Below are positions 1 to 54,534 of a stretch of 54,534 nt of DNA, piece by piece. The DNA is taken from contig CAZBQL010000005.1 in the NCBI GenBank assembly GCA_964493985.1, forward strand, positions 1 through 54,534, in the 5' to 3' direction. The position numbers were made by a program, and so were the translations under genes. The notes below the pieces were generated by a model that worked only from the letters and a program-made list of their open reading frames with translations, was not told the DNA's origin and searched no databases. Numbering within the stretch: the stretch's first letter is position 1; each line of letters begins with the position of its first letter. Source of the stretch: an uncultured Dehalococcoidales bacterium. GTDB taxonomy: Bacteria; Chloroflexota; Dehalococcoidia; Dehalococcoidales; UBA2162.

Positions 1-290
1 GCCGGATGCTTTTTACAGAGGTTCCGGTTCTCCATAAATGTCAGTATTTTTTCATCGAGTATTTTGTTCAGAGTTAATCCGTATTTATCATGTATTTCTT
101 TTGAAAGGAGGATATGACATCTCGGCCCCCATTCGTGATCCCTGGAAATCTCGTCATCATTACCGATGACATCGGAACCGTAGCCGATCAAGGCAGCCGC
201 GTATTTTCCATCTAACTCAGGTACATTATCCTGGATAATAGGCTTTATACACTCAAAATAATACTTTCTTGATAAATCCAGACCCTTCAT
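1..290 (-). CDS. DUF4037-family (nucleotidyltransferase-like) protein, runs off the left edge; absent from ORF track
   Basis: Manual translation from ATG at 290: MKGLDLSRKYYFECIKPIIQDNVPELDGKYAAALIGYGSDVIGNDDEISRDHEWGPRC; the G-S-D...DDEISRDHEWGP motif is typical of this family. Confidence 0.75.
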   Translation of the reverse strand, partial: MKGLDLSRKYYFECIKPIIQDNVPELDGKYAAALIGYGSDVIGNDDEISRDHEWGPRCHILLSKEIHDKYGLTLNKILDEKILTFMENRNLCKKHP

Positions 291-351
291 TTATATGCCT
301 CATCAATGGAATTCCGGACCAGTCATTATATCACATATAATTAGCTTAAAA

Positions 352-380
352 TTGACGCTTTATCCCGACCTCCTTATAAT
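352..380 (+). promoter_or_regulatory. sigma70-type promoter for the serine hydrolase
   Basis: TTGACG (352-357), 17 bp, TATAAT (375-380). Confidence 0.7.
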
Positions 381-415
381 ACATACACGCCGAAAAAAAC
401 CTTTGAGGAGACAAA

Positions 416-1699
416 ATGTCCGACAATAACATACTGCCGGTTACCAGCCCCGAAGAAGCAGGGCTCGAGCCGGAAAGACTTGAACTTCTAAACAAGACCA
501 TGCAGGGATATGTCGATGATGGAAAAGTCCCGAACATGGTAACGCTCATTGCTCGTGGAGGAAAGATCGGTCATTGCGAAGTCCACGGTTACCTTGATAT
601 CGATGTCCGGAAACCGGCAGGAAAAGACGCTATATTCAGGCTTTACTCGAACAGCAAACCAATCACCGGTACAGCCGTGATGATGCTCTGCGAGGAAGGT
701 CTGCTTGACCTGGACGATCCGGTATCGAAATACATCCCGGCTTTCAAGAATCCGGTGGTAATTTCATCGGGACCACCCCCGCGAAATGCCGGGCCCGGTG
801 CAATGCTGCCGCTCAAGCCGGCAAAACGTGAAATCACTATCCGCGACTGCCTCCGGCACACGACAGGTCTGGCAACGCCCGATAGAACAACAGTAAGGGT
901 CGCATCGCAGTACAAAGATGCAATAGAGGAATCAGGCTGGGACCTGGCGACATCACTTGACCGGCCGCCCCGGAAGACCTACCTGGAACGGGTCGAAGCC
1001 CACGCGGCAATCCCGCTGAGTTTCGAGCCGGGTACCGATTTCGTGTATCATGCCGGCTTCGTAGTGATCGGTGTAATTATTGAAAAGGTCACTGGAAAAA
1101 CACTCGAAGAATTCTACCGGGAGCGTATCTTCAGACCACTCGGTATGAACGATACTTCCTTCTACCTGGATGAAAGTAAACTCGACCGGTTCACGACATG
1201 CTACCAGCCTTCTCTTGAGGGTAGTACCTGGCATCTTGTGGTATATGACAAAGCCGAGACCAGTGAAAAGGTAAAAGGCCCGAAAGTATTATTTGGCGCC
1301 GGCGGGGACATGGGCGGATTACTGTCTACCGCCGCCGATTACGCCCGTTTCGGCCAGATGCTTCTTAACGAAGGCGAACTGGGTGGAGTGAGAATCATCA
1401 GCAGAAAATCCGTAGAAATCATGACTGCAAACCATACCGGTAACATGACCATACCCATGCTCAAACCAGGATTCGGTGTGGGATTAGGGGTCGGTGTTTA
1501 CCTCGGGACCAGTCCGGATCCCATCATGCGTTCTCCCGGAACGTTCGGCTGGGGCGGAGCCGCCGGTACCACTTTTTTCGTCGATCCATGTGAGGATCTG
1601 GTCGCTATTTGTTTTACGCAGACGTTCGGCCACCTGATGATGCCGGACAATTTCTATCAGGAGGATTTCGAACGGCTGGTTTATCAGTCACTGATATAA
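416..1699 (+). CDS. Serine hydrolase, beta-lactamase class C-like family
   Basis: SxxK motif (YSNSK), LLDLDDPVSKYIP, PLSFEPG..F.Y, FGWGGAAGT. Confidence 0.9.
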   Translation: MSDNNILPVTSPEEAGLEPERLELLNKTMQGYVDDGKVPNMVTLIARGGKIGHCEVHGYLDIDVRKPAGKDAIFRLYSNSKPITGTAVMMLCEEGLLDLDDPVSKYIPAFKNPVVISSGPPPRNAGPGAMLPLKPAKREITIRDCLRHTTGLATPDRTTVRVASQYKDAIEESGWDLATSLDRPPRKTYLERVEAHAAIPLSFEPGTDFVYHAGFVVIGVIIEKVTGKTLEEFYRERIFRPLGMNDTSFYLDESKLDRFTTCYQPSLEGSTWHLVVYDKAETSEKVKGPKVLFGAGGDMGGLLSTAADYARFGQMLLNEGELGGVRIISRKSVEIMTANHTGNMTIPMLKPGFGVGLGVGVYLGTSPDPIMRSPGTFGWGGAAGTTFFVDPCEDLVAICFTQTFGHLMMPDNFYQEDFERLVYQSLI

Positions 1700-1783
1700 G
1701 CAGTATTGTACTGTGACTTAAGTCGTTTAACGGGCATTATCGATACGGATACACTGTATTAAAATAAATGACGGAGGCATTAA

Positions 1784-2275
1784 ATGTCATCAGATCTGGA
1801 GAAAGTCAGCACAATTATTGACAAAGCGATAGAGACAGAACAGGAAGGATTAAGAGTATACGAAGAAGCTACAGCGAAGGTTAAGGACCCCGAAGCAAAG
1901 GAAATATTCGAATTGCTTGCCAGAGCGGAACGTGGGCACATAGAGATGCTTGAAGAAGTAAAAGCATCTGAAGTTGCGACCCATTCCAATCATGAATGGC
2001 AGGGTAATTTCAAGGCCGAGATAACCCGGGAAATAGAGAAGATCGGCCGTCTTGTAGTGCCCGAAATAGGCGATAAAGCCGTGGATACTACTGCTCTCGA
2101 AGCTATAGATATCGGTATCGAACTCGAGAAAAAGTCGATTGAATTTTATACCAACGCAAGAGAGCAGGTAAGCGAACTAGGTGTGGGAAACCTTTTCGGA
2201 CTGCTTATTTCAGCCGAGAGAACCCATCAATTCTTCCTTGAAATAAAAAGAGATTCGATTGTGTATGGGACGTAG
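1784..2275 (+). CDS. Ferritin-like / rubrerythrin-family di-iron protein
   Basis: Duplicated E..E...Y / ExxH helices (ETEQEGLRVY..AERGH; ELEKKSIEFY..AERTH); GGAGG RBS. Confidence 0.8.
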   Translation: MSSDLEKVSTIIDKAIETEQEGLRVYEEATAKVKDPEAKEIFELLARAERGHIEMLEEVKASEVATHSNHEWQGNFKAEITREIEKIGRLVVPEIGDKAVDTTALEAIDIGIELEKKSIEFYTNAREQVSELGVGNLFGLLISAERTHQFFLEIKRDSIVYGT

Positions 2276-2287
2276 TACGGAGTAATG

Positions 2288-2312
2288 AATAAGAGGGAGT
2301 TTCCCTCTTATT
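2288..2312. terminator. Hairpin between convergent genes, probable bidirectional terminator
   Basis: AATAAGAGGGA-GTT-TCCCTCTTATT, perfect 11-bp stem. Confidence 0.6.
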
Positions 2313-3027
2313 CTCTCCATTCAATAATCCTGCTGGACCATATACGCGTCACCGCAGCTTCGAGTACTTTCTGTCTGAGGGCAGGGACATCGATTACCTG
2401 TAAAGTCCTGCCTTCGAACGTTTTCAGTAGCGGACATTCCTTCCGAAGTTGAAGCACAGTCTGATAAGGTCCTCCATAGACAAGGTAGTCCAGCGTTTTT
2501 TCATACGGTTGAAGGTGTTCCTCCGCATGGCTACATACTCTTTCCAGGAACTCCCTGGCCTGGTTTTCCCGGCGACGCTGGAAACGCCTTGAGGATGACC
2601 CGCCTTTGCGGGTGCGACCGTGAACTAGCCCGGTACCCACCTTACTCGATACCAGTACATCACCCTTACAGACTCCCACGGCATATGTACCGAGATGCAC
2701 CAGCACCAGGCCGATTATATAATCATTTGCCAGTAATTCCCTGAGAGGTCCGGTCGTACAATCCGAGAAAATAACCCTATCTTTCAGAGGAAACGGCGGT
2801 AATACCATCGTATGACTCTCTCTACCAGTGAAAATAACCGCACCCGTTACTGAACCGGCAGCTATTTCAACAATCGTATCAGGAAGGGGAGAAAGGATTA
2901 TCTGCTGGATCTCATTTACAGAAAAATTCGGTGGTAAGTACACCGAGGATGTAACGGACTCAGTACTCTCTTCAAGCCTGTCAAGGAATTCGGTCATCCT
3001 GGAACGTTTAACATAATATTCGTTCAT
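2308..3027 (-). CDS. acVLRF1 (Vms1/ANKZF1-like release factor family) protein
   Basis: YAVGV..G..LVSSKVG..LVHGRTRKGGSSSRRFQRRRENQA loop and LVYGG motif of the VLRF1 clade. Confidence 0.8.
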   Translation of the reverse strand: MNEYYVKRSRMTEFLDRLEESTESVTSSVYLPPNFSVNEIQQIILSPLPDTIVEIAAGSVTGAVIFTGRESHTMVLPPFPLKDRVIFSDCTTGPLRELLANDYIIGLVLVHLGTYAVGVCKGDVLVSSKVGTGLVHGRTRKGGSSSRRFQRRRENQAREFLERVCSHAEEHLQPYEKTLDYLVYGGPYQTVLQLRKECPLLKTFEGRTLQVIDVPALRQKVLEAAVTRIWSSRIIEWRE

Positions 3028-3038
3028 GGTCTAATAAG

Positions 3039-5402
3039 TTAAAGGCTTACTACGGTTACTCCCTCTCCACCTTCGCCCCGGGCTCCCGGCCTGAAGTTCC
3101 TGACCAGGGGATGTACGGAAAGAAGGTCACGGACTATCTGCCGTACGGTCCCCGTCGCAACGCCGTGAATGATCACCACTTCGTTCCTGTTCGACAATGC
3201 GGCATCATTCAGGTAGCCGTCAAGGGCGACTTCTACTTCATCAGCCCGTTTTCCCCGCAGGTCCAGTTCGCCCTTGACTGAAGGTGCCGGCGGTACCGTA
3301 ACGGAAGCTGCTCTTCGTTTTATTTTTCCACTTTCAAGCCGGACTTTCTTTACGCTGTCGAGACGTACCTTGAGGTTAAGCTGGCCTGCCTGCACCTCCA
3401 CTTCGCCATTGTCTTCATAGACAGCCTTAACTGTGCCATGCAGGTCGACTCCCTCCAGGTAGACGGTATCACCGACACGTATTTCATCATCATCGGCCGA
3501 TGGCAGTGATTTCAGCGACCACTCTTCACCATCAAGTCGTGCCCGGGTTTCCGCCAGGATCCGTTTAGCTGCTTCGGCCGCTTCCGCTGTCTTCTTTTTT
3601 CGCAGGTCGGTCTCGGCTTTACGAATCTCGCGGTGTAATTCCGCGGCTTCACGTACAATCTTATCCCTGGTTTCCTGTATTATACTCCTCTCCGCTTCCC
3701 TCACTTCCGCCAATTTTTTCTCAAGTTCCGTGTTACGTAACTTTATCTCCAGGTTTTCCTTCTCTATCTGTTTTCTCACCTGGATGATCTTTTCTTTTTC
3801 GGTCATGATTTCCGAGAGAGTGGTGTTAAGGTCGAGTTCTCCTTTTGAGAGCAGGTTCCTGGCTTCTTCTATGATCTCGGCAGGGACTCCAAGTCTGCCA
3901 GCCGTTGCCAGCGCGTTGCTTCCCCCGGGTATTCCCAGGGTTATCCTGTAGGTAGGCGCCAGTGTAATGGGATCGAAGTCGAAAGAAGCATTCTGCATCC
4001 CTTCCGTCTGATGGGCGAATACTTTCAGGTCGCTGTAATGGGTGGTCGCAACAGTGATCACTCTTTTAGACAGGAAATACATCAATACTGCACGGGCAAG
4101 AGCCGAACCTTCCGCCGGATCGGTCGCGGTACCGAGTTCATCCAGGAGGACCAGGCTTCGCGGTGTGGCATGATTGATAATACGAACGATATTACCGACA
4201 TGCCAGCTAAAACTCGACAGAGTCTGTTCGATGCTCTGTTCATCACCGATGTCCGCGAATACGCCGTCAAACACCGGTAAACGCGTTTCCGGCGCGGCCG
4301 GAATGGGAATTCCCGCCTGTGTCATCAGGCTCATCAGTCCGATTGTTTTCAAGGCTACCGTTTTACCGCCGGTATTCGGACCGGTGATAACAATTGTTGA
4401 GTACTCTTTGCCAACCTCAACGGTCAATGGAACGGCGTTCTTTCCCAGCAGGGGATGGCGGCCTTCGACAAGCCTGACAAACGCACCGCTATCATTACTG
4501 TCTCTGTCGGATGAAAATGCGACCAGTTCGGGAACTGACGCCTTGACAGCGCGAGAGTATTTTCCTTTCGCCAGCGCAACGTCCAGTTCAGCAAGGAGGG
4601 CTGTGTTCTGTTGTATCTCGGCATCGTAAACTCCCACTGCCTGACTGAGTTCACGCAGAATTCTCTCTATCTCGTATCTTTCTTCGGTCACCAGTTCTTT
4701 GACAGCATTACCAAGTTCGATCGTCGCCCACGGTTCCACGAAGACAGTAGCACCGGTATTCGAGACATCATGGGTGATGCCTTCTATATCCCTTCTCATC
4801 TCGTTTTTCACCGGAATAACGTACCTTCCTTCACGCTCAGTGATGATTGGTTCCTGTATCAGTTTATGCACACCGGGTTCCCTGATTATTGATTCCAGTT
4901 TTTCACGCAATGAATGCCGTGTGTCTCTCAGTCTTCTCCTGACCGACGCCAGTTTGGTCGATGCCCTGTCCAGGACCTCACCGCCCGTCGATATGCACTG
5001 TGTTATCTGCTTCTCTATGTCGGAAAGTGGTTTTATATCTTTGGCTATCTGCCATAATAGCGGTACTTCAGTCGCCACCTGCGCCAGACCGGCACGTGCC
5101 TGGCGAAACACCGACAGCGTCTGCTGAATCTCCATCAGGCTGGCAGGCTCCAGTATCTTCCCGAGGGCAGCCATTGAAACTAATTCACGGATATCATGGG
5201 CATCACCGATAGAGAATTCACGGTCGATGGATAACAGGTACCGCGCTTCCTCTGCTTCCTTGAGCAGCTTCCCTACGGTGTCATAGTCAGACAGCGGCAC
5301 TAGTTCCCGCACAAGTTCAGCCCCGACAGGAAAAGATGCGTATCCCGCCAGTATTTCCCTTATCCTGGGAAACTCCAGTATTTCAAGGCTTTTTTCATCC
5401 AT
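3039..5402 (-). CDS. mutS2: MutS2 (ATPase, coiled coil, KOW, C-terminal Smr)
   Basis: ITGPNTGGKT Walker A, DIGDEQSIEQTLSSFS, LLDELG..TDP.EG, KOW-like VGDTVYL, Smr ELDLRG...IIHG..TG. Confidence 0.95.
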   Translation of the reverse strand: MDEKSLEILEFPRIREILAGYASFPVGAELVRELVPLSDYDTVGKLLKEAEEARYLLSIDREFSIGDAHDIRELVSMAALGKILEPASLMEIQQTLSVFRQARAGLAQVATEVPLLWQIAKDIKPLSDIEKQITQCISTGGEVLDRASTKLASVRRRLRDTRHSLREKLESIIREPGVHKLIQEPIITEREGRYVIPVKNEMRRDIEGITHDVSNTGATVFVEPWATIELGNAVKELVTEERYEIERILRELSQAVGVYDAEIQQNTALLAELDVALAKGKYSRAVKASVPELVAFSSDRDSNDSGAFVRLVEGRHPLLGKNAVPLTVEVGKEYSTIVITGPNTGGKTVALKTIGLMSLMTQAGIPIPAAPETRLPVFDGVFADIGDEQSIEQTLSSFSWHVGNIVRIINHATPRSLVLLDELGTATDPAEGSALARAVLMYFLSKRVITVATTHYSDLKVFAHQTEGMQNASFDFDPITLAPTYRITLGIPGGSNALATAGRLGVPAEIIEEARNLLSKGELDLNTTLSEIMTEKEKIIQVRKQIEKENLEIKLRNTELEKKLAEVREAERSIIQETRDKIVREAAELHREIRKAETDLRKKKTAEAAEAAKRILAETRARLDGEEWSLKSLPSADDDEIRVGDTVYLEGVDLHGTVKAVYEDNGEVEVQAGQLNLKVRLDSVKKVRLESGKIKRRAASVTVPPAPSVKGELDLRGKRADEVEVALDGYLNDAALSNRNEVVIIHGVATGTVRQIVRDLLSVHPLVRNFRPGARGEGGEGVTVVSL

Positions 5403-5528
5403 AGTACTATCTATTCTTTACACTCAATGATTATAACATGACATTGACACATACGTTGGCATGCATAGCGTATTGACATTCGGCATCAGCAGATATTACT
5501 CTTAGCGGTAACCGGCAAGAAAAGGAGT

Positions 5529-6005
5529 TTGAAATTGGCAGAGAAGAAATACGGTCATTTGATAACCGAAAACAGAATACACCGCCACTCGGACTGGGTC
5601 GACCAGGTACCGCGCGATCCTGAAAGCGGAGAGATTCTCAACTGGGTGGACGGCGATGTCATTCCCGGGGCTTTCTATTACGAGTCATTCATGGCAATCA
5701 AGCCGACGATCGAAGGAAGTTTCAACGATCCGCCCCATGTTCATCCTGAATGGGATGAAGTGATAGGCATCTACAGCACTAACCCGAAGGATACCGAGAA
5801 CCTCGGCGGCGAAGTTCACCTGACAATCGACGACGAACTCCAGGTGATAATCAGAAGCTGCGCGATATTCATCCCCAGGGGGTTACAGCACGGCCCGTTG
5901 GTCATCAAGAAAGTCACCACGCCGATACTGCTGGTCACAACTGGAAATTACCCGAATTACACGCAGGTCCTGCCGCCTGACTGGGACAAGGACATCAAGA
6001 GATAG
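5529..6005 (+). CDS. Cupin-fold protein
   Basis: PPHVHPEWDE...GGEV...AIFIPRGLQHGP two-motif cupin pattern; TTG start with AGGAG RBS. Confidence 0.65.
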   Translation: MKLAEKKYGHLITENRIHRHSDWVDQVPRDPESGEILNWVDGDVIPGAFYYESFMAIKPTIEGSFNDPPHVHPEWDEVIGIYSTNPKDTENLGGEVHLTIDDELQVIIRSCAIFIPRGLQHGPLVIKKVTTPILLVTTGNYPNYTQVLPPDWDKDIKR

Positions 6006-6029
6006 AACAGGCCGGTCCTTAATCATCGG

Positions 6030-7967
6030 CTAATCCATGTTTTCTATTGTCACCGGCTCAATGTAATCGGCCGTTTCGAAGCCGAATATCTTCGAGTAGA
6101 AGTACAGTTCGGCATCCAGTGCCCGTTTGATATTCTCCGCTTTCCTGAAACCGTGCTGTTCTCCTTTGAACAGGAGATAGGCGACCGGGATACCTTTTTC
6201 ACGGAGAGCATTTACCATTAATTGCGCCTGATTTGGCGGCACGACTTTATCCTCGTCACCCTGAAAAAAGATTACCGGGCACGACAGTTTATCGACATGA
6301 TGAATCGGGGAACGTTCGATAAATACATCCCTTTTCTCAGGATAGGGCGCAACAATGCGGTCAAGGTAGCGTGATTCGAACTTGTGCGTATCCGTTTCCA
6401 GTGCTTCAAGGTCGCTGACACCGTAATAACTGGCTCCCGCCCTGAATACATCACGAAAAGCCAGGGAAGCCAGGGTGGTATAGCCACCGGCACTGCCGCC
6501 GCGGATAGCGGTTCGATTTCCATCCACTTCCCCCTGTTCTATGAGATACCGGGCACAGTTCGCGCAGTCGTCTACATCGATGATCCCCCACATGCCGTCC
6601 AGTCTCCGGCGGTATTCCCTTCCGTATCCGGTGCTTCCGCCATAATTCACATCGGCAACGGCGAAACCTCGGCTGGTCCAGTACTGGATGGACAGACCGA
6701 ACGAGTCGTAAGTTGCACTGGTAGGTCCGCCGTGGCTCATCACTATCAATGGCGGTTTTTCACCGGCTGGCGCTGCGAAATCAGCGTTTTTCGGCCTGTA
6801 AAAGAAAGCATGGGCAGTTAGTCCGTTCTCAGTGGGAAACTCTATCGCTTCAGGGATGGATAAATATCCGGCACCTACGTTAATATCAGTAGCCCTGCGT
6901 AACACCTCTGTTCTCCCGGTAGACAGGTCGAGTCTCACCACCGAATCAGTCTCGGTTGGTGAAGCAGCCAGGAAAACCGCGTAACCCGGAGTGGTTTTAA
7001 TCGATGAAAAGGACGAATACCGAGTTTCAATACGCCTGAACTCCAGAGTCTCCGTATCAAGGATTGCCATATACGATTCACCGCTCTGAGAATAGGTGCA
7101 AAGTATTCGTTTTTCAGATTCAAAAGCATAGGTGGACTGTCCGAAAACCCAGTGCGGGCTTCCGAACTCCGCTTCCATATCACAGAGTGGTTCGATATTT
7201 CCGTTCCTGTAACGATAAAGGTTCAGCCAGCCGGTCCTCTCGGAGAGAAAATACAGCACGCCGTCTGGAGAATATTTCGGTTCGGAAACCCATTCATCAC
7301 TCCCACCGGCCAGTTTTTCAGGATTGATGATACTGCTATTTTTATCTATCTCCGCTACCCATAACTCTGTGTAGTCCCAGGGCATATTCGGGTGATTCCA
7401 GGTGGTCCAGGCAAGTTGAGAACCATCCGGGCTGATCCGGGGAGACGAGTAGAAATCATTTCCCGCTACGAGTTTAGTTACCGTTCCAGTACCGCTGAGA
7501 TCCACCGCCGCGATAAAGTTCTCCGGTTCCTTATCGTTTCTCGTGTGGTCTTCACAGATACAGATAATTCTATCCCGCTGCCGGTCGATAACGCCGTCGG
7601 CATAACGCATATTTCCTTCAGGCGTGAGTGGCGATGGCGGAGAACCGGGTTCCTGCTGGTAAATACGCTGGTCTGAAAAGTTCGAAAAATAGACCGTATC
7701 CCTGTCGATTAAACAGGCACCGCCGCCATACTCGTGAACACGTGTCCTGGCATTGTACGGTTTCGGATTTACATCCGAAGCAGTACCGTCCCCGGAACAA
7801 CGTACCAGAACGTAACGTCCGGCCTCTGCGGGTCGCATCTCGATCCAGTATATATCATCACCGGCTATCTCAAGGTACCCGTCGAATCTGATCGAAGACG
7901 ATGATACAAGCTCCGAGGTTATCATCGATTTCCATGAGCCGTATCCGGCTGTCTTTACTTCTGCCAT
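6030..7967 (-). CDS. S9 family peptidase (prolyl oligopeptidase / acylaminoacyl peptidase)
   Basis: HGGPT, GGSAGG nucleophile elbow, QGDEDKVV, EQHGF triad; beta-propeller N-terminus; likely start MAEVKT at 7967. Confidence 0.92.
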   Translation of the reverse strand: MAEVKTAGYGSWKSMITSELVSSSSIRFDGYLEIAGDDIYWIEMRPAEAGRYVLVRCSGDGTASDVNPKPYNARTRVHEYGGGACLIDRDTVYFSNFSDQRIYQQEPGSPPSPLTPEGNMRYADGVIDRQRDRIICICEDHTRNDKEPENFIAAVDLSGTGTVTKLVAGNDFYSSPRISPDGSQLAWTTWNHPNMPWDYTELWVAEIDKNSSIINPEKLAGGSDEWVSEPKYSPDGVLYFLSERTGWLNLYRYRNGNIEPLCDMEAEFGSPHWVFGQSTYAFESEKRILCTYSQSGESYMAILDTETLEFRRIETRYSSFSSIKTTPGYAVFLAASPTETDSVVRLDLSTGRTEVLRRATDINVGAGYLSIPEAIEFPTENGLTAHAFFYRPKNADFAAPAGEKPPLIVMSHGGPTSATYDSFGLSIQYWTSRGFAVADVNYGGSTGYGREYRRRLDGMWGIIDVDDCANCARYLIEQGEVDGNRTAIRGGSAGGYTTLASLAFRDVFRAGASYYGVSDLEALETDTHKFESRYLDRIVAPYPEKRDVFIERSPIHHVDKLSCPVIFFQGDEDKVVPPNQAQLMVNALREKGIPVAYLLFKGEQHGFRKAENIKRALDAELYFYSKIFGFETADYIEPVTIENMD

Positions 7968-8136
7968 GTTATCCACCTGACTTAAATTTACCAACATTAT
8001 ACTACATACTACCCAGGGGGTAAGGTTTCATTCACGAAATAATTACCAACTTAATGCATTTATGAATTTGAGGAGTATTATATAAAGTGATACAATTTCG
8101 AAGGTAATCGTTAATACGGAAGAATTATCGATAATT

Positions 8137-8430
8137 ATGAATAAACGAGTATGGGTTTTTATCCTGAAAGCAGGAAAGTGGATCGGTAAAGTTCTGTCTC
8201 ATCTTCTGCCGAAAGGAGATATGTACCAGGAAATCCATGTTTCTCCTAATAAACAACCCGAACCGACCTTACGCCGGTATTCATACCTGCGGAGTCATGG
8301 CATCAGGTGTAAACTCCATAACCTGACATCACCCAGCGGGAGAGGCGTCGTCGCCGGAATGATCAGTCTTCGTGTCCACCGTAACGATATCGGTAGAGCC
8401 TACACTTTACTCAGGAATATGAACGATTAA
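8137..8430 (+). CDS. Small hypothetical protein, weak DUF2007-like pattern
   Basis: YLRSHGIRC...SLRVHRNDIGRAYTLL pattern; ORF fills the gap between convergent genes. Confidence 0.4.
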   Translation: MNKRVWVFILKAGKWIGKVLSHLLPKGDMYQEIHVSPNKQPEPTLRRYSYLRSHGIRCKLHNLTSPSGRGVVAGMISLRVHRNDIGRAYTLLRNMND

Positions 8431-9239
8431 CTACCCGTCGAATGATAGTGCCGGACGCCGAATTTCCATACCTTCAGCGAAACCCAGAGGAATATCAGCC
8501 CGATCAAAGGAGAGATCCATTGAAACCAGACAGGTGTGTTGAGAGGGTCTGATTTTCCCATTATAGCCAGGGCGGGGAAATAATTGACGCAGGCAAGCGG
8601 GATAATGAATACGAATATTCCGGCGAACCAGCGCTTATATATCGGAAGAGGCCACTGGACGGCTTCCACTCCGCCATACGTGAAAGAATTCATCACCTCC
8701 AGGCTCTGGGTAGACCAGAAGCACATCGTCGCCTGAAGTATCAGCAGTCCGGTAAAAACACAGACGTTTCCCGCAACCGAGATAAGCAGCAGCAATACCT
8801 TGGCAAAATCCCAAGTTATATCGAGACTGACAGAAGCCCAGATAAGAATACTCAGGCCCTGGAGCAGCCTGCCAGCCCTGAATAACAGGAAGTCATGCGC
8901 CAGTACCTGCAGGGCTGTCGAACGGGGACGCAGCAGCGTCCTGTCGAACTCGCCGTGTATGACCTGGAGATTGAAGTGGTCGAAACCACGACCGAACGCT
9001 TCGGTTATCGCCCACCCGACATTGACGAGACCATAAAATAATGCCACTTCTTCAAGTCTCCAGCTCTGGAGTGAACCGAATCTGGAAAACAGGACTACAA
9101 TTCCAATAAACTCGATAAAGGTTACAATGAAATTTCCGATCGTCATCAGGACGAAGGAAGCCCGGTACTGAAGCTGACTTCTGATATTTATTTCGATCAG
9201 CCTGAAGTATACCTTCACTGAGTCGATAATATTATCCAC
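8427..9239 (-). CDS. ABC-2 family exporter permease (DUF990 type)
   Basis: SQLQYRASF, GEFDRTLLRP, YPL.IY-like WPLPIY; about 6 TM helices. Confidence 0.88.
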   Translation of the reverse strand: MDNIIDSVKVYFRLIEINIRSQLQYRASFVLMTIGNFIVTFIEFIGIVVLFSRFGSLQSWRLEEVALFYGLVNVGWAITEAFGRGFDHFNLQVIHGEFDRTLLRPRSTALQVLAHDFLLFRAGRLLQGLSILIWASVSLDITWDFAKVLLLLISVAGNVCVFTGLLILQATMCFWSTQSLEVMNSFTYGGVEAVQWPLPIYKRWFAGIFVFIIPLACVNYFPALAIMGKSDPLNTPVWFQWISPLIGLIFLWVSLKVWKFGVRHYHSTGS

Positions 9240-10032
9240 CCTGTATCACCACCCCTCTCATACCGAGTTTCAGCAGGATGACTCCCAATGCCATGAATGT
9301 TACCGTCCAGATAACCTGGATCAGGATAAATGAAGGCAGGTCGGAAACCGGCAGTACTTCCAGGTAGAACCGGAGAGGAATGTCCAGCAGGCTGCTGAAT
9401 GGCAGGTATCTTAAAATTCCCTGCGCCCAATCGGGATAATAGACAAGGGGGACCACCATCCCTGAAAAAACCATGATCATAGCCGGGACTATCCTCTGCA
9501 TTCCCAGGCCGGAAAGTGTCCATAGTGTCGATATGGACATGATATTGCCGATAGTACATCCAAGCAGCAGCGCGAAACACGTGGAAATAGCCCAGGCAGC
9601 CCCGGCCGCTGGTGAACCAGGCGGTCTGACCCCATATCCTGTCGGAAGAAGGAGGACCAGTATATACAGCGGTACTCCGGTAAGCATGACGGGAACGATT
9701 TTCTGAGATAACAAGCGGCAGTACCAGTTAAAATACAGGCTTAACGGACGGCATAACTCGTAAGCCACGTGCCCGTTCCGTATCATGTCAATGATATCTT
9801 CATCACCTGCCCACGGAGCCATCCTGTACGTTACCTGTACTACCCAGGCATAGGTCACCGCCTGCCCGAGTGATATAGGCTGGACAACGCTGGTCGAAGC
9901 ATAAAATCCGTGGAACACCATCACCTTGATAAAGCCGAAGAATAACTGGGTGAAGAATCCTGCCGCGGCAGCCGCCCGGTACTGGAGTTGAACGGCGAAC
10001 CGCATTTTCGCTATGGTGAGATATGCCTTCAA
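9232..10032 (-). CDS. ABC-2 family exporter permease
   Basis: LQYRAA, IRNGHVAYELCRP, FSGMVVPL..YPDW. Confidence 0.88.
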   Translation of the reverse strand: MKAYLTIAKMRFAVQLQYRAAAAAGFFTQLFFGFIKVMVFHGFYASTSVVQPISLGQAVTYAWVVQVTYRMAPWAGDEDIIDMIRNGHVAYELCRPLSLYFNWYCRLLSQKIVPVMLTGVPLYILVLLLPTGYGVRPPGSPAAGAAWAISTCFALLLGCTIGNIMSISTLWTLSGLGMQRIVPAMIMVFSGMVVPLVYYPDWAQGILRYLPFSSLLDIPLRFYLEVLPVSDLPSFILIQVIWTVTFMALGVILLKLGMRGVVIQGG

Positions 10033-11012
10033 ATCGCGAACCCGTCATACATTCTGGCGACTATCTCCTCGATTGGGGGATTCTCGATAACGAAATCTTT
10101 TATCCGGTTATTCCGGGATATAGAACCGATTATTTCCGCTGCTGTTATTTTCTCCGGGTTGAAACGGAATTCCGCATAACTGTCATCAAGGAATGAAAGA
10201 CTTGCCATTGAGTAATCAAGCTTGCGGGGAACCTCCAGGAAATCGATCTTGACTATCCTCTCGGGCGTTACGGTATTTCTAAGCCTGGCGATATTGCCGT
10301 CAAAGAGGAGCGAGCCTTTGCCGATGACCATGATACGCGAACATAACGCTTCGATATCATCCATGTCATGCGTGGTAAGTATCACTGTAACATTTCTGTC
10401 CCGGTTGATCTTCCTGATAAAATCACGGACGGCTATCTTCGAGACGGCATCCAGGCCGATGGTCGGTTCATCGAGAAACAGGACAGGCGGCTGGTGAAGT
10501 AAAGACGCTGCCAGTTCGCACCTCATTCTCTGGCCGAGACTCAGTTGCCTGACAGGCATATTCAACAGGGAGTCCAGAGAAAGAACTTCTACCAGTTCGT
10601 CTTTCATTTTCAGATAATCAATCCGGGGCACGCGGTATATATCTTTCAGCAGGTCGAACGATTCGATAACTGCTACATCCCACCAGAGCTGGGTCCGCTG
10701 GCCGAAAACCACGCCGATATTCCGAACGTGCTCTTTTCGCTGTTTCCAGGGTGTTCTTCCCAGCACCTCGCATTTCCCGGAATCGGGGACAAGGATACCG
10801 CTCATAATTTTTACTGTGGTCGATTTACCGGCGCCGTTCGGGCCGATATACCCCACCAGTTCACCTTCTTTCAGTTCGAACGAAATATCCTGGAGGGCCT
10901 GTATTTCCCTGTGTTCACGTTTCACGAAACTCCTGACAGGACCGAACAACCCGCCTTTTCTCACAGGAACTTTAAAGGACTTGTACAGGTTTTCGACCAC
11001 GATCTGAGACAC
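10029..11012 (-). CDS. ABC exporter ATP-binding subunit
   Basis: GPNGAGKST, LSLGQRMR, FLDEPTIGLD; probable GTG start at 11012. Confidence 0.93.
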   Translation of the reverse strand: MSQIVVENLYKSFKVPVRKGGLFGPVRSFVKREHREIQALQDISFELKEGELVGYIGPNGAGKSTTVKIMSGILVPDSGKCEVLGRTPWKQRKEHVRNIGVVFGQRTQLWWDVAVIESFDLLKDIYRVPRIDYLKMKDELVEVLSLDSLLNMPVRQLSLGQRMRCELAASLLHQPPVLFLDEPTIGLDAVSKIAVRDFIRKINRDRNVTVILTTHDMDDIEALCSRIMVIGKGSLLFDGNIARLRNTVTPERIVKIDFLEVPRKLDYSMASLSFLDDSYAEFRFNPEKITAAEIIGSISRNNRIKDFVIENPPIEEIVARMYDGFAI

Positions 11013-11057
11013 GGGTATCCCCTTAAAACAGTACTGAAATATGCAGATAAGCATATC

Positions 11058-11086
11058 AGCGTACCATATATCGGGAAAAGTGTCAA
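11058..11086 (-). promoter_or_regulatory. sigma70-type promoter of the ABC exporter operon
   Basis: Minus strand TTGACA (11086-11081), 17 bp, TACGCT (11063-11058). Confidence 0.6.
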
Positions 11087-11241
11087 CTGAAGAGAGGATA
11101 TGTTTCTGATTATGAAGAGTGGAGCATTTATCAAATTATAATATCGTCATCATCACTCAATGTATGGTAGGATTATCGTTACCTTAACGCTACTTACGGT
11201 ATAATGAGTGTAAAATCAAGCTCAGTATTAGGATTATCCAT

Positions 11242-11733
11242 ATGGATGGCAACGCGATAGTCAAACTTATTATCTGTATAATCGCCTGTTTTGCTGCTGC
11301 CGGTTTCGGCAGTATTTTCACTTCGAAAGCTATACCTGACTGGTATAGAGGGTTGAAAAAACCACCTTATACTCCACCGAACTGGGTATTCGGTCCCGTA
11401 TGGACCGTTTTATATATCTTGATGGCGGTATCGGTTTTTCTCGTCTGGCAAAAAGGGCTGGCTGCACCGGGAGTAACTAATGCGTTTACTTTATTCTGGA
11501 TACAACTTGCCACTAATGCTATCTGGTCATATGTTTTCTTTGCCAGGAGATCGGTTATCGGAGGAATCATCAATATTATAATTCTCTGGTTGTTGATACT
11601 TGCTACAGTAATCACTTCATTTCCTGTCTCGACAATCGCAGGCATATTACTGCTGCCCTATATCCTTTGGGTCAGTATAGCAATGTATCTAAATATCGGA
11701 ATCTGGGTGCTGAATTTAGCAAGTAAAAAGTAG
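11242..11733 (+). CDS. tspO: TspO/MBR family membrane protein
   Basis: WY..LKKP..TPPNWVFGPVWT.LY, LLPYILWVSIA..LN. Confidence 0.93.
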   Translation: MDGNAIVKLIICIIACFAAAGFGSIFTSKAIPDWYRGLKKPPYTPPNWVFGPVWTVLYILMAVSVFLVWQKGLAAPGVTNAFTLFWIQLATNAIWSYVFFARRSVIGGIINIIILWLLILATVITSFPVSTIAGILLLPYILWVSIAMYLNIGIWVLNLASKK

Positions 11734-11800
11734 AATTAATTCAATCCCAAAGGTAAATCTGAACAAACTTCGGGATGTTCACTTGGACCTGATGGTATTA

Positions 11801-12607
11801 TTATCCTGTTCGACTATGTGATTTACTGAAAGGATATTCCGCATCATCAAATGCATGATCACTCTCGAAGCTAATTTCCTGAAGAAATCCCAATTTCTTG
11901 AGTCGTACTCGTGCGGCAGCCATAGAAACATCGAATGATTCAGCAATCAGATCGGCAAATTCTGCCGCTTCATCGGAATCAGTCGAAAGCCAGTACCGAT
12001 CGGAGAATCTTTTTAAAAAGTCTTCGGCCATTTTCTTTAATGGACTTAGCGGCATCAGGAAGGCACCGCAGGCATAACTTGCCTGCCACTCCATCCAGTC
12101 TTCGAGCGGCGCGTCGATGATACAACTGCTTTTGCACCTGGGATTTATCTCGAGTATGGTACGATTGAACTTCCTGTACAGCCGGCTGTATTTTCCGGTG
12201 CATATGACGGCATTCTCTGGATTCTCCCATCGGTTTAATTCCCAGAGGAAGGTATGGAATTTGACGTGGCCGTATTCATGGGCGAGTGTCGTCCGAAGCC
12301 GGTGTTCTTTCCAGTCATCGAGTGTCAGGTCCGCTGAGATTTTTACCGCCGGTTTCCTGTCAGGAAAGAAGTCCGTCAACCCTTCAACGTCTTCACCGAA
12401 ACCGGACAGGTCAGCAAACAGATCCAGGTCCGAGGTATCTTCCTCAATCATCACCGTCAGGTCATCGGTGGATATTGGGAAACAGCATACTCCATATTTT
12501 CTTTCCAGGAACCGGGATACTATCCTCTCGCACTCGAGATCGAGTTCTCCCCGGTCATAGTACGGTCGCAGTCTGAACCGGCCGGTCTGGTCGGCTACCC
12601 ATTTCAT
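11801..12607 (-). CDS. ImmA/IrrE family Zn metallo-endopeptidase
   Basis: RLRTTLAHEYGHVKFH (HExxH), EWQASY..GAFLMP, FDVS..AARVRL; ATGA overlap with the upstream XRE gene. Confidence 0.88.
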   Translation of the reverse strand: MKWVADQTGRFRLRPYYDRGELDLECERIVSRFLERKYGVCCFPISTDDLTVMIEEDTSDLDLFADLSGFGEDVEGLTDFFPDRKPAVKISADLTLDDWKEHRLRTTLAHEYGHVKFHTFLWELNRWENPENAVICTGKYSRLYRKFNRTILEINPRCKSSCIIDAPLEDWMEWQASYACGAFLMPLSPLKKMAEDFLKRFSDRYWLSTDSDEAAEFADLIAESFDVSMAAARVRLKKLGFLQEISFESDHAFDDAEYPFSKSHSRTG

Positions 12608-12936
12608 CGTTCCTGACCACCTTCGCCTCTGCGATAACTACGGGCAAATGCCTTGAAGGCTTCCCGTACCTGGGCGGGATTGTTAGGGGAATCACTGCGG
12701 TATTTCGGTGGTATCTCGTTTGCCAGGAAATAGAAGTATTCTTCCGGTACTTCGAGTACCTTCGCGAACTGGTTGATAAGGTATTCACCCGGTGGATTAC
12801 GGCGATCCCTCTCGATATCGTTCAGGTACTGTGGTGATATAGGAGTACTGTCTTCTTTCAATATCATCGAAGCCAGTTGTTTCTGACTCAGTTTCTTTTC
12901 TTTTCTCGCCTCAGCAACAGCCTGTCCAAAAGTCAT
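12604..12936 (-). CDS. XRE-family HTH transcriptional regulator
   Basis: MTFGQAVAEARKEKKLSQKQLA...ISPQYLNDIERDRRNPP; AGGAG RBS before ATG 12936. Confidence 0.9.
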   Translation of the reverse strand: MTFGQAVAEARKEKKLSQKQLASMILKEDSTPISPQYLNDIERDRRNPPGEYLINQFAKVLEVPEEYFYFLANEIPPKYRSDSPNNPAQVREAFKAFARSYRRGEGGQER

Positions 12937-12961
12937 TATAGCGCTCCTGAAAAAAGGATAT

Positions 12962-13002
12962 GATACGCTAATCAGCATATCTGCTGGAGAGGCTTTTGTC
13001 AA
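12962..13002 (-). promoter_or_regulatory. Promoter of the XRE-ImmA operon with an overlapping imperfect palindrome (candidate operator)
   Basis: TTGACA (13002-12997), 17 bp, TATGCT; palindrome GATATGCT-N4-AGCGTATC at 12962-12981. Confidence 0.6.
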
Positions 13003-13023
13003 TATCCTCTATGTGATCCTGGA

Positions 13024-13075
13024 GTCATTCGTATGCGAGACTCGGCGTCAACAGGCGAACCGTGGCAATCTCAAT
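13024..13075 (+). repeat. REP-like intergenic repeat, copy 1 (GTCATT..CGAG...CGTNG(C/T)AATCTCAAT family)
   Basis: Shares both ends and the internal GCGTCAACAG with 30988-31034; shares ends with 41976-42032 (minus). Confidence 0.6.
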
Positions 13076-13118
13076 AAATCTAAATCTTTCTTTTTATCCT
13101 CTCCTTCTTTTACGAGAT

Positions 13119-13146
13119 GTCTCCCTCTCCAGATGGAAAGGGAGAC
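13119..13146. terminator. Intergenic hairpin
   Basis: GTCTCCCT-CTCCA-GA-TGGAA-AGGGAGAC; no clear U-tract. Confidence 0.35.
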
Positions 13147-13340
13147 GCTCGAAAATACCATGTTCTATTAGCTTGAATATTTTCTAAAGTAAAGGTTAGT
13201 TTCACCAAGGATTTATGAACCGTAAATGCTTACTTTACTTTCGCATGTTATGGGTTATCGAATTATTAAAGTACTTTAGGTCGAATGCATAGACACGAGT
13301 TGATTTATAAATAAAATCCAATTTATCCATCCTTTAAATA

Positions 13341-13892
13341 CTACCCCTGGTTTCCAAAAGTATTGAAATGCAGCCAGCTGAAGTCGGGTCGGTCTTCTCC
13401 GACTGCTCTGACGGTCGGCCATTCGCCTTCCGGAGTCCCCAGGCACATTACAGTGGTGAGTTCGTGAGTATCCGGTATCTTCAGTAGTTTTTCCACCGCG
13501 TCCTTATACTCACCGCCGAATATCGACATCACGCAGCCGATACCTTCGCCGGTCGCCGCCAGCGCCATGTTCTCTGCTGCCATCCACGTCCCGGCAGAAC
13601 CAAAAATCCCTTTTTTATTGCATATAGCCACGATACTTGAGTTTTGATAAAGCCCTTTCTCTATCGCAATTCTTCTCTTACCGCCGCGCTGGCCTTCCAT
13701 CGTGCCTTTCTGCTCCGCGATCTCGTCGATAATGTCCCTGTCCTCGATAATTATGAACTCCCACGGCTGGGAATTACTGGCGGACGGAGCACGTGAACCC
13801 AACCATATCAATTTACGAAGCATCTCCATCGGTACCGGGTCATTAAACGCCCTGATAGTCCTTCTCTTTTCTATTGCTTCCCACACGTCCAT
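13341..13892 (-). CDS. Nitroreductase family protein
   Basis: AIEKRRTIRAF, RAPSASNSQPWEFIII, AAENMALAATGEGIGC; GGAGG RBS. Confidence 0.9.
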   Translation of the reverse strand: MDVWEAIEKRRTIRAFNDPVPMEMLRKLIWLGSRAPSASNSQPWEFIIIEDRDIIDEIAEQKGTMEGQRGGKRRIAIEKGLYQNSSIVAICNKKGIFGSAGTWMAAENMALAATGEGIGCVMSIFGGEYKDAVEKLLKIPDTHELTTVMCLGTPEGEWPTVRAVGEDRPDFSWLHFNTFGNQG

Positions 13893-13925
13893 ACACAACC
13901 TCCAATATTCCTGTTTTACCCCATT

Positions 13926-14891
13926 CTAGAATTTCAGCGGTTCAAGACCGGCATCGAGTCGCGCGTCATTTATATGTATTTTGATACCTTCATCAAGCGA
14001 CATACATTCGAATCCGAAGTCTTCTTTGGCAGCCTTCGAAGTCACATTAAGCGGCTTGCCTCTGCCGAACGGTGCTTCTTTGTTACCGAATTCTATCACC
14101 GCATCGGGAATATATTTCTTCACCACTTCAGCCAGGTCACGGAAGTTAACCAGGGGAGTGCCGACGTTATACGCCGGACGCGGCGATGACTTCGCTTTCA
14201 TCAAAATAGTGGTAAAGATAGCCAGGTCGTCAGCGGTCACCAGCGACATAGACATATTCCCATCAGTTTCCATCCTGTAGGGTTGCCCGATCGCAACCGC
14301 CGAGGGCATATCCGACCACATACTTGCCGGCGATCTGCCGCCATGTCCGTAACCAATAGTAGGGCGGACGCCGGTGAATTCGATCCCGTACTGCTGGTGA
14401 TACTGGGCTGCTATTATCTCGGCATAAAGCTTGGCTACCGCATAGGAGCTGCTGGGAGCAAGGATAACATCCTCGGGGACCTCGTCATCATAGAGGTCTG
14501 CCGGTCCATATACCGTCATTGAACTGGCGTAAACAACACGGTTGGCATCGATAAGTCGGGCTGCTTCGAACGCATTACACATGCCAAGCATGTTGACCTT
14601 TGTACTGAGCCTCGGATTGCTGTTCAGTTCCTGGAGGTTCATCACGAACGCCCAGTTCACAATTCCGTCGATCTTCATCAGCTTGGACGCGTTGAGAATA
14701 TCTTCAAGTTCGGCTACCGTGCCGCGGACATAGTGAAATTTGTCTTTCCAGGGCTCGTACTGCTTCAGCGCCCAGTCCGGTGGCGGGGCGATATCCATCG
14801 ATACGACATTATCGATCTCTTTATCCTGGATCATATGCAGGACGGTCTTCCTCCCGAACATCCCGCTTCCGCCTAAAACCATAAAATTCAT
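13926..14891 (-). CDS. NAD-dependent epimerase/dehydratase (extended SDR)
   Basis: GGSGMFG Rossmann motif, VYASS, YAVAK (YxxxK); likely start MNFMVL. Confidence 0.88.
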   Translation of the reverse strand: MNFMVLGGSGMFGRKTVLHMIQDKEIDNVVSMDIAPPPDWALKQYEPWKDKFHYVRGTVAELEDILNASKLMKIDGIVNWAFVMNLQELNSNPRLSTKVNMLGMCNAFEAARLIDANRVVYASSMTVYGPADLYDDEVPEDVILAPSSSYAVAKLYAEIIAAQYHQQYGIEFTGVRPTIGYGHGGRSPASMWSDMPSAVAIGQPYRMETDGNMSMSLVTADDLAIFTTILMKAKSSPRPAYNVGTPLVNFRDLAEVVKKYIPDAVIEFGNKEAPFGRGKPLNVTSKAAKEDFGFECMSLDEGIKIHINDARLDAGLEPLKF

Positions 14892-15108
14892 AATAAATCC
14901 TCCTCTGTTTAATACGAAAAAAGAATACTGCCAGAAGGTCGGATATGTCAATCTGAGATCTGAATTAATCTTAGAGATTATTTACATCGTTCCGGTTATT
15001 CTATAACTCCTCATAATGACATAATAATGCATTATTGACATCGACCACCTGCAGCACTTACTCTGTTTTTACACATTAACTTTAAAAACCATTGAACAGG
15101 AGATAGGT

Positions 15109-16434
15109 ATGACAAAGATAACTTTTATCGGCGCGGGGAGTCTGACTTTCACAAACAACCTGGTAAGAGATATCCTAACCTTTCCGTTACTTAAAGATGC
15201 CACATTTACCCTGATGGATATCGATGAAGAAAGACTGGAATTCGCCACAAGAGCCGTGAACCGAATTGTAGAGCTTGGAAATTACCCGGCAAGAATAGAA
15301 GCCACTCTTGATCGCAAGGAAGCCCTTAAAAACGCTGATGCCGTTCTCACCACGATTCTGGTGGGCGGAACGGATGTCTGGAAGCACGATATTCATATTC
15401 CGATGAAGTACGGAGTGGACATCAATATTGGAGATACCCGGGGACCTTCGGGAGTATTTCGCGCTCTTCGCACTATACCCGTAATGCTGGAAATAGTCGC
15501 TGACATGGAAAAGTATTGTCCAGGTGCTATTCTCCTGAATTATTCAAATCCGATGGCTATGATATGTCGGGCTATCCAACGAAGCTCTTTCATTAAAATA
15601 ACCGGGCTCTGTCACAGCGTACAGGGGACAGCCGCAATGCTGGCTGAATGGATAGATGCCCCTTTCAACGAAATAACGTATACCTGCGCAGGTATCAACC
15701 ACCTTGCCTGGTATTTAAAATACGAGTGGAATGGCAAGGATGCATATCCTCTTATCCGCGAAGCAGTAGAAAAGTCTGATATCTACAACAAGGAAATCGT
15801 ACGAAACGAAATGTTCAAGCACCTGGGATATTACGTAACGGAGTCCAGCGGTCATAACTCGGAGTACAACTGGTGGTTCCGCAAACGACCCGACCTGATA
15901 GAGAAATACTGCACTCATGGTACCAACTGGAACCCGGGTGAACACGCCTTCACACTAAAAAGGTACCAGAACGCAGAAAGAACCTGGAAAACTGAGATAC
16001 AGGAATTCCTCTCTAAAGATACTCCAATCAGCCTTGAACGCGGTAGTGAGTACGCCGCCTACATCATCAATGCCTGGATGGGAGGTGATGTGTTCAGGTT
16101 CAACGGCAACGTGCCCAATACGGGACTGATAACCAATTTACCGCAAGATGCCTGCGTGGAGGTTCCCGTTTTCGTGGATAAAGAAGGATTCCATCCTGTA
16201 TATATAGGCGATCTTCCACCTCAGTGCGCAGTACTCGATCAGGTTAATGTGATGGCGGAGGAAATGGCGGTGGAAGCAGCACTGACCGGAGATCCGACGA
16301 TGGTTTATCACTCTATAGTCTACGATCCGCTGACAGCGGCGGTACTATCACTCGCTGAGATAAAGGATATGGTCAACGAAATGCTGCAACAGAACCGCGA
16401 CTACATGCCGACGTTCATGCATTTTAAGGTATAG
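15109..16434 (+). CDS. melA: GH4 NAD-dependent alpha-galactosidase / alpha-glucosidase
   Basis: [57 protein letters not shown]. Confidence 0.88.
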
Positions 16435-16527
16435 CAAAAAACTCTTTATATAAAAGACACGTTTGCTGATATTATTTAATACCGTATATAATATTATCGC
16501 AAGTGATAGTAAGGCAGGTACGGGAAA

Positions 16528-17643
16528 ATGGCGAAATTTAGAATCGGAGTGCTCACCGGTGGCGGTGATTGTGCCGGTTTGAACTCCGCAGTAAAGTGGA
16601 TAGTAAAGACCGCACTGGATACCAGGCTGGAGAAAGAAAGAGGTATTCAGTACGAAGTACTTGGCATACGCGAAGGATGGAAAGGTCTCGTTCTTCCACC
16701 TCCGGACACCTTCGACGAATCACAGAATATCTGTTACCTGACCGAAGATATAGTCAGAACATGGGACAGGCACGGGGGAACTAACCTGGGTTCTTCAAGG
16801 ACCAATCCCTATAATCCCAAAGACTACCGGGTTGAAGAAGTCAAAAAACATGTGGACAAACTCGAACTTAATGCTCTGATTGCAATAGGCGGAGATGACA
16901 CTCTCGGAGTAGCCGGTCAACTGGCAACAGAAGGAATCAAGGTAGTTGGTATTCCAAAAACTATTGATAGAGATATAGTGCTGACTGATTATACGCTTGG
17001 ATACGAAACTGCTTTGAATGTGATTACTGAGGAAGTGGACAGGTTAAGGACTTACGCCGGTTCTCACAAGGTAGTATTCGTTATTGAGACGATGGGAAGA
17101 AATGCAGGCTGGCTTGCCCTGGAAGGCGGTGAATCTGCAGGCGCATTTATTATACTGATTCCCGAATATGATTTCTCAATGGAAAAGGTGAATGAACTGG
17201 TACTTCAAGGGGTAAAAGCAGGTAACAGGTATAATATCATCGTAGTTGCAGAAGGTGCCAGTCCGGCGGGGCAATCTACGTTTACCAGAAAAGAGGAGAC
17301 CGATGAATTCGGGCATGTTTTTCTCGGCGGCATCGGAAATTATGTCGCCCAGGAGATAGAAAAAGGCACCGGGCTGATGACCAGGAGTATGGCTCTCGGG
17401 TATCTCCAGCGCGGCGGTGCTCCCTGTGCCTATGACAGGAGAATGGGAAGATATTTCGGGATAGCAGCCGTAGACCTGATTATCCAGGAGAACTACGGAA
17501 GAATGGTAAGTTTCCGAAACGGGCAGATTACTTCTGTGCCCATAGTTGATATCGTCGGCAAGACACAGACAGTCGATGTGAACACCCTTTACGATACGGA
17601 AAGATTGAACGGCCGCCGAACGATCCTGAATCTTCCCCAGTAA
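16528..17643 (+). CDS. pfp: 6-phosphofructokinase (PfkA family) with PPi-dependent signature
   Basis: GGDCAGLN, GGDDT (Asp at E. coli position 104), PKTID (Lys at position 124), ETMGRNAGW, LQRGG. Confidence 0.8.
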   Translation: MAKFRIGVLTGGGDCAGLNSAVKWIVKTALDTRLEKERGIQYEVLGIREGWKGLVLPPPDTFDESQNICYLTEDIVRTWDRHGGTNLGSSRTNPYNPKDYRVEEVKKHVDKLELNALIAIGGDDTLGVAGQLATEGIKVVGIPKTIDRDIVLTDYTLGYETALNVITEEVDRLRTYAGSHKVVFVIETMGRNAGWLALEGGESAGAFIILIPEYDFSMEKVNELVLQGVKAGNRYNIIVVAEGASPAGQSTFTRKEETDEFGHVFLGGIGNYVAQEIEKGTGLMTRSMALGYLQRGGAPCAYDRRMGRYFGIAAVDLIIQENYGRMVSFRNGQITSVPIVDIVGKTQTVDVNTLYDTERLNGRRTILNLPQ

Positions 17644-17684
17644 TCCCATAATTCGCTATATCTATAAAGATTCTACACAGGAGA

Positions 17685-18947
17685 TTGACCATGACCATAA
17701 ACAGAATTGACGAAATGATAGAAAAAGCAGTATTCAGCCCAATCGCTGAAGAGAAAGAATCCGCCCGAAAAGAGATTCGGGATATGGCCGCATCTCAAGG
17801 AATATATCTCGCCAGTATACAGGGACTTTACGAAGCCTCAGCCAGGGGGGAATACAGTAATATAACAGTTCCGGCAATCAATATCCGTGGTATTACTTAC
17901 CGGGTTGCCCGAACGATTTTTAAAACCGCTCAAAAGCTCAAAGCCGGGGCTTTCATATTCGAGATAGCCCGTACAGAGATGGTTTACACCGACCAACCGC
18001 CCCAAGAGTATGTGGTCAGTATCCTGGCAGCAGCAATCAAGGAGGGACATACCGGTCCGGTTTTCGTTCAAGGAGACCACTTCCAGTTCAATAAAAAGAA
18101 ATACGATGCCGATTCCGATGCTGAATTGAATACCCTGAAGGACGCGACCAGTGATGCTATCGGCGCCGGTTTCCTGAACATAGATATTGATTCATCGACT
18201 CTCGTCGTTCTTGAACGACCTGATCTCGACGATCAGCAGAAGGACAACTATTCCGTCGCTGCTGATATGACGAAATACATCCGTAGAATACAACCTCATG
18301 GAGTCACGATTTCCGTAGGTGGTGAAATCGGTGAGGTTGGAAAAACAAACACCACGGTCGAAGAACTCCGGGCATATATGGACGGATATAATAAACTCAT
18401 CGGAAAAGACACCAAAGGAATTTCCAAGATTAGCGTCCAGACAGGAACGACACACGGTGGACTTGTCCTGCCCGATGGTTCGATTGCCGACGTGAAACTT
18501 GATTTCAACACAATCAAGGAGCTCGGAAAAGTAGCCCGTGAAGAATATGGAGTCGGTGGTATCGTCCAGCATGGGGCTTCTACTCTCCCGGATGAGATGT
18601 TCGACCTGTTCCCGGAAGCTAACACTCTGGAGGTCCACCTGGCTACCGGCTACCAGAACACGATGTATGACAGTATCCATTTTCCCAAGGACCTTTTGAA
18701 CAAGATGCATACCTATATTGCCGACCGATACGGTGATGAAAAGAAAGACAATGACACCCGGGAACAATTCATTTACAAGACCAGGAAGAAGGGATGGGGC
18801 GGAATCAAGGAAGAAACCTGGCACCTCCCGGAAGAAAATATGGCAGGAATAATGCATGAACTTGAAGACCAGTTCACTATGGTATTTAAGCGTCTGAACG
18901 CCATCGATACGGTTGACCTGGTAAACAAGTACATTTCCAGACCCTAG
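17685..18947 (+). CDS. fba: Class II fructose-bisphosphate aldolase, long form
   Basis: GDH, DID.S, GGEIGEVG, QTGTTHGG, VQHGASTLP metal and substrate motifs; follows pfk. Confidence 0.85.
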   Translation: MTMTINRIDEMIEKAVFSPIAEEKESARKEIRDMAASQGIYLASIQGLYEASARGEYSNITVPAINIRGITYRVARTIFKTAQKLKAGAFIFEIARTEMVYTDQPPQEYVVSILAAAIKEGHTGPVFVQGDHFQFNKKKYDADSDAELNTLKDATSDAIGAGFLNIDIDSSTLVVLERPDLDDQQKDNYSVAADMTKYIRRIQPHGVTISVGGEIGEVGKTNTTVEELRAYMDGYNKLIGKDTKGISKISVQTGTTHGGLVLPDGSIADVKLDFNTIKELGKVAREEYGVGGIVQHGASTLPDEMFDLFPEANTLEVHLATGYQNTMYDSIHFPKDLLNKMHTYIADRYGDEKKDNDTREQFIYKTRKKGWGGIKEETWHLPEENMAGIMHELEDQFTMVFKRLNAIDTVDLVNKYISRP

Positions 18948-18973
18948 ATAGCATCGCGAATGTTAATTCTTTC

Positions 18974-19005
18974 GAAGAGGCCCCTTAAGGTTAAGGAGCC
19001 TCTTC
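18974..19005 (+). terminator. Hairpin after pfk-fba
   Basis: GAAGAGGC-C-CCTTAA-GG-TTAAGG-A-GCCTCTTC. Confidence 0.5.
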
Positions 19006-19112
19006 ATATTCCAGACAAAAAACACCAGTGGTAAATTTTGTTATTCACTATATATTTTTAGATATTCTTTAGATATATAATAGAAAAACAAGGATATCTA
19101 TCATAACAACGG

Positions 19113-21173
19113 ATGTTCAAGTTTCTTCGACCTAAAGCAACACTCACTGAACGTGAAGTGCAATCCGGATTACGCTGGGTAACGATCGAAGGTGCCGTAT
19201 CGATGGGCTTCTTCAGTATTACAACCAGCGGGATTCTTGTGGCCTACGCTCTGGCCTTAGGAGCTGAGAACTTCCATATAGGTATACTCGCCGCTATACC
19301 TTTTATCATGCAGATTATCCAGATACCCGCTATCTTGCTCATCGAAACGGTCAGGCGGCGTAAATTGATCTCAGTCCTTTCATGGTTTTTTGCCCAGTTA
19401 TGCTGGTTCCCTATTGCGTTAATTCCCTTTTTTCTACCGATACCCGGAACAGCAGCTATTATGCTGCTTATCGGGATAATGGCTTTCAGGGGTATTCTAA
19501 GCGCTATATGTAATGCATCCTGGAACAGCTGGCAGCGTGACCTTATACCACAAAATATTCTCGGCAGGTTCTTTTCGAAACGCATGGCTTATGCAACTGC
19601 CTTTGCTGCAGTTTTCAGTCTTGTTTCTGCCGTATTCATCGATTACTGGAGGAACTCTTCCTTACCGGAAAACACCGCGTTCGGCTATACATATGCGATA
19701 CTGTTCGGAGCCTTGTTCCTCGGGCTCGCCAGTGTATTTTTTATGTCCTTGATTCCAGAACCTCTCATGCAACCGGTAACCGGACCACAACCGTCTCTCA
19801 GGGAGAGATTAGCAGCTCCACTCCGTGATTCTAATTTCAGGCGACTGTTGCGTTTCCTGTTTTACTGGAGTTTCGCTTCCAACCTGGCAATTCCCTTCTT
19901 TGCAGCCCATATGCTCCAGACACTGGGCTTGTCTGTTGTCTGGGTAATAGGACTCAGCATCCTGAGCCAGATATTCAATATCCTGTTTTTACGAGTCTGG
20001 GGACCGTTAGCCGACCGGTTCAGCAACAAGGTTGTCCTTTCAATCGGCATTTCACTCTATCTCCTGGTAATAGGGGGATGGATATTTGTTACCTTACCTG
20101 ACAGGTACTTTTTAACCATACCATTGCTGATAATACTGCATATTTTCGCCGGTATTGCCAGTGCTGCGGTTTCATTCACCGTGGGTACTATCGGATTGAA
20201 ACTGTCTCCTAAAGGCGAAGCAACTTCCTATCTCGCCAGCGCTTCTCTTGCAACCAACATCGGCGCCGGACTTGGTCCGGTAGCAGGAGGTTTTCTCGCC
20301 GACCTCTTCTCAACCCGGCAGCTAAATTTTACCCTCACCTGGATCGATGCTTCCAGCACAATTAATCTGCCGTTTCTCAGCATAACCGGACGTGATTTCC
20401 TGTTCGGTATAGCCTTCATCCTGGGAATATTAACCCTGGGGATGCTTGCCAGTATTCGCGAAGAGGGCGATGTCGCAAGAGAAGTGGTCCTGAAATCGCT
20501 TTACGAGCCTATTAAAGATATATCACGACCGATGAGTACTGTTCCCGGGCTTACGTTCCTGGCTGATCTACCCCTCAATTTTTTCAAACGGGTACCGCCC
20601 GGTCTTGATGTAGCCCTGGGAGTGACTATTTACGAGATAGCAGAAATGGCCAAGGCTACAGCCCTGGCAGCTACCCGGGGACGTAATATCACACAGAGGA
20701 TGGCTTCGGACCTGGGTAAAAATATAACACGCTATGGGCGTTCACGCAGGAAACTCAGAGAACACGGTACGGAAATCGTCCAGCACACAGTTCGCGGCGC
20801 GATGCATGTTGTCGACGAAAAACCGGTGAATATGGACAAGTTGATAGAACAGGTTGTTGAAGGTGTTATCACTGCCTCGAGTGAAGCCGGGATGGATTCA
20901 CGCGATTCACTGATGGGAGCCAGCCAGGGAGTTGTCCGGGGAGCGGTAGAAACCGGGGTAGATGTAACCGAAGCAGTTAAGATAACCATGAAAACTGTAA
21001 AGAAAGCATCTGAAGGAATAGGAGTCTCCGAAAACGAGGCTTTATCCATTGCAGCCGAGGGGGTACTTCTGGCAGCCGAACCCCTTGGTTCCAAGGTTGT
21101 AGCCGAAGTAGTTGACGCGGTTCCGGAGGAAAACCTCCCGATGGCACACGATGAGCCGGATGATAAGTCTTAG
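19113..21173 (+). CDS. MFS transporter with a long C-terminal helical-repeat extension
   Basis: About 12 hydrophobic segments, WGPLADRFSNK MFS motif; roughly 190-aa soluble tail with 22-aa repeats. Confidence 0.85.
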   Translation: MFKFLRPKATLTEREVQSGLRWVTIEGAVSMGFFSITTSGILVAYALALGAENFHIGILAAIPFIMQIIQIPAILLIETVRRRKLISVLSWFFAQLCWFPIALIPFFLPIPGTAAIMLLIGIMAFRGILSAICNASWNSWQRDLIPQNILGRFFSKRMAYATAFAAVFSLVSAVFIDYWRNSSLPENTAFGYTYAILFGALFLGLASVFFMSLIPEPLMQPVTGPQPSLRERLAAPLRDSNFRRLLRFLFYWSFASNLAIPFFAAHMLQTLGLSVVWVIGLSILSQIFNILFLRVWGPLADRFSNKVVLSIGISLYLLVIGGWIFVTLPDRYFLTIPLLIILHIFAGIASAAVSFTVGTIGLKLSPKGEATSYLASASLATNIGAGLGPVAGGFLADLFSTRQLNFTLTWIDASSTINLPFLSITGRDFLFGIAFILGILTLGMLASIREEGDVAREVVLKSLYEPIKDISRPMSTVPGLTFLADLPLNFFKRVPPGLDVALGVTIYEIAEMAKATALAATRGRNITQRMASDLGKNITRYGRSRRKLREHGTEIVQHTVRGAMHVVDEKPVNMDKLIEQVVEGVITASSEAGMDSRDSLMGASQGVVRGAVETGVDVTEAVKITMKTVKKASEGIGVSENEALSIAAEGVLLAAEPLGSKVVAEVVDAVPEENLPMAHDEPDDKS

Positions 21174-21323
21174 CAAGGTTGAATCGAAGAGTAATACACC
21201 TGAGTATATGCAATCTCCCATTATGTACTACATAAATATGACAATAGTCATATCCGTAACTCAGTCACGAGCGTATAATTGCGGTACACTTGAGAATAAA
21301 TTATGATAATTTGGAGGTTGTCA

Positions 21324-21578
21324 GTGACTGAAATAGTAGTTGACTGCACTGGCGAAACGTGCCCTGTACCCTTAGTTGAAACGCGTAAAGCCCTTCGAAA
21401 GGCCGCTGACGGTGATATCGTAGAGATTATTGGTACACATCCGGCTTCAAAGAAAGAAATCCCCATGGCTGTAAAGGCTTTAGGTCTGAAACTCCTGGGT
21501 ATAGAAGAATCCGGTGACACATGGAAAATCAGGATCCAGAAGGAAAAGGAGAGTCAGGATGGCCGAACAGCAGGATAA
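21324..21578 (+). CDS. tusA: TusA/SirA-family sulfur carrier
   Basis: VDCTGETCPVPLVETRKAL (CPxP); GTG start at 21324 after GGAGG. Confidence 0.9.
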   Translation: MTEIVVDCTGETCPVPLVETRKALRKAADGDIVEIIGTHPASKKEIPMAVKALGLKLLGIEESGDTWKIRIQKEKESQDGRTAG

Positions 21579-21987
21579 AGCCACAATAGTCGTTCACAGT
21601 GGCGATATGGACAAGCTCTATAGCGCCCTCATCATAGGAAACGGCGCCCTCGCTATGGGTATGGATGTATCACTGTTTTTCACCTTCTGGGGACTCCAGC
21701 GACTTAAAAAAGGCGGACTGGAGAAAGGGCCGTTATCAAAAATGAATATGTTTGGCCTTGGAAAACTCATGGTTAAGATGAAAATGAAGAAGCAGAACGT
21801 GGCTTCTCTCGAAAGAATGATGCAGGATTTCAAAGAACTTGGCGGGAAGATAATGGCCTGCGATATGACAATGGATATCATGGGTATTAAACCTGAAGAC
21901 CTTCGCCAGGACCTGATAGGAGATTACTGTGGAGTGGGGACGTACCTGGACGAAGCGAGAAATTCGAAAATTACCCTCTTTATCTAA
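21559..21987 (+). CDS. DsrE2-type (DsrE/F/H-like) sulfur relay protein
   Basis: ALIIGNGALAMG.DV.LFFTFWGL...IMACDMTMDIMGI; likely start MAEQQ at 21559, overlapping tusA. Confidence 0.88.
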   Translation: MAEQQDKATIVVHSGDMDKLYSALIIGNGALAMGMDVSLFFTFWGLQRLKKGGLEKGPLSKMNMFGLGKLMVKMKMKKQNVASLERMMQDFKELGGKIMACDMTMDIMGIKPEDLRQDLIGDYCGVGTYLDEARNSKITLFI

Positions 21988-21998
21988 ACCGGAGGGAA

Positions 21999-23171
21999 AT
22001 GATGCTTAATGAAAATCAGGTATACATGGACAACTCGGCAGCAACCCGGCTGGATGAAAAAGTACTGGATGCGATGAGACCCTACTTTTTCGAGCAGTAT
22101 GCTGTAGCTACATCTGAGTTCGCTTATTCTCAGGGAATAGAGGCCGGTGAAGCCCTTGAAGGAGCCAGGACGGTCTTAAGTGGAAAACTCGGTGGTACTC
22201 CTGAAGAGTTTATATTCACATCCGGCAGTACCGAATCATCTAATATTGCCCTCAAAGGTATGGCAATGACTGCTAAAAAGGGCAAGCATTTGATAATATC
22301 AAAAATAGAGGACTTCCCCGTATTGAACAGCGCAAAGGCTATGGAAAAACTGGGATATTCGGTTACGTATCTTGATGTTGACGGTGACGGATTCATAGAC
22401 CTAAAGACATTGGAAAAGGTTATAACGGATGAAACGTTCCTCGTTTCTATCCAGCACGCCAACCAGGAGATAGGTACTATACAGGACATAGGAGCAATCG
22501 GAAAAATCTGCAAGGAAAAGGGAGTGCCGTTTCACACCGACGCCACTCATACCTTCGGAAGGGTCCCTATCGATGTAAAGAAAGTACCGGTGGACCTGAT
22601 AACGGTGTCAGCGCACACCATTCACGGTCCGAAGGGTATAGGTGGCTTGTACATCCGTAAGGGGACGAAGCTGGGCAAGTGGATGGATGGCGGGTTCCAG
22701 GAATTCGACCTCCGTGCCGGATTTGAGAATATACCGGGCGCTATCGGCTTCGCCAGGGCTATTGAGCTGATAACGGAAGAGGAAACAGAAAAACTGCGGC
22801 AAATGAGAGACCATATCATCGACCGAATACTTTCCGAAATACCGGATGTAACATTGAACGGTCACCGGGAAAAACGGCTTCCGCAAAATGCAAACATCTC
22901 CTTCCACTACATCGAAGGTGAATCGATCACCCTGCATCTTGATATGCATGGTTACGCCGTAAACACCGGTTCGGCCTGTTTCAGTCGATCGCTGGAAGGA
23001 AGTCATGTTATATTCGGCATCGGCGGCGATCATGAAAGAGCGCATGGCTCAATACGGTTTACATTCGGAAGGTATAACACCATGGATGAAGTAGACGGTA
23101 TTGTGGACAGGCTGGGCGAGATAGCCGATGAATTAAGAAGTATCAGCCCGCTTGCCCCGGACAAGGATTAA
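21999..23171 (+). CDS. iscS: IscS/NifS-like protein with a degenerate PLP site
   Basis: Class V aminotransferase fold (YMDNSAAT, FTSGSTES, GSAC loop Cys), but SAHTIHGPKG in place of SxHKxxGPKG. Confidence 0.85.
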   Translation: MMLNENQVYMDNSAATRLDEKVLDAMRPYFFEQYAVATSEFAYSQGIEAGEALEGARTVLSGKLGGTPEEFIFTSGSTESSNIALKGMAMTAKKGKHLIISKIEDFPVLNSAKAMEKLGYSVTYLDVDGDGFIDLKTLEKVITDETFLVSIQHANQEIGTIQDIGAIGKICKEKGVPFHTDATHTFGRVPIDVKKVPVDLITVSAHTIHGPKGIGGLYIRKGTKLGKWMDGGFQEFDLRAGFENIPGAIGFARAIELITEEETEKLRQMRDHIIDRILSEIPDVTLNGHREKRLPQNANISFHYIEGESITLHLDMHGYAVNTGSACFSRSLEGSHVIFGIGGDHERAHGSIRFTFGRYNTMDEVDGIVDRLGEIADELRSISPLAPDKD

Positions 23172-23184
23172 AAGGAGGAAATTA

Positions 23185-23820
23185 ATGAAATCACCATACA
23201 CTGAAACGGTCCTGGAACATTTTCGTCACCCCCATAACGTAGGTAAAATAGAAAATGCCGATGGCAAAGCCCAGGAGGGCAGTCCCGCCTGTGGCGACAT
23301 GGTGGCGGTATATATAAACGTAGATGAAAAAACCAAAGTAATCGAGGACGTCAAGTTCGAGTCATACGGGTGCGCCTCCAATATAGCCACCGGGTCGATC
23401 ATAACCGACCTGGCAAAGGGAAAGACTATCGATGAAGCAAAGAAAATATCCTGGAAAGACGCATCGGACGCTCTCGGCGGATTGCCCAAGATAAAAGCTC
23501 ATTGTTCGGTACTGGCTATCGAAGGACTGAGATCGGCCATAGAAAATTACGAGGAAAGGCACGGCCTTGTCAAGGACAGGAAACCGACAAACATCGAAAC
23601 GGTGCGTACCCGCCTGAAGAAAGTAATGAATCCGATGGCTGGACTGGACCTGGTAAGAACTGAACTTGTCGAAGGCATCTCTGTGAAAAACGGTACAGTC
23701 AAGGTATCCATCTCTCTTCCGCCGGACCATCAATTCGCTCCGGCGATCAAGGAAGAGATCATGGAGAAAATCGAGCCACTGTGGGACGTGAACGAGGTTA
23801 TCGTAGAATTCACGGACTAG
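23185..23820 (+). CDS. iscU: IscU/NifU-N scaffold fused to a C-terminal DUF59/MIP18-like domain
   Basis: GSPACGD, FESYGCAS, KAHCS (three Cys); C-terminal LKKVMNP..GLDLV...V domain; AGGAGG RBS before ATG 23185. Confidence 0.88.
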   Translation: MKSPYTETVLEHFRHPHNVGKIENADGKAQEGSPACGDMVAVYINVDEKTKVIEDVKFESYGCASNIATGSIITDLAKGKTIDEAKKISWKDASDALGGLPKIKAHCSVLAIEGLRSAIENYEERHGLVKDRKPTNIETVRTRLKKVMNPMAGLDLVRTELVEGISVKNGTVKVSISLPPDHQFAPAIKEEIMEKIEPLWDVNEVIVEFTD

Positions 23821-23879
23821 GAATAATAATTAGTTTTAGATGTTTTTCCCACATCAAGAGGTGCCTGGAGGTATAGAGG

Positions 23880-24116
23880 ATGTTTCATATGTGGGACTGG
23901 AGTGCAGGAATGGGCTGGTGGATGGGATTCGGTGTTATCTTGATGATACTCTTCTGGGGAGCAGTTATTGCCCTTATCGTTTGGGTAGTAAAGAGGTTCA
24001 CCGGAGGCACTGACTCTAACAGGAAAAACGATCCGCTTGACATAGCCAGAGAGCGTTATGCCAGGGGAGATATATCCAAGGAAGAATTCGATCAAATTAA
24101 AAAAACCCTTTCATAA
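23880..24116 (+). CDS. SHOCT-domain membrane protein
   Basis: One TM helix followed by [27 protein letters not shown]. Confidence 0.88.
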
Positions 24117-24136
24117 GACGAAAAGAAAAAACGATT

Positions 24137-26782
24137 ATGCCTGAAAAGACATCAGCGAAAAAAGAAAAGGCGAATATCATTGTCACCGGAATGACCTGTA
24201 CCAACTGCGCCGCTACCATAGAGAAGGGCCTGGCCGAAACCCCCGGCGTAGACAAGGCAAATGTCAATTTTGCTTCGGAAAAGGCATCCGTCGAATACGA
24301 CCCTGAAAAGGTCGATCTCAAAACACTTCATAAGACCATATCAGAACTCGGGTATGGTATAGCCACGAAAAAGTCCGTTTTCCCCGTCAGCGGGATGACC
24401 TGCGCGTCCTGTGTCGCACGAGTCGAAGAAGCGTTATCAAGTGTTCCCGGGGTAGTCTCTGCCAATGTTAACCTGGCCTCGGAAAAGGCAACAGTAGAAT
24501 ACACCGAAGGGACGAGTATAACTGATTTAAAGGCAGCAGTACACGATGCCGGCTATGAGTTAGGTTCAGAAGCCGAAACACTTGAAGATGTTACCGCGGC
24601 TTCACAGCGTGAGTTACGTGGTGTCAGGAACAGGTTTGTTTTTGCCGTCGTCCTGGCGGCGGTCATCATGCTGCTGATGTGGCTGCCGGATTTCACCGGT
24701 AAAAAATACCTGCTGTGGGCTCTGGCGACGCCGGTACAGTTCTGGGCGGGGCTTCGTTTTTACAGGGGAGCCTGGGGAGCGCTGAAACACCGGACAGCCG
24801 ATATGAACACGCTGGTAGCCGTCGGCACTTCGGCAGCATATTTCTATAGCGTGGTCGCCGTTCTGTTTCCCGGTGTCTTTACCGGCACCGGCGTAGAAGT
24901 GGCGCTGTATTTCGATACTTCGGCGATGATTATCGCCCTCATACTTCTCGGCCGGTTCCTGGAGACCCGAGCCCGTGGTCAGACATCGGAAGCTATAAAG
25001 AAACTGATAGGGCTGAATCCGAAAACAGCGCTTGTCGTACGCGACGGTAAGGAACAGGAAATCCCGGTAGATGAAGTCCTGGTCGGGGATATAATATTGG
25101 TCCGTCCCGGTGAACGAGTGCCTGTGGATGGGGTAATCCGCGAAGGATACTCCAGTATCGACGAGTCGATGATAACCGGAGAGAGTATTCCCGTAGAGAA
25201 GAACGTCGGAGATGAAGTGATTGGCGCTTCTATCAACAAGACCGGCAGCTTCAGGTTCGAAGCGACGCGTGTTGGTAAGGATACCACCCTTGCCCGTATC
25301 ATCCGGCTGGTTGAAGAAGCTCAAGGAAGCAAGGCGCCTATCCAGCGGCTGGCAGATATCATTGCCAGTTATTTCGTGCCAATGGTCATAAGCATATCGA
25401 TCATCACATTCATAATCTGGTATTTCGCCGGACCGCCGCCGGCTCTTACGTACGCCCTGCTTAATTTCGTGGCTGTGCTGATCATTGCCTGCCCCTGCGC
25501 GATGGGACTGGCAACACCCACCGCCATTATCGTTGGTACCGGTAAGGGCGCTGAACATGGTATTCTGATACGCAGCGCTGAGACGCTTGAAAAAACGCAC
25601 AAGATAAACACGGTAATGCTGGACAAGACCGGAACTCTGACGCGGGGCGAACCCATGGTAACCGACGTCATTCCGGCACTATCCAGAGCCTACATCCTGA
25701 AAATGGCAGCCGCCGCAGAGTATGGTTCGGAACACCCGCTGGGCGAAGCTATCATAAGAGCAGCCACGATGGAAGGCCTGGAATTACCATCCGCTTCCGG
25801 TTTTAACGCCATCCCCGGACAGGGAGTAGAAGCAGTCATCGATAAACAGAATATAGTCCTGGGAAATCTCAGGCTCATCAATGATAAAAATTTGTCCCTT
25901 AACGGACTAAATGACGAAGCGGAAAAATTCCGTAATGAAGGCAAAACGATAATGTACCTGGGGACTGACGGAAAAGTTGAAGGTATTATCGCGCTTGCCG
26001 ATACATTGAAACCGGATGCTGTCGCTTCGGTAAAAGCACTGCAGGATATGGGCACCGAGGTGGTGATGGTGACAGGTGACAATTCCCGAACAGCCGAAGC
26101 TATTGCACGTGAGGCGGGAATAGACCGTGTCCTGGCTGAGGTACTACCCGAGAACAAGGCAGAAGAAGTAAAGAAATTACAGGAACAGGGCAGGATGGTC
26201 GCGATGGTCGGCGACGGCATCAACGACGCCCCGGCACTTGCACAGGCAGACGTAGGAATAGCCATCGGCACCGGCACGGACGTGGCTATGGAGACGGGAG
26301 ATATTACCCTGATAAGCGGCGACCTCGGGGGAATAGCCACTGCTATATCATTGAGCAAACGTACCGTGAGGACGATAAAGCAGAACCTGTTCTGGGCATT
26401 CGCCTACAACACGGTGCTGATACCGGTTGCGGCGGGAGTGCTGTACCTGGTATTCCATAACGGCGGAGTACCTTCAGGACTGCATTTTATCCTTGGTGAC
26501 TATGGTTTTCTCAATCCGATCCTGGCGGCAGCAGCGATGGCTTTAAGTTCTATCACGGTGGTATCGAACTCACTCCGGCTCAAGAGATACAGGCCGGTAA
26601 AAATAAAATCAAACATGGGAGGTAACACAATGGCAAAGGCAATAGACCCGGTGTGCAAGATGGAAATCGAGGAGAGTTCCGCAGCGGCAACTTCGGAATA
26701 CAAAGGGAAGAAATACTATTTCTGCGCCAAAGGCTGCAAGGTAGCCTTCGACAAGGACCCGCAGAAGTATCTGGCCGGGTAA
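24137..26782 (+). CDS. copA: Cu(I)-translocating P1B ATPase with two HMA domains and a C-terminal YHS domain
   Basis: [40 protein letters not shown]-terminal DPVCKM...YYFCAKGC. Confidence 0.95.
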
Positions 26783-26800
26783 ATAACAACCAGCAAAGAG

Positions 26801-26831
26801 AAAAAGGACGTGATTTCTCACGTCCTTTTTT
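26801..26831. terminator. Bidirectional intrinsic terminator
   Basis: AAAAAGGACGTGA-TTTC-TCACGTCCTTTTTT. Confidence 0.85.
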
Positions 26832-26851
26832 GTTCAATCGGGATTACACCG

Positions 26852-26966
26852 TCATACCTGACCGCCTATGTCGGCGCTTACCAGCAGGACAGTGAGTTTT
26901 TTCCGTGCCGCAAAACGCGGCGGCGAGTCCTGCCGAACCCGCCCCCATTATTATCAATTCAGACAT
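26852..26966 (-). pseudogene. Truncated, frameshifted thioredoxin reductase (TrxB/AhpF-like) N-terminal remnant
   Basis: MSELIIMGAGSAGLAAAF / frameshift / AARKKLTVLLVSADIGGQV* matches the FAD-binding start of TrxB; GGGAG RBS; directly follows the glutaredoxin. Confidence 0.75.
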
Positions 26967-27011
26967 TGTGTCTCCCGCCGCTGTGATTTACAGGAAGCTG
27001 GCTGTAACTCT

Positions 27012-27248
27012 TTATGCCAGGAGTTTTTCAAGTTCAGCCTGGTTAAAGCCGACGACGATGGTATCATCGACAATCACTACCGGAACACCCATCTGCTTGG
27101 ATTTCTCAACCATTTCCCGGGCTTTGTCTTTATCCTGGGCAACATTATATTCCGTATAAGTAACGTTTTTCTGGGAAAGATACTCTTTCACTCTCGTGCA
27201 CCAGGGTCAAGTCGGGGTAGAATATACAACCACGTTCTTCTCCGCCAT
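27012..27248 (-). CDS. Glutaredoxin-like (NrdH/YruB-type) selenoprotein, UxxC motif; absent from ORF track
   Basis: MAEKNVVVYSTPT-TGA-PWCTRVKEYL...QMGVPVVIVDDTIVVGFNQAELEKLLA*; TGA (27209-27207) sits at the first Cys position of CxxC; GGAGG RBS. Confidence 0.85.
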
Positions 27249-27456
27249 TCTCACTCCTCCGTGTATTATAACGATATATATAATCAGTATACTATATTAT
27301 TCGCAGCCTTGTCTCATAAAAGGTCCTTATGGACCTAAACACCATTTCTTATTATAATCAAGTTTTCCATACCTCAATAAATCATTTATCTTCACGAAGA
27401 ATCTTATTGTAAGTGGAAAATAATGCATGGCGGAAAATTTCCTCCGTGAAAAATGC

Positions 27457-28092
27457 CTATTTCGTACGCGGGTTGCCAGGCAGGTGCTGGTCCCGGCTGT
27501 GACGCATAAACCACATACTCCTGGGAGTCCCGGCCATAGAAGTGCGCCATTCAAGCATCTCCTGCCTTAATTCGTCATAGTCCTTTTTTACCGTCGCATA
27601 CAACCTGATATTTTCAAGAGCTATAGCGCCAAGATTAGCCGCTGCCTGGACAAAATCGATCTCATCTTCGGTAAATTCATGCTTCTCTGCCGTATATACT
27701 CTGACAACCCCTATTATCTCGCCCCTCAACTTCATCGGAACAGACAATATGGATGCGATCCCTTCACTTTCCTTCAGTTCAGGGAATTGTACCCGGCTGT
27801 CGTTCTTGGAATCCAGTATAGTCACGACTTTACCTAACAGTGCCTCGCATATGCTTTTTTGTGCAAGGAGAGGACCTTTTCCCAGGTATGCTTCACTCAG
27901 ACCGTATGTTGCGGTATGAAGTAATGTTTTTTTATCGGACGATAGGAGAATAAGAGAGCAGCCTTTCACGCCCATCGCTTCGGTAACGTCCTCCGGTATC
28001 GACTGCAGTACACCTTCAGGCTCGCGTTCCGTATTCAAGTCCTCGGCTACCGAATAAAGGGCTTTCAGGAAATTTATCTCTTTGTCAGGCAT
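27457..28092 (-). CDS. Stand-alone GAF-domain protein
   Basis: GCSLILL...SILSVPMKLRGEIIGVVRVY...FTEDE..F....ANLGAIALEN; likely start MPDKE. Confidence 0.85.
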   Translation of the reverse strand: MPDKEINFLKALYSVAEDLNTEREPEGVLQSIPEDVTEAMGVKGCSLILLSSDKKTLLHTATYGLSEAYLGKGPLLAQKSICEALLGKVVTILDSKNDSRVQFPELKESEGIASILSVPMKLRGEIIGVVRVYTAEKHEFTEDEIDFVQAAANLGAIALENIRLYATVKKDYDELRQEMLEWRTSMAGTPRSMWFMRHSRDQHLPGNPRTK

Positions 28093-28159
28093 TGTCCCGT
28101 CTCCTTTTCGTCTTCTATTAAACTGAATTTTAGCACCGGCCGGTGCGAAAGGTAAATGT

Positions 28160-29143
28160 TTACGTAATATCCAGCAAACGGGCGGCGTTTCCGCCCAGCA
28201 TATCATCGATATCCTTCGCGGGCAGGTCGAGCTTTCTAATTTCTTCTATATACTGAGCAGCCCCGGCAGGATTCCCGTCATAGTTGAACGGCCAGTCGGT
28301 ACCGAACATCAGCTTCTGAGGGCTGATATTGGTAAGAGCGCTTTTTACCGCGGCCATGCCTATTTCCCTACCCGCCATATTGAAATACAGCTTATCGAAA
28401 TATTCCCGCCAGGGCCTGCTTATCAATGGTTCGCCCCGGTAAAGACTGGGACACCCCGGCCCGACATATCCCATGTAAGCATCCAGTCGCTCGAGAACCG
28501 CGGAAACGCCGCCGCCGAAGTGGTTCATAATCATCACCATGTCCCGAAAGTCCTCGAGAACTCCTCCCATGCATACCCTCAGCGTGGCGGAACACATATC
28601 TAGTTCGCGTGCCATCACGTAGTACAAGGCGTATGCAGCATGTAGCGAATCAAGTCCGGGCGGTTCAAGTGTTACATGAACATCGACCGGGATACCCAGT
28701 TCGGTAACTTTCTCGTAAAACGGCCACATCTCGCGGGAGTCCAGTGCCTGCCCGTCATTCCATGTCCAGATATGCACTCCCCTGAGACCAAGTTCCTTCA
28801 CGGCCCGTTCAAGTTCACCAAATGCAGGTTTGCCGCCCAGAGGAGGGACCGTAGCAAACCCGCCGAAGCGGTCCGGATGACCGTTTACCAGGCTTGCACA
28901 GAAATCATTCCACCTGCGGCACTGGTCGAGGGTGGTTACAGGATTGGTTGTCAGCAGAGCGAAATCTATCCCGGCGGCATCCATGAACTCCAGGTGAGAT
29001 TCGGCGCTTGCTGCTTCCTCGAACGATTTTATCTTCATCTTGCCGTCGGTATCCCAGTACCGTTCGCATACCTTGCCGGACTCGCTTTCTCCTTTTTCAA
29101 GCCTGTCAAGCGTCGCCAGGTGGTGTTCCATATCGATGATCAT
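28160..29143 (-). CDS. Amidohydrolase family protein (amidohydro_2)
   Basis: IIDMEHH, ELERAVKELGLRGV, VDVH, HFGGG, MFGTDWPF. Confidence 0.88.
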   Translation of the reverse strand: MIIDMEHHLATLDRLEKGESESGKVCERYWDTDGKMKIKSFEEAASAESHLEFMDAAGIDFALLTTNPVTTLDQCRRWNDFCASLVNGHPDRFGGFATVPPLGGKPAFGELERAVKELGLRGVHIWTWNDGQALDSREMWPFYEKVTELGIPVDVHVTLEPPGLDSLHAAYALYYVMARELDMCSATLRVCMGGVLEDFRDMVMIMNHFGGGVSAVLERLDAYMGYVGPGCPSLYRGEPLISRPWREYFDKLYFNMAGREIGMAAVKSALTNISPQKLMFGTDWPFNYDGNPAGAAQYIEEIRKLDLPAKDIDDMLGGNAARLLDIT

Positions 29144-29172
29144 ATTTACAACTCCGTATTAATGATGCTGGC

Positions 29173-29248
29173 AGTGTAACATGTAGTCTCCATACCGTCA
29201 ATTCAAAAGGTGCTGTCAATTGACAATCGGCGTCCTACTAATTAAAGT
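29173..29248. promoter_or_regulatory. Divergent sigma70-type promoters for the amidohydrolase (-) and paaK-like gene (+)
   Basis: Minus: TTGACG (29201-29196)-17-TACACT. Plus: TTGACA (29220-29225)-17-TAAAGT. Confidence 0.6.
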
Positions 29249-29253
29249 GTAGA

Positions 29254-29387
29254 TTAGTACTTAGTTACACGGAAAAGTGGGATAATTAAGCCGTTCGTGG
29301 TGAGCCTGTCGAACCACAACGGCGCCCTTCGACAAGCTCAGGGCGAACGGAATAATAATCATAGTAATTGCCGCAACTAAGTATTAG
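29254..29387. mobile_element. MITE-like insert with an internal REP-like palindrome
   Basis: TTAG direct repeats (29254-57, 29384-87) flank a 9-bp perfect inverted repeat TACTTAGTT/AACTAAGTA; internal 23-bp arms 29291-29313 and 29328-29350 match at 19/23. Confidence 0.6.
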
Positions 29388-29411
29388 TCTGTTACAGACA
29401 GGAGACAACAT

Positions 29412-30749
29412 ATGGCAGATACTGATTTATACTGGAACCCGATACTGGAGACTCTTCCCCAGGACAAGCTGAGAGAGCTGCAAACGAAAAAATTCCGGAA
29501 AATCCTGGCATGGGCGTATGACAGGTCGCCTTTCTACCATGAATTATACAAAAATGCCGGCCTGGAGCCCGGTGACATTAAAACATATGACGACATCCGG
29601 AAAGTCCCGAAGATGGAAAAATCATTTCTCAGGGATGCGCAGAATTGCGAACCTTTCCCTTACGGCAAGATCCTATCGGTACCGCTGGAAGATGTCACTG
29701 TGTACCACCAGACCAGCGGAACGACCGGGCAGCCCGTATTTCAGCCCGATACCTGGCAGGACTGGGACTGGTGCGCCGAGACCTGGGCTTACATTTTATA
29801 CGCCCAGGGATACCGGAAGACGGACAGGGTGTTTATACCATTCGGCTATCACACGGCCATCGCCTACTGGATGGGGCATTACGGGGCCGAGAAACTGGGA
29901 TGTGAGGTTGTACCAGGTGGTGTATTGAACACCGAAGCGCGAATTCTCAAGATACAGGAACTTAAAGCCACGGCGCTGATGGCTACTCCGACGTATATCC
30001 TCGGCATGGCGGACACTGCCAGGACCAAACTGGGCATCGACCCGGCAAAGGACCTGAATATCCAAAGGATAACCGTTGCCGGTGAACCGGGCGGTAGCAT
30101 TCCGACAACCAAGAAACGGATGGAAGAAGCCTGGGGTTGCAAGGTCTACGACCATGTCGGCGCTACCGAATTCGGCGCCTGGAGTTATGAATGTACCTTC
30201 CAGGCCGGACTCCATGTGAACGAAGGCCTGTTCCTGGTCGAGATAGAAGATATCGATACCGGTGAGTTGCTCACCGAACCGGGCCGGAGAGGGAAAATGA
30301 TTATCTCCACCTTCGACCGTTATGCCCAGCCGTGTATCAGGTTCGACTCCAAGGATATCATCGAGTGGAGTCCCGACGTATGCGAGTGCGGACGGACTTT
30401 CAGGCTGATAAAAGGTGGAGTCGTCGGCAGGGTCGATGATATCACGAAAGTGAAAGGCGTGTTGCTGGCTCCGACTTCCATCGAGGAGGTCGTGAGAAGC
30501 ATCCCCCAGCTCGGTGATGAATATGAAGTGATCGTCGCCAAGAAAGGTGACCTGGACGATATTTCTCTCAGGCTGGAGCTGGTCCCGGGGCAGGAAGGCA
30601 ACGAGGAAAGTGTCAGGAAAACACTTGTCGACCAGCTCAGGATAAAGACCGGACTCGGGTACAACCTGGAATTTCACGAGTACGGCTCTCTGCCGCGATA
30701 CGACCTGAAGGCAAAGAGGTTCAAAGACCTGCGCAAGGATGCGCATTAA
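29412..30749 (+). CDS. paaK: Phenylacetate-CoA ligase-like (PaaK family)
   Basis: YHQTSGTTGQP, ATPTY, AGEPGG, DHVGATE, GRVDD..KVKGV. Confidence 0.85.
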   Translation: MADTDLYWNPILETLPQDKLRELQTKKFRKILAWAYDRSPFYHELYKNAGLEPGDIKTYDDIRKVPKMEKSFLRDAQNCEPFPYGKILSVPLEDVTVYHQTSGTTGQPVFQPDTWQDWDWCAETWAYILYAQGYRKTDRVFIPFGYHTAIAYWMGHYGAEKLGCEVVPGGVLNTEARILKIQELKATALMATPTYILGMADTARTKLGIDPAKDLNIQRITVAGEPGGSIPTTKKRMEEAWGCKVYDHVGATEFGAWSYECTFQAGLHVNEGLFLVEIEDIDTGELLTEPGRRGKMIISTFDRYAQPCIRFDSKDIIEWSPDVCECGRTFRLIKGGVVGRVDDITKVKGVLLAPTSIEEVVRSIPQLGDEYEVIVAKKGDLDDISLRLELVPGQEGNEESVRKTLVDQLRIKTGLGYNLEFHEYGSLPRYDLKAKRFKDLRKDAH

Positions 30750-30783
30750 TGATGAATACCGCTTTTACAAGGAGTACTGAAAA

Positions 30784-30966
30784 GTGACTGCTGACGAAAA
30801 TAATATCAGGGAAATGGCGGCGAAGATCGCCCTGATCAAGAAAGAAGCCCGGGAACTGAAGGCAATGTCCGGCGGGAACCAGTCCGTAGAAAAGAATGTT
30901 GACCGTATCCTGTCCAGCATTAAGATGCTTGAGATCAACGTGAGTGACGTAGCGGAGATACTGTAA
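30784..30966 (+). CDS. Small helical hypothetical protein
   Basis: GTG start with GGAG RBS directly after paaK; amphipathic two-helix pattern. Confidence 0.6.
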   Translation: MTADENNIREMAAKIALIKKEARELKAMSGGNQSVEKNVDRILSSIKMLEINVSDVAEIL

Positions 30967-30987
30967 GTCACACCACCCCACTCGCGT

Positions 30988-31034
30988 GTCATTACGAGCT
31001 TCAGCGTCAACAGCCGGGGCGTAGTAATCTCAAT
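30988..31034 (+). repeat. REP-like intergenic repeat, copy 2
   Basis: GTCATTACGAG...GCGTCAACAG...CGTAGTAATCTCAAT, similar to 13024-13075. Confidence 0.6.
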
Positions 31035-31130
31035 TAATTACTTCACACGCCGTAGCTTCAGCGTAGTCGGGTCATTAACTGACGGTTTGCTTCGTCAATG
31101 TATTTTTTTTAATAACTTTGAAATAACCTC

Positions 31131-31159
31131 TTGACATAGAACAAAAGTTCTTGTATTAT
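31131..31159 (+). promoter_or_regulatory. recA promoter with a LexA (SOS) box between -35 and -10
   Basis: TTGACA (31131-36)-17-TATTAT (31154-59); AGAAC-AAAA-GTTCT at 31138-31151. Confidence 0.9.
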
Positions 31160-31246
31160 ATCTGAAACAATTTTCACATTATCAACTAAATTACATAATT
31201 GCGTTGTTACCAATGTTTTAGTATGTTATCATTAGGTTAGACGAGT

Positions 31247-32257
31247 ATGACCACTGAAAAAGGAAAAGCACTGGAGTTAGCCATTGGCCAGATCGAAAAA
31301 CGGTTTGGCAAAGGCTCAATCATGAAGCTGGGTGAAGCGACCATCACACAGGTGGCGTCCATCCCCAGCGGTTCGTTATCACTGGACCTGGCTTTAGGAA
31401 TAGGTGGAATGCCCAGGGGACGCATCGCCGAAGTTTTCGGCCCCGAGTCCTCGGGGAAGACCACCCTGGCCCAGCATATTATTGCCGAGACACAAAAGAG
31501 AGGAGGAATAGCTGCTTATATCGACGTTGAGCATGCCCTCGATCCCACCTATGCTCAGCGATGCGGAGTCAATGTCAATGAGTTATTGATCTCCCAGCCG
31601 GATACCGGCGAGCAGGCATTGGAGATTGCCGATGCCCTGGTCAGGAGCGGCGCTGTAGATATCGTTGTTGTCGACAGTGTCGCCGCGCTGGTCTCGCAGG
31701 CGGAAATAGAAGGCGAGATGGGAGACACCCATGTCGCCCTGCAGGCCCGCCTCATGTCGCAGGCACTCAGAAAGCTTGCGGCTGCGATCGGTAAGACCGG
31801 TACTGCGGTTGTTTTTATCAATCAACTGAGAGAGAAGGTAGGGATTGTCTTCGGGAATCCGGAGGTTACGCCGGGAGGCAGAGCTTTGAAGTTCTACAGC
31901 TCAGTGAGAATAGACCTGAGGAGGACCGATTCGATAAAGCAGGGAAATCAGATAACGGGCAATCACGTTAAGGCCAGGGTAGTGAAGAACAAGGTAGCTC
32001 CTCCATTCAGGACTGCTGAGTTTGACATTATGTTCGACCATGGTATAAGTCATGAGGGAGAGATCATAGACCTGGGTGTAGAACAGGGGCTGGTGACCAA
32101 GTCCGGCGCTTTTTTCTCATATGGTGATATTCGTCTGGGGCAAGGAAGGGAAAACGCGAAGAATTACCTATCCCGAAATCCTGAACTTGTCGAAGAAATT
32201 GAACAGAAGATAAGAGCCTCAGCCGTCACCAATCAGAGTCCTCTGACTGATGAATAA
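31247..32257 (+). CDS. recA: Recombinase RecA
   Basis: [38 protein letters not shown]. Confidence 0.99.
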
Positions 32258-32359
32258 TTTGGTCCTGACCTGATAGTTTTTAAAAATATATAACGGGCGT
32301 ATTGAAAGCTGAGGTTACAAGCAAAACCTCGGCTTTGTTTGTTTATAAAGGCGGGAAAA

Positions 32360-32995
32360 ATGAGAAAGGTAACCGCCCTCCGGGCCGGAAAAGGCAGGAG
32401 AAAGCGGGTGAACATATTTCTGGACGGTGAATACGCATTCAGTCTGGAAGCTGAAGTAGCGGTCAAAGAAGGCCTGGGAGTAGACCAGGAGTTATCTCCC
32501 GAGCGGATAGAGGAGATAACTTCCGCCAATAATTACCGCCGCTGCTATGACGCTGCCGCTCTTTTTATCAGTTACCGTCCCCGCAGTGAACCGGAACTTC
32601 GTGAAAGACTCCGCAGGCGTAATTTCCCCGCTGAAAGTGTAGACGCAGTCGTTGCCAGGATGAAAGAGCAGGGACTGGTCGATGATACTGCTTTTGCACG
32701 ATTCTGGACGGAAAACCGTGATTCTTTCAGTCCCCGCAGCCAGTGGCTGACCGGGATGGAACTACGGCGCAAGGGAGTGTCCGAAGAAATCATTCAGCAG
32801 GCTGTCGGTATTCTCGATGATGAAGACAGTGCCTACCGTGCAGCCTTTAAAAAAGCTCGAAATTTACCACGGCACGATTATCAGAGTTTCCGCCGTCGAT
32901 TAGGTGATCACCTGCAACGGCGGGGATTCGGTTACGGAGTGATAAACGCAACTGTGAAACGGCTCTGGAATGAGCTGAATAATGAATCTAAATAA
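32360..32995 (+). CDS. recX: Regulatory protein RecX, long N-terminal form
   Basis: SYRPRSEPELRERL, GLVDDTAFAR, LQRRGF; follows recA. Confidence 0.93.
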   Translation: MRKVTALRAGKGRRKRVNIFLDGEYAFSLEAEVAVKEGLGVDQELSPERIEEITSANNYRRCYDAAALFISYRPRSEPELRERLRRRNFPAESVDAVVARMKEQGLVDDTAFARFWTENRDSFSPRSQWLTGMELRRKGVSEEIIQQAVGILDDEDSAYRAAFKKARNLPRHDYQSFRRRLGDHLQRRGFGYGVINATVKRLWNELNNESK

Positions 32996-33034
32996 AATCT
33001 ATAACCGGAAAGAGTCCGGAAAGAGAGGAGGAAA

Positions 33035-34576
33035 ATGGAAACAGGTTTAGTATATGTAGCACTGGTTTCCATGTTCTTTATCGGCCTGGTTTTCGGAGGA
33101 ATAATCGTCTTTTTCTTCAGGCGTATGGCGATAAACCGCCAGCTCCGTAACGCCCAGAGGAAAGCTGCCAGAACGGTAGCGGAAGCCAGGGACGAATCAA
33201 AAGACATATTGAGAGAAGCCAAGGAGGAAATAGAAAGAAACAAGGCTAAAAATGAGACCGAACTACGCGAAAGGAGAAGTGAACTACAGAAGGCGGAGAA
33301 CAGGCTTTCGAACAAGACCGAATCGCTGGAACGCAGGCTTGAATCCGTTGAGCAGCGTGACCGCAACCTGGCCAACAAAGAAAAGAACATAGAAGCCCTG
33401 AGAAATGAGATCACCGAAATAAGAGACAAGCAACTCAAGCAACTCGAAGGAGTATCGGGGATGTCCAGCACGGAGGCAAAACAGGAACTGCTGGACAGGA
33501 TGGAAGTAGAAATCAAGGAAGAGACATCAAGGCGACTTCGCGAGTGGGAAGAGAAACTGAAAGAGGAAAGCGACAAGATAAGCCAGGTAATTCTTGCCCA
33601 GACCATCCAGCGCTGCGCTTCAGATGTCGTTTCGGAAATATCCGTGGTGAGTGTTCCCCTGCCCGGCGACGAAATGAAAGGCAGGCTGATAGGAAGGGAA
33701 GGCCGCAATATCAGGGCGCTGGAACAGGCGACCGGAGTTGATCTTATCATAGACGATACGCCCGAAGCGGTAACGCTCTCCAGCTTCGATCCGGTCCGCA
33801 GGGAGATTGCCCGTCTTTCATTGACCAAGCTGATAACCGACGGACGAATACATCCCGCCCGGATCGAGGAAATAGTCGCTAAAACCAAGGAAGAAGTAGA
33901 TGCGGCAATCTATTCCGCGGGTGAGCAGGCTGCTTTCGAAGTGGAAGTACCGGGGTTACGTCCTGAAATTATCAGGCTGCTCGGACGGTTAAAATACCGC
34001 ACCAGTTACGGCCAGAACGTACTTAACCACAGCAAGGAAGTAGCTTTCCTTGCCGGAATGATAGCGTCAGAACTGGGAGCGAACGTGGCGATAGCCAAGA
34101 AGGCCGGGCTTCTGCATGATATCGGCAAGGCGGTAGACAGAGAGATCGAAGGCTCCCATGCCACCATAGGCGCCGACCTGGTACGACAATGGGAGAAATC
34201 ACTCGAGGTTGTCCAGGGAATCGCCGAACATCACCTTGAGACAACCAATACCAGCATCTGGGGTTACATAGTATCAGCCGGAGACGCGATAAGCAGCGCC
34301 AGGCCGGGAGCAAGGCGTGAATCCCTGGAGAACTACCTGAAACGTCTCACAGCCCTGGAGGATATAGCCAACAGCTTTAAGGGCGTAGAGAAATCCTTCG
34401 CCATACAGGCAGGCCGTGAAATCCGTATCCTGGTAAAACCGGAAGAAATAGATGACCTTGGAGCGATGAGAATGGCCAGGGACATCGTCAAGAAGATCGA
34501 AGAAGGACTTGAATACCCGGGGCAGATCAAGGTAACGGTCCTCAGGGAGACACGGGCAATAGACTACGCCAAGTAG
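33035..34576 (+). CDS. rny: Ribonuclease Y
   Basis: N-terminal TM helix, coiled coil, KH ([12 protein letters not shown]), HD (LLHDIGK), IQAGREIR. Confidence 0.98.
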
Positions 34577-34594
34577 AAAGGTATCCAAAATCCT

Positions 34595-35371
34595 ATGATC
34601 ATACTGGTAATCGGAGATATCATCGGCAGACCGGGAAGGCTGGCAGTGCAGAAACTCCTGCCCGGTCTGCGTAAGCAGTACAATATCGAAATGGTCATAG
34701 CAAACGTAGAAAATACTGCCGGAGGGATAGGCGCGACTCCATCAACGGTTGATGAACTGATTGAATGTGGAGTCGACGTGATGACCTCCGGCAATCATAT
34801 CTGGGCGCATAAAGAGATAATACCCTACCTGGAGAACGATAAGCCCGTCATCCGTCCCCTGAATTACCCGGAAGGGGTGCAGGGCAGGGGTTATTTTATC
34901 AAAGGTAACGTTGCCGTCATTAACCTTATCGGCAGGACGTTTATGTCCAGTTATGACTGCCCTTTTCGGACAACGGACAAACTCCTGCAGGAACTGGGTA
35001 ACAAACCCGTGATAAAGATTATAGATTTCCATGCCGAAGCTACTTCGGAGAAAGTAGCCCTGGGGAGATATTTCGAAGGACGGGTAAGTGCAGTCCTCGG
35101 TACACACACTCATATCGGTACGATAGACGCAAGAATTCTTCCCAAAGGTACAGCATACGTTACCGATATCGGAATGACCGGTCCGAAGGAATCGGTTATC
35201 GGCGACAACATCGACGACGTTGTCCAGCGGTTTTTGACGATGATTCCGAAACGCCTGACAGTCGCCAAGGGATCAGTGATTTTTACGGCGATGCTCCTTG
35301 ACATCGATAACAAGACCGGAAAGGCAAAGAGTATCGAACGTATTTACCAGGAGATAGAGGGAGAAGATTAG
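34595..35371 (+). CDS. ymdB: YmdB / TIGR00282 metallophosphoesterase
   Basis: GDIIGRPGR, TSGNHIW, RPLNYP, DFHAEATSEK, GTHTH, TDIGMTGP. Confidence 0.95.
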   Translation: MIILVIGDIIGRPGRLAVQKLLPGLRKQYNIEMVIANVENTAGGIGATPSTVDELIECGVDVMTSGNHIWAHKEIIPYLENDKPVIRPLNYPEGVQGRGYFIKGNVAVINLIGRTFMSSYDCPFRTTDKLLQELGNKPVIKIIDFHAEATSEKVALGRYFEGRVSAVLGTHTHIGTIDARILPKGTAYVTDIGMTGPKESVIGDNIDDVVQRFLTMIPKRLTVAKGSVIFTAMLLDIDNKTGKAKSIERIYQEIEGED

Positions 35372-36222
35372 TGCCCAAAGTTGACCTTCACCTGCATTCC
35401 TCGGTATCGGACGGAGTCCTCAGTCCTGCCGGGGTGGTTGAGAGAGCAGCCGAACTGGGACTTACAGTAATTTCCCTGACCGACCATGATAACGTAGACG
35501 GCATCGCACCAGCCTTACAAGCCGCAAAAAAATATCCCTCCCTGGTAGTTATCCCGGGTATTGAGATAAACACGGATACCCCTGCCGGGGAAGTCCACGT
35601 CCTGGGATACTACATTGACCATACCAACCCTGAGTTTTTAACAGCCCTGAAAAAAATGCGGGAATCCCGCCTGAAGCGGGCGCAGAAAATGATCGAAAAT
35701 CTATCTGCGCTGGGTATGCCGGTAGAATGGGAACGTGTAAAGGAGTTGTCCGGTAAAGGTTCTGTCGGGCGACCCCACATCGCCAGGGCGTTACTGGAAA
35801 AGGGATATATAGTAACCATTAAAGAAGCTTTTGAAAAGTACATCGGCTTCAGAGGACCGGCTTACGTACCGAGAAAAAAAATGACCCCGGCAGAAGCTAT
35901 CGAACTGATAACCGGGGCTGAAGGGCTTGCAGTACTTGCCCATCCACTTGGTATCCCGAATCTTGATACGCTACTAAAGAAACTTGTAAGAGCAGGCCTT
36001 ATCGGGCTTGAAGTTTATTACAAGGACTATTCCAGCGAAGATAGGAAAATCTTGGCCAGTCTGGCTGACAGGTATGGTCTAATCGCTACCGGGGGTACCG
36101 ATTATCACGGACTGGACGACAATGTTGAAGTGATGATAGGTGAAGCCGGAGTACCACCATATGTGGCAGATAATCTTAGTGCACTGGCGGGAAACCGTTC
36201 TCACGATCTGACATTACAATAG
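35371..36222 (+). CDS. PHP-domain phosphoesterase (TrpH/YciV-like)
   Basis: DLHLHSSVSDG, LTDHD, EVHVLGY, GRPHIA, LAHP, GGTDYHG. Confidence 0.92.
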   Translation: MPKVDLHLHSSVSDGVLSPAGVVERAAELGLTVISLTDHDNVDGIAPALQAAKKYPSLVVIPGIEINTDTPAGEVHVLGYYIDHTNPEFLTALKKMRESRLKRAQKMIENLSALGMPVEWERVKELSGKGSVGRPHIARALLEKGYIVTIKEAFEKYIGFRGPAYVPRKKMTPAEAIELITGAEGLAVLAHPLGIPNLDTLLKKLVRAGLIGLEVYYKDYSSEDRKILASLADRYGLIATGGTDYHGLDDNVEVMIGEAGVPPYVADNLSALAGNRSHDLTLQ

Positions 36223-36234
36223 CAGGAGAAAAGT

Positions 36235-36912
36235 ATGATAATACAGGTCATATTACTGACTATTGCTGCATACTTGGTGGGTTCTATCCCTGCCGCTTAT
36301 CTTGTTGCCCGGTGGAGACGAGGGGTAGACATCAGGAAGCACGGCAGCGGTAATGTCGGAGCTGCCAACACACTCACTGTCGTGGGAAAGCGCTGGTCAG
36401 TAGGCGTAACCATATTCGACATCGGCAAGGGTGCCCTCATGGTATGGTTTGCCCAGCTCCTGGACTTTAACATTGCCTCCCAGGCCGCCGTGGGAATCGC
36501 CGCTATTATCGGTCACGACTGGCCGGTATTTCTTCATTTCCAGGGCGGACGCGGTGTCTTTACCAGTCTTGGCGTTGTCGCCATTCTCAACCCCTGGTTG
36601 GGGCTGATAGCGTTGGTGTATCCTTATCTTTTCTTCGCCCCGTTCAAACAGGTGGCTCTTGGAGTATCGACCGTATTGTTCATTCTACCGATAACCAGCG
36701 CGCTGGCCCACGAACCACTCGGAATCAAAGAACCATTGACCATTACGCTGGCGATGGTGGCAATTGTGGTGGTAATGTCTACGCGACGCCTGACGGCCCC
36801 GAGAAGTTCCATCAGCAAAGATGTCCCCCTTTACATGCTTATTATCTACCGAATGCTGTTCGACAGGGATATAAAAGACAGGAAAGCCTGGATAAATCAC
36901 AAGAGGGACTAA
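36235..36912 (+). CDS. plsY: Glycerol-3-phosphate acyltransferase PlsY
   Basis: YLVGSIP, GSGNVGAAN, DIGKG, GHDWPVF..F.GGRGV. Confidence 0.9.
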   Translation: MIIQVILLTIAAYLVGSIPAAYLVARWRRGVDIRKHGSGNVGAANTLTVVGKRWSVGVTIFDIGKGALMVWFAQLLDFNIASQAAVGIAAIIGHDWPVFLHFQGGRGVFTSLGVVAILNPWLGLIALVYPYLFFAPFKQVALGVSTVLFILPITSALAHEPLGIKEPLTITLAMVAIVVVMSTRRLTAPRSSISKDVPLYMLIIYRMLFDRDIKDRKAWINHKRD

Positions 36913-36933
36913 AATCGGATTAACAAGTGAGAA

Positions 36934-37734
36934 TTAATTAAGGTTATTCCTTATCTTCCGCTTCTTCTCCAGTTCACCGCTCTTCGTTAAGTAATCTTTG
37001 TGACTGAGTATTGCTTCACCAAGTTCGTCCGTACCTTTACCTGTTGTGGCTTCCGTAAGCACGACGGGCGGTTTCCAGGCAGCGGGAGACCGTTCCTTCA
37101 TGTCGATAACCGCTTCAAGCAGTGCTTTCAGACTCCCGGCTCCTTCACGGTCGGCTTTATTGACAACGAAGATATCAACAACTTCCGTAATCCCGGCTTT
37201 CATAAGCTGGATATCGTCGCCCATTCCCGGCACCAGCACACCGATGCAGGTATCGGCAATCCCGGCAATATCGACATCCGACTGTCCCGAGCCAATAGCT
37301 TCAATAAAAATAATATCTTTCCCCATTACGTCCATTACCAGTACTACATCAGCGGCAGTCCTGGAAAGACCGCCTTTCCATCCCCGAGAGGCCAGGCTAC
37401 GTATAAAAACACCCTTATCAACGTCTTCTCCTTGTATTCTCAGCCTGTCGCCGAGGAATGCTCCTCCTGTGAGAGGACTGGTAGGATCTACGGCAACCAC
37501 ACCGACCGTCATGTTCCTGTTTGTCCTGAAATACTTTACAAGACGACCTAAAAGAGTACTCTTTCCTGATCCGGCTGCTCCGGTAATTCCCACGGTGAAG
37601 GCTTTTCCGGCGTGAGAGCGAAGAGCTTCCAGTATATTGGAAATACCAGGATTTTCATTCTCGATATCCTTTATCAGTTTAGCCGCCGACAGGACATCAC
37701 CGTTCAGTATTTTCTGTACTCGCTCCGATTCCAT
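36934..37734 (-). CDS. meaB: MeaB/ArgK-family GTPase
   Basis: GITGAAGSGKS, AVDPTSP.TGGA.LGDR.R, FIRS, VNKAD. Confidence 0.88.
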   Translation of the reverse strand: MESERVQKILNGDVLSAAKLIKDIENENPGISNILEALRSHAGKAFTVGITGAAGSGKSTLLGRLVKYFRTNRNMTVGVVAVDPTSPLTGGAFLGDRLRIQGEDVDKGVFIRSLASRGWKGGLSRTAADVVLVMDVMGKDIIFIEAIGSGQSDVDIAGIADTCIGVLVPGMGDDIQLMKAGITEVVDIFVVNKADREGAGSLKALLEAVIDMKERSPAAWKPPVVLTEATTGKGTDELGEAILSHKDYLTKSGELEKKRKIRNNLN

Positions 37735-37851
37735 ATATTTACAGACTCCCGGGTTTTTACAGGCTCCATTATATCCGAATATATAGGTCGGTTCCCAAAG
37801 GTAAACCGACCTATTTCTTTACATCTAAAACACCTTCCCTGAAGTGAAAAC

Positions 37852-39408
37852 TTACTTTCCGGCGTATTCCTCGCGAAGCTGTTTCTTCAAAATTTTACCC
37901 ATCTGGTTGCGGGGGAGTTCATCTACAAAGAAGACTGATCTTGGCCTCTTAAAGCTGGCAAGATTCGCCCGGCAGTACTCCATTATCTCTTCCGGAGTGG
38001 CGGTCTCTCCCTTCTTGACCACGACTATCGCCACGGGAAGTTCTCCCCATTCTTCATCGGGGATGCCTATCACGGCGGCATCATCGACCTTGGGATGTGA
38101 AAGTACCACGCCTTCCACTTCTTCCGGTGAGATATTTTCACCGGCACGGATAATCATGTCGGTAGCCCTTCCAGCCAGGAAGAAGTATCCTTCTTCATCG
38201 ACGTATCCCATATCACCGGTGTGTACCCAGCCGTCCTTATCGATTGTCTTACCCGTCTTTTCCTCATCTTTCCAGTATCCGCTCATCACCCTGGGACCCC
38301 GAGCGACTATCTCACCTACTTCACCCTGGGGAACGTCGTTACCGTTTTCATCTACAACCTTCATTTGCACGTCGGACATCGGCCGGCCGATTGATGAAAG
38401 CCTTTTCAGCTTCTTTTCTCTCTCTTCGGGCGTGCCGGTAATATTGTGGTCTTCGGGGCTGAGAGTGGTGATGGTCGAAGCTGTTTCGGTCTGCCCGAAG
38501 GCGTTAATAAAGCTGACTCCGGGGAACAATTCCACGGCTTTCTTGATAACCTCAAGCGGCATAGGCGCCGCGCCGTACGTAATAACTCTCAGGCTGGAAA
38601 GGTCATAGTTTTTAAACTCCGGGTTGTCCATAAGCTGCTTGAGCATAGTGGGGACCATCATTGCCCGGTTAGCTTTTTCCGCCTGCACCAGGCTCATCCA
38701 TTCCACCGGCTCGAACTGTCTTTCCATGACAAGCGTCCTGCCGCCGTAAATAGCCGCCATCATCGCCTGGATACCGGCAACATGGTACAGCGGGACCGTG
38801 AGTATGTTTCCTTCTTCCGATATCGGATCGGCGGGTGTTACATTCTCGAGTACGTATATCGAAAAGCTGTTATGCGAAAGCATGACGCCCTTCGGAAATC
38901 CGGTTGTTCCGGCGGTATACATCAGTATGGTGGTGTCATCATCGCCGATCTCGGTATATATTTCTTCAGGAGAACCTTCCCTGATAACGTCCTCGTAATA
39001 CAGCATACCATCATGTTTGTCATCCAGCGAGATGAAATTCTTTACCGTTTCCAGATCGGGTTTGATCGACTCAACCAGGTTGATATAACGGTCACCGATA
39101 AAGATAGTGTTTGATTCCGAACTGTTCAGCATATAGGTGAGTTCAGCACCCTTCGCCCTGAAGTTCAGCGGGACGTAGATAGCTCCTATTCTGGCAACGG
39201 CAAAATAGACTTCCACGCACTGCGAAGTGTTTACCTGGAGCATGGCTACTCTGTCTCCCTTTTGAATGCCAAGTTTCATCAAGGCATTGCCCAGCCTGTT
39301 TACCCGTTCATTCAGTTCCGCGAAAGAACGTCTGCAATCCTCGAAAACGATTGCACATTTATCGGGGCATATCGCACTGGCGATACTCAAGAATTCGGTA
39401 GTGTTCAA
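37852..39408 (-). CDS. Long-chain acyl-CoA synthetase (AMP-binding family)
   Basis: YTAGTTGFPKG, FGQTE, HTGD, GENISP.EVE, PRNQMGKILK; probable TTG start at 39408 after GGAGG (ORF-track extension overlaps the upstream gene). Confidence 0.92.
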   Translation of the reverse strand: MNTTEFLSIASAICPDKCAIVFEDCRRSFAELNERVNRLGNALMKLGIQKGDRVAMLQVNTSQCVEVYFAVARIGAIYVPLNFRAKGAELTYMLNSSESNTIFIGDRYINLVESIKPDLETVKNFISLDDKHDGMLYYEDVIREGSPEEIYTEIGDDDTTILMYTAGTTGFPKGVMLSHNSFSIYVLENVTPADPISEEGNILTVPLYHVAGIQAMMAAIYGGRTLVMERQFEPVEWMSLVQAEKANRAMMVPTMLKQLMDNPEFKNYDLSSLRVITYGAAPMPLEVIKKAVELFPGVSFINAFGQTETASTITTLSPEDHNITGTPEEREKKLKRLSSIGRPMSDVQMKVVDENGNDVPQGEVGEIVARGPRVMSGYWKDEEKTGKTIDKDGWVHTGDMGYVDEEGYFFLAGRATDMIIRAGENISPEEVEGVVLSHPKVDDAAVIGIPDEEWGELPVAIVVVKKGETATPEEIMEYCRANLASFKRPRSVFFVDELPRNQMGKILKKQLREEYAGK

Positions 39409-39481
39409 TTTGCGACCTCCTGTATTTTTAAAGTCCTTAATAAGATATTCGTAAATTCTGTTATTCTCAATAATAATATAG

Positions 39482-40204
39482 TTAAGAAGCCTGCAACCTC
39501 TCTGCAAGAGCAGCTTCAAGTTCAAGCCCCTGGCTTAACGTCATATTCATCCCCCTGGTAACAGCCTGTTTTACAATACTTACCGCTATTGGGTCGAACG
39601 ATTTTATTCTGTCAGCTATTTTCTCGGCGGTGGACATCAGTTCACCACGTGTCACTATTCTATTTACCAGTTTCATTTTCAGGGCCTCTTCTGCCTTTAC
39701 CCAGCGCCCGGTTATCAGTACATCCAGGGCATGAGACCTGTTTATTATGCGGGGTACGGTCTGACTTCCACCGGCTGCCGTAATTATTCCCAATCCCATC
39801 TCCGGCGTACCGAACTGGACGTCATCCGAAGCTATCCTGATATCGCAACATGCGGCAATCTCGACACCGTCTCCAAGGACATATCCGTGCAAAGCGGCAA
39901 TTATCGGTTTATCTATACTGAGAAATCTACTCCACACATCACGTTCGAAACGTACCTGTCGGGCAATTACCGGTGACGGCGCAGTGAGAAATTCCGTAAG
40001 GTCGGCTCCTGCGCAGAACGCTTTATCTCCGGCGCCGCTGAAGATTATCACTCTTACGTCCGGGTCATCTCTGATCGCCCCTAGAACCTGGAACATCTCG
40101 TCACGCATCCTGATATTGTAGGCGTTCAGGGCTTTCGGCCTGTTGAGTGTTACATAGGCTGTTCCGTTTTTCTTTTCGTAGAGTATAGTTTCGAAATCAC
40201 TCAT
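39482..40204 (-). CDS. Enoyl-CoA hydratase/isomerase (crotonase) family
   Basis: TLNRP..LNA, FCAGADL, KPIIAALHG, CDIRIAS...FGTPE. Confidence 0.9.
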   Translation of the reverse strand: MSDFETILYEKKNGTAYVTLNRPKALNAYNIRMRDEMFQVLGAIRDDPDVRVIIFSGAGDKAFCAGADLTEFLTAPSPVIARQVRFERDVWSRFLSIDKPIIAALHGYVLGDGVEIAACCDIRIASDDVQFGTPEMGLGIITAAGGSQTVPRIINRSHALDVLITGRWVKAEEALKMKLVNRIVTRGELMSTAEKIADRIKSFDPIAVSIVKQAVTRGMNMTLSQGLELEAALAERLQAS

Positions 40205-40240
40205 GTTTTAATTTTAATCTATTTGACCCTATCCCCTATA

Positions 40241-40303
40241 TCCCCTTCCCCTTTTTAGGGGAAGGGGAATGATTTATTTAAGAGGGGCTGCGCCCCTCTT
40301 AAA
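40241..40303. repeat. Twin-hairpin intergenic element
   Basis: TCCCCTTCCCCT-TTTT-AGGGGAAGGGGA and TTTAAGAGGGGC-TGC-GCCCCTCTTAAA, both perfect 12-bp stems. Confidence 0.7.
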
Positions 40304-40325
40304 CTCCCCGTTTCGGTACTTTGGA

Positions 40326-41048
40326 TTACTCTCCTTTAAACTCAGGTGTTCTTTTTTCGAGGAAGGCGGTTATTCCTTCTGTCCTGTCGGCAGTGGTATG
40401 GAGCAGGAGATAGAGGTCTGCTTCAAGGCACAGCCCCTGTTCCATGGTCATATCCATTCCTTTATTGACCGCTTCCTTGACGTACCTGAGAGAAATCGGC
40501 GCTTTTGTGGCTATTCCCTGCACCAGTCCTTCCGCTTCCACGGCCAACTCATTTACAGGAACTACTTTGCTGACCAGGCCCATGTCGAGGGCTTCAGCCG
40601 CAGTTATGGTTTCTGCCGTCAGTATCAATTCCAGGGCTTTTCCCTTACCGATGAGTCGCGGCAATCGCTGGGTGCCGCCGTCCGCCGGAATATCACCGGA
40701 CTCAAGCTGAGGGAGTCCGAATTTAGCTGTATCTGCCGCTATACGGATATCGCAACTCAAGGCTATTTCAAGTCCGTCACCAATCGCATCACCGTTAATC
40801 GCCGCAACAACAGGTTTTTCTATCCCGGCAACCGAGGCGGCAGCATTCGATCTTACCTCGCTTCCGTAACAGAATTTTTCACCGGCCCCGGTAATCAACA
40901 CCACATATATATCATCGTCCTGGTTAACGGCAGCACATATTTCTTCAATTTCCTGGGTAAATTGCAGGTTGATCCTGTTATCAACCTCAGGGCGATTCAA
41001 TGTAATGCGTGCGATATGGTCTTTCTTTTCAAACAGGATGGCAGCCAT
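40326..41048 (-). CDS. Enoyl-CoA hydratase/isomerase (crotonase) family
   Basis: ITLNRP, KPVVAAING, LEIALSCDIRIA, DGGTQRLPRLIG, EKRTPEFKG. Confidence 0.9.
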   Translation of the reverse strand: MAAILFEKKDHIARITLNRPEVDNRINLQFTQEIEEICAAVNQDDDIYVVLITGAGEKFCYGSEVRSNAAASVAGIEKPVVAAINGDAIGDGLEIALSCDIRIAADTAKFGLPQLESGDIPADGGTQRLPRLIGKGKALELILTAETITAAEALDMGLVSKVVPVNELAVEAEGLVQGIATKAPISLRYVKEAVNKGMDMTMEQGLCLEADLYLLLHTTADRTEGITAFLEKRTPEFKGE

Positions 41049-41270
41049 CCGTTAACTCCTTGTAAAAATTGACTGGACAAAATATATATAATTCCGAAGC
41101 TATAATACCCAACTGCGTATTCCGCGTCAAGGTTAATCGGTATTTAGAATCCTTCTTTAACTTTTCTGTATCAGGTACGTGGAAAGTTCTATACGAATGA
41201 GAGAAAGTGTATTCTTTCTCAGGCAAGAATATTCGCCCGTAGTGCACCTAACCATATGAAAATGAAAAAT

Positions 41271-41792
41271 CTACTCAAGCTGGATAATCCGGGCATCTAC
41301 CCTGCCGGAGTCTATCGAGAGGAGACCGACCGTCCCGAGTTCAGGGAAGTTGTTCGGCCAGGTGGGGCTGCCTGGATTAATCACCAGGACGCCTTTATGT
41401 TTTTCTATCAACGCTTTATGGGTGTGGCCATAGATAACGGCGTTGGGAATTTCATGATCAGGCTCCACAGTCCTGGAAAATATCCGGTTCTCCCTGGGAA
41501 CTATGGTCCCGAAGGCAGGCTTCTCATGTACCAGCCACAGGGTAATACCATTGATATTAACCGTGCGTTCATTTAGCATTCTGGGATCATCGCCAAGGTC
41601 TTTTTCCATATCGTCGTCACCCCAGGCAGCCACCACAGGAGCGATAGATTCAAGCTGGTCCAGGGCAGACGGAACCCAGATATCGCCGGCATGTAGAATA
41701 AGTTCAACGCCTTTGAATGCTGTCTTTATCTGGAAAGGAAGTTCCTCTTCCGACCTGGCAAGGTGGGTATCCGAAATAAGTCCGATAAGCAT
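41271..41792 (-). CDS. YfcE/MJ0936-like metallophosphoesterase
   Basis: ISDTH, LHAGD, GHTH, INPGS. Confidence 0.88.
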   Translation of the reverse strand: MLIGLISDTHLARSEEELPFQIKTAFKGVELILHAGDIWVPSALDQLESIAPVVAAWGDDDMEKDLGDDPRMLNERTVNINGITLWLVHEKPAFGTIVPRENRIFSRTVEPDHEIPNAVIYGHTHKALIEKHKGVLVINPGSPTWPNNFPELGTVGLLSIDSGRVDARIIQLE

Positions 41793-41830
41793 CTGTACAC
41801 TATTACTTTAGACAATCTGGATTAAAGCGT

Positions 41831-41935
41831 CAAATCCGGTTCTCGGTTCAAGGCTGAGATGAGTTGCTCATTACATGGCAACGTTCCTTGTGGAAATCCT
41901 TCCAGGTACGCCATAGGCATATTGCGACGGACTCG
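41831..41935 (-). ncRNA. Candidate structured ncRNA, family unassigned
   Basis: 5'/3' end pairing CGAGUCCG/CGGAUUUG, long internal hairpin 41875-41914, candidate -10 TATAGC just upstream. Confidence 0.3.
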
Positions 41936-41975
41936 TAGTACAGCTATAAAGGAAGGGAGTGATAGACAAACGTTA

Positions 41976-42032
41976 ATTGAGATTGCGACGTTTTCCTGCC
42001 TCAGGTGGATTGAAATCGAAACTTACAATGAC
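41976..42032 (-). repeat. REP-like intergenic repeat, copy 3
   Basis: Minus strand GTCATTGTAAG...CGTCGCAATCTCAAT. Confidence 0.55.
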
Positions 42033-42036
42033 CCGA

Positions 42037-42735
42037 TTAAACCAAGGCTGCGGCGGACATGCAGATATCCGAAAGGGGGCACCCGTGGCACAGGGGTCTG
42101 GGCCGGCAGGTCTCTTTGCCGAGGTGGACGAGGAGGGCGTGGAATTCGTTGAACAATGTTACATCGGCGGGGAGGTTTTTCATGAAGAGGGACTGCCAGT
42201 CTGAATAGGTATCTTTCTTCGACCGGATACCGATACGGTCCATTATCCGGCGGGTGTAGGCATCTATAACAAAGACGGGTTTTTCAGCGGCATAGAGGAG
42301 TATAGAGTCGGCAGTTTCCTCACCGATACCCCAGACGGCGAGGAGTTCATCACGAAGCTGTCCTGTGTCTTTTTCAAACAGTCTGTCAAGGTCATCATTA
42401 CAGGCACTCCCGATATACTCCACCAATGCTTTTAACTTGCGGGCTTTGACGTTGTAATAGACGGCGGAACGTATGAGTGGTGCGATCTCTTCCGGTGATT
42501 TTTTTCTAAGGGCGTCGGGCAACATCAGCCCGGCTGTTTTGAGGTTCGTTATGGCAGTTTCAACGTTTTGCCAGGCAGCCGACTGAGTGAGTACCGCACC
42601 GATCATTACCTCGAAGGGGGTTCCGCCGGGCCACCAGTGCTGCGGTCCGAATTTATCAAAGAGACGGCGATATATCTCCTCAAGCAGGCTTCTCGCAGTC
42701 TCAGTCACGGTACACTTCGCCGTCCATTGCGTCAT
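42037..42735 (-). CDS. HhH-GPD / endonuclease III-like DNA glycosylase with FeS motif
   Basis: WWP..TPFEV.IGAVLTQ, GIGEETADSILLY, FVIDAY, CRPRPLCHGCPLSDIC. Confidence 0.9.
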   Translation of the reverse strand: MTQWTAKCTVTETARSLLEEIYRRLFDKFGPQHWWPGGTPFEVMIGAVLTQSAAWQNVETAITNLKTAGLMLPDALRKKSPEEIAPLIRSAVYYNVKARKLKALVEYIGSACNDDLDRLFEKDTGQLRDELLAVWGIGEETADSILLYAAEKPVFVIDAYTRRIMDRIGIRSKKDTYSDWQSLFMKNLPADVTLFNEFHALLVHLGKETCRPRPLCHGCPLSDICMSAAALV

Positions 42736-43141
42736 AGCCGATATTCCAGGGCTTAATATCGATCACCGGTGTGCCGTCGAGGGCATCCAGTCCCTGTACG
42801 GTCAATACGTTCCCTTCACGCTTGAGTAGTTTTACGGTCATTATACCGACCGGATTAGGTCTGTCCGGTGTCCGTGTGGCGAACAGCCCACGCTTCGGGA
42901 TATCTTTTCTGCCCCTGGGGTTTATCCTGAGGGCGATATTCTCTCTATCACGTTTATGGAGCCAGTAGAGAATAATGAAGTACCGGTATTTTTCAAGGTT
43001 ATCCAGTCCTTCTTCAAGGCTCTCATCGATCACTATTTCAGAGACAAGTTCCTGCCACCAGTCTTCCCGATCAGGATTTTCCTTATATTTGTTTCGGACG
43101 AATCCGATGGGTTTAAGTGTCATTTCCGGTTTTTCGGTCAT
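42701..43141 (-). CDS. tsaA: TrmO/TsaA tRNA t6A37 N6-methyltransferase-like
   Basis: LKPIGFV, ILYWLH, GLFATRTPDRPNPVG, LDALDGTPVIDIKP. Confidence 0.9.
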   Translation of the reverse strand: MTEKPEMTLKPIGFVRNKYKENPDREDWWQELVSEIVIDESLEEGLDNLEKYRYFIILYWLHKRDRENIALRINPRGRKDIPKRGLFATRTPDRPNPVGIMTVKLLKREGNVLTVQGLDALDGTPVIDIKPWNIGYDAMDGEVYRD

Positions 43142-43393
43142 TTTTACTCTCTCTTAATGATAGCATAACTACTCTTATATCATCGCGTATTTCTTTTTTT
43201 GTCTTCCCTGCCCGCCAGCGAGAGACTGTACCAGCATAGCCAGACCGCATGTCATGCTGAGGAGTCCGATTGTACATGGTAATATGTTCAGCCATCACGA
43301 CAAGGACGATGAATGTGTCTCCTTGTTGATACTCGAATACCCTCGATCGATTAAATCTATCGTAAGTTTATCTGTATAAAGGAAGGAGATCCT

Positions 43394-43450
43394 TCATCCC
43401 TGAATGAGCTTCAATCGGGAAATCCGAATTAACACCGGGATTCAGGATGA
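43394..43450. repeat. Intergenic inverted repeat (REP-like)
   Basis: TCATCCCTGAAT ... ATTCAGGATGA arms. Confidence 0.45.
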
Positions 43451-43508
43451 CACCTTATCGTGCTATGACGGATAATCGGTTTACACACTTAGCTGGCTGA
43501 AATCCCAA

Positions 43509-44837
43509 TTATGAAAAGTTAATCTCAGTCGGATCAACGAGTTTGCCAGGTCCGAACGATGAGTAATCGAGATCGTAGAACTCCCGGCATACGGCAAAAT
43601 ACCCGAGGTGGCTGCCGCCCATTACCAGTTTGGCTATCGGCGCGTCACGGTAATACTTCTCATAATGGTTCTCGCGGACATAGCCGTAGGAACCCATTAA
43701 TTCCATACCTTTCAGGATGAGAGCAGGCACGGTCCTGGTTATATAGGCATGGACGGCATGTCCTTTGGCTACCATGCTTCTCGTATCCCAGGTACCGTAG
43801 ATATCCATGCGATCATATTCGTGGGCGAGTTCAAGAAAAGCGGCTCTTCCCACCGTAATGAAGGAAGCCATTTCACCGAGAATCATTGCCGCAGAAAGGT
43901 GTTGATTAATCGGTCTGCCACCGGCTACCCGCTGGGCGGTATACTCGTTCAGCACATCGAAGGCACCCTGCAGGATGCCTATGGTATGACCGGAATTCAG
44001 GGGCATGGGAGCGGATACGGTCGTTTCGAAAATTGACCAGGCCACCGGTCCCTGCAGTCCCCAGGCTTTTGGCACTCTTACATCATCGAAGTAGGTGGCA
44101 GTGTTTCTGTCAGCCTGCATCCCGCATTTCACCTCGAATTTTCCATGGGACACTCCAGGCCAGGGCTCAGGCACATAAATCAGGGCGAACGCGTCTTTTC
44201 CGAGTCGCGGATCGATATTACAGATGACGCAATTAAGGTCGGCAACACCGGCGTTGGAAGCCCAGAACTTGTTGCCGTTAATGACCCACTCGTCGCCATC
44301 GAGTTTCGCTCTTACACCGATTGTCTTGCCTTCGTTGGTAAGATTCTCTATATCGCAGGCCGACTCGGCTTCACTCATGTTAAAGCAGGCAGCCCGGTGT
44401 TCGTTACCGGTGAACATGGATGAAAATTCGTCGAGAACGGCTTTACCCCAGGCTTTCGCCTCGGGAGACGGCTCCATCAGGTAGGCGAGAGTGGCCGGCG
44501 TCCAGCCCCAGTCCGTAACAGCGCTGTGCATGCTTATGCCGTAGTCGCCCCTGGCTATCTGTTCCTGTTTCAATGCTCCGGCTACGATTGAAAGCAGTTC
44601 ATTGCCGCCGTAGTCTTTCGGTATCATATTTTTCTGGCAGCCAAGGTCTACCTGCAGCTTTTTCAATATGGGATTGATTATTTCCTGGTGGGTCACGTCA
44701 TCATCGATCTTGTCCCGTACCGGCATGATTTCCTGGTCGACGAAATCAGCCAGCATTTTCTGCATCATGCGGGCTTCTTCGTCGACGAAACACTCGGGAT
44801 ACTGTAATTTGTACCATTGACTTGTCTGGTCCAGCAT
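43509..44837 (-). CDS. Acyl-CoA dehydrogenase family protein, atypical active site
   Basis: WVINGNKFWASN, ELMGSYGY..E...EKYYRD; likely start MLDQT after GGAGG. Confidence 0.85.
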   Translation of the reverse strand: MLDQTSQWYKLQYPECFVDEEARMMQKMLADFVDQEIMPVRDKIDDDVTHQEIINPILKKLQVDLGCQKNMIPKDYGGNELLSIVAGALKQEQIARGDYGISMHSAVTDWGWTPATLAYLMEPSPEAKAWGKAVLDEFSSMFTGNEHRAACFNMSEAESACDIENLTNEGKTIGVRAKLDGDEWVINGNKFWASNAGVADLNCVICNIDPRLGKDAFALIYVPEPWPGVSHGKFEVKCGMQADRNTATYFDDVRVPKAWGLQGPVAWSIFETTVSAPMPLNSGHTIGILQGAFDVLNEYTAQRVAGGRPINQHLSAAMILGEMASFITVGRAAFLELAHEYDRMDIYGTWDTRSMVAKGHAVHAYITRTVPALILKGMELMGSYGYVRENHYEKYYRDAPIAKLVMGGSHLGYFAVCREFYDLDYSSFGPGKLVDPTEINFS

Positions 44838-45040
44838 TAAGATTCCTCCTGTTAATTTATGCACAGGTTAGATTTAAAGGTCTTCTGGTTGATACTCTGG
44901 TCTTATTTACCTTTTTTACCTGAATTATAATTTTTCTATATCCAGATACCAAACACTTTCAGTACATGCGATATAATATATCGGCAAGAGTCATCCCTGG
45001 CAAAGCTCGCCGATTTCATAATAGGCGAGGATTACCTGGT

Positions 45041-45793
45041 TTATTTGAGTAATAACCGCTTCAATACTCCAAAAGCCATCCAGCCTAAGGCTCCTACCGC
45101 GAGAACTATTGCGGCTATACTCAACCCACCGGCGGGTCCCGTTTCACCGGTCGGACCGGGAGGCCCGATCGGCCCGACCGGTCCAGATGCGCCGGAAGGT
45201 CCTGTTAAATCATCCGTAGTAAAACTACTTCCATCCGTTAAGAATAAGGTGAAAGTGCCATCGCCGTTGTTTTCGATAGTGTCTATACCTACTCCTGGAG
45301 TACCTTCACCAGCAGGGCCGGGAGAACCGGCTGGACCCGCAGGTCCCTGAATGCCTGGAAGACCATCAGCTCCACTCGGGCCGGGAGGGCCGACAGGGCC
45401 TACCATATCGATTACCATGAACCTCGCTCTGGCGGTTTGCGGAGCACCCGTAACCGTTGTGATAGTGATAGTTACGGTGTGTGTACCCATAACAAGAGGA
45501 GTTGGTATCGGTACAATCATGATTATATAAGGTATTTTAGAAAAACTATAGCCTGTTATTATTTGTGAAGGTGTAACAGGTAACCCATCAACGTCGACTA
45601 TTAATGTGTCATTATAGTAAAAATTATTGGCATGGACGACGATGTTCACCGGATCGCCAGCTACAGTAATAACAGGAAGGTAGTTTGGTACTAAGGTGAT
45701 CGTTTCATCCTGCGCATGGACCGTATTGGTGCTTCCTGCGAGTGAGAGAAACACCGCCATGACCAAGCCTAACAATAAACGGATAATTGTCAT
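45041..45793 (-). CDS. Exported, C-terminally anchored collagen-like protein
   Basis: Signal peptide ending VHA, beta-rich domain, 11 Gly-X-Y (45302-45400) and 8 Gly-X-Y (45131-45202) triplets, C-terminal TM helix. Confidence 0.85.
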   Translation of the reverse strand: MTIIRLLLGLVMAVFLSLAGSTNTVHAQDETITLVPNYLPVITVAGDPVNIVVHANNFYYNDTLIVDVDGLPVTPSQIITGYSFSKIPYIIMIVPIPTPLVMGTHTVTITITTVTGAPQTARARFMVIDMVGPVGPPGPSGADGLPGIQGPAGPAGSPGPAGEGTPGVGIDTIENNGDGTFTLFLTDGSSFTTDDLTGPSGASGPVGPIGPPGPTGETGPAGGLSIAAIVLAVGALGWMAFGVLKRLLLK

Positions 45794-45820
45794 AGCGTCT
45801 CCTTTTTTTTATACCATCAT

Positions 45821-54534: not shown

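Follow-up and report, generated by a model that had tools for sequence, protein, structure and literature searches.

It is an acknowledged gap in knowledge how sulfur reaches Fe-S cluster assembly in strict anaerobes that have no active cysteine desulfurase, and a 2026 review describes the minimal IscS-IscU type (MIS) as the least studied system and the sulfur route of minimal systems as unclear (PMC13066941). IscS proteins without the PLP-binding Lys have so far been treated as an archaeal curiosity, resting on Archaeoglobus fulgidus. The question is raised here by a cassette in a 54,534-nt stretch of DNA from an uncultured Dehalococcoidales bacterium (hereafter, the window), in which an IscS-like protein with Thr at the Lys position (hereafter, IscS*) is encoded between two putative sulfur carriers and an IscU scaffold.

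Table 1 Features of the cassette and its surroundings in the window
Feature	Position	Strand	Description
tusA	21324..21578	+	84 aa; starts with GTG, preceded by GGAGG; Cys13 of the CPVP motif as active site; PF01206
DsrE2B-like sulfur carrier gene	21559..21987	+	142 aa; Cys101 in ACDM; PF13686
iscS*	21999..23171	+	390 aa; IscS-fold protein without PLP Lys; PF00266
iscU::DUF59 fusion	23185..23820	+	211 aa; PF01592 and PF01883
Thr207 codon ACC	22617..22619	+	Schiff-base Lys position (E. coli K206, A. fulgidus D199)
Cys327 codon TGT	22977..22979	+	Mobile-loop Cys (A. fulgidus Cys321)
SHOCT-domain small membrane protein	23880..24116	+	PF09851; 59-nt gap after iscU; probably co-transcribed
CopA-type P1B ATPase	24137..26782	+	2 HMA domains, a CPC motif and YHS at the C-terminus; transcription unit probably ends with this gene
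Palindrome ATATGAC-AATA-GTCATAT	21236..21253	+	Candidate operator upstream of tusA
TATAAT candidate -10 box	21274..21279	+	Found by direct reading of the sequence, some 45 nt upstream of the tusA start
13-bp hairpin with A and T runs on its flanks	26801..26830		First terminator-like site after tusA

Each cassette gene has its own GGAG-type ribosome-binding site. tusA and the DsrE gene overlap by 20 nt, in line with the tight coupling proposed originally, and 13 nt separate the end of iscS* from the start of iscU. No full promoter was called upstream of tusA by a consensus promoter scan. The palindrome is present in a single copy in the whole window, and its arms are conserved around a variable 4-nt spacer in the window and in six other loci (L001, L002, L003, L005, L006 and L044).

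The residues of IscS* on which the original prediction was built, together with their coordinates, were all confirmed at the codon level. Thr207 lies within SAHTIHGPKG, Asp105 (GAC, 22311-22313, within IEDFPV) replaces the stacking His, His184 (CAT, 22548-22550, within DATH) replaces Gln, and Phe242 stands where Thr is expected in RAGF (residues 239-242), while the mobile-loop Cys327 is kept within GSAC. The equivalences H104D, Q183H and K206T were confirmed by alignment to 129 Lys-bearing relatives, a set chosen for Lys at the Schiff-base position, in which the stacking His (99%), Gln (97%) and Asn (95%) are nearly invariant. In the alignment to A. fulgidus IscS2 (4EB5, E 3e-102), Thr207 is opposite Asp199 and Cys327 is opposite Cys321. 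The reading of RAGF as a departure from RSGT held for the Thr-to-Phe change (Leu in 82% and Phe in 9% of the IscS* family at this position) but not for the Ser position, which is uninformative, being A, S, P or G in true desulfurases. The pocket has further changed by N35V, N155Q, M151Q and a 2-residue insertion that had not been listed before. Among the PLP ligands tested, H104D, Q183H, N155Q and T243F are replaced and Asp181 is the only non-Lys ligand kept; the Ser203 position is S or A in the family, and the phosphate-binding Thr243 is now hydrophobic. Retained residues are D181, H206, R353, T78, the loop Cys327 (C328) and the C-terminal L379/R380/S383.

The protein has the fold-type I aminotransferase class V fold (PF00266, E 4e-69). 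Its AF2 model (pLDDT 92.8) superposes on NFS1, IscS and A. fulgidus IscS with TM 0.92-0.94 and rmsd 1.2-1.5 Å, and only the Cys loop (326-329) is disordered by its low pLDDT, as expected of a flexible loop. IscS*-type proteins carry the annotation 'cysteine desulfurase' in public databases; IscS* itself falls below all NCBIfam desulfurase cut-offs, including those for NifS (TIGR03402, 438 vs 530.75 bits) and IscS (TIGR02006, 362.6 bits, cut-off 643.2). With the Lys, the stacking His, Gln183, Asn155 and the phosphate-binding Thr243 all replaced, IscS* cannot, judging from its sequence, bind PLP in the canonical way, and because the PLP site is replaced it should be unable to make persulfide from cysteine.

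The substitutions are not unique to this genome. A survey of homologues and their neighbourhoods found the D105/H184/T207 signature fixed in 199 relatives (mean identity 78%), with the Thr itself in 198/199, and Cys327 in 199/199 as well as in all full-length Lys-less representatives. Given this fixation across the examined family members, the pattern is far beyond chance. The former pocket is conserved more strongly than the remainder of the protein, with 12/14 positions at least 98% conserved as compared to 40% of the protein overall (p = 7e-4). The dN/dS of iscS* (0.03-0.06) indicated strong purifying selection, similar to that on the neighbouring cassette genes. Because of this low dN/dS and the signature fixed in 199 relatives, the substitutions were selected rather than products of decay, as originally argued. 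In a neighbour-joining tree of 146 representatives, built with no support values and no likelihood method, the family falls in one clade with the A. fulgidus IscS type and the lineages P0125 and P0131.

Both carriers keep the Cys that had been assigned to them (CPxP in TusA, ACDM in the DsrE protein). The TusA domain was recognized (PF01206, E 4e-23; 81.5 bits vs a cut-off of 28.6), its Cys13 is kept in 73/74 orthologues, its best solved relatives are TM0983 and YeeD/TsuB, and tusA has a dN/dS of 0.05-0.08. It scored below the equivalog cut-offs of E. coli TusA (39 vs 78 bits) and YedF (48.6 vs 79 bits). In the DsrE protein (PF13686, E 5e-37, 127.7 bits; dN/dS 0.03-0.04), Cys101 is kept in 78/78 orthologues and aligns with the conserved Cys of 2QS7, the best solved relative, which is the Sulfolobus solfataricus DsrE2B (named in PMC11094781). 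The earlier label of DsrE2 is borne out by the domain and the conserved Cys, but the protein is better described as DsrE2B-like, having only 73.4 bits against the NCBIfam DsrE2 cut-off of 210. Adjacent TusA and DsrE-family genes with conserved active-site Cys are also found in the DsrE3A/DsrE2B/TusA relays of sHdr/Dsr systems (PMC4175335, PMC11094781); the relays there deliver to the dissimilatory oxidation of sulfur (sHdr, rDsr), whereas the acceptor in the cassette would be an Fe-S scaffold. No Dsr or Hdr genes were found in the cassette flanks.

The IscU part (PF01592, E 1e-41, 142 bits) keeps Cys36, Cys63 and Cys107, the three Cys noted originally, along with Asp38 and His106. The earlier description had missed its C-terminal DUF59/FeS_assembly_P domain (PF01883, E 2e-14), which has no Cys, and such IscU::DUF59 fusions were found beside Lys-less IscS only. 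The best solved relative of the IscU part is A. fulgidus IscU in 4EB5 (E 9e-39), and its scores are below those of the curated IscU equivalogs (TIGR03419, 150 vs 187.9 bits; TIGR01999, 116 vs 192).

The order tusA-dsrE-iscS*-iscU::DUF59 was detected in ~74/80 genome loci from at least five phyla, with hosts in Chloroflexota, Nitrospirota, Syntrophales, Atribacterota and archaea-labelled MAGs. The flanks of these loci are heterogeneous in content, the 130 and 122 genes around the cassette carrying 136 and 135 Pfam families, respectively. In an unselected metagenome set (L087-L166), TusA was encoded within 2.5 kb of 6/8 Lys-less IscS and of 0/75 Lys-bearing IscS (Fisher p = 7.4e-8). Other Lys-less lineages have the orders IscS*-IscU::DUF59-TusA, Fdx-TusA-IscS*, IscS*-TusA and IscS*-IscU-DsrE-TusA, and Ferroglobus placidus has TusA-IscS*-IscU. 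The cassette is conserved amid unrelated flanks and TusA is found beside Lys-less IscS only, and for these reasons gene order supports a functional coupling of IscS* to TusA and DsrE. Lys-less IscS thus forms a large and strongly selected group that is also present in several phyla of anaerobic bacteria.

The best solved match to both IscS* and IscU of the window is A. fulgidus IscS2-IscU (PDB 4EB5, 4EB7, 4HVK, 4R5F), with ~45% identity between the two IscS proteins. A. fulgidus IscS is inactive as a desulfurase and contributes its Cys as a ligand to the IscU-bound [2Fe-2S] cluster (PMC7585200, PMC13066941). Like IscS*, IscS2 lacks the Schiff-base Lys, keeps the loop Cys and has the IscU gene immediately downstream. 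Unlike IscS*, it retains the stacking His, its Lys site is occupied by Asp, and Gln183, His205 and Arg354 are replaced by Ala, Asn and Gln, respectively (pattern HDAND); its subclade varies at the Lys position (D/T/G/Q/S/P/A), whereas D105/H184/T207 is fixed in the window family. The A. fulgidus IscU has no DUF59 fusion. No TusA turned up in its locus, in which FeoB and an iron-dependent repressor precede a DsrE-family gene located 10 nt upstream of IscS2-IscU.

A closer counterpart is the isc1 cluster of Methanosarcina acetivorans, compared here through the Fig. S1 legend and the Fig. S2 alignment of PMC7585200. Its order is that of the window: MA0810 (SirA-like, TusA), MA0809 (DrsE), MA0808 (IscS1) and MA0807 (IscU1). 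IscS1, read by OCR, has ~66% identity to IscS* and shares IEDFPV, ATH, SAHT and GSACFS with the window family, that is, the D/H/T and ACFS signature, and IscU1 (24.2 kDa) is compatible with a DUF59 fusion; the flanking genes in this archaeal host are different (HIT protein, hypothetical). Deere et al. (2020) reported that the PLP residues of IscS1 are missing, suggested a role like that of A. fulgidus IscS and described the neighbours as 'genes of unknown function'; the recombinant IscS1 was insoluble, and M. acetivorans also has an active IscS2 (PMC7585200). The IscS* family itself is hence already in the literature, uncharacterised, as IscS1 of the cluster MA0810-MA0807, and the association of sulfur carriers with Lys-less IscS is apparently the new point. 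TusA and/or DsrE genes adjoin Lys-less, not active, IscS, which holds for the A. fulgidus prototype (DsrE) and, with both carriers, for the genetically tractable M. acetivorans. The association therefore points to specific proteins as candidate donors of sulfur and to a few Cys residues as targets for mutagenesis, and suggests a sulfur supply independent of cysteine that can be put to the test.

The E. coli sulfur relay runs from a PLP-active IscS to TusA and serves tRNA thiolation and the synthesis of the molybdenum cofactor. The TusA-contact residue W45 of E. coli IscS corresponds to Ile47 in IscS*. The E. coli IscS-TusA pair (PDB 3LVJ) belongs to the same two families (window fold match TM 0.92), and IscS* and TusA are predicted to meet as this pair does, by way of the mobile-loop Cys of IscS and the CPxP Cys of TusA. 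Because IscS* seems unable to generate sulfur, the flow would be opposite to that in E. coli or would bypass IscS*.

The best explanation, to which we give an even chance of being right, is that the cassette encodes a minimal IscS-IscU (MIS-type) machine in a form that does without PLP and is fed by a TusA/DsrE sulfur relay. The relay was part of the original prediction, of which the loss of the PLP ligands, the purifying selection and the coupling of TusA/DsrE to IscS* are supported. MIS (MisS-MisU; Garcia et al.) consists of a cysteine desulfurase and a scaffold without additional components (reviewed in PMC13066941). The cassette resembles it in having an IscS-like and IscU-like pair without HscAB, IscA, ferredoxin or IscR, in anaerobic bacteria and archaea; it differs from the two-gene form in its non-desulfurase MisS, two sulfur carriers and DUF59-fused scaffold, and the review makes no mention of a TusA/DsrE-coupled form (PMC13066941). 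We infer persulfide carriage, the direction of transfer and cluster ligation in the cassette as follows. IscS* keeps the IscS fold, the dimer- and IscU-binding C-terminus and the flexible Cys327 loop, and the lost desulfurase chemistry would be supplied in trans by the co-translated sulfane-sulfur carriers TusA (Cys13) and the DsrE2B-like protein (Cys101). These may pass persulfide to Cys327 of IscS*, or straight to IscU, on which the cluster would be assembled at Cys36/Cys63/Cys107, and Cys327 of IscS* would serve as the fourth ligand, the role of its A. fulgidus counterpart. Passing the cluster on may be helped by the DUF59 domain fused to IscU.

Several observations count against the relay. 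The DsrE2B prototype of Metallosphaera cuprina was unreactive in vitro with NaSH, GSSH, polysulfide, thiosulfate and tetrathionate as well as sulfite, and accepted nothing from DsrE3A or TusA (PMC4175335). The flank Pfam survey found no recurring sulfur-uptake or sulfide-oxidising gene (transporter, YeeE, rhodanese or SQR) beside the cassette that would point to sulfide or polysulfide, the sulfur source proposed originally. A canonical Lys-bearing IscS-IscU pair lies 1.5 kb away in four related loci; it could be the true TusA donor, in which case the system would be cysteine-dependent. No TusA was found near IscS-IscU in the Lys-less lineages P0131 and P0153 and in L165, though IscU is present. 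The strong conservation of the former pocket is likewise more than a purely passive adaptor role would account for.

The alternative that survives best, though doubtful, is that IscS* is only a structural partner and fourth ligand of IscU, with sulfide entering chemically and TusA/DsrE either bypassing IscS* to load IscU or delivering to something else, such as tRNA, homocysteine, thiazole or, via FdhD, the molybdenum cofactor. The A. fulgidus Cys is indeed described as giving a ligand, not sulfur (PMC7585200, PMC13066941), and the Lys-less lineages with no TusA nearby fit as well. Genes for such acceptors also occur beside the cassette, namely FdhD (3 loci, and upstream of the A. fulgidus operon), HcyBio (3) and Thi4 (2), but each is rare, at 2-3 of ~125 neighbour genes. 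Such a partner would leave unexplained both the restriction of TusA to Lys-less IscS and a translationally coupled four-gene module.

A further reading, which we consider unlikely, is that the former PLP pocket has been rebuilt, rather than just inactivated, as a new ligand site for Fe(II), another metal or sulfide/persulfide, with the Cys327 loop shuttling between it and IscU. Candidate residues of the site are the newly fixed D105, Q152, Q156, H184 and T207 and the retained D181, H206 and R353. If true, such a site would, in combination with TusA and DsrE, amount to a separate way of making Fe-S clusters without cysteine, shared by archaea and several phyla of anaerobic bacteria, and would bear on where minimal systems get their sulfur, possibly also their iron.

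It is quite improbable that the cassette is mainly a conditional system instead of a housekeeping one, for Fe-S repair/assembly or sulfane-sulfur buffering under copper, sulfide or oxidative stress, co-regulated here with copper export. The window scan found no terminator between iscU and the SHOCT-CopA genes, CopA is within the fetched flanks in ~18/80 loci (mostly directly downstream, including Syntrophaceae, Anaerolineae and Atribacterota), and the conserved palindrome is mostly found in CopA-linked loci. Rubrerythrin, SOD, hybrid-cluster protein, Hsp20 and DnaJ are among the neighbours, canonical IscS-IscU coexists in several genomes, and M. acetivorans, with three isc clusters, grows without IscSU2 (PMC7585200). 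However, most loci have no CopA, and where the linkage does occur it is mostly in the closest Dehalococcoidales relatives and may have been inherited as synteny; the analysis identified no copper-sensing regulator, and MA0808 is among the proteins reported from M. acetivorans proteomes, while only IscS2 and IscU2 were consistently detected (PMC7585200). Such a role also concerns timing rather than mechanism and is compatible with the relay.

That IscS* is still an enzyme, binding PLP/PMP non-covalently or another cofactor in its remodelled pocket and mobilising sulfur from cysteine or another small thiol, is highly improbable. The unusual pocket conservation and the retained D181 (pyridine-N partner), H206, T78 and R353 (carboxylate binder) speak for it; six PLP or substrate contacts are nevertheless replaced, including the stacking His by Asp, a hydrophobic residue has taken the place of the phosphate-binding Thr243 and position 203 holds S or A, no desulfurase cut-off is reached and the nearest characterised relative lacks the activity (PMC7585200). 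A decaying or mis-assembled desulfurase without function, for which nothing but the loss of the catalytic Lys speaks, is refuted by the dN/dS together with identical substitutions in 199 sequences from several phyla, and the frame is intact and the fold model confident.

Variants of the cassette show a recurring link to iron and Fe-S proteins, which speaks for the proposed Fe-S assembly role. In one locus (L064) a ferritin gene is inserted into it, and the solitary IscS* of two others (L026 and L063) are surrounded by rubrerythrin/ferritin-like proteins, ferredoxin, glutaredoxin and FTR-rubredoxin.

The cassette consists of tusA, a DsrE-family gene, iscS* (encoding an IscS-like protein of 390 aa that lacks the Schiff-base Lys for PLP) and iscU. 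All four genes are co-directional (21324-23820), and each is preceded by its own GGAG-type ribosome-binding site. Pfam also assigned a DUF59 domain to IscU, which was absent from the original prediction. The other window content is that of an ordinary bacterial chromosome (RecA, RecX, RNase Y, PlsY, MutS2), with Dehalococcoidia MAGs as the nearest relatives. No tRNA or Rfam family was detected across the entire window, and no second desulfurase or Suf gene was found among its scanned ORFs. The promoter and terminator scan gave fewer matches in the window than in a shuffled sequence, and tusA was left with no predicted promoter; its sole convincing terminator match was the hairpin after copA.

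Features of the cassette and of other window regions discussed in the text
Feature	Position in window	Strand	Remarks
HTH_3 (XRE-type) gene and M78-peptidase gene	11801-13002		adjoining; peptidase ImmA/IrrE-like
MFS transporter gene	19113-21173		directly upstream of cassette
Palindrome ATATGAC-AATA-GTCATAT	21236-21253		perfect; ~70 nt 5' of tusA
tusA	21324-21578	+	GTG start; PF01206
DsrE-family gene	21559-21987	+	DsrE2B-like product; PF13686; 20-nt overlap with tusA
iscS*	21999-23171	+	IscS-like; PF00266
iscU with C-terminal FeS_assembly_P (DUF59) domain	23185-23820	+	PF01592 + DUF59 (Pfam)
SHOCT membrane protein gene	23880-24116	+	same strand, 3' of iscU
CopA-type Cu(I) ATPase gene	24137-26782	+	two HMA domains and a YHS domain
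Terminator-like hairpin	26801-26830		first convincing one 3' of cassette
eCIS_core protein gene	52784-54346		520 aa; near window end

The residue substitutions predicted for IscS* and its retained loop Cys were all confirmed at the codon level, that is, Asp105 (GAC, 22311-13), His184 (CAT, 22548-50), Thr207 (ACC, 22617-19) and Cys327 (TGT, 22977-79), as was Phe242. Only half of the predicted replacement of RSGT by RAGF is informative: the Thr243 change counts (the equivalent position is usually Leu in the IscS* family), and the Ser change does not, as this position is variable in true desulfurases. Among the fixed, family-specific differences from 129 Lys-bearing representatives are N35V, a two-residue insertion, H104D, M151Q, N155Q, Q183H, K206T and the two residues right after the loop Cys, in E. 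coli IscS numbering anchored solely by the match of K206 to the Lys column. IscS* scores under every NCBIfam desulfurase cut-off. Its best solved relative is A. fulgidus IscS2 (AfIscS; 4EB5, E 3e-102), in which Asp199 aligns opposite Thr207 and Cys321 opposite Cys327. In the AF2 model (pLDDT 92.8, uncertain only at the N-terminus and the Cys loop, 326-329) the predicted fold is intact, with TM-scores of 0.92-0.94 to NFS1, E. coli IscS and AfIscS. The PLP-less state of IscS* is well supported. In two sets of IscS-like proteins (P0001-P0120 and P0271-P0390; NCBI, JGI), members of the Lys-less families carry the public names "cysteine desulfurase", "cysteine desulfurase NifS" or "cysteine desulfurase family protein"; on Lys-lacking sequences these names are probably functional mis-annotations.

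The dN/dS of iscS* was 0.03-0.06 (Nei-Gojobori, against three relatives), and that of the other three cassette genes was 0.03-0.08; the neighbouring MFS and copA genes gave similar values. Across an alignment of 199 distinct family members (pairwise identity mean 78%, minimum 66%), D105, Q152, Q156, D181, C327 and R353 were invariant, and H184, T207 and H206 were each conserved in at least 99%. The low dN/dS and this family-wide fixed signature rule out decay of iscS* into a pseudogene, and the substitutions are under selection, as originally proposed. Of the former PLP/substrate-pocket positions, 12 of 14 were conserved at ≥98%, versus 40% of all positions (binomial p = 7e-4). The two exceptions were the phosphate binders S203 and T243. 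The pocket has thus been reshaped and has since stayed constant; the A. fulgidus subclade differs in that its Lys position is free to vary (D/T/G/Q/S/P/A).

Relatives were scanned with one genome per species (541 relatives), and the best 80 loci (69-92% identity) were inspected. The signature D105/H184/T207 (or Ser at the last position) was present in all of these best 80. Taken with care because MAG labels are automatic, the record titles indicated 54 Dehalococcoidia, 6 other Chloroflexota, 6 Thermodesulfovibrionales/Nitrospiraceae, 7 Syntrophales or "delta" proteobacteria, 3 Atribacterota, 1 Clostridia and 3 archaea-labelled MAGs. The order tusA-dsrE-iscS*-iscU::DUF59 and the strand were preserved in ~74 of the best 80 loci; cassette counts are based on tblastn because our crude gene caller often placed an antisense ORF where tusA should be. 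The active-site Cys were kept as well (TusA Cys13 in 73/74, DsrE Cys101 in 78/78, the three IscU Cys in 79-81/81). The flanks were heterogeneous (136 Pfam families in a census of 130 neighbouring genes, 135 in a second census of 122), and the four genes thus behave as a self-contained unit. Four Dehalococcoidia loci (L041, L049, L051, L055) also encode, ~1.5 kb downstream and in the reverse orientation to the cassette, an IscS-IscU pair of the canonical type (H, Q, K; e.g., L041 8757-10294, minus strand), its IscS being 43-45% identical to IscS*. At least some genomes therefore have both a true desulfurase and IscS* as its paralogue.

Some loci depart from this arrangement. In a Dehalococcoidia subclade (L014, L017, L027, L032, L043, L059, L062, L065; e.g., L043 7241-8637), iscS* and iscU are separated by one or two paralogous genes of the Asp/Glu/hydantoin-racemase family (PF01177, ~220 aa). 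An Anaerolineae locus (L064 7200-7685) has a rearranged cassette in which ferritin separates iscS* from iscU, and in L026 (4880-8337) and L063 (4183-7659) iscS* is solitary among rubrerythrin/ferritin-like, ferredoxin, glutaredoxin-like and ferredoxin-thioredoxin-reductase::rubredoxin genes. Rare neighbours in the flanks of the 80 loci (L001-L080) are suggestive, and include HcyBio/COG1900 (3 loci; sulfide-dependent homocysteine synthesis), Thi4 (2), FdhD (3), hybrid-cluster protein (3), radical SAM (4) and rubrerythrin (9).

To place the family among other IscS-like proteins, we used a library clustered at 50% identity, in which the IscS* family forms one full-length representative cluster (68% identical) and two fragments, and identity beyond these was ≤50%. 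Among the 150 best representatives, 21 lacked the Lys, three of them being the family's own representative and fragments, and every Lys-less representative that covers the loop kept the loop Cys. Most Lys-less representatives fell in one clade of a neighbour-joining tree built without support values; this clade includes the A. fulgidus type, with its H-A-D pattern, and the closest sister lineages of the window family. Gene orders in other Lys-less lineages were IscS*-IscU::DUF59-TusA, Ferredoxin-TusA-IscS* and IscS*-TusA; two Lys-less lineages had IscU and no TusA, and a Lys-bearing control lineage had IscU only. In 80 metagenome loci fetched by similarity to the A. fulgidus-type group irrespective of Lys state, TusA was encoded within 2.5 kb of 6/8 Lys-less IscS versus 0/75 Lys-bearing IscS (Fisher p = 7.4e-8), and one of the two Lys-less exceptions was at a contig end. 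Orders in this set include TusA-DsrE-IscS*-IscU, TusA-IscS*-IscU and IscS*-IscU-DsrE-TusA, and the IscU::DUF59 fusion was found in 2/66 IscU matches, both adjoining a Lys-less IscS. The predicted coupling of PLP-less IscS to TusA/DsrE is thus well supported, and it recurs across lineages for Lys-less and not for Lys-bearing IscS.

A. fulgidus IscS, which is known to be inactive, is a relative of the window family. At the chromosomal site of the crystallised IscS2-IscU pair (AE000782.1, ~512.0-513.9 kb; L167 4638-6616), iscS2 starts 10 nt after a short gene of the DsrE family that encodes the conserved Cys (MMVCDRSS), and iscU comes next; farther upstream are FeoB in fragmented calls, an iron-dependent repressor and a split FdhD. 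Ferroglobus placidus has the order TusA-IscS*-IscU. In M. acetivorans, the genes are MA0810 ("SirA-like"), MA0809 ("DrsE superfamily"), MA0808 (IscS1) and MA0807 (IscU1, 24.2 kDa), and the published IscS1 alignment shows IEDFPV, ATH, SAHT and GSACFS (Deere et al., PMC7585200). IscS1 is ~66% identical to the window IscS*. Those authors noted its missing PLP residues, suggested an AfIscS-like role, termed the neighbours genes of unknown function, and found recombinant IscS1 insoluble. The family, to which the window cassette belongs as one member among many, had been depicted before in M. acetivorans without being understood. In the literature searched, only PMC7585200 covered MA0807-MA0810, no paper combined TusA, DsrE2, IscS and IscU, and none connected TusA/DsrE to Lys-less IscS; this link is absent from a 2026 review on where Fe-S biogenesis gets its sulfur. 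Statements on the original A. fulgidus papers and on Garcia et al. 2022 follow secondary summaries. Two points appear to be new: that Lys-less IscS is generally, and with statistical exclusivity, linked to TusA/DsrE, and that this link is widespread among anaerobic bacteria. The link is directly testable in an existing genetic system.

From anatomy and association, we infer a three-part relay as the most economical reading. On the pattern of the A. fulgidus complex, IscS* would still dock IscU and swing its Cys327 into the scaffold. It would have lost sulfur generation, with TusA and the DsrE2B-like protein providing sulfane sulfur in trans. Sulfur would then flow opposite to the IscS-to-TusA direction of E. 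coli, and DUF59, a family tied to Fe-S delivery, may act downstream. The original prediction stands in part: the PLP-less state, selection and coupling are well supported, and the sulfide or polysulfide source and the cysteine independence are hypothetical. Against the relay, none of YeeE/TsuA, rhodanese, SQR, Sox, Dsr and Hdr was in the top 25 Pfam families of either flank census (130 and 122 genes), and DsrE2B from M. cuprina was inert to six sulfur compounds (PMC4175335). Where an active IscS is co-resident, it could be the real sulfur donor. IscS* may alternatively be a non-canonical enzyme or have a ligand-only role; the unusually conserved pocket hints at a function beyond that of a passive adaptor, and a metal site there is a speculative candidate.

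A further alternative to the relay is a stress-conditional system linked to copper export. No terminator separates iscU from the hairpin across the SHOCT and CopA genes (23880-26830), and CopA is near the cassette in ~18/80 loci, some from other phyla, so a link between copper export and Fe-S assembly is possible. The palindrome upstream of tusA looks like a candidate operator, with conserved arms and a variable spacer in L001, L002, L003, L005, L006 and L044. All of these loci other than L001, whose contig stops just past the SHOCT gene, have CopA downstream of the cassette.

Elsewhere in the window, the MFS transporter carries at its C-terminus a hydrophilic extension of ~250 residues, which matches no Pfam family and is kept in L001 (90% identity). 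Pairs of HTH_3 and M78-peptidase genes are typical of mobile-element or stress-response switches, and one such pair is present. The eCIS_core protein also contains a DUF6782 putative metallopeptidase region.

Follow-up and report, generated by a model that had tools for sequence, protein, structure and literature searches.

A probable selenocysteine-containing redoxin of the Cp9/YruB type in an uncultured Dehalococcoidales bacterium

A redoxin gene with an in-frame TGA

The window, as we call the whole stretch of DNA that was analysed, comprises 54,534 nt of an uncultured Dehalococcoidales bacterium (GenBank assembly GCA_964493985.1, contig CAZBQL010000005.1). On its minus strand lies a small gene (Table 1) that starts with an ATG (27248..27246), runs for 13 codons (MAEKNVVVYSTPT) up to an in-frame TGA (27209..27207), and continues for 64 codons (PWCTRVKEYLSQKNV...MGVPVVIVDDTIVVGFNQAELEKLLA, a stretch also given as PWCTRVKEYLSQKNV...KQMGVPVVIVDDTIVVGFNQAELEKLLA) before a TAA at 27014..27012, the C-terminus reading ...KLLA-TAA. 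This layout of ribosome-binding site, ATG, 13 codons, TGA and 64 further codons had been proposed in an earlier note on this DNA, and both the sequence and its translation bear it out at exact coordinates on the minus strand. The mechanical list of open reading frames holds just a 59-aa piece of this gene, beginning at a GTG 3' of the TGA (27191..27012); a spurious antisense ORF of 156 aa also crosses the region in that list. Public records are no better, since those we checked contain either a truncated product of 59-61 aa or a full-length one with W at the site of the TGA, and an exact look-up of the redoxin with X at that position found it absent from them. The claim that standard gene callers miss the gene thus holds for the records checked.

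An assembly error can be excluded for the TGA, because Logan contigs from two independent salt-marsh metagenomes (X1 contig 7 and X2 contig 9) cover positions 27207-27209 without any difference. Metatranscriptome contigs of 90-95% relatives also span the TGA and, among the variants listed for them, none falls between 27169 and 27218. Judging from these related contigs, the TGA is probably transcribed.

The redoxin gene and the copper-translocating ATPase gene copA converge on a terminator-like hairpin, which is probably bidirectional since T runs flank it on both sides. This arrangement of CopA and redoxin is kept in 11 loci, seven with a Sec-type redoxin (TGA at the site) and four with a Cys-type one. 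Between the redoxin and the copA terminator the window holds the remnant, of about 40 codons, of a flavoprotein gene resembling thioredoxin reductase (TrxR) and the C-terminal part of AhpF. In other metagenomes this remnant shows a 1-base insertion at 26912, and it aligns to the N-terminus of an intact 303-aa gene found 3' of the redoxin in L026, L028, L047, L024, L025 and L033. Overall, an intact flavoprotein gene of this kind (~305 aa) adjoins the redoxin in 12 related loci, comprising both Sec and Cys forms; the L026 protein matches AhpF residues 213-512, the reductase half, at 3.7e-99 and TrxR at 3.2e-87. Four loci also carry a rubrerythrin-like gene ~0.2-2.7 kb upstream of the redoxin on the opposite strand. 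The window locus itself has neither an intact adjacent reductase gene nor a peroxiredoxin gene, and so departs from the context known for Cp9, although gene context plays no part in the sequence criteria of the TIGR02196 model.

Table 1. Coordinates of the features at the redoxin locus (positions in the window).
Feature	Position	Strand	Basis or details
Putative selenoprotein gene, 78-aa Cp9/YruB-type glutaredoxin-like redoxin	27012..27248	minus	MAEKNVVVYSTPT-U-PWCTRV...LLA, TAA stop included
Predicted Sec codon: in-frame TGA, residue 14, position 1 of UPWC	27207..27209	minus	Aligned with Cys in 55 loci, TGA in 26 others
Shine-Dalgarno sequence GGAGGAG	27254..27260	minus	Read from the sequence; 5 nt 5' of the ATG
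Candidate SECIS hairpin, core	27175..27189	minus	Stem GAAAGA 27189..27184 / UCUUUC 27180..27175, loop GUA 27183..27181
Extended hairpin	27171..27204	minus	Outer stem CUGG 27204..27201 / CCAG 27174..27171 around the core; MFE structure
Partner-gene remnant (TrxR/AhpF-C-terminal-like flavoprotein)	26844..26966	minus	MSELIIMGAGSAGLAAAF, frameshift near 26912, AARKKLTVLLVSADIGGQV and stop
Terminator-like hairpin between copA and the convergent redoxin/remnant unit	26801..26830		Terminator scan (reported minus) and sequence
copA, copper-translocating P-type ATPase, convergent	24137..26782	plus	NCBIfam TIGR01511, 626.7 bits

Family of the product and conservation of the TGA

We ran the family searches of the 78-aa product with the TGA read as Cys. 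Pfam Glutaredoxin (PF00462) is matched over residues 6-64 at 7e-20 (71.4 bits, gathering cutoff 22.9), and the translation shows the marks of the glutaredoxin fold, that is, UPWC after strand beta-1, a cis-Pro in MGVPV, and VVGF. Within this fold, the product scores 100.8 bits with NCBIfam TIGR02196 (GlrX_YruB), above the curated cutoff of 88.55. Its length and its U-P-W-C motif fit the Cp9/YruB type, a family of 75-80 aa with a C-P-[YW]-C motif (PMC3720550). Its sequence relatives in the PDB are 7c10, aligned end to end at 4e-17, and 3zit, the Cp9-like thioredoxin BC3987, at 1e-11; the selenoprotein glutaredoxin of Clostridium oremlandii (4tr0) is matched at E=1.7e-6. Together, the Pfam and PDB matches leave no ambiguity about the fold.

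Other assignments were tried and rejected. Classic glutathione-dependent Grx3 (TIGR02181) stays below its cutoff, with 62.9 against 90 bits. The same is true of NrdH-redoxin (TIGR02194; 43.9 against 85.75 bits), for which the motif is also wrong, UPWC instead of C-[VMI]-Q-C, and nrd genes are absent nearby. The three UXX-star families NF041212, NF041114 and NF041211 all miss their cutoffs (62.4<66, 42.4<100 and 42.1<72 bits), and a UXX-star reading is further opposed by the UxxC motif and by the lack of a TGA at the C-terminal end of the window protein. By these sequence matches, the redoxin is best described as a Cp9/YruB-type protein, neither a classic Grx3 nor a UXX-star protein. The word glutaredoxin used in the earlier note is right for the fold, as the PF00462 match indicates, and does not hold in the sense of a classic glutaredoxin, given the TIGR02196 and PDB matches to the Cp9/YruB type.

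Selenocysteine-containing relatives of this fold are not without precedent. Glutaredoxins with Sec in a UxxC motif (PF00462) are an experimentally verified family of bacterial selenoproteins (PMC13188914), and Grx1 of C. oremlandii (Clostridium sp. OhILAs) carries Sec at U13 with its partner at C16 (PMC4479559); the existence of such proteins, which the earlier note had asserted, is thus well documented (see also PMC9312934). The window protein resembles Grx1 in being a small glutaredoxin-fold protein with Sec predicted at the first position of an N-terminal UxxC (U14/C17 instead of U13/C16) and with a SECIS element inside the coding region. It differs from it in several respects. Grx1 is Grx3-like, binds glutathione and reduces MsrA, whereas the window protein falls under the Grx3 cutoff; the Grx1 structure 4tr0 is distant from it (E=1.7e-6 against 4e-17 for 7c10), and the two come from different lineages, Dehalococcoidia and Clostridia. 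Selenoprotein classifications now in use would place the window gene in the Grx UxxC family.

The likeness to Cp9 and YruB extends from the TIGR02196 match, the length within the 75-80 aa range and the C-P-[YW]-C type of motif to the TrxR/AhpF-like gene that adjoins the redoxin in 12 relatives. Here, Cp9 has Cys where Sec is predicted in the window protein, and the reductase of the window is a remnant with no peroxiredoxin gene adjacent. The UXX-star families share a glutaredoxin-like fold related to TIGR02196, and they are selenoproteins of anaerobic sediment bacteria; one Cys-form relative (P0083) is named 'Uxx-star family glutaredoxin-like (seleno)protein' at NCBI. We read the UXX-star name as pointing to another Sec close to the C-terminus, three residues ahead of the stop codon. 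In review tables, and unlike the window protein, the motif of these families is UxxT or GxGU, and family 1 has two Sec residues. A related 'Distant Grx-like protein 1' is mapped to TIGR02196 with the motif UxxT (PMC9312934). Finally, the TIGR02187 protein resembles ours in having a UxxC thioredoxin-fold module that would take electrons from an AhpF-type flavoprotein, but the match to it is negligible (20.9 bits against a cutoff of 185) and it has two thioredoxin folds instead of a single 78-aa domain. Among the open-access papers searched, we found none that mentions 'YruB' and 'selenoprotein' together.

The TGA is not peculiar to the window. The first residue of the CxxC motif is likewise encoded by an in-frame TGA in 26 other loci (L001-L007, L026, L028, L031, L032, L035, L037, L039, L044, L047, L050-L052, L057, L058, L060, L063, L069, L072 and L074) whose proteins share ~45-97% identity with the window protein, which makes 27 Sec-type loci with the window, with the motif variants UPWC, UPYC and UPHC. 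In a scan of one genome per species, the TGA was found in four Dehalococcoidia MAGs (L004-L007; 95, 90, 73 and 62% identity, one with UPYC), while Cys forms came from Clostridia, Patescibacteria and others; a scan of metagenomes gave 19 further TGA loci. In the protein search, the closest full-length relatives (74-97% identity) show W at the site and more distant ones, many of them named Dehalococcoidia, show Cys. At the DNA level, the three W forms checked have the in-frame TGA, and the W forms are gene calls in which TGA was read as Trp (code 4). The earlier note had made its proposal depend on whether close homologs keep the TGA, and had called for an alignment with Cys-containing ones. The first point turned out clearly in its favor, with the TGA kept in 26 of the 26 other Sec-type loci down to ~45% identity, and in the alignment the TGA column is occupied by TGT or TGC (Cys) in 55 homologous loci.

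Once identical genes are removed, the TGA is present in 25/25 unique Sec genes. Across these, codons -9..-1 and +1..+61 relative to the TGA conserve their amino acids while synonymous variation is near saturation. Conservation of this kind on both sides indicates that the 13 upstream codons are translated in frame, and the near-saturated synonymous sites indicate that the Sec-type loci are old, independent lineages and not copies of a single mutant.

The hairpin downstream of the TGA

The pairing that had been pointed out in the earlier note, CUGG with CCAG and GAAAG with CUUUC, with a G in the loop some 23 nt past the UGA, is present both in the sequence and in the predicted fold, where the inner stem is GAAAGA with UCUUUC (Table 1). 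The core begins 17 nt past the UGA, the spacing from UGA to loop is 23 nt, and the loop G is nucleotide 24 after the UGA. Folding statistics of this single sequence are uninformative. The 42-nt hairpin stretch folds at -6.8 kcal/mol, indistinguishable from shuffled sequences (z -0.45), the 76-nt context has a z of +0.79, and just the 19-nt core alone stands out against shuffles (z -4.6). A scan of the window with Rfam at gathering thresholds gave no match. Since one sequence could not decide the matter, it was the comparative data that settled the question of the SECIS element.

In the published model, a bacterial SECIS element has a loop of 3-9 nt with a G in its first two positions, a stem of 4-16 bp, a spacing of 16-37 nt between UGA and loop, and a minimum free energy of -7.5 kcal/mol or lower (PMC13188914). 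The window hairpin agrees with this in its loop (GUA, or A-GUA-U), its 6-bp stem, its loop G and its 23-nt spacing. Its energy is borderline because of a U-C mismatch at the second pair of the stem, with -6.8 kcal/mol for a 42-nt stretch and -7.9 kcal/mol for one of 63 nt. The consensus stem of the family has 8 bp and would span 27173..27191 in the window, where the mismatch falls on a Ser codon (TCC); the nearest relatives, L001, L004 and L005, are mismatched at this pair too. Family members with the full 8-bp stem reach about -10 to -11 kcal/mol. Besides the window, L004 is the one locus with a predicted outer CUGG/CCAG stem, and this stem therefore does not belong to the conserved element.

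Within the Dehalococcoidia-type Sec clade, a hairpin occurs at the same position in all members, mostly with 8 bp (GYGAAAGA/UCUUUCRC). Across 26 distinct sequences, 92.8% of the cells are paired, against 34-62% when the partners are slid. Covariation is limited to one compensatory C-G to U-A pair and two G-U wobble changes, the five other pairs being near-invariant, and its shuffle control is marginal (25/500). As covariation is so thin, the case for a SECIS element rests on the suppression of synonymous variation and on the contrast between Sec and Cys forms.

Normalised synonymous diversity is 0.11 at codons +6..+10 and 0.83 at the other 58 codons (Mann-Whitney p=2e-4), and the lowest sliding window of five codons in the whole gene is exactly +6..+10 (GCG AAA GAG TAT CTT). 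These codons belong to the hairpin, which encodes A/V-K-E-Y-L-S, and are used almost without exception: GCG in 14/14 cases, GAG in 24/24, TAT in 23/24 and, out of six possible Leu codons, CTT in 23/24. Cys forms with the same or a similar peptide use varied codons at the hairpin, and their predicted folds are much weaker (mean -2.7 against -8.1 kcal/mol, p=2e-9). These contrasts are not phylogenetically independent, as the Sec forms largely make up one clade. In the neighbour-joining tree they fill a single clade in which nine Cys forms are interspersed, and among these nested Cys forms the hairpin is intact in L034, nearly intact in L029, half lost in L027 and L054, and lost in L024, L033 and L041. 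Such a graded decay is the pattern that relaxation after conversion from Sec to Cys would produce. An independent Sec form on a Clostridia-like branch (L058) has a different hairpin, with 6 bp, an AGGA loop and a spacing of 19 nt, that also fits the model. Taken together, the comparisons indicate that the hairpin is under RNA-level selection that depends on the TGA, and the candidate SECIS of the earlier note finds its support here, in a suppression of synonymous change that falls exactly on the hairpin and in its absence or decay in Cys forms.

Decoding of the UGA and role of the redoxin

As to the machinery for selenocysteine, we found in the window no tRNA genes (ARAGORN was used for tRNA-Sec) and no selA, selB or selD. 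Searches by tblastn with E. coli SelA, SelB and SelD in the window and all fetched loci gave just cross-hits to LepA-type GTPases, in Cys-form loci, and ARAGORN detected no tRNA-Sec in 24 related loci. At the level of the class, the use of selenocysteine is established. Dehalogenimonas alkenigignens possesses selC, a Sec-specific elongation factor and the genes needed to make selenocysteine, together with Sec-containing SelD and FdhA (PMC4918011), and the ten bacteria richest in selenoprotein genes in BSepDB include two Dehalococcoidia MAGs, one with 49 and one with 46 such genes (PMC13326102). We infer that selABCD are present in the genome of the window as well.

As for the rest of the code, the 37 long ORFs of the window are intact under code 11 with full-length Pfam matches, and two of them end in TGA. 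TGA stops are strikingly rare in this sub-lineage, with 2/37 in the window and 0/18 in L004 plus L006. No other gene with an in-frame TGA was found in the window, where scans turned up just antisense shadows and frames running briefly past a true TGA stop, and the DsrE-like gene at 21514-21987 is not extended upstream through a TGA; a scan for other selenoprotein genes in the Sec-type loci gave nothing convincing. The intact ORFs, the two TGA stops, the lack of other in-frame TGAs and the CCA anticodon of tRNA-Trp in related loci indicate that TGA does not serve in general as a sense codon in this lineage.

These data bear on the possibility that the UGA is translated without selenium into one of the standard amino acids, either under code 4 or 25 (Trp or Gly) or by local read-through with a near-cognate tRNA (Trp or Cys). 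Termination is leaky where a C follows the UGA, as it does here, and the W in public gene calls and the rarity of TGA stops could be taken in the same sense. We nonetheless regard this possibility as very unlikely. The DNA behind the W calls reads TGA, a reassigned code is hard to reconcile with the genes of the window described above, and a Trp or Gly as the attacking residue of CxxC, which is Cys in homologs, would abolish redox activity. Plain read-through, for its part, would leave unexplained a hairpin that fits the SECIS model and depends on the TGA.

The probability is lower still that the gene is a pseudogene, in which a Cys codon (TGT or TGC) of a glutaredoxin-like gene mutated to TGA. 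A single substitution would suffice for this, the partner gene next door is itself a decayed remnant, and the hairpin of the window is weak. Against it stand the same TGA in the 26 other loci at ~45-97% identity, saturated synonymous sites that exclude one recent clone, purifying selection on the protein on both sides of the TGA, an intact start codon, ribosome-binding site and stop, and a hairpin 3' of the TGA that appears to be selected at the RNA level. From the sequence comparisons, then, the TGA does not look like a nonsense mutation. Least likely is a third possibility, that the real product is the 59-aa ORF, with the 13 codons as a leader and the hairpin regulating its GTG start. In its favor are the GTG at 27191, the overlap of the hairpin with it and the same ORF in public collections. 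However, this product would be without strand beta-1 and the entire active-site motif. The 13 codons ahead of the TGA show in-frame conservation as protein with synonymous variation, the strong ribosome-binding site precedes the upstream ATG and not the GTG, and many relatives have no start codon at the GTG because their residue there is Ala (GCG).

The redoxin gene is, on the comparative evidence, very probably a genuine selenoprotein gene. The explanation that we favor as a whole, with a probability of roughly 85%, is that it encodes a 78-aa Cp9/YruB-type redoxin with Sec as the attacking residue (U14-P-W-C17). For its decoding we draw on established bacterial Sec biology, and for its function on the family and the gene neighbourhood; in this sense we infer both the actual insertion of Sec at the UGA and the redox partners. 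SelB with Sec-tRNA(Sec) would be recruited by the hairpin GAAAGA-GUA-UCUUUC within the coding sequence, and would place the Sec-tRNA at the UGA, 23 nt ahead of the loop, giving selenocysteine instead of a stop. The U14/C17 pair could then cycle between selenenylsulfide and selenol/thiol, handing on the electrons of a TrxR/AhpF-like flavoprotein that depends on NAD(P)H. The acceptors would be disulfides or sulfenic acids in proteins, and likely ones are peroxide-defence proteins such as peroxiredoxin. With Sec in place of Cys, this redoxin would react faster both as nucleophile and as leaving group, and faster exchange with Sec than with Cys has been reported for the selenoprotein Grx and Trx of Clostridium (PMC13188914). 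A model for the chain is provided by Cp9 of Clostridium pasteurianum, which carries electrons from the NADH-dependent, TrxR-like Cp34 to the peroxiredoxin Cp20 (PMC3720550). In the window the adjacent reductase has decayed, so the redoxin would have to be served by a reductase encoded elsewhere in the genome. That the redoxin is a carrier dependent on a TrxR/AhpF-like protein in peroxide or disulfide defence is, in our estimation, slightly better than an even bet.

Part of this picture is already known, as Sec-glutaredoxins with UxxC have been described and Dehalococcoidia selenoproteomes catalogued, and our gene changes neither what is known of selenocysteine decoding nor the existence of such glutaredoxins. 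What may be modestly new is the subtype, Cp9/YruB and not Grx3, and a near-invariant SECIS throughout a clade with its decay in Cys revertants, together with the fact that the gene appears in the public records checked just as a truncated or W-containing product. One can go further, and propose tentatively that the Dehalococcoidia Sec forms are a distinct Cp9/YruB-type selenoprotein subfamily, so far without a description of its own. This subfamily would have an almost invariant SECIS, GYGAAAGAGUAUCUUUCRC, written into its KEYLS codons; it would have been converted repeatedly to Cys, leaving 'fossil' SECIS hairpins behind; it would have a short AhpF-like reductase as its partner, the two forming a system of peroxide or disulfide defence that depends on selenium; and, in the lineage of the window, it would have lost the reductase while its SECIS weakened. 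All parts together, we give this proposal somewhat less than even odds.

With this gene, a Cp9/YruB-type carrier joins the selenoproteins of a class already known to be rich in them. Since the public records checked give it wrongly, as a fragment without the active site or with Trp in place of Sec, inventories of redox defence in sediment Dehalococcoidia under-count this redoxin. It also offers a clean natural experiment on the evolution of the SECIS element, in which five codons are frozen with a TGA upstream and drift once it becomes TGY. If the Sec forms of Dehalococcoidia are indeed a distinct subfamily, the lineage of the window would have been caught either rewiring its redoxin to another reductase or heading for its loss.

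SECIS hairpins in Cys forms and divergent Sec forms

In the loci used for comparison (L-numbers), Sec forms of the redoxin carry TGA at the first position of the CxxC motif and Cys forms carry TGT or TGC (TGY). The Cys forms placed within the Sec clade include L034, L029, L027 and L054, and in all four the SECIS hairpin can still be followed at codons +6 to +11 after TGY: it is intact in L034 (GCGAAAGAGUAUCUUUCGC), nearly intact in L029 and half decayed in L027 and L054. Such hairpins have the appearance of 'fossil' SECIS elements that remain from a Sec-to-Cys conversion. A further Cys form, L025, has a strong hairpin of another kind (-12.1 kcal/mol) at the SECIS position.

Among the Sec forms, L058 has a hairpin unlike the others (AGGUAA-AGGA-UUACCU, 19 nt past the UGA), and because of this difference we suggest that its SECIS was either replaced or is of independent origin. 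The conserved hairpin is present, with the loop GUU, in L069, where the redoxin is fused to a PDZ domain.

Features in the window and in related loci
Feature	Location	Strand	Remarks
DsrE/DrsE_2-like, NifS-like class-V aminotransferase and NifU-like gene cluster	window 21514-23820		directly upstream of copA
CopA P-type ATPase	window 24137-26782	plus	two N-terminal CxxC metal-binding domains
TrxR/AhpF-like flavoprotein gene remnant	window 26844-26966	minus	match to intact 303-aa gene
Antisense ORF, 156 aa	window 26868-27338	plus	covers entire redoxin gene
Sec-form redoxin, SUPWC	L058:100-152		Clostridia-like branch of tree
Sec-type redoxin (UPYC) with C-terminal PDZ domain	L069:4612-5133		173 aa in total

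Stop codons, gene calling and occurrence

The 37 long ORFs of the window end in TAA (23), TAG (12) or TGA (2), and none of 18 stops in L004 and L006 is TGA; across Sec-type loci overall the count is 15/90. TGA is thus a very rare stop in the window's sub-lineage, notwithstanding a GC content of about 49%. A connection with intensive Sec use or with release-factor biology is conceivable. The antisense ORF is one that a gene caller could choose over the true, TGA-interrupted redoxin gene.

Occurrence data come from sequencing runs X1-X24 and X25-X33. The metagenomes containing the organism are from salt-marsh, marine, freshwater-sediment and rhizosphere sources, and rhizosphere, sediment and mangrove metatranscriptomes contain relatives of the redoxin gene.

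The surroundings of the redoxin gene

The flavoprotein remnant reads MSELIIMGAGSAGLAAAF up to a frameshift near 26912, then AARKKLTVLLVSADIGGQV to a stop, and matches residues ~1-40 of the intact gene that, in L026, L028, L047, L024, L025 and L033, lies 3' of the redoxin gene. An additional base at 26912 is present in contigs from X1 (in part), X2 and X3 and would probably restore the frame; even so, the ORF would be truncated.

On the other side, the L104 contig encodes a RecA identical to that of the window and a near-identical GAF-domain protein, and there (L104:1-800 versus window ~27320-27400) a different gene of 241 aa, for which a Pfam search gave no match, occupies the place of the redoxin gene. 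Past about 27319, contigs from X5 and X27 likewise depart from the window. Taken together, these sequence comparisons indicate that strains differ in the sequence 5' of the redoxin gene.

The NifS/NifU portion of the cluster beside copA recurs in L006. The DsrE-like gene was considered as a selenoprotein in the window and rejected, the upstream in-frame TGA extension being absent. CopA ends in a tail (DPVCKMEI...YYFCAKGCK) that, we assume, resembles a YHS/TRASH-type domain, and its convergent gene is conserved as the redoxin's neighbour at 11 loci. A functional tie between copper and thiol/selenol redox is possible.
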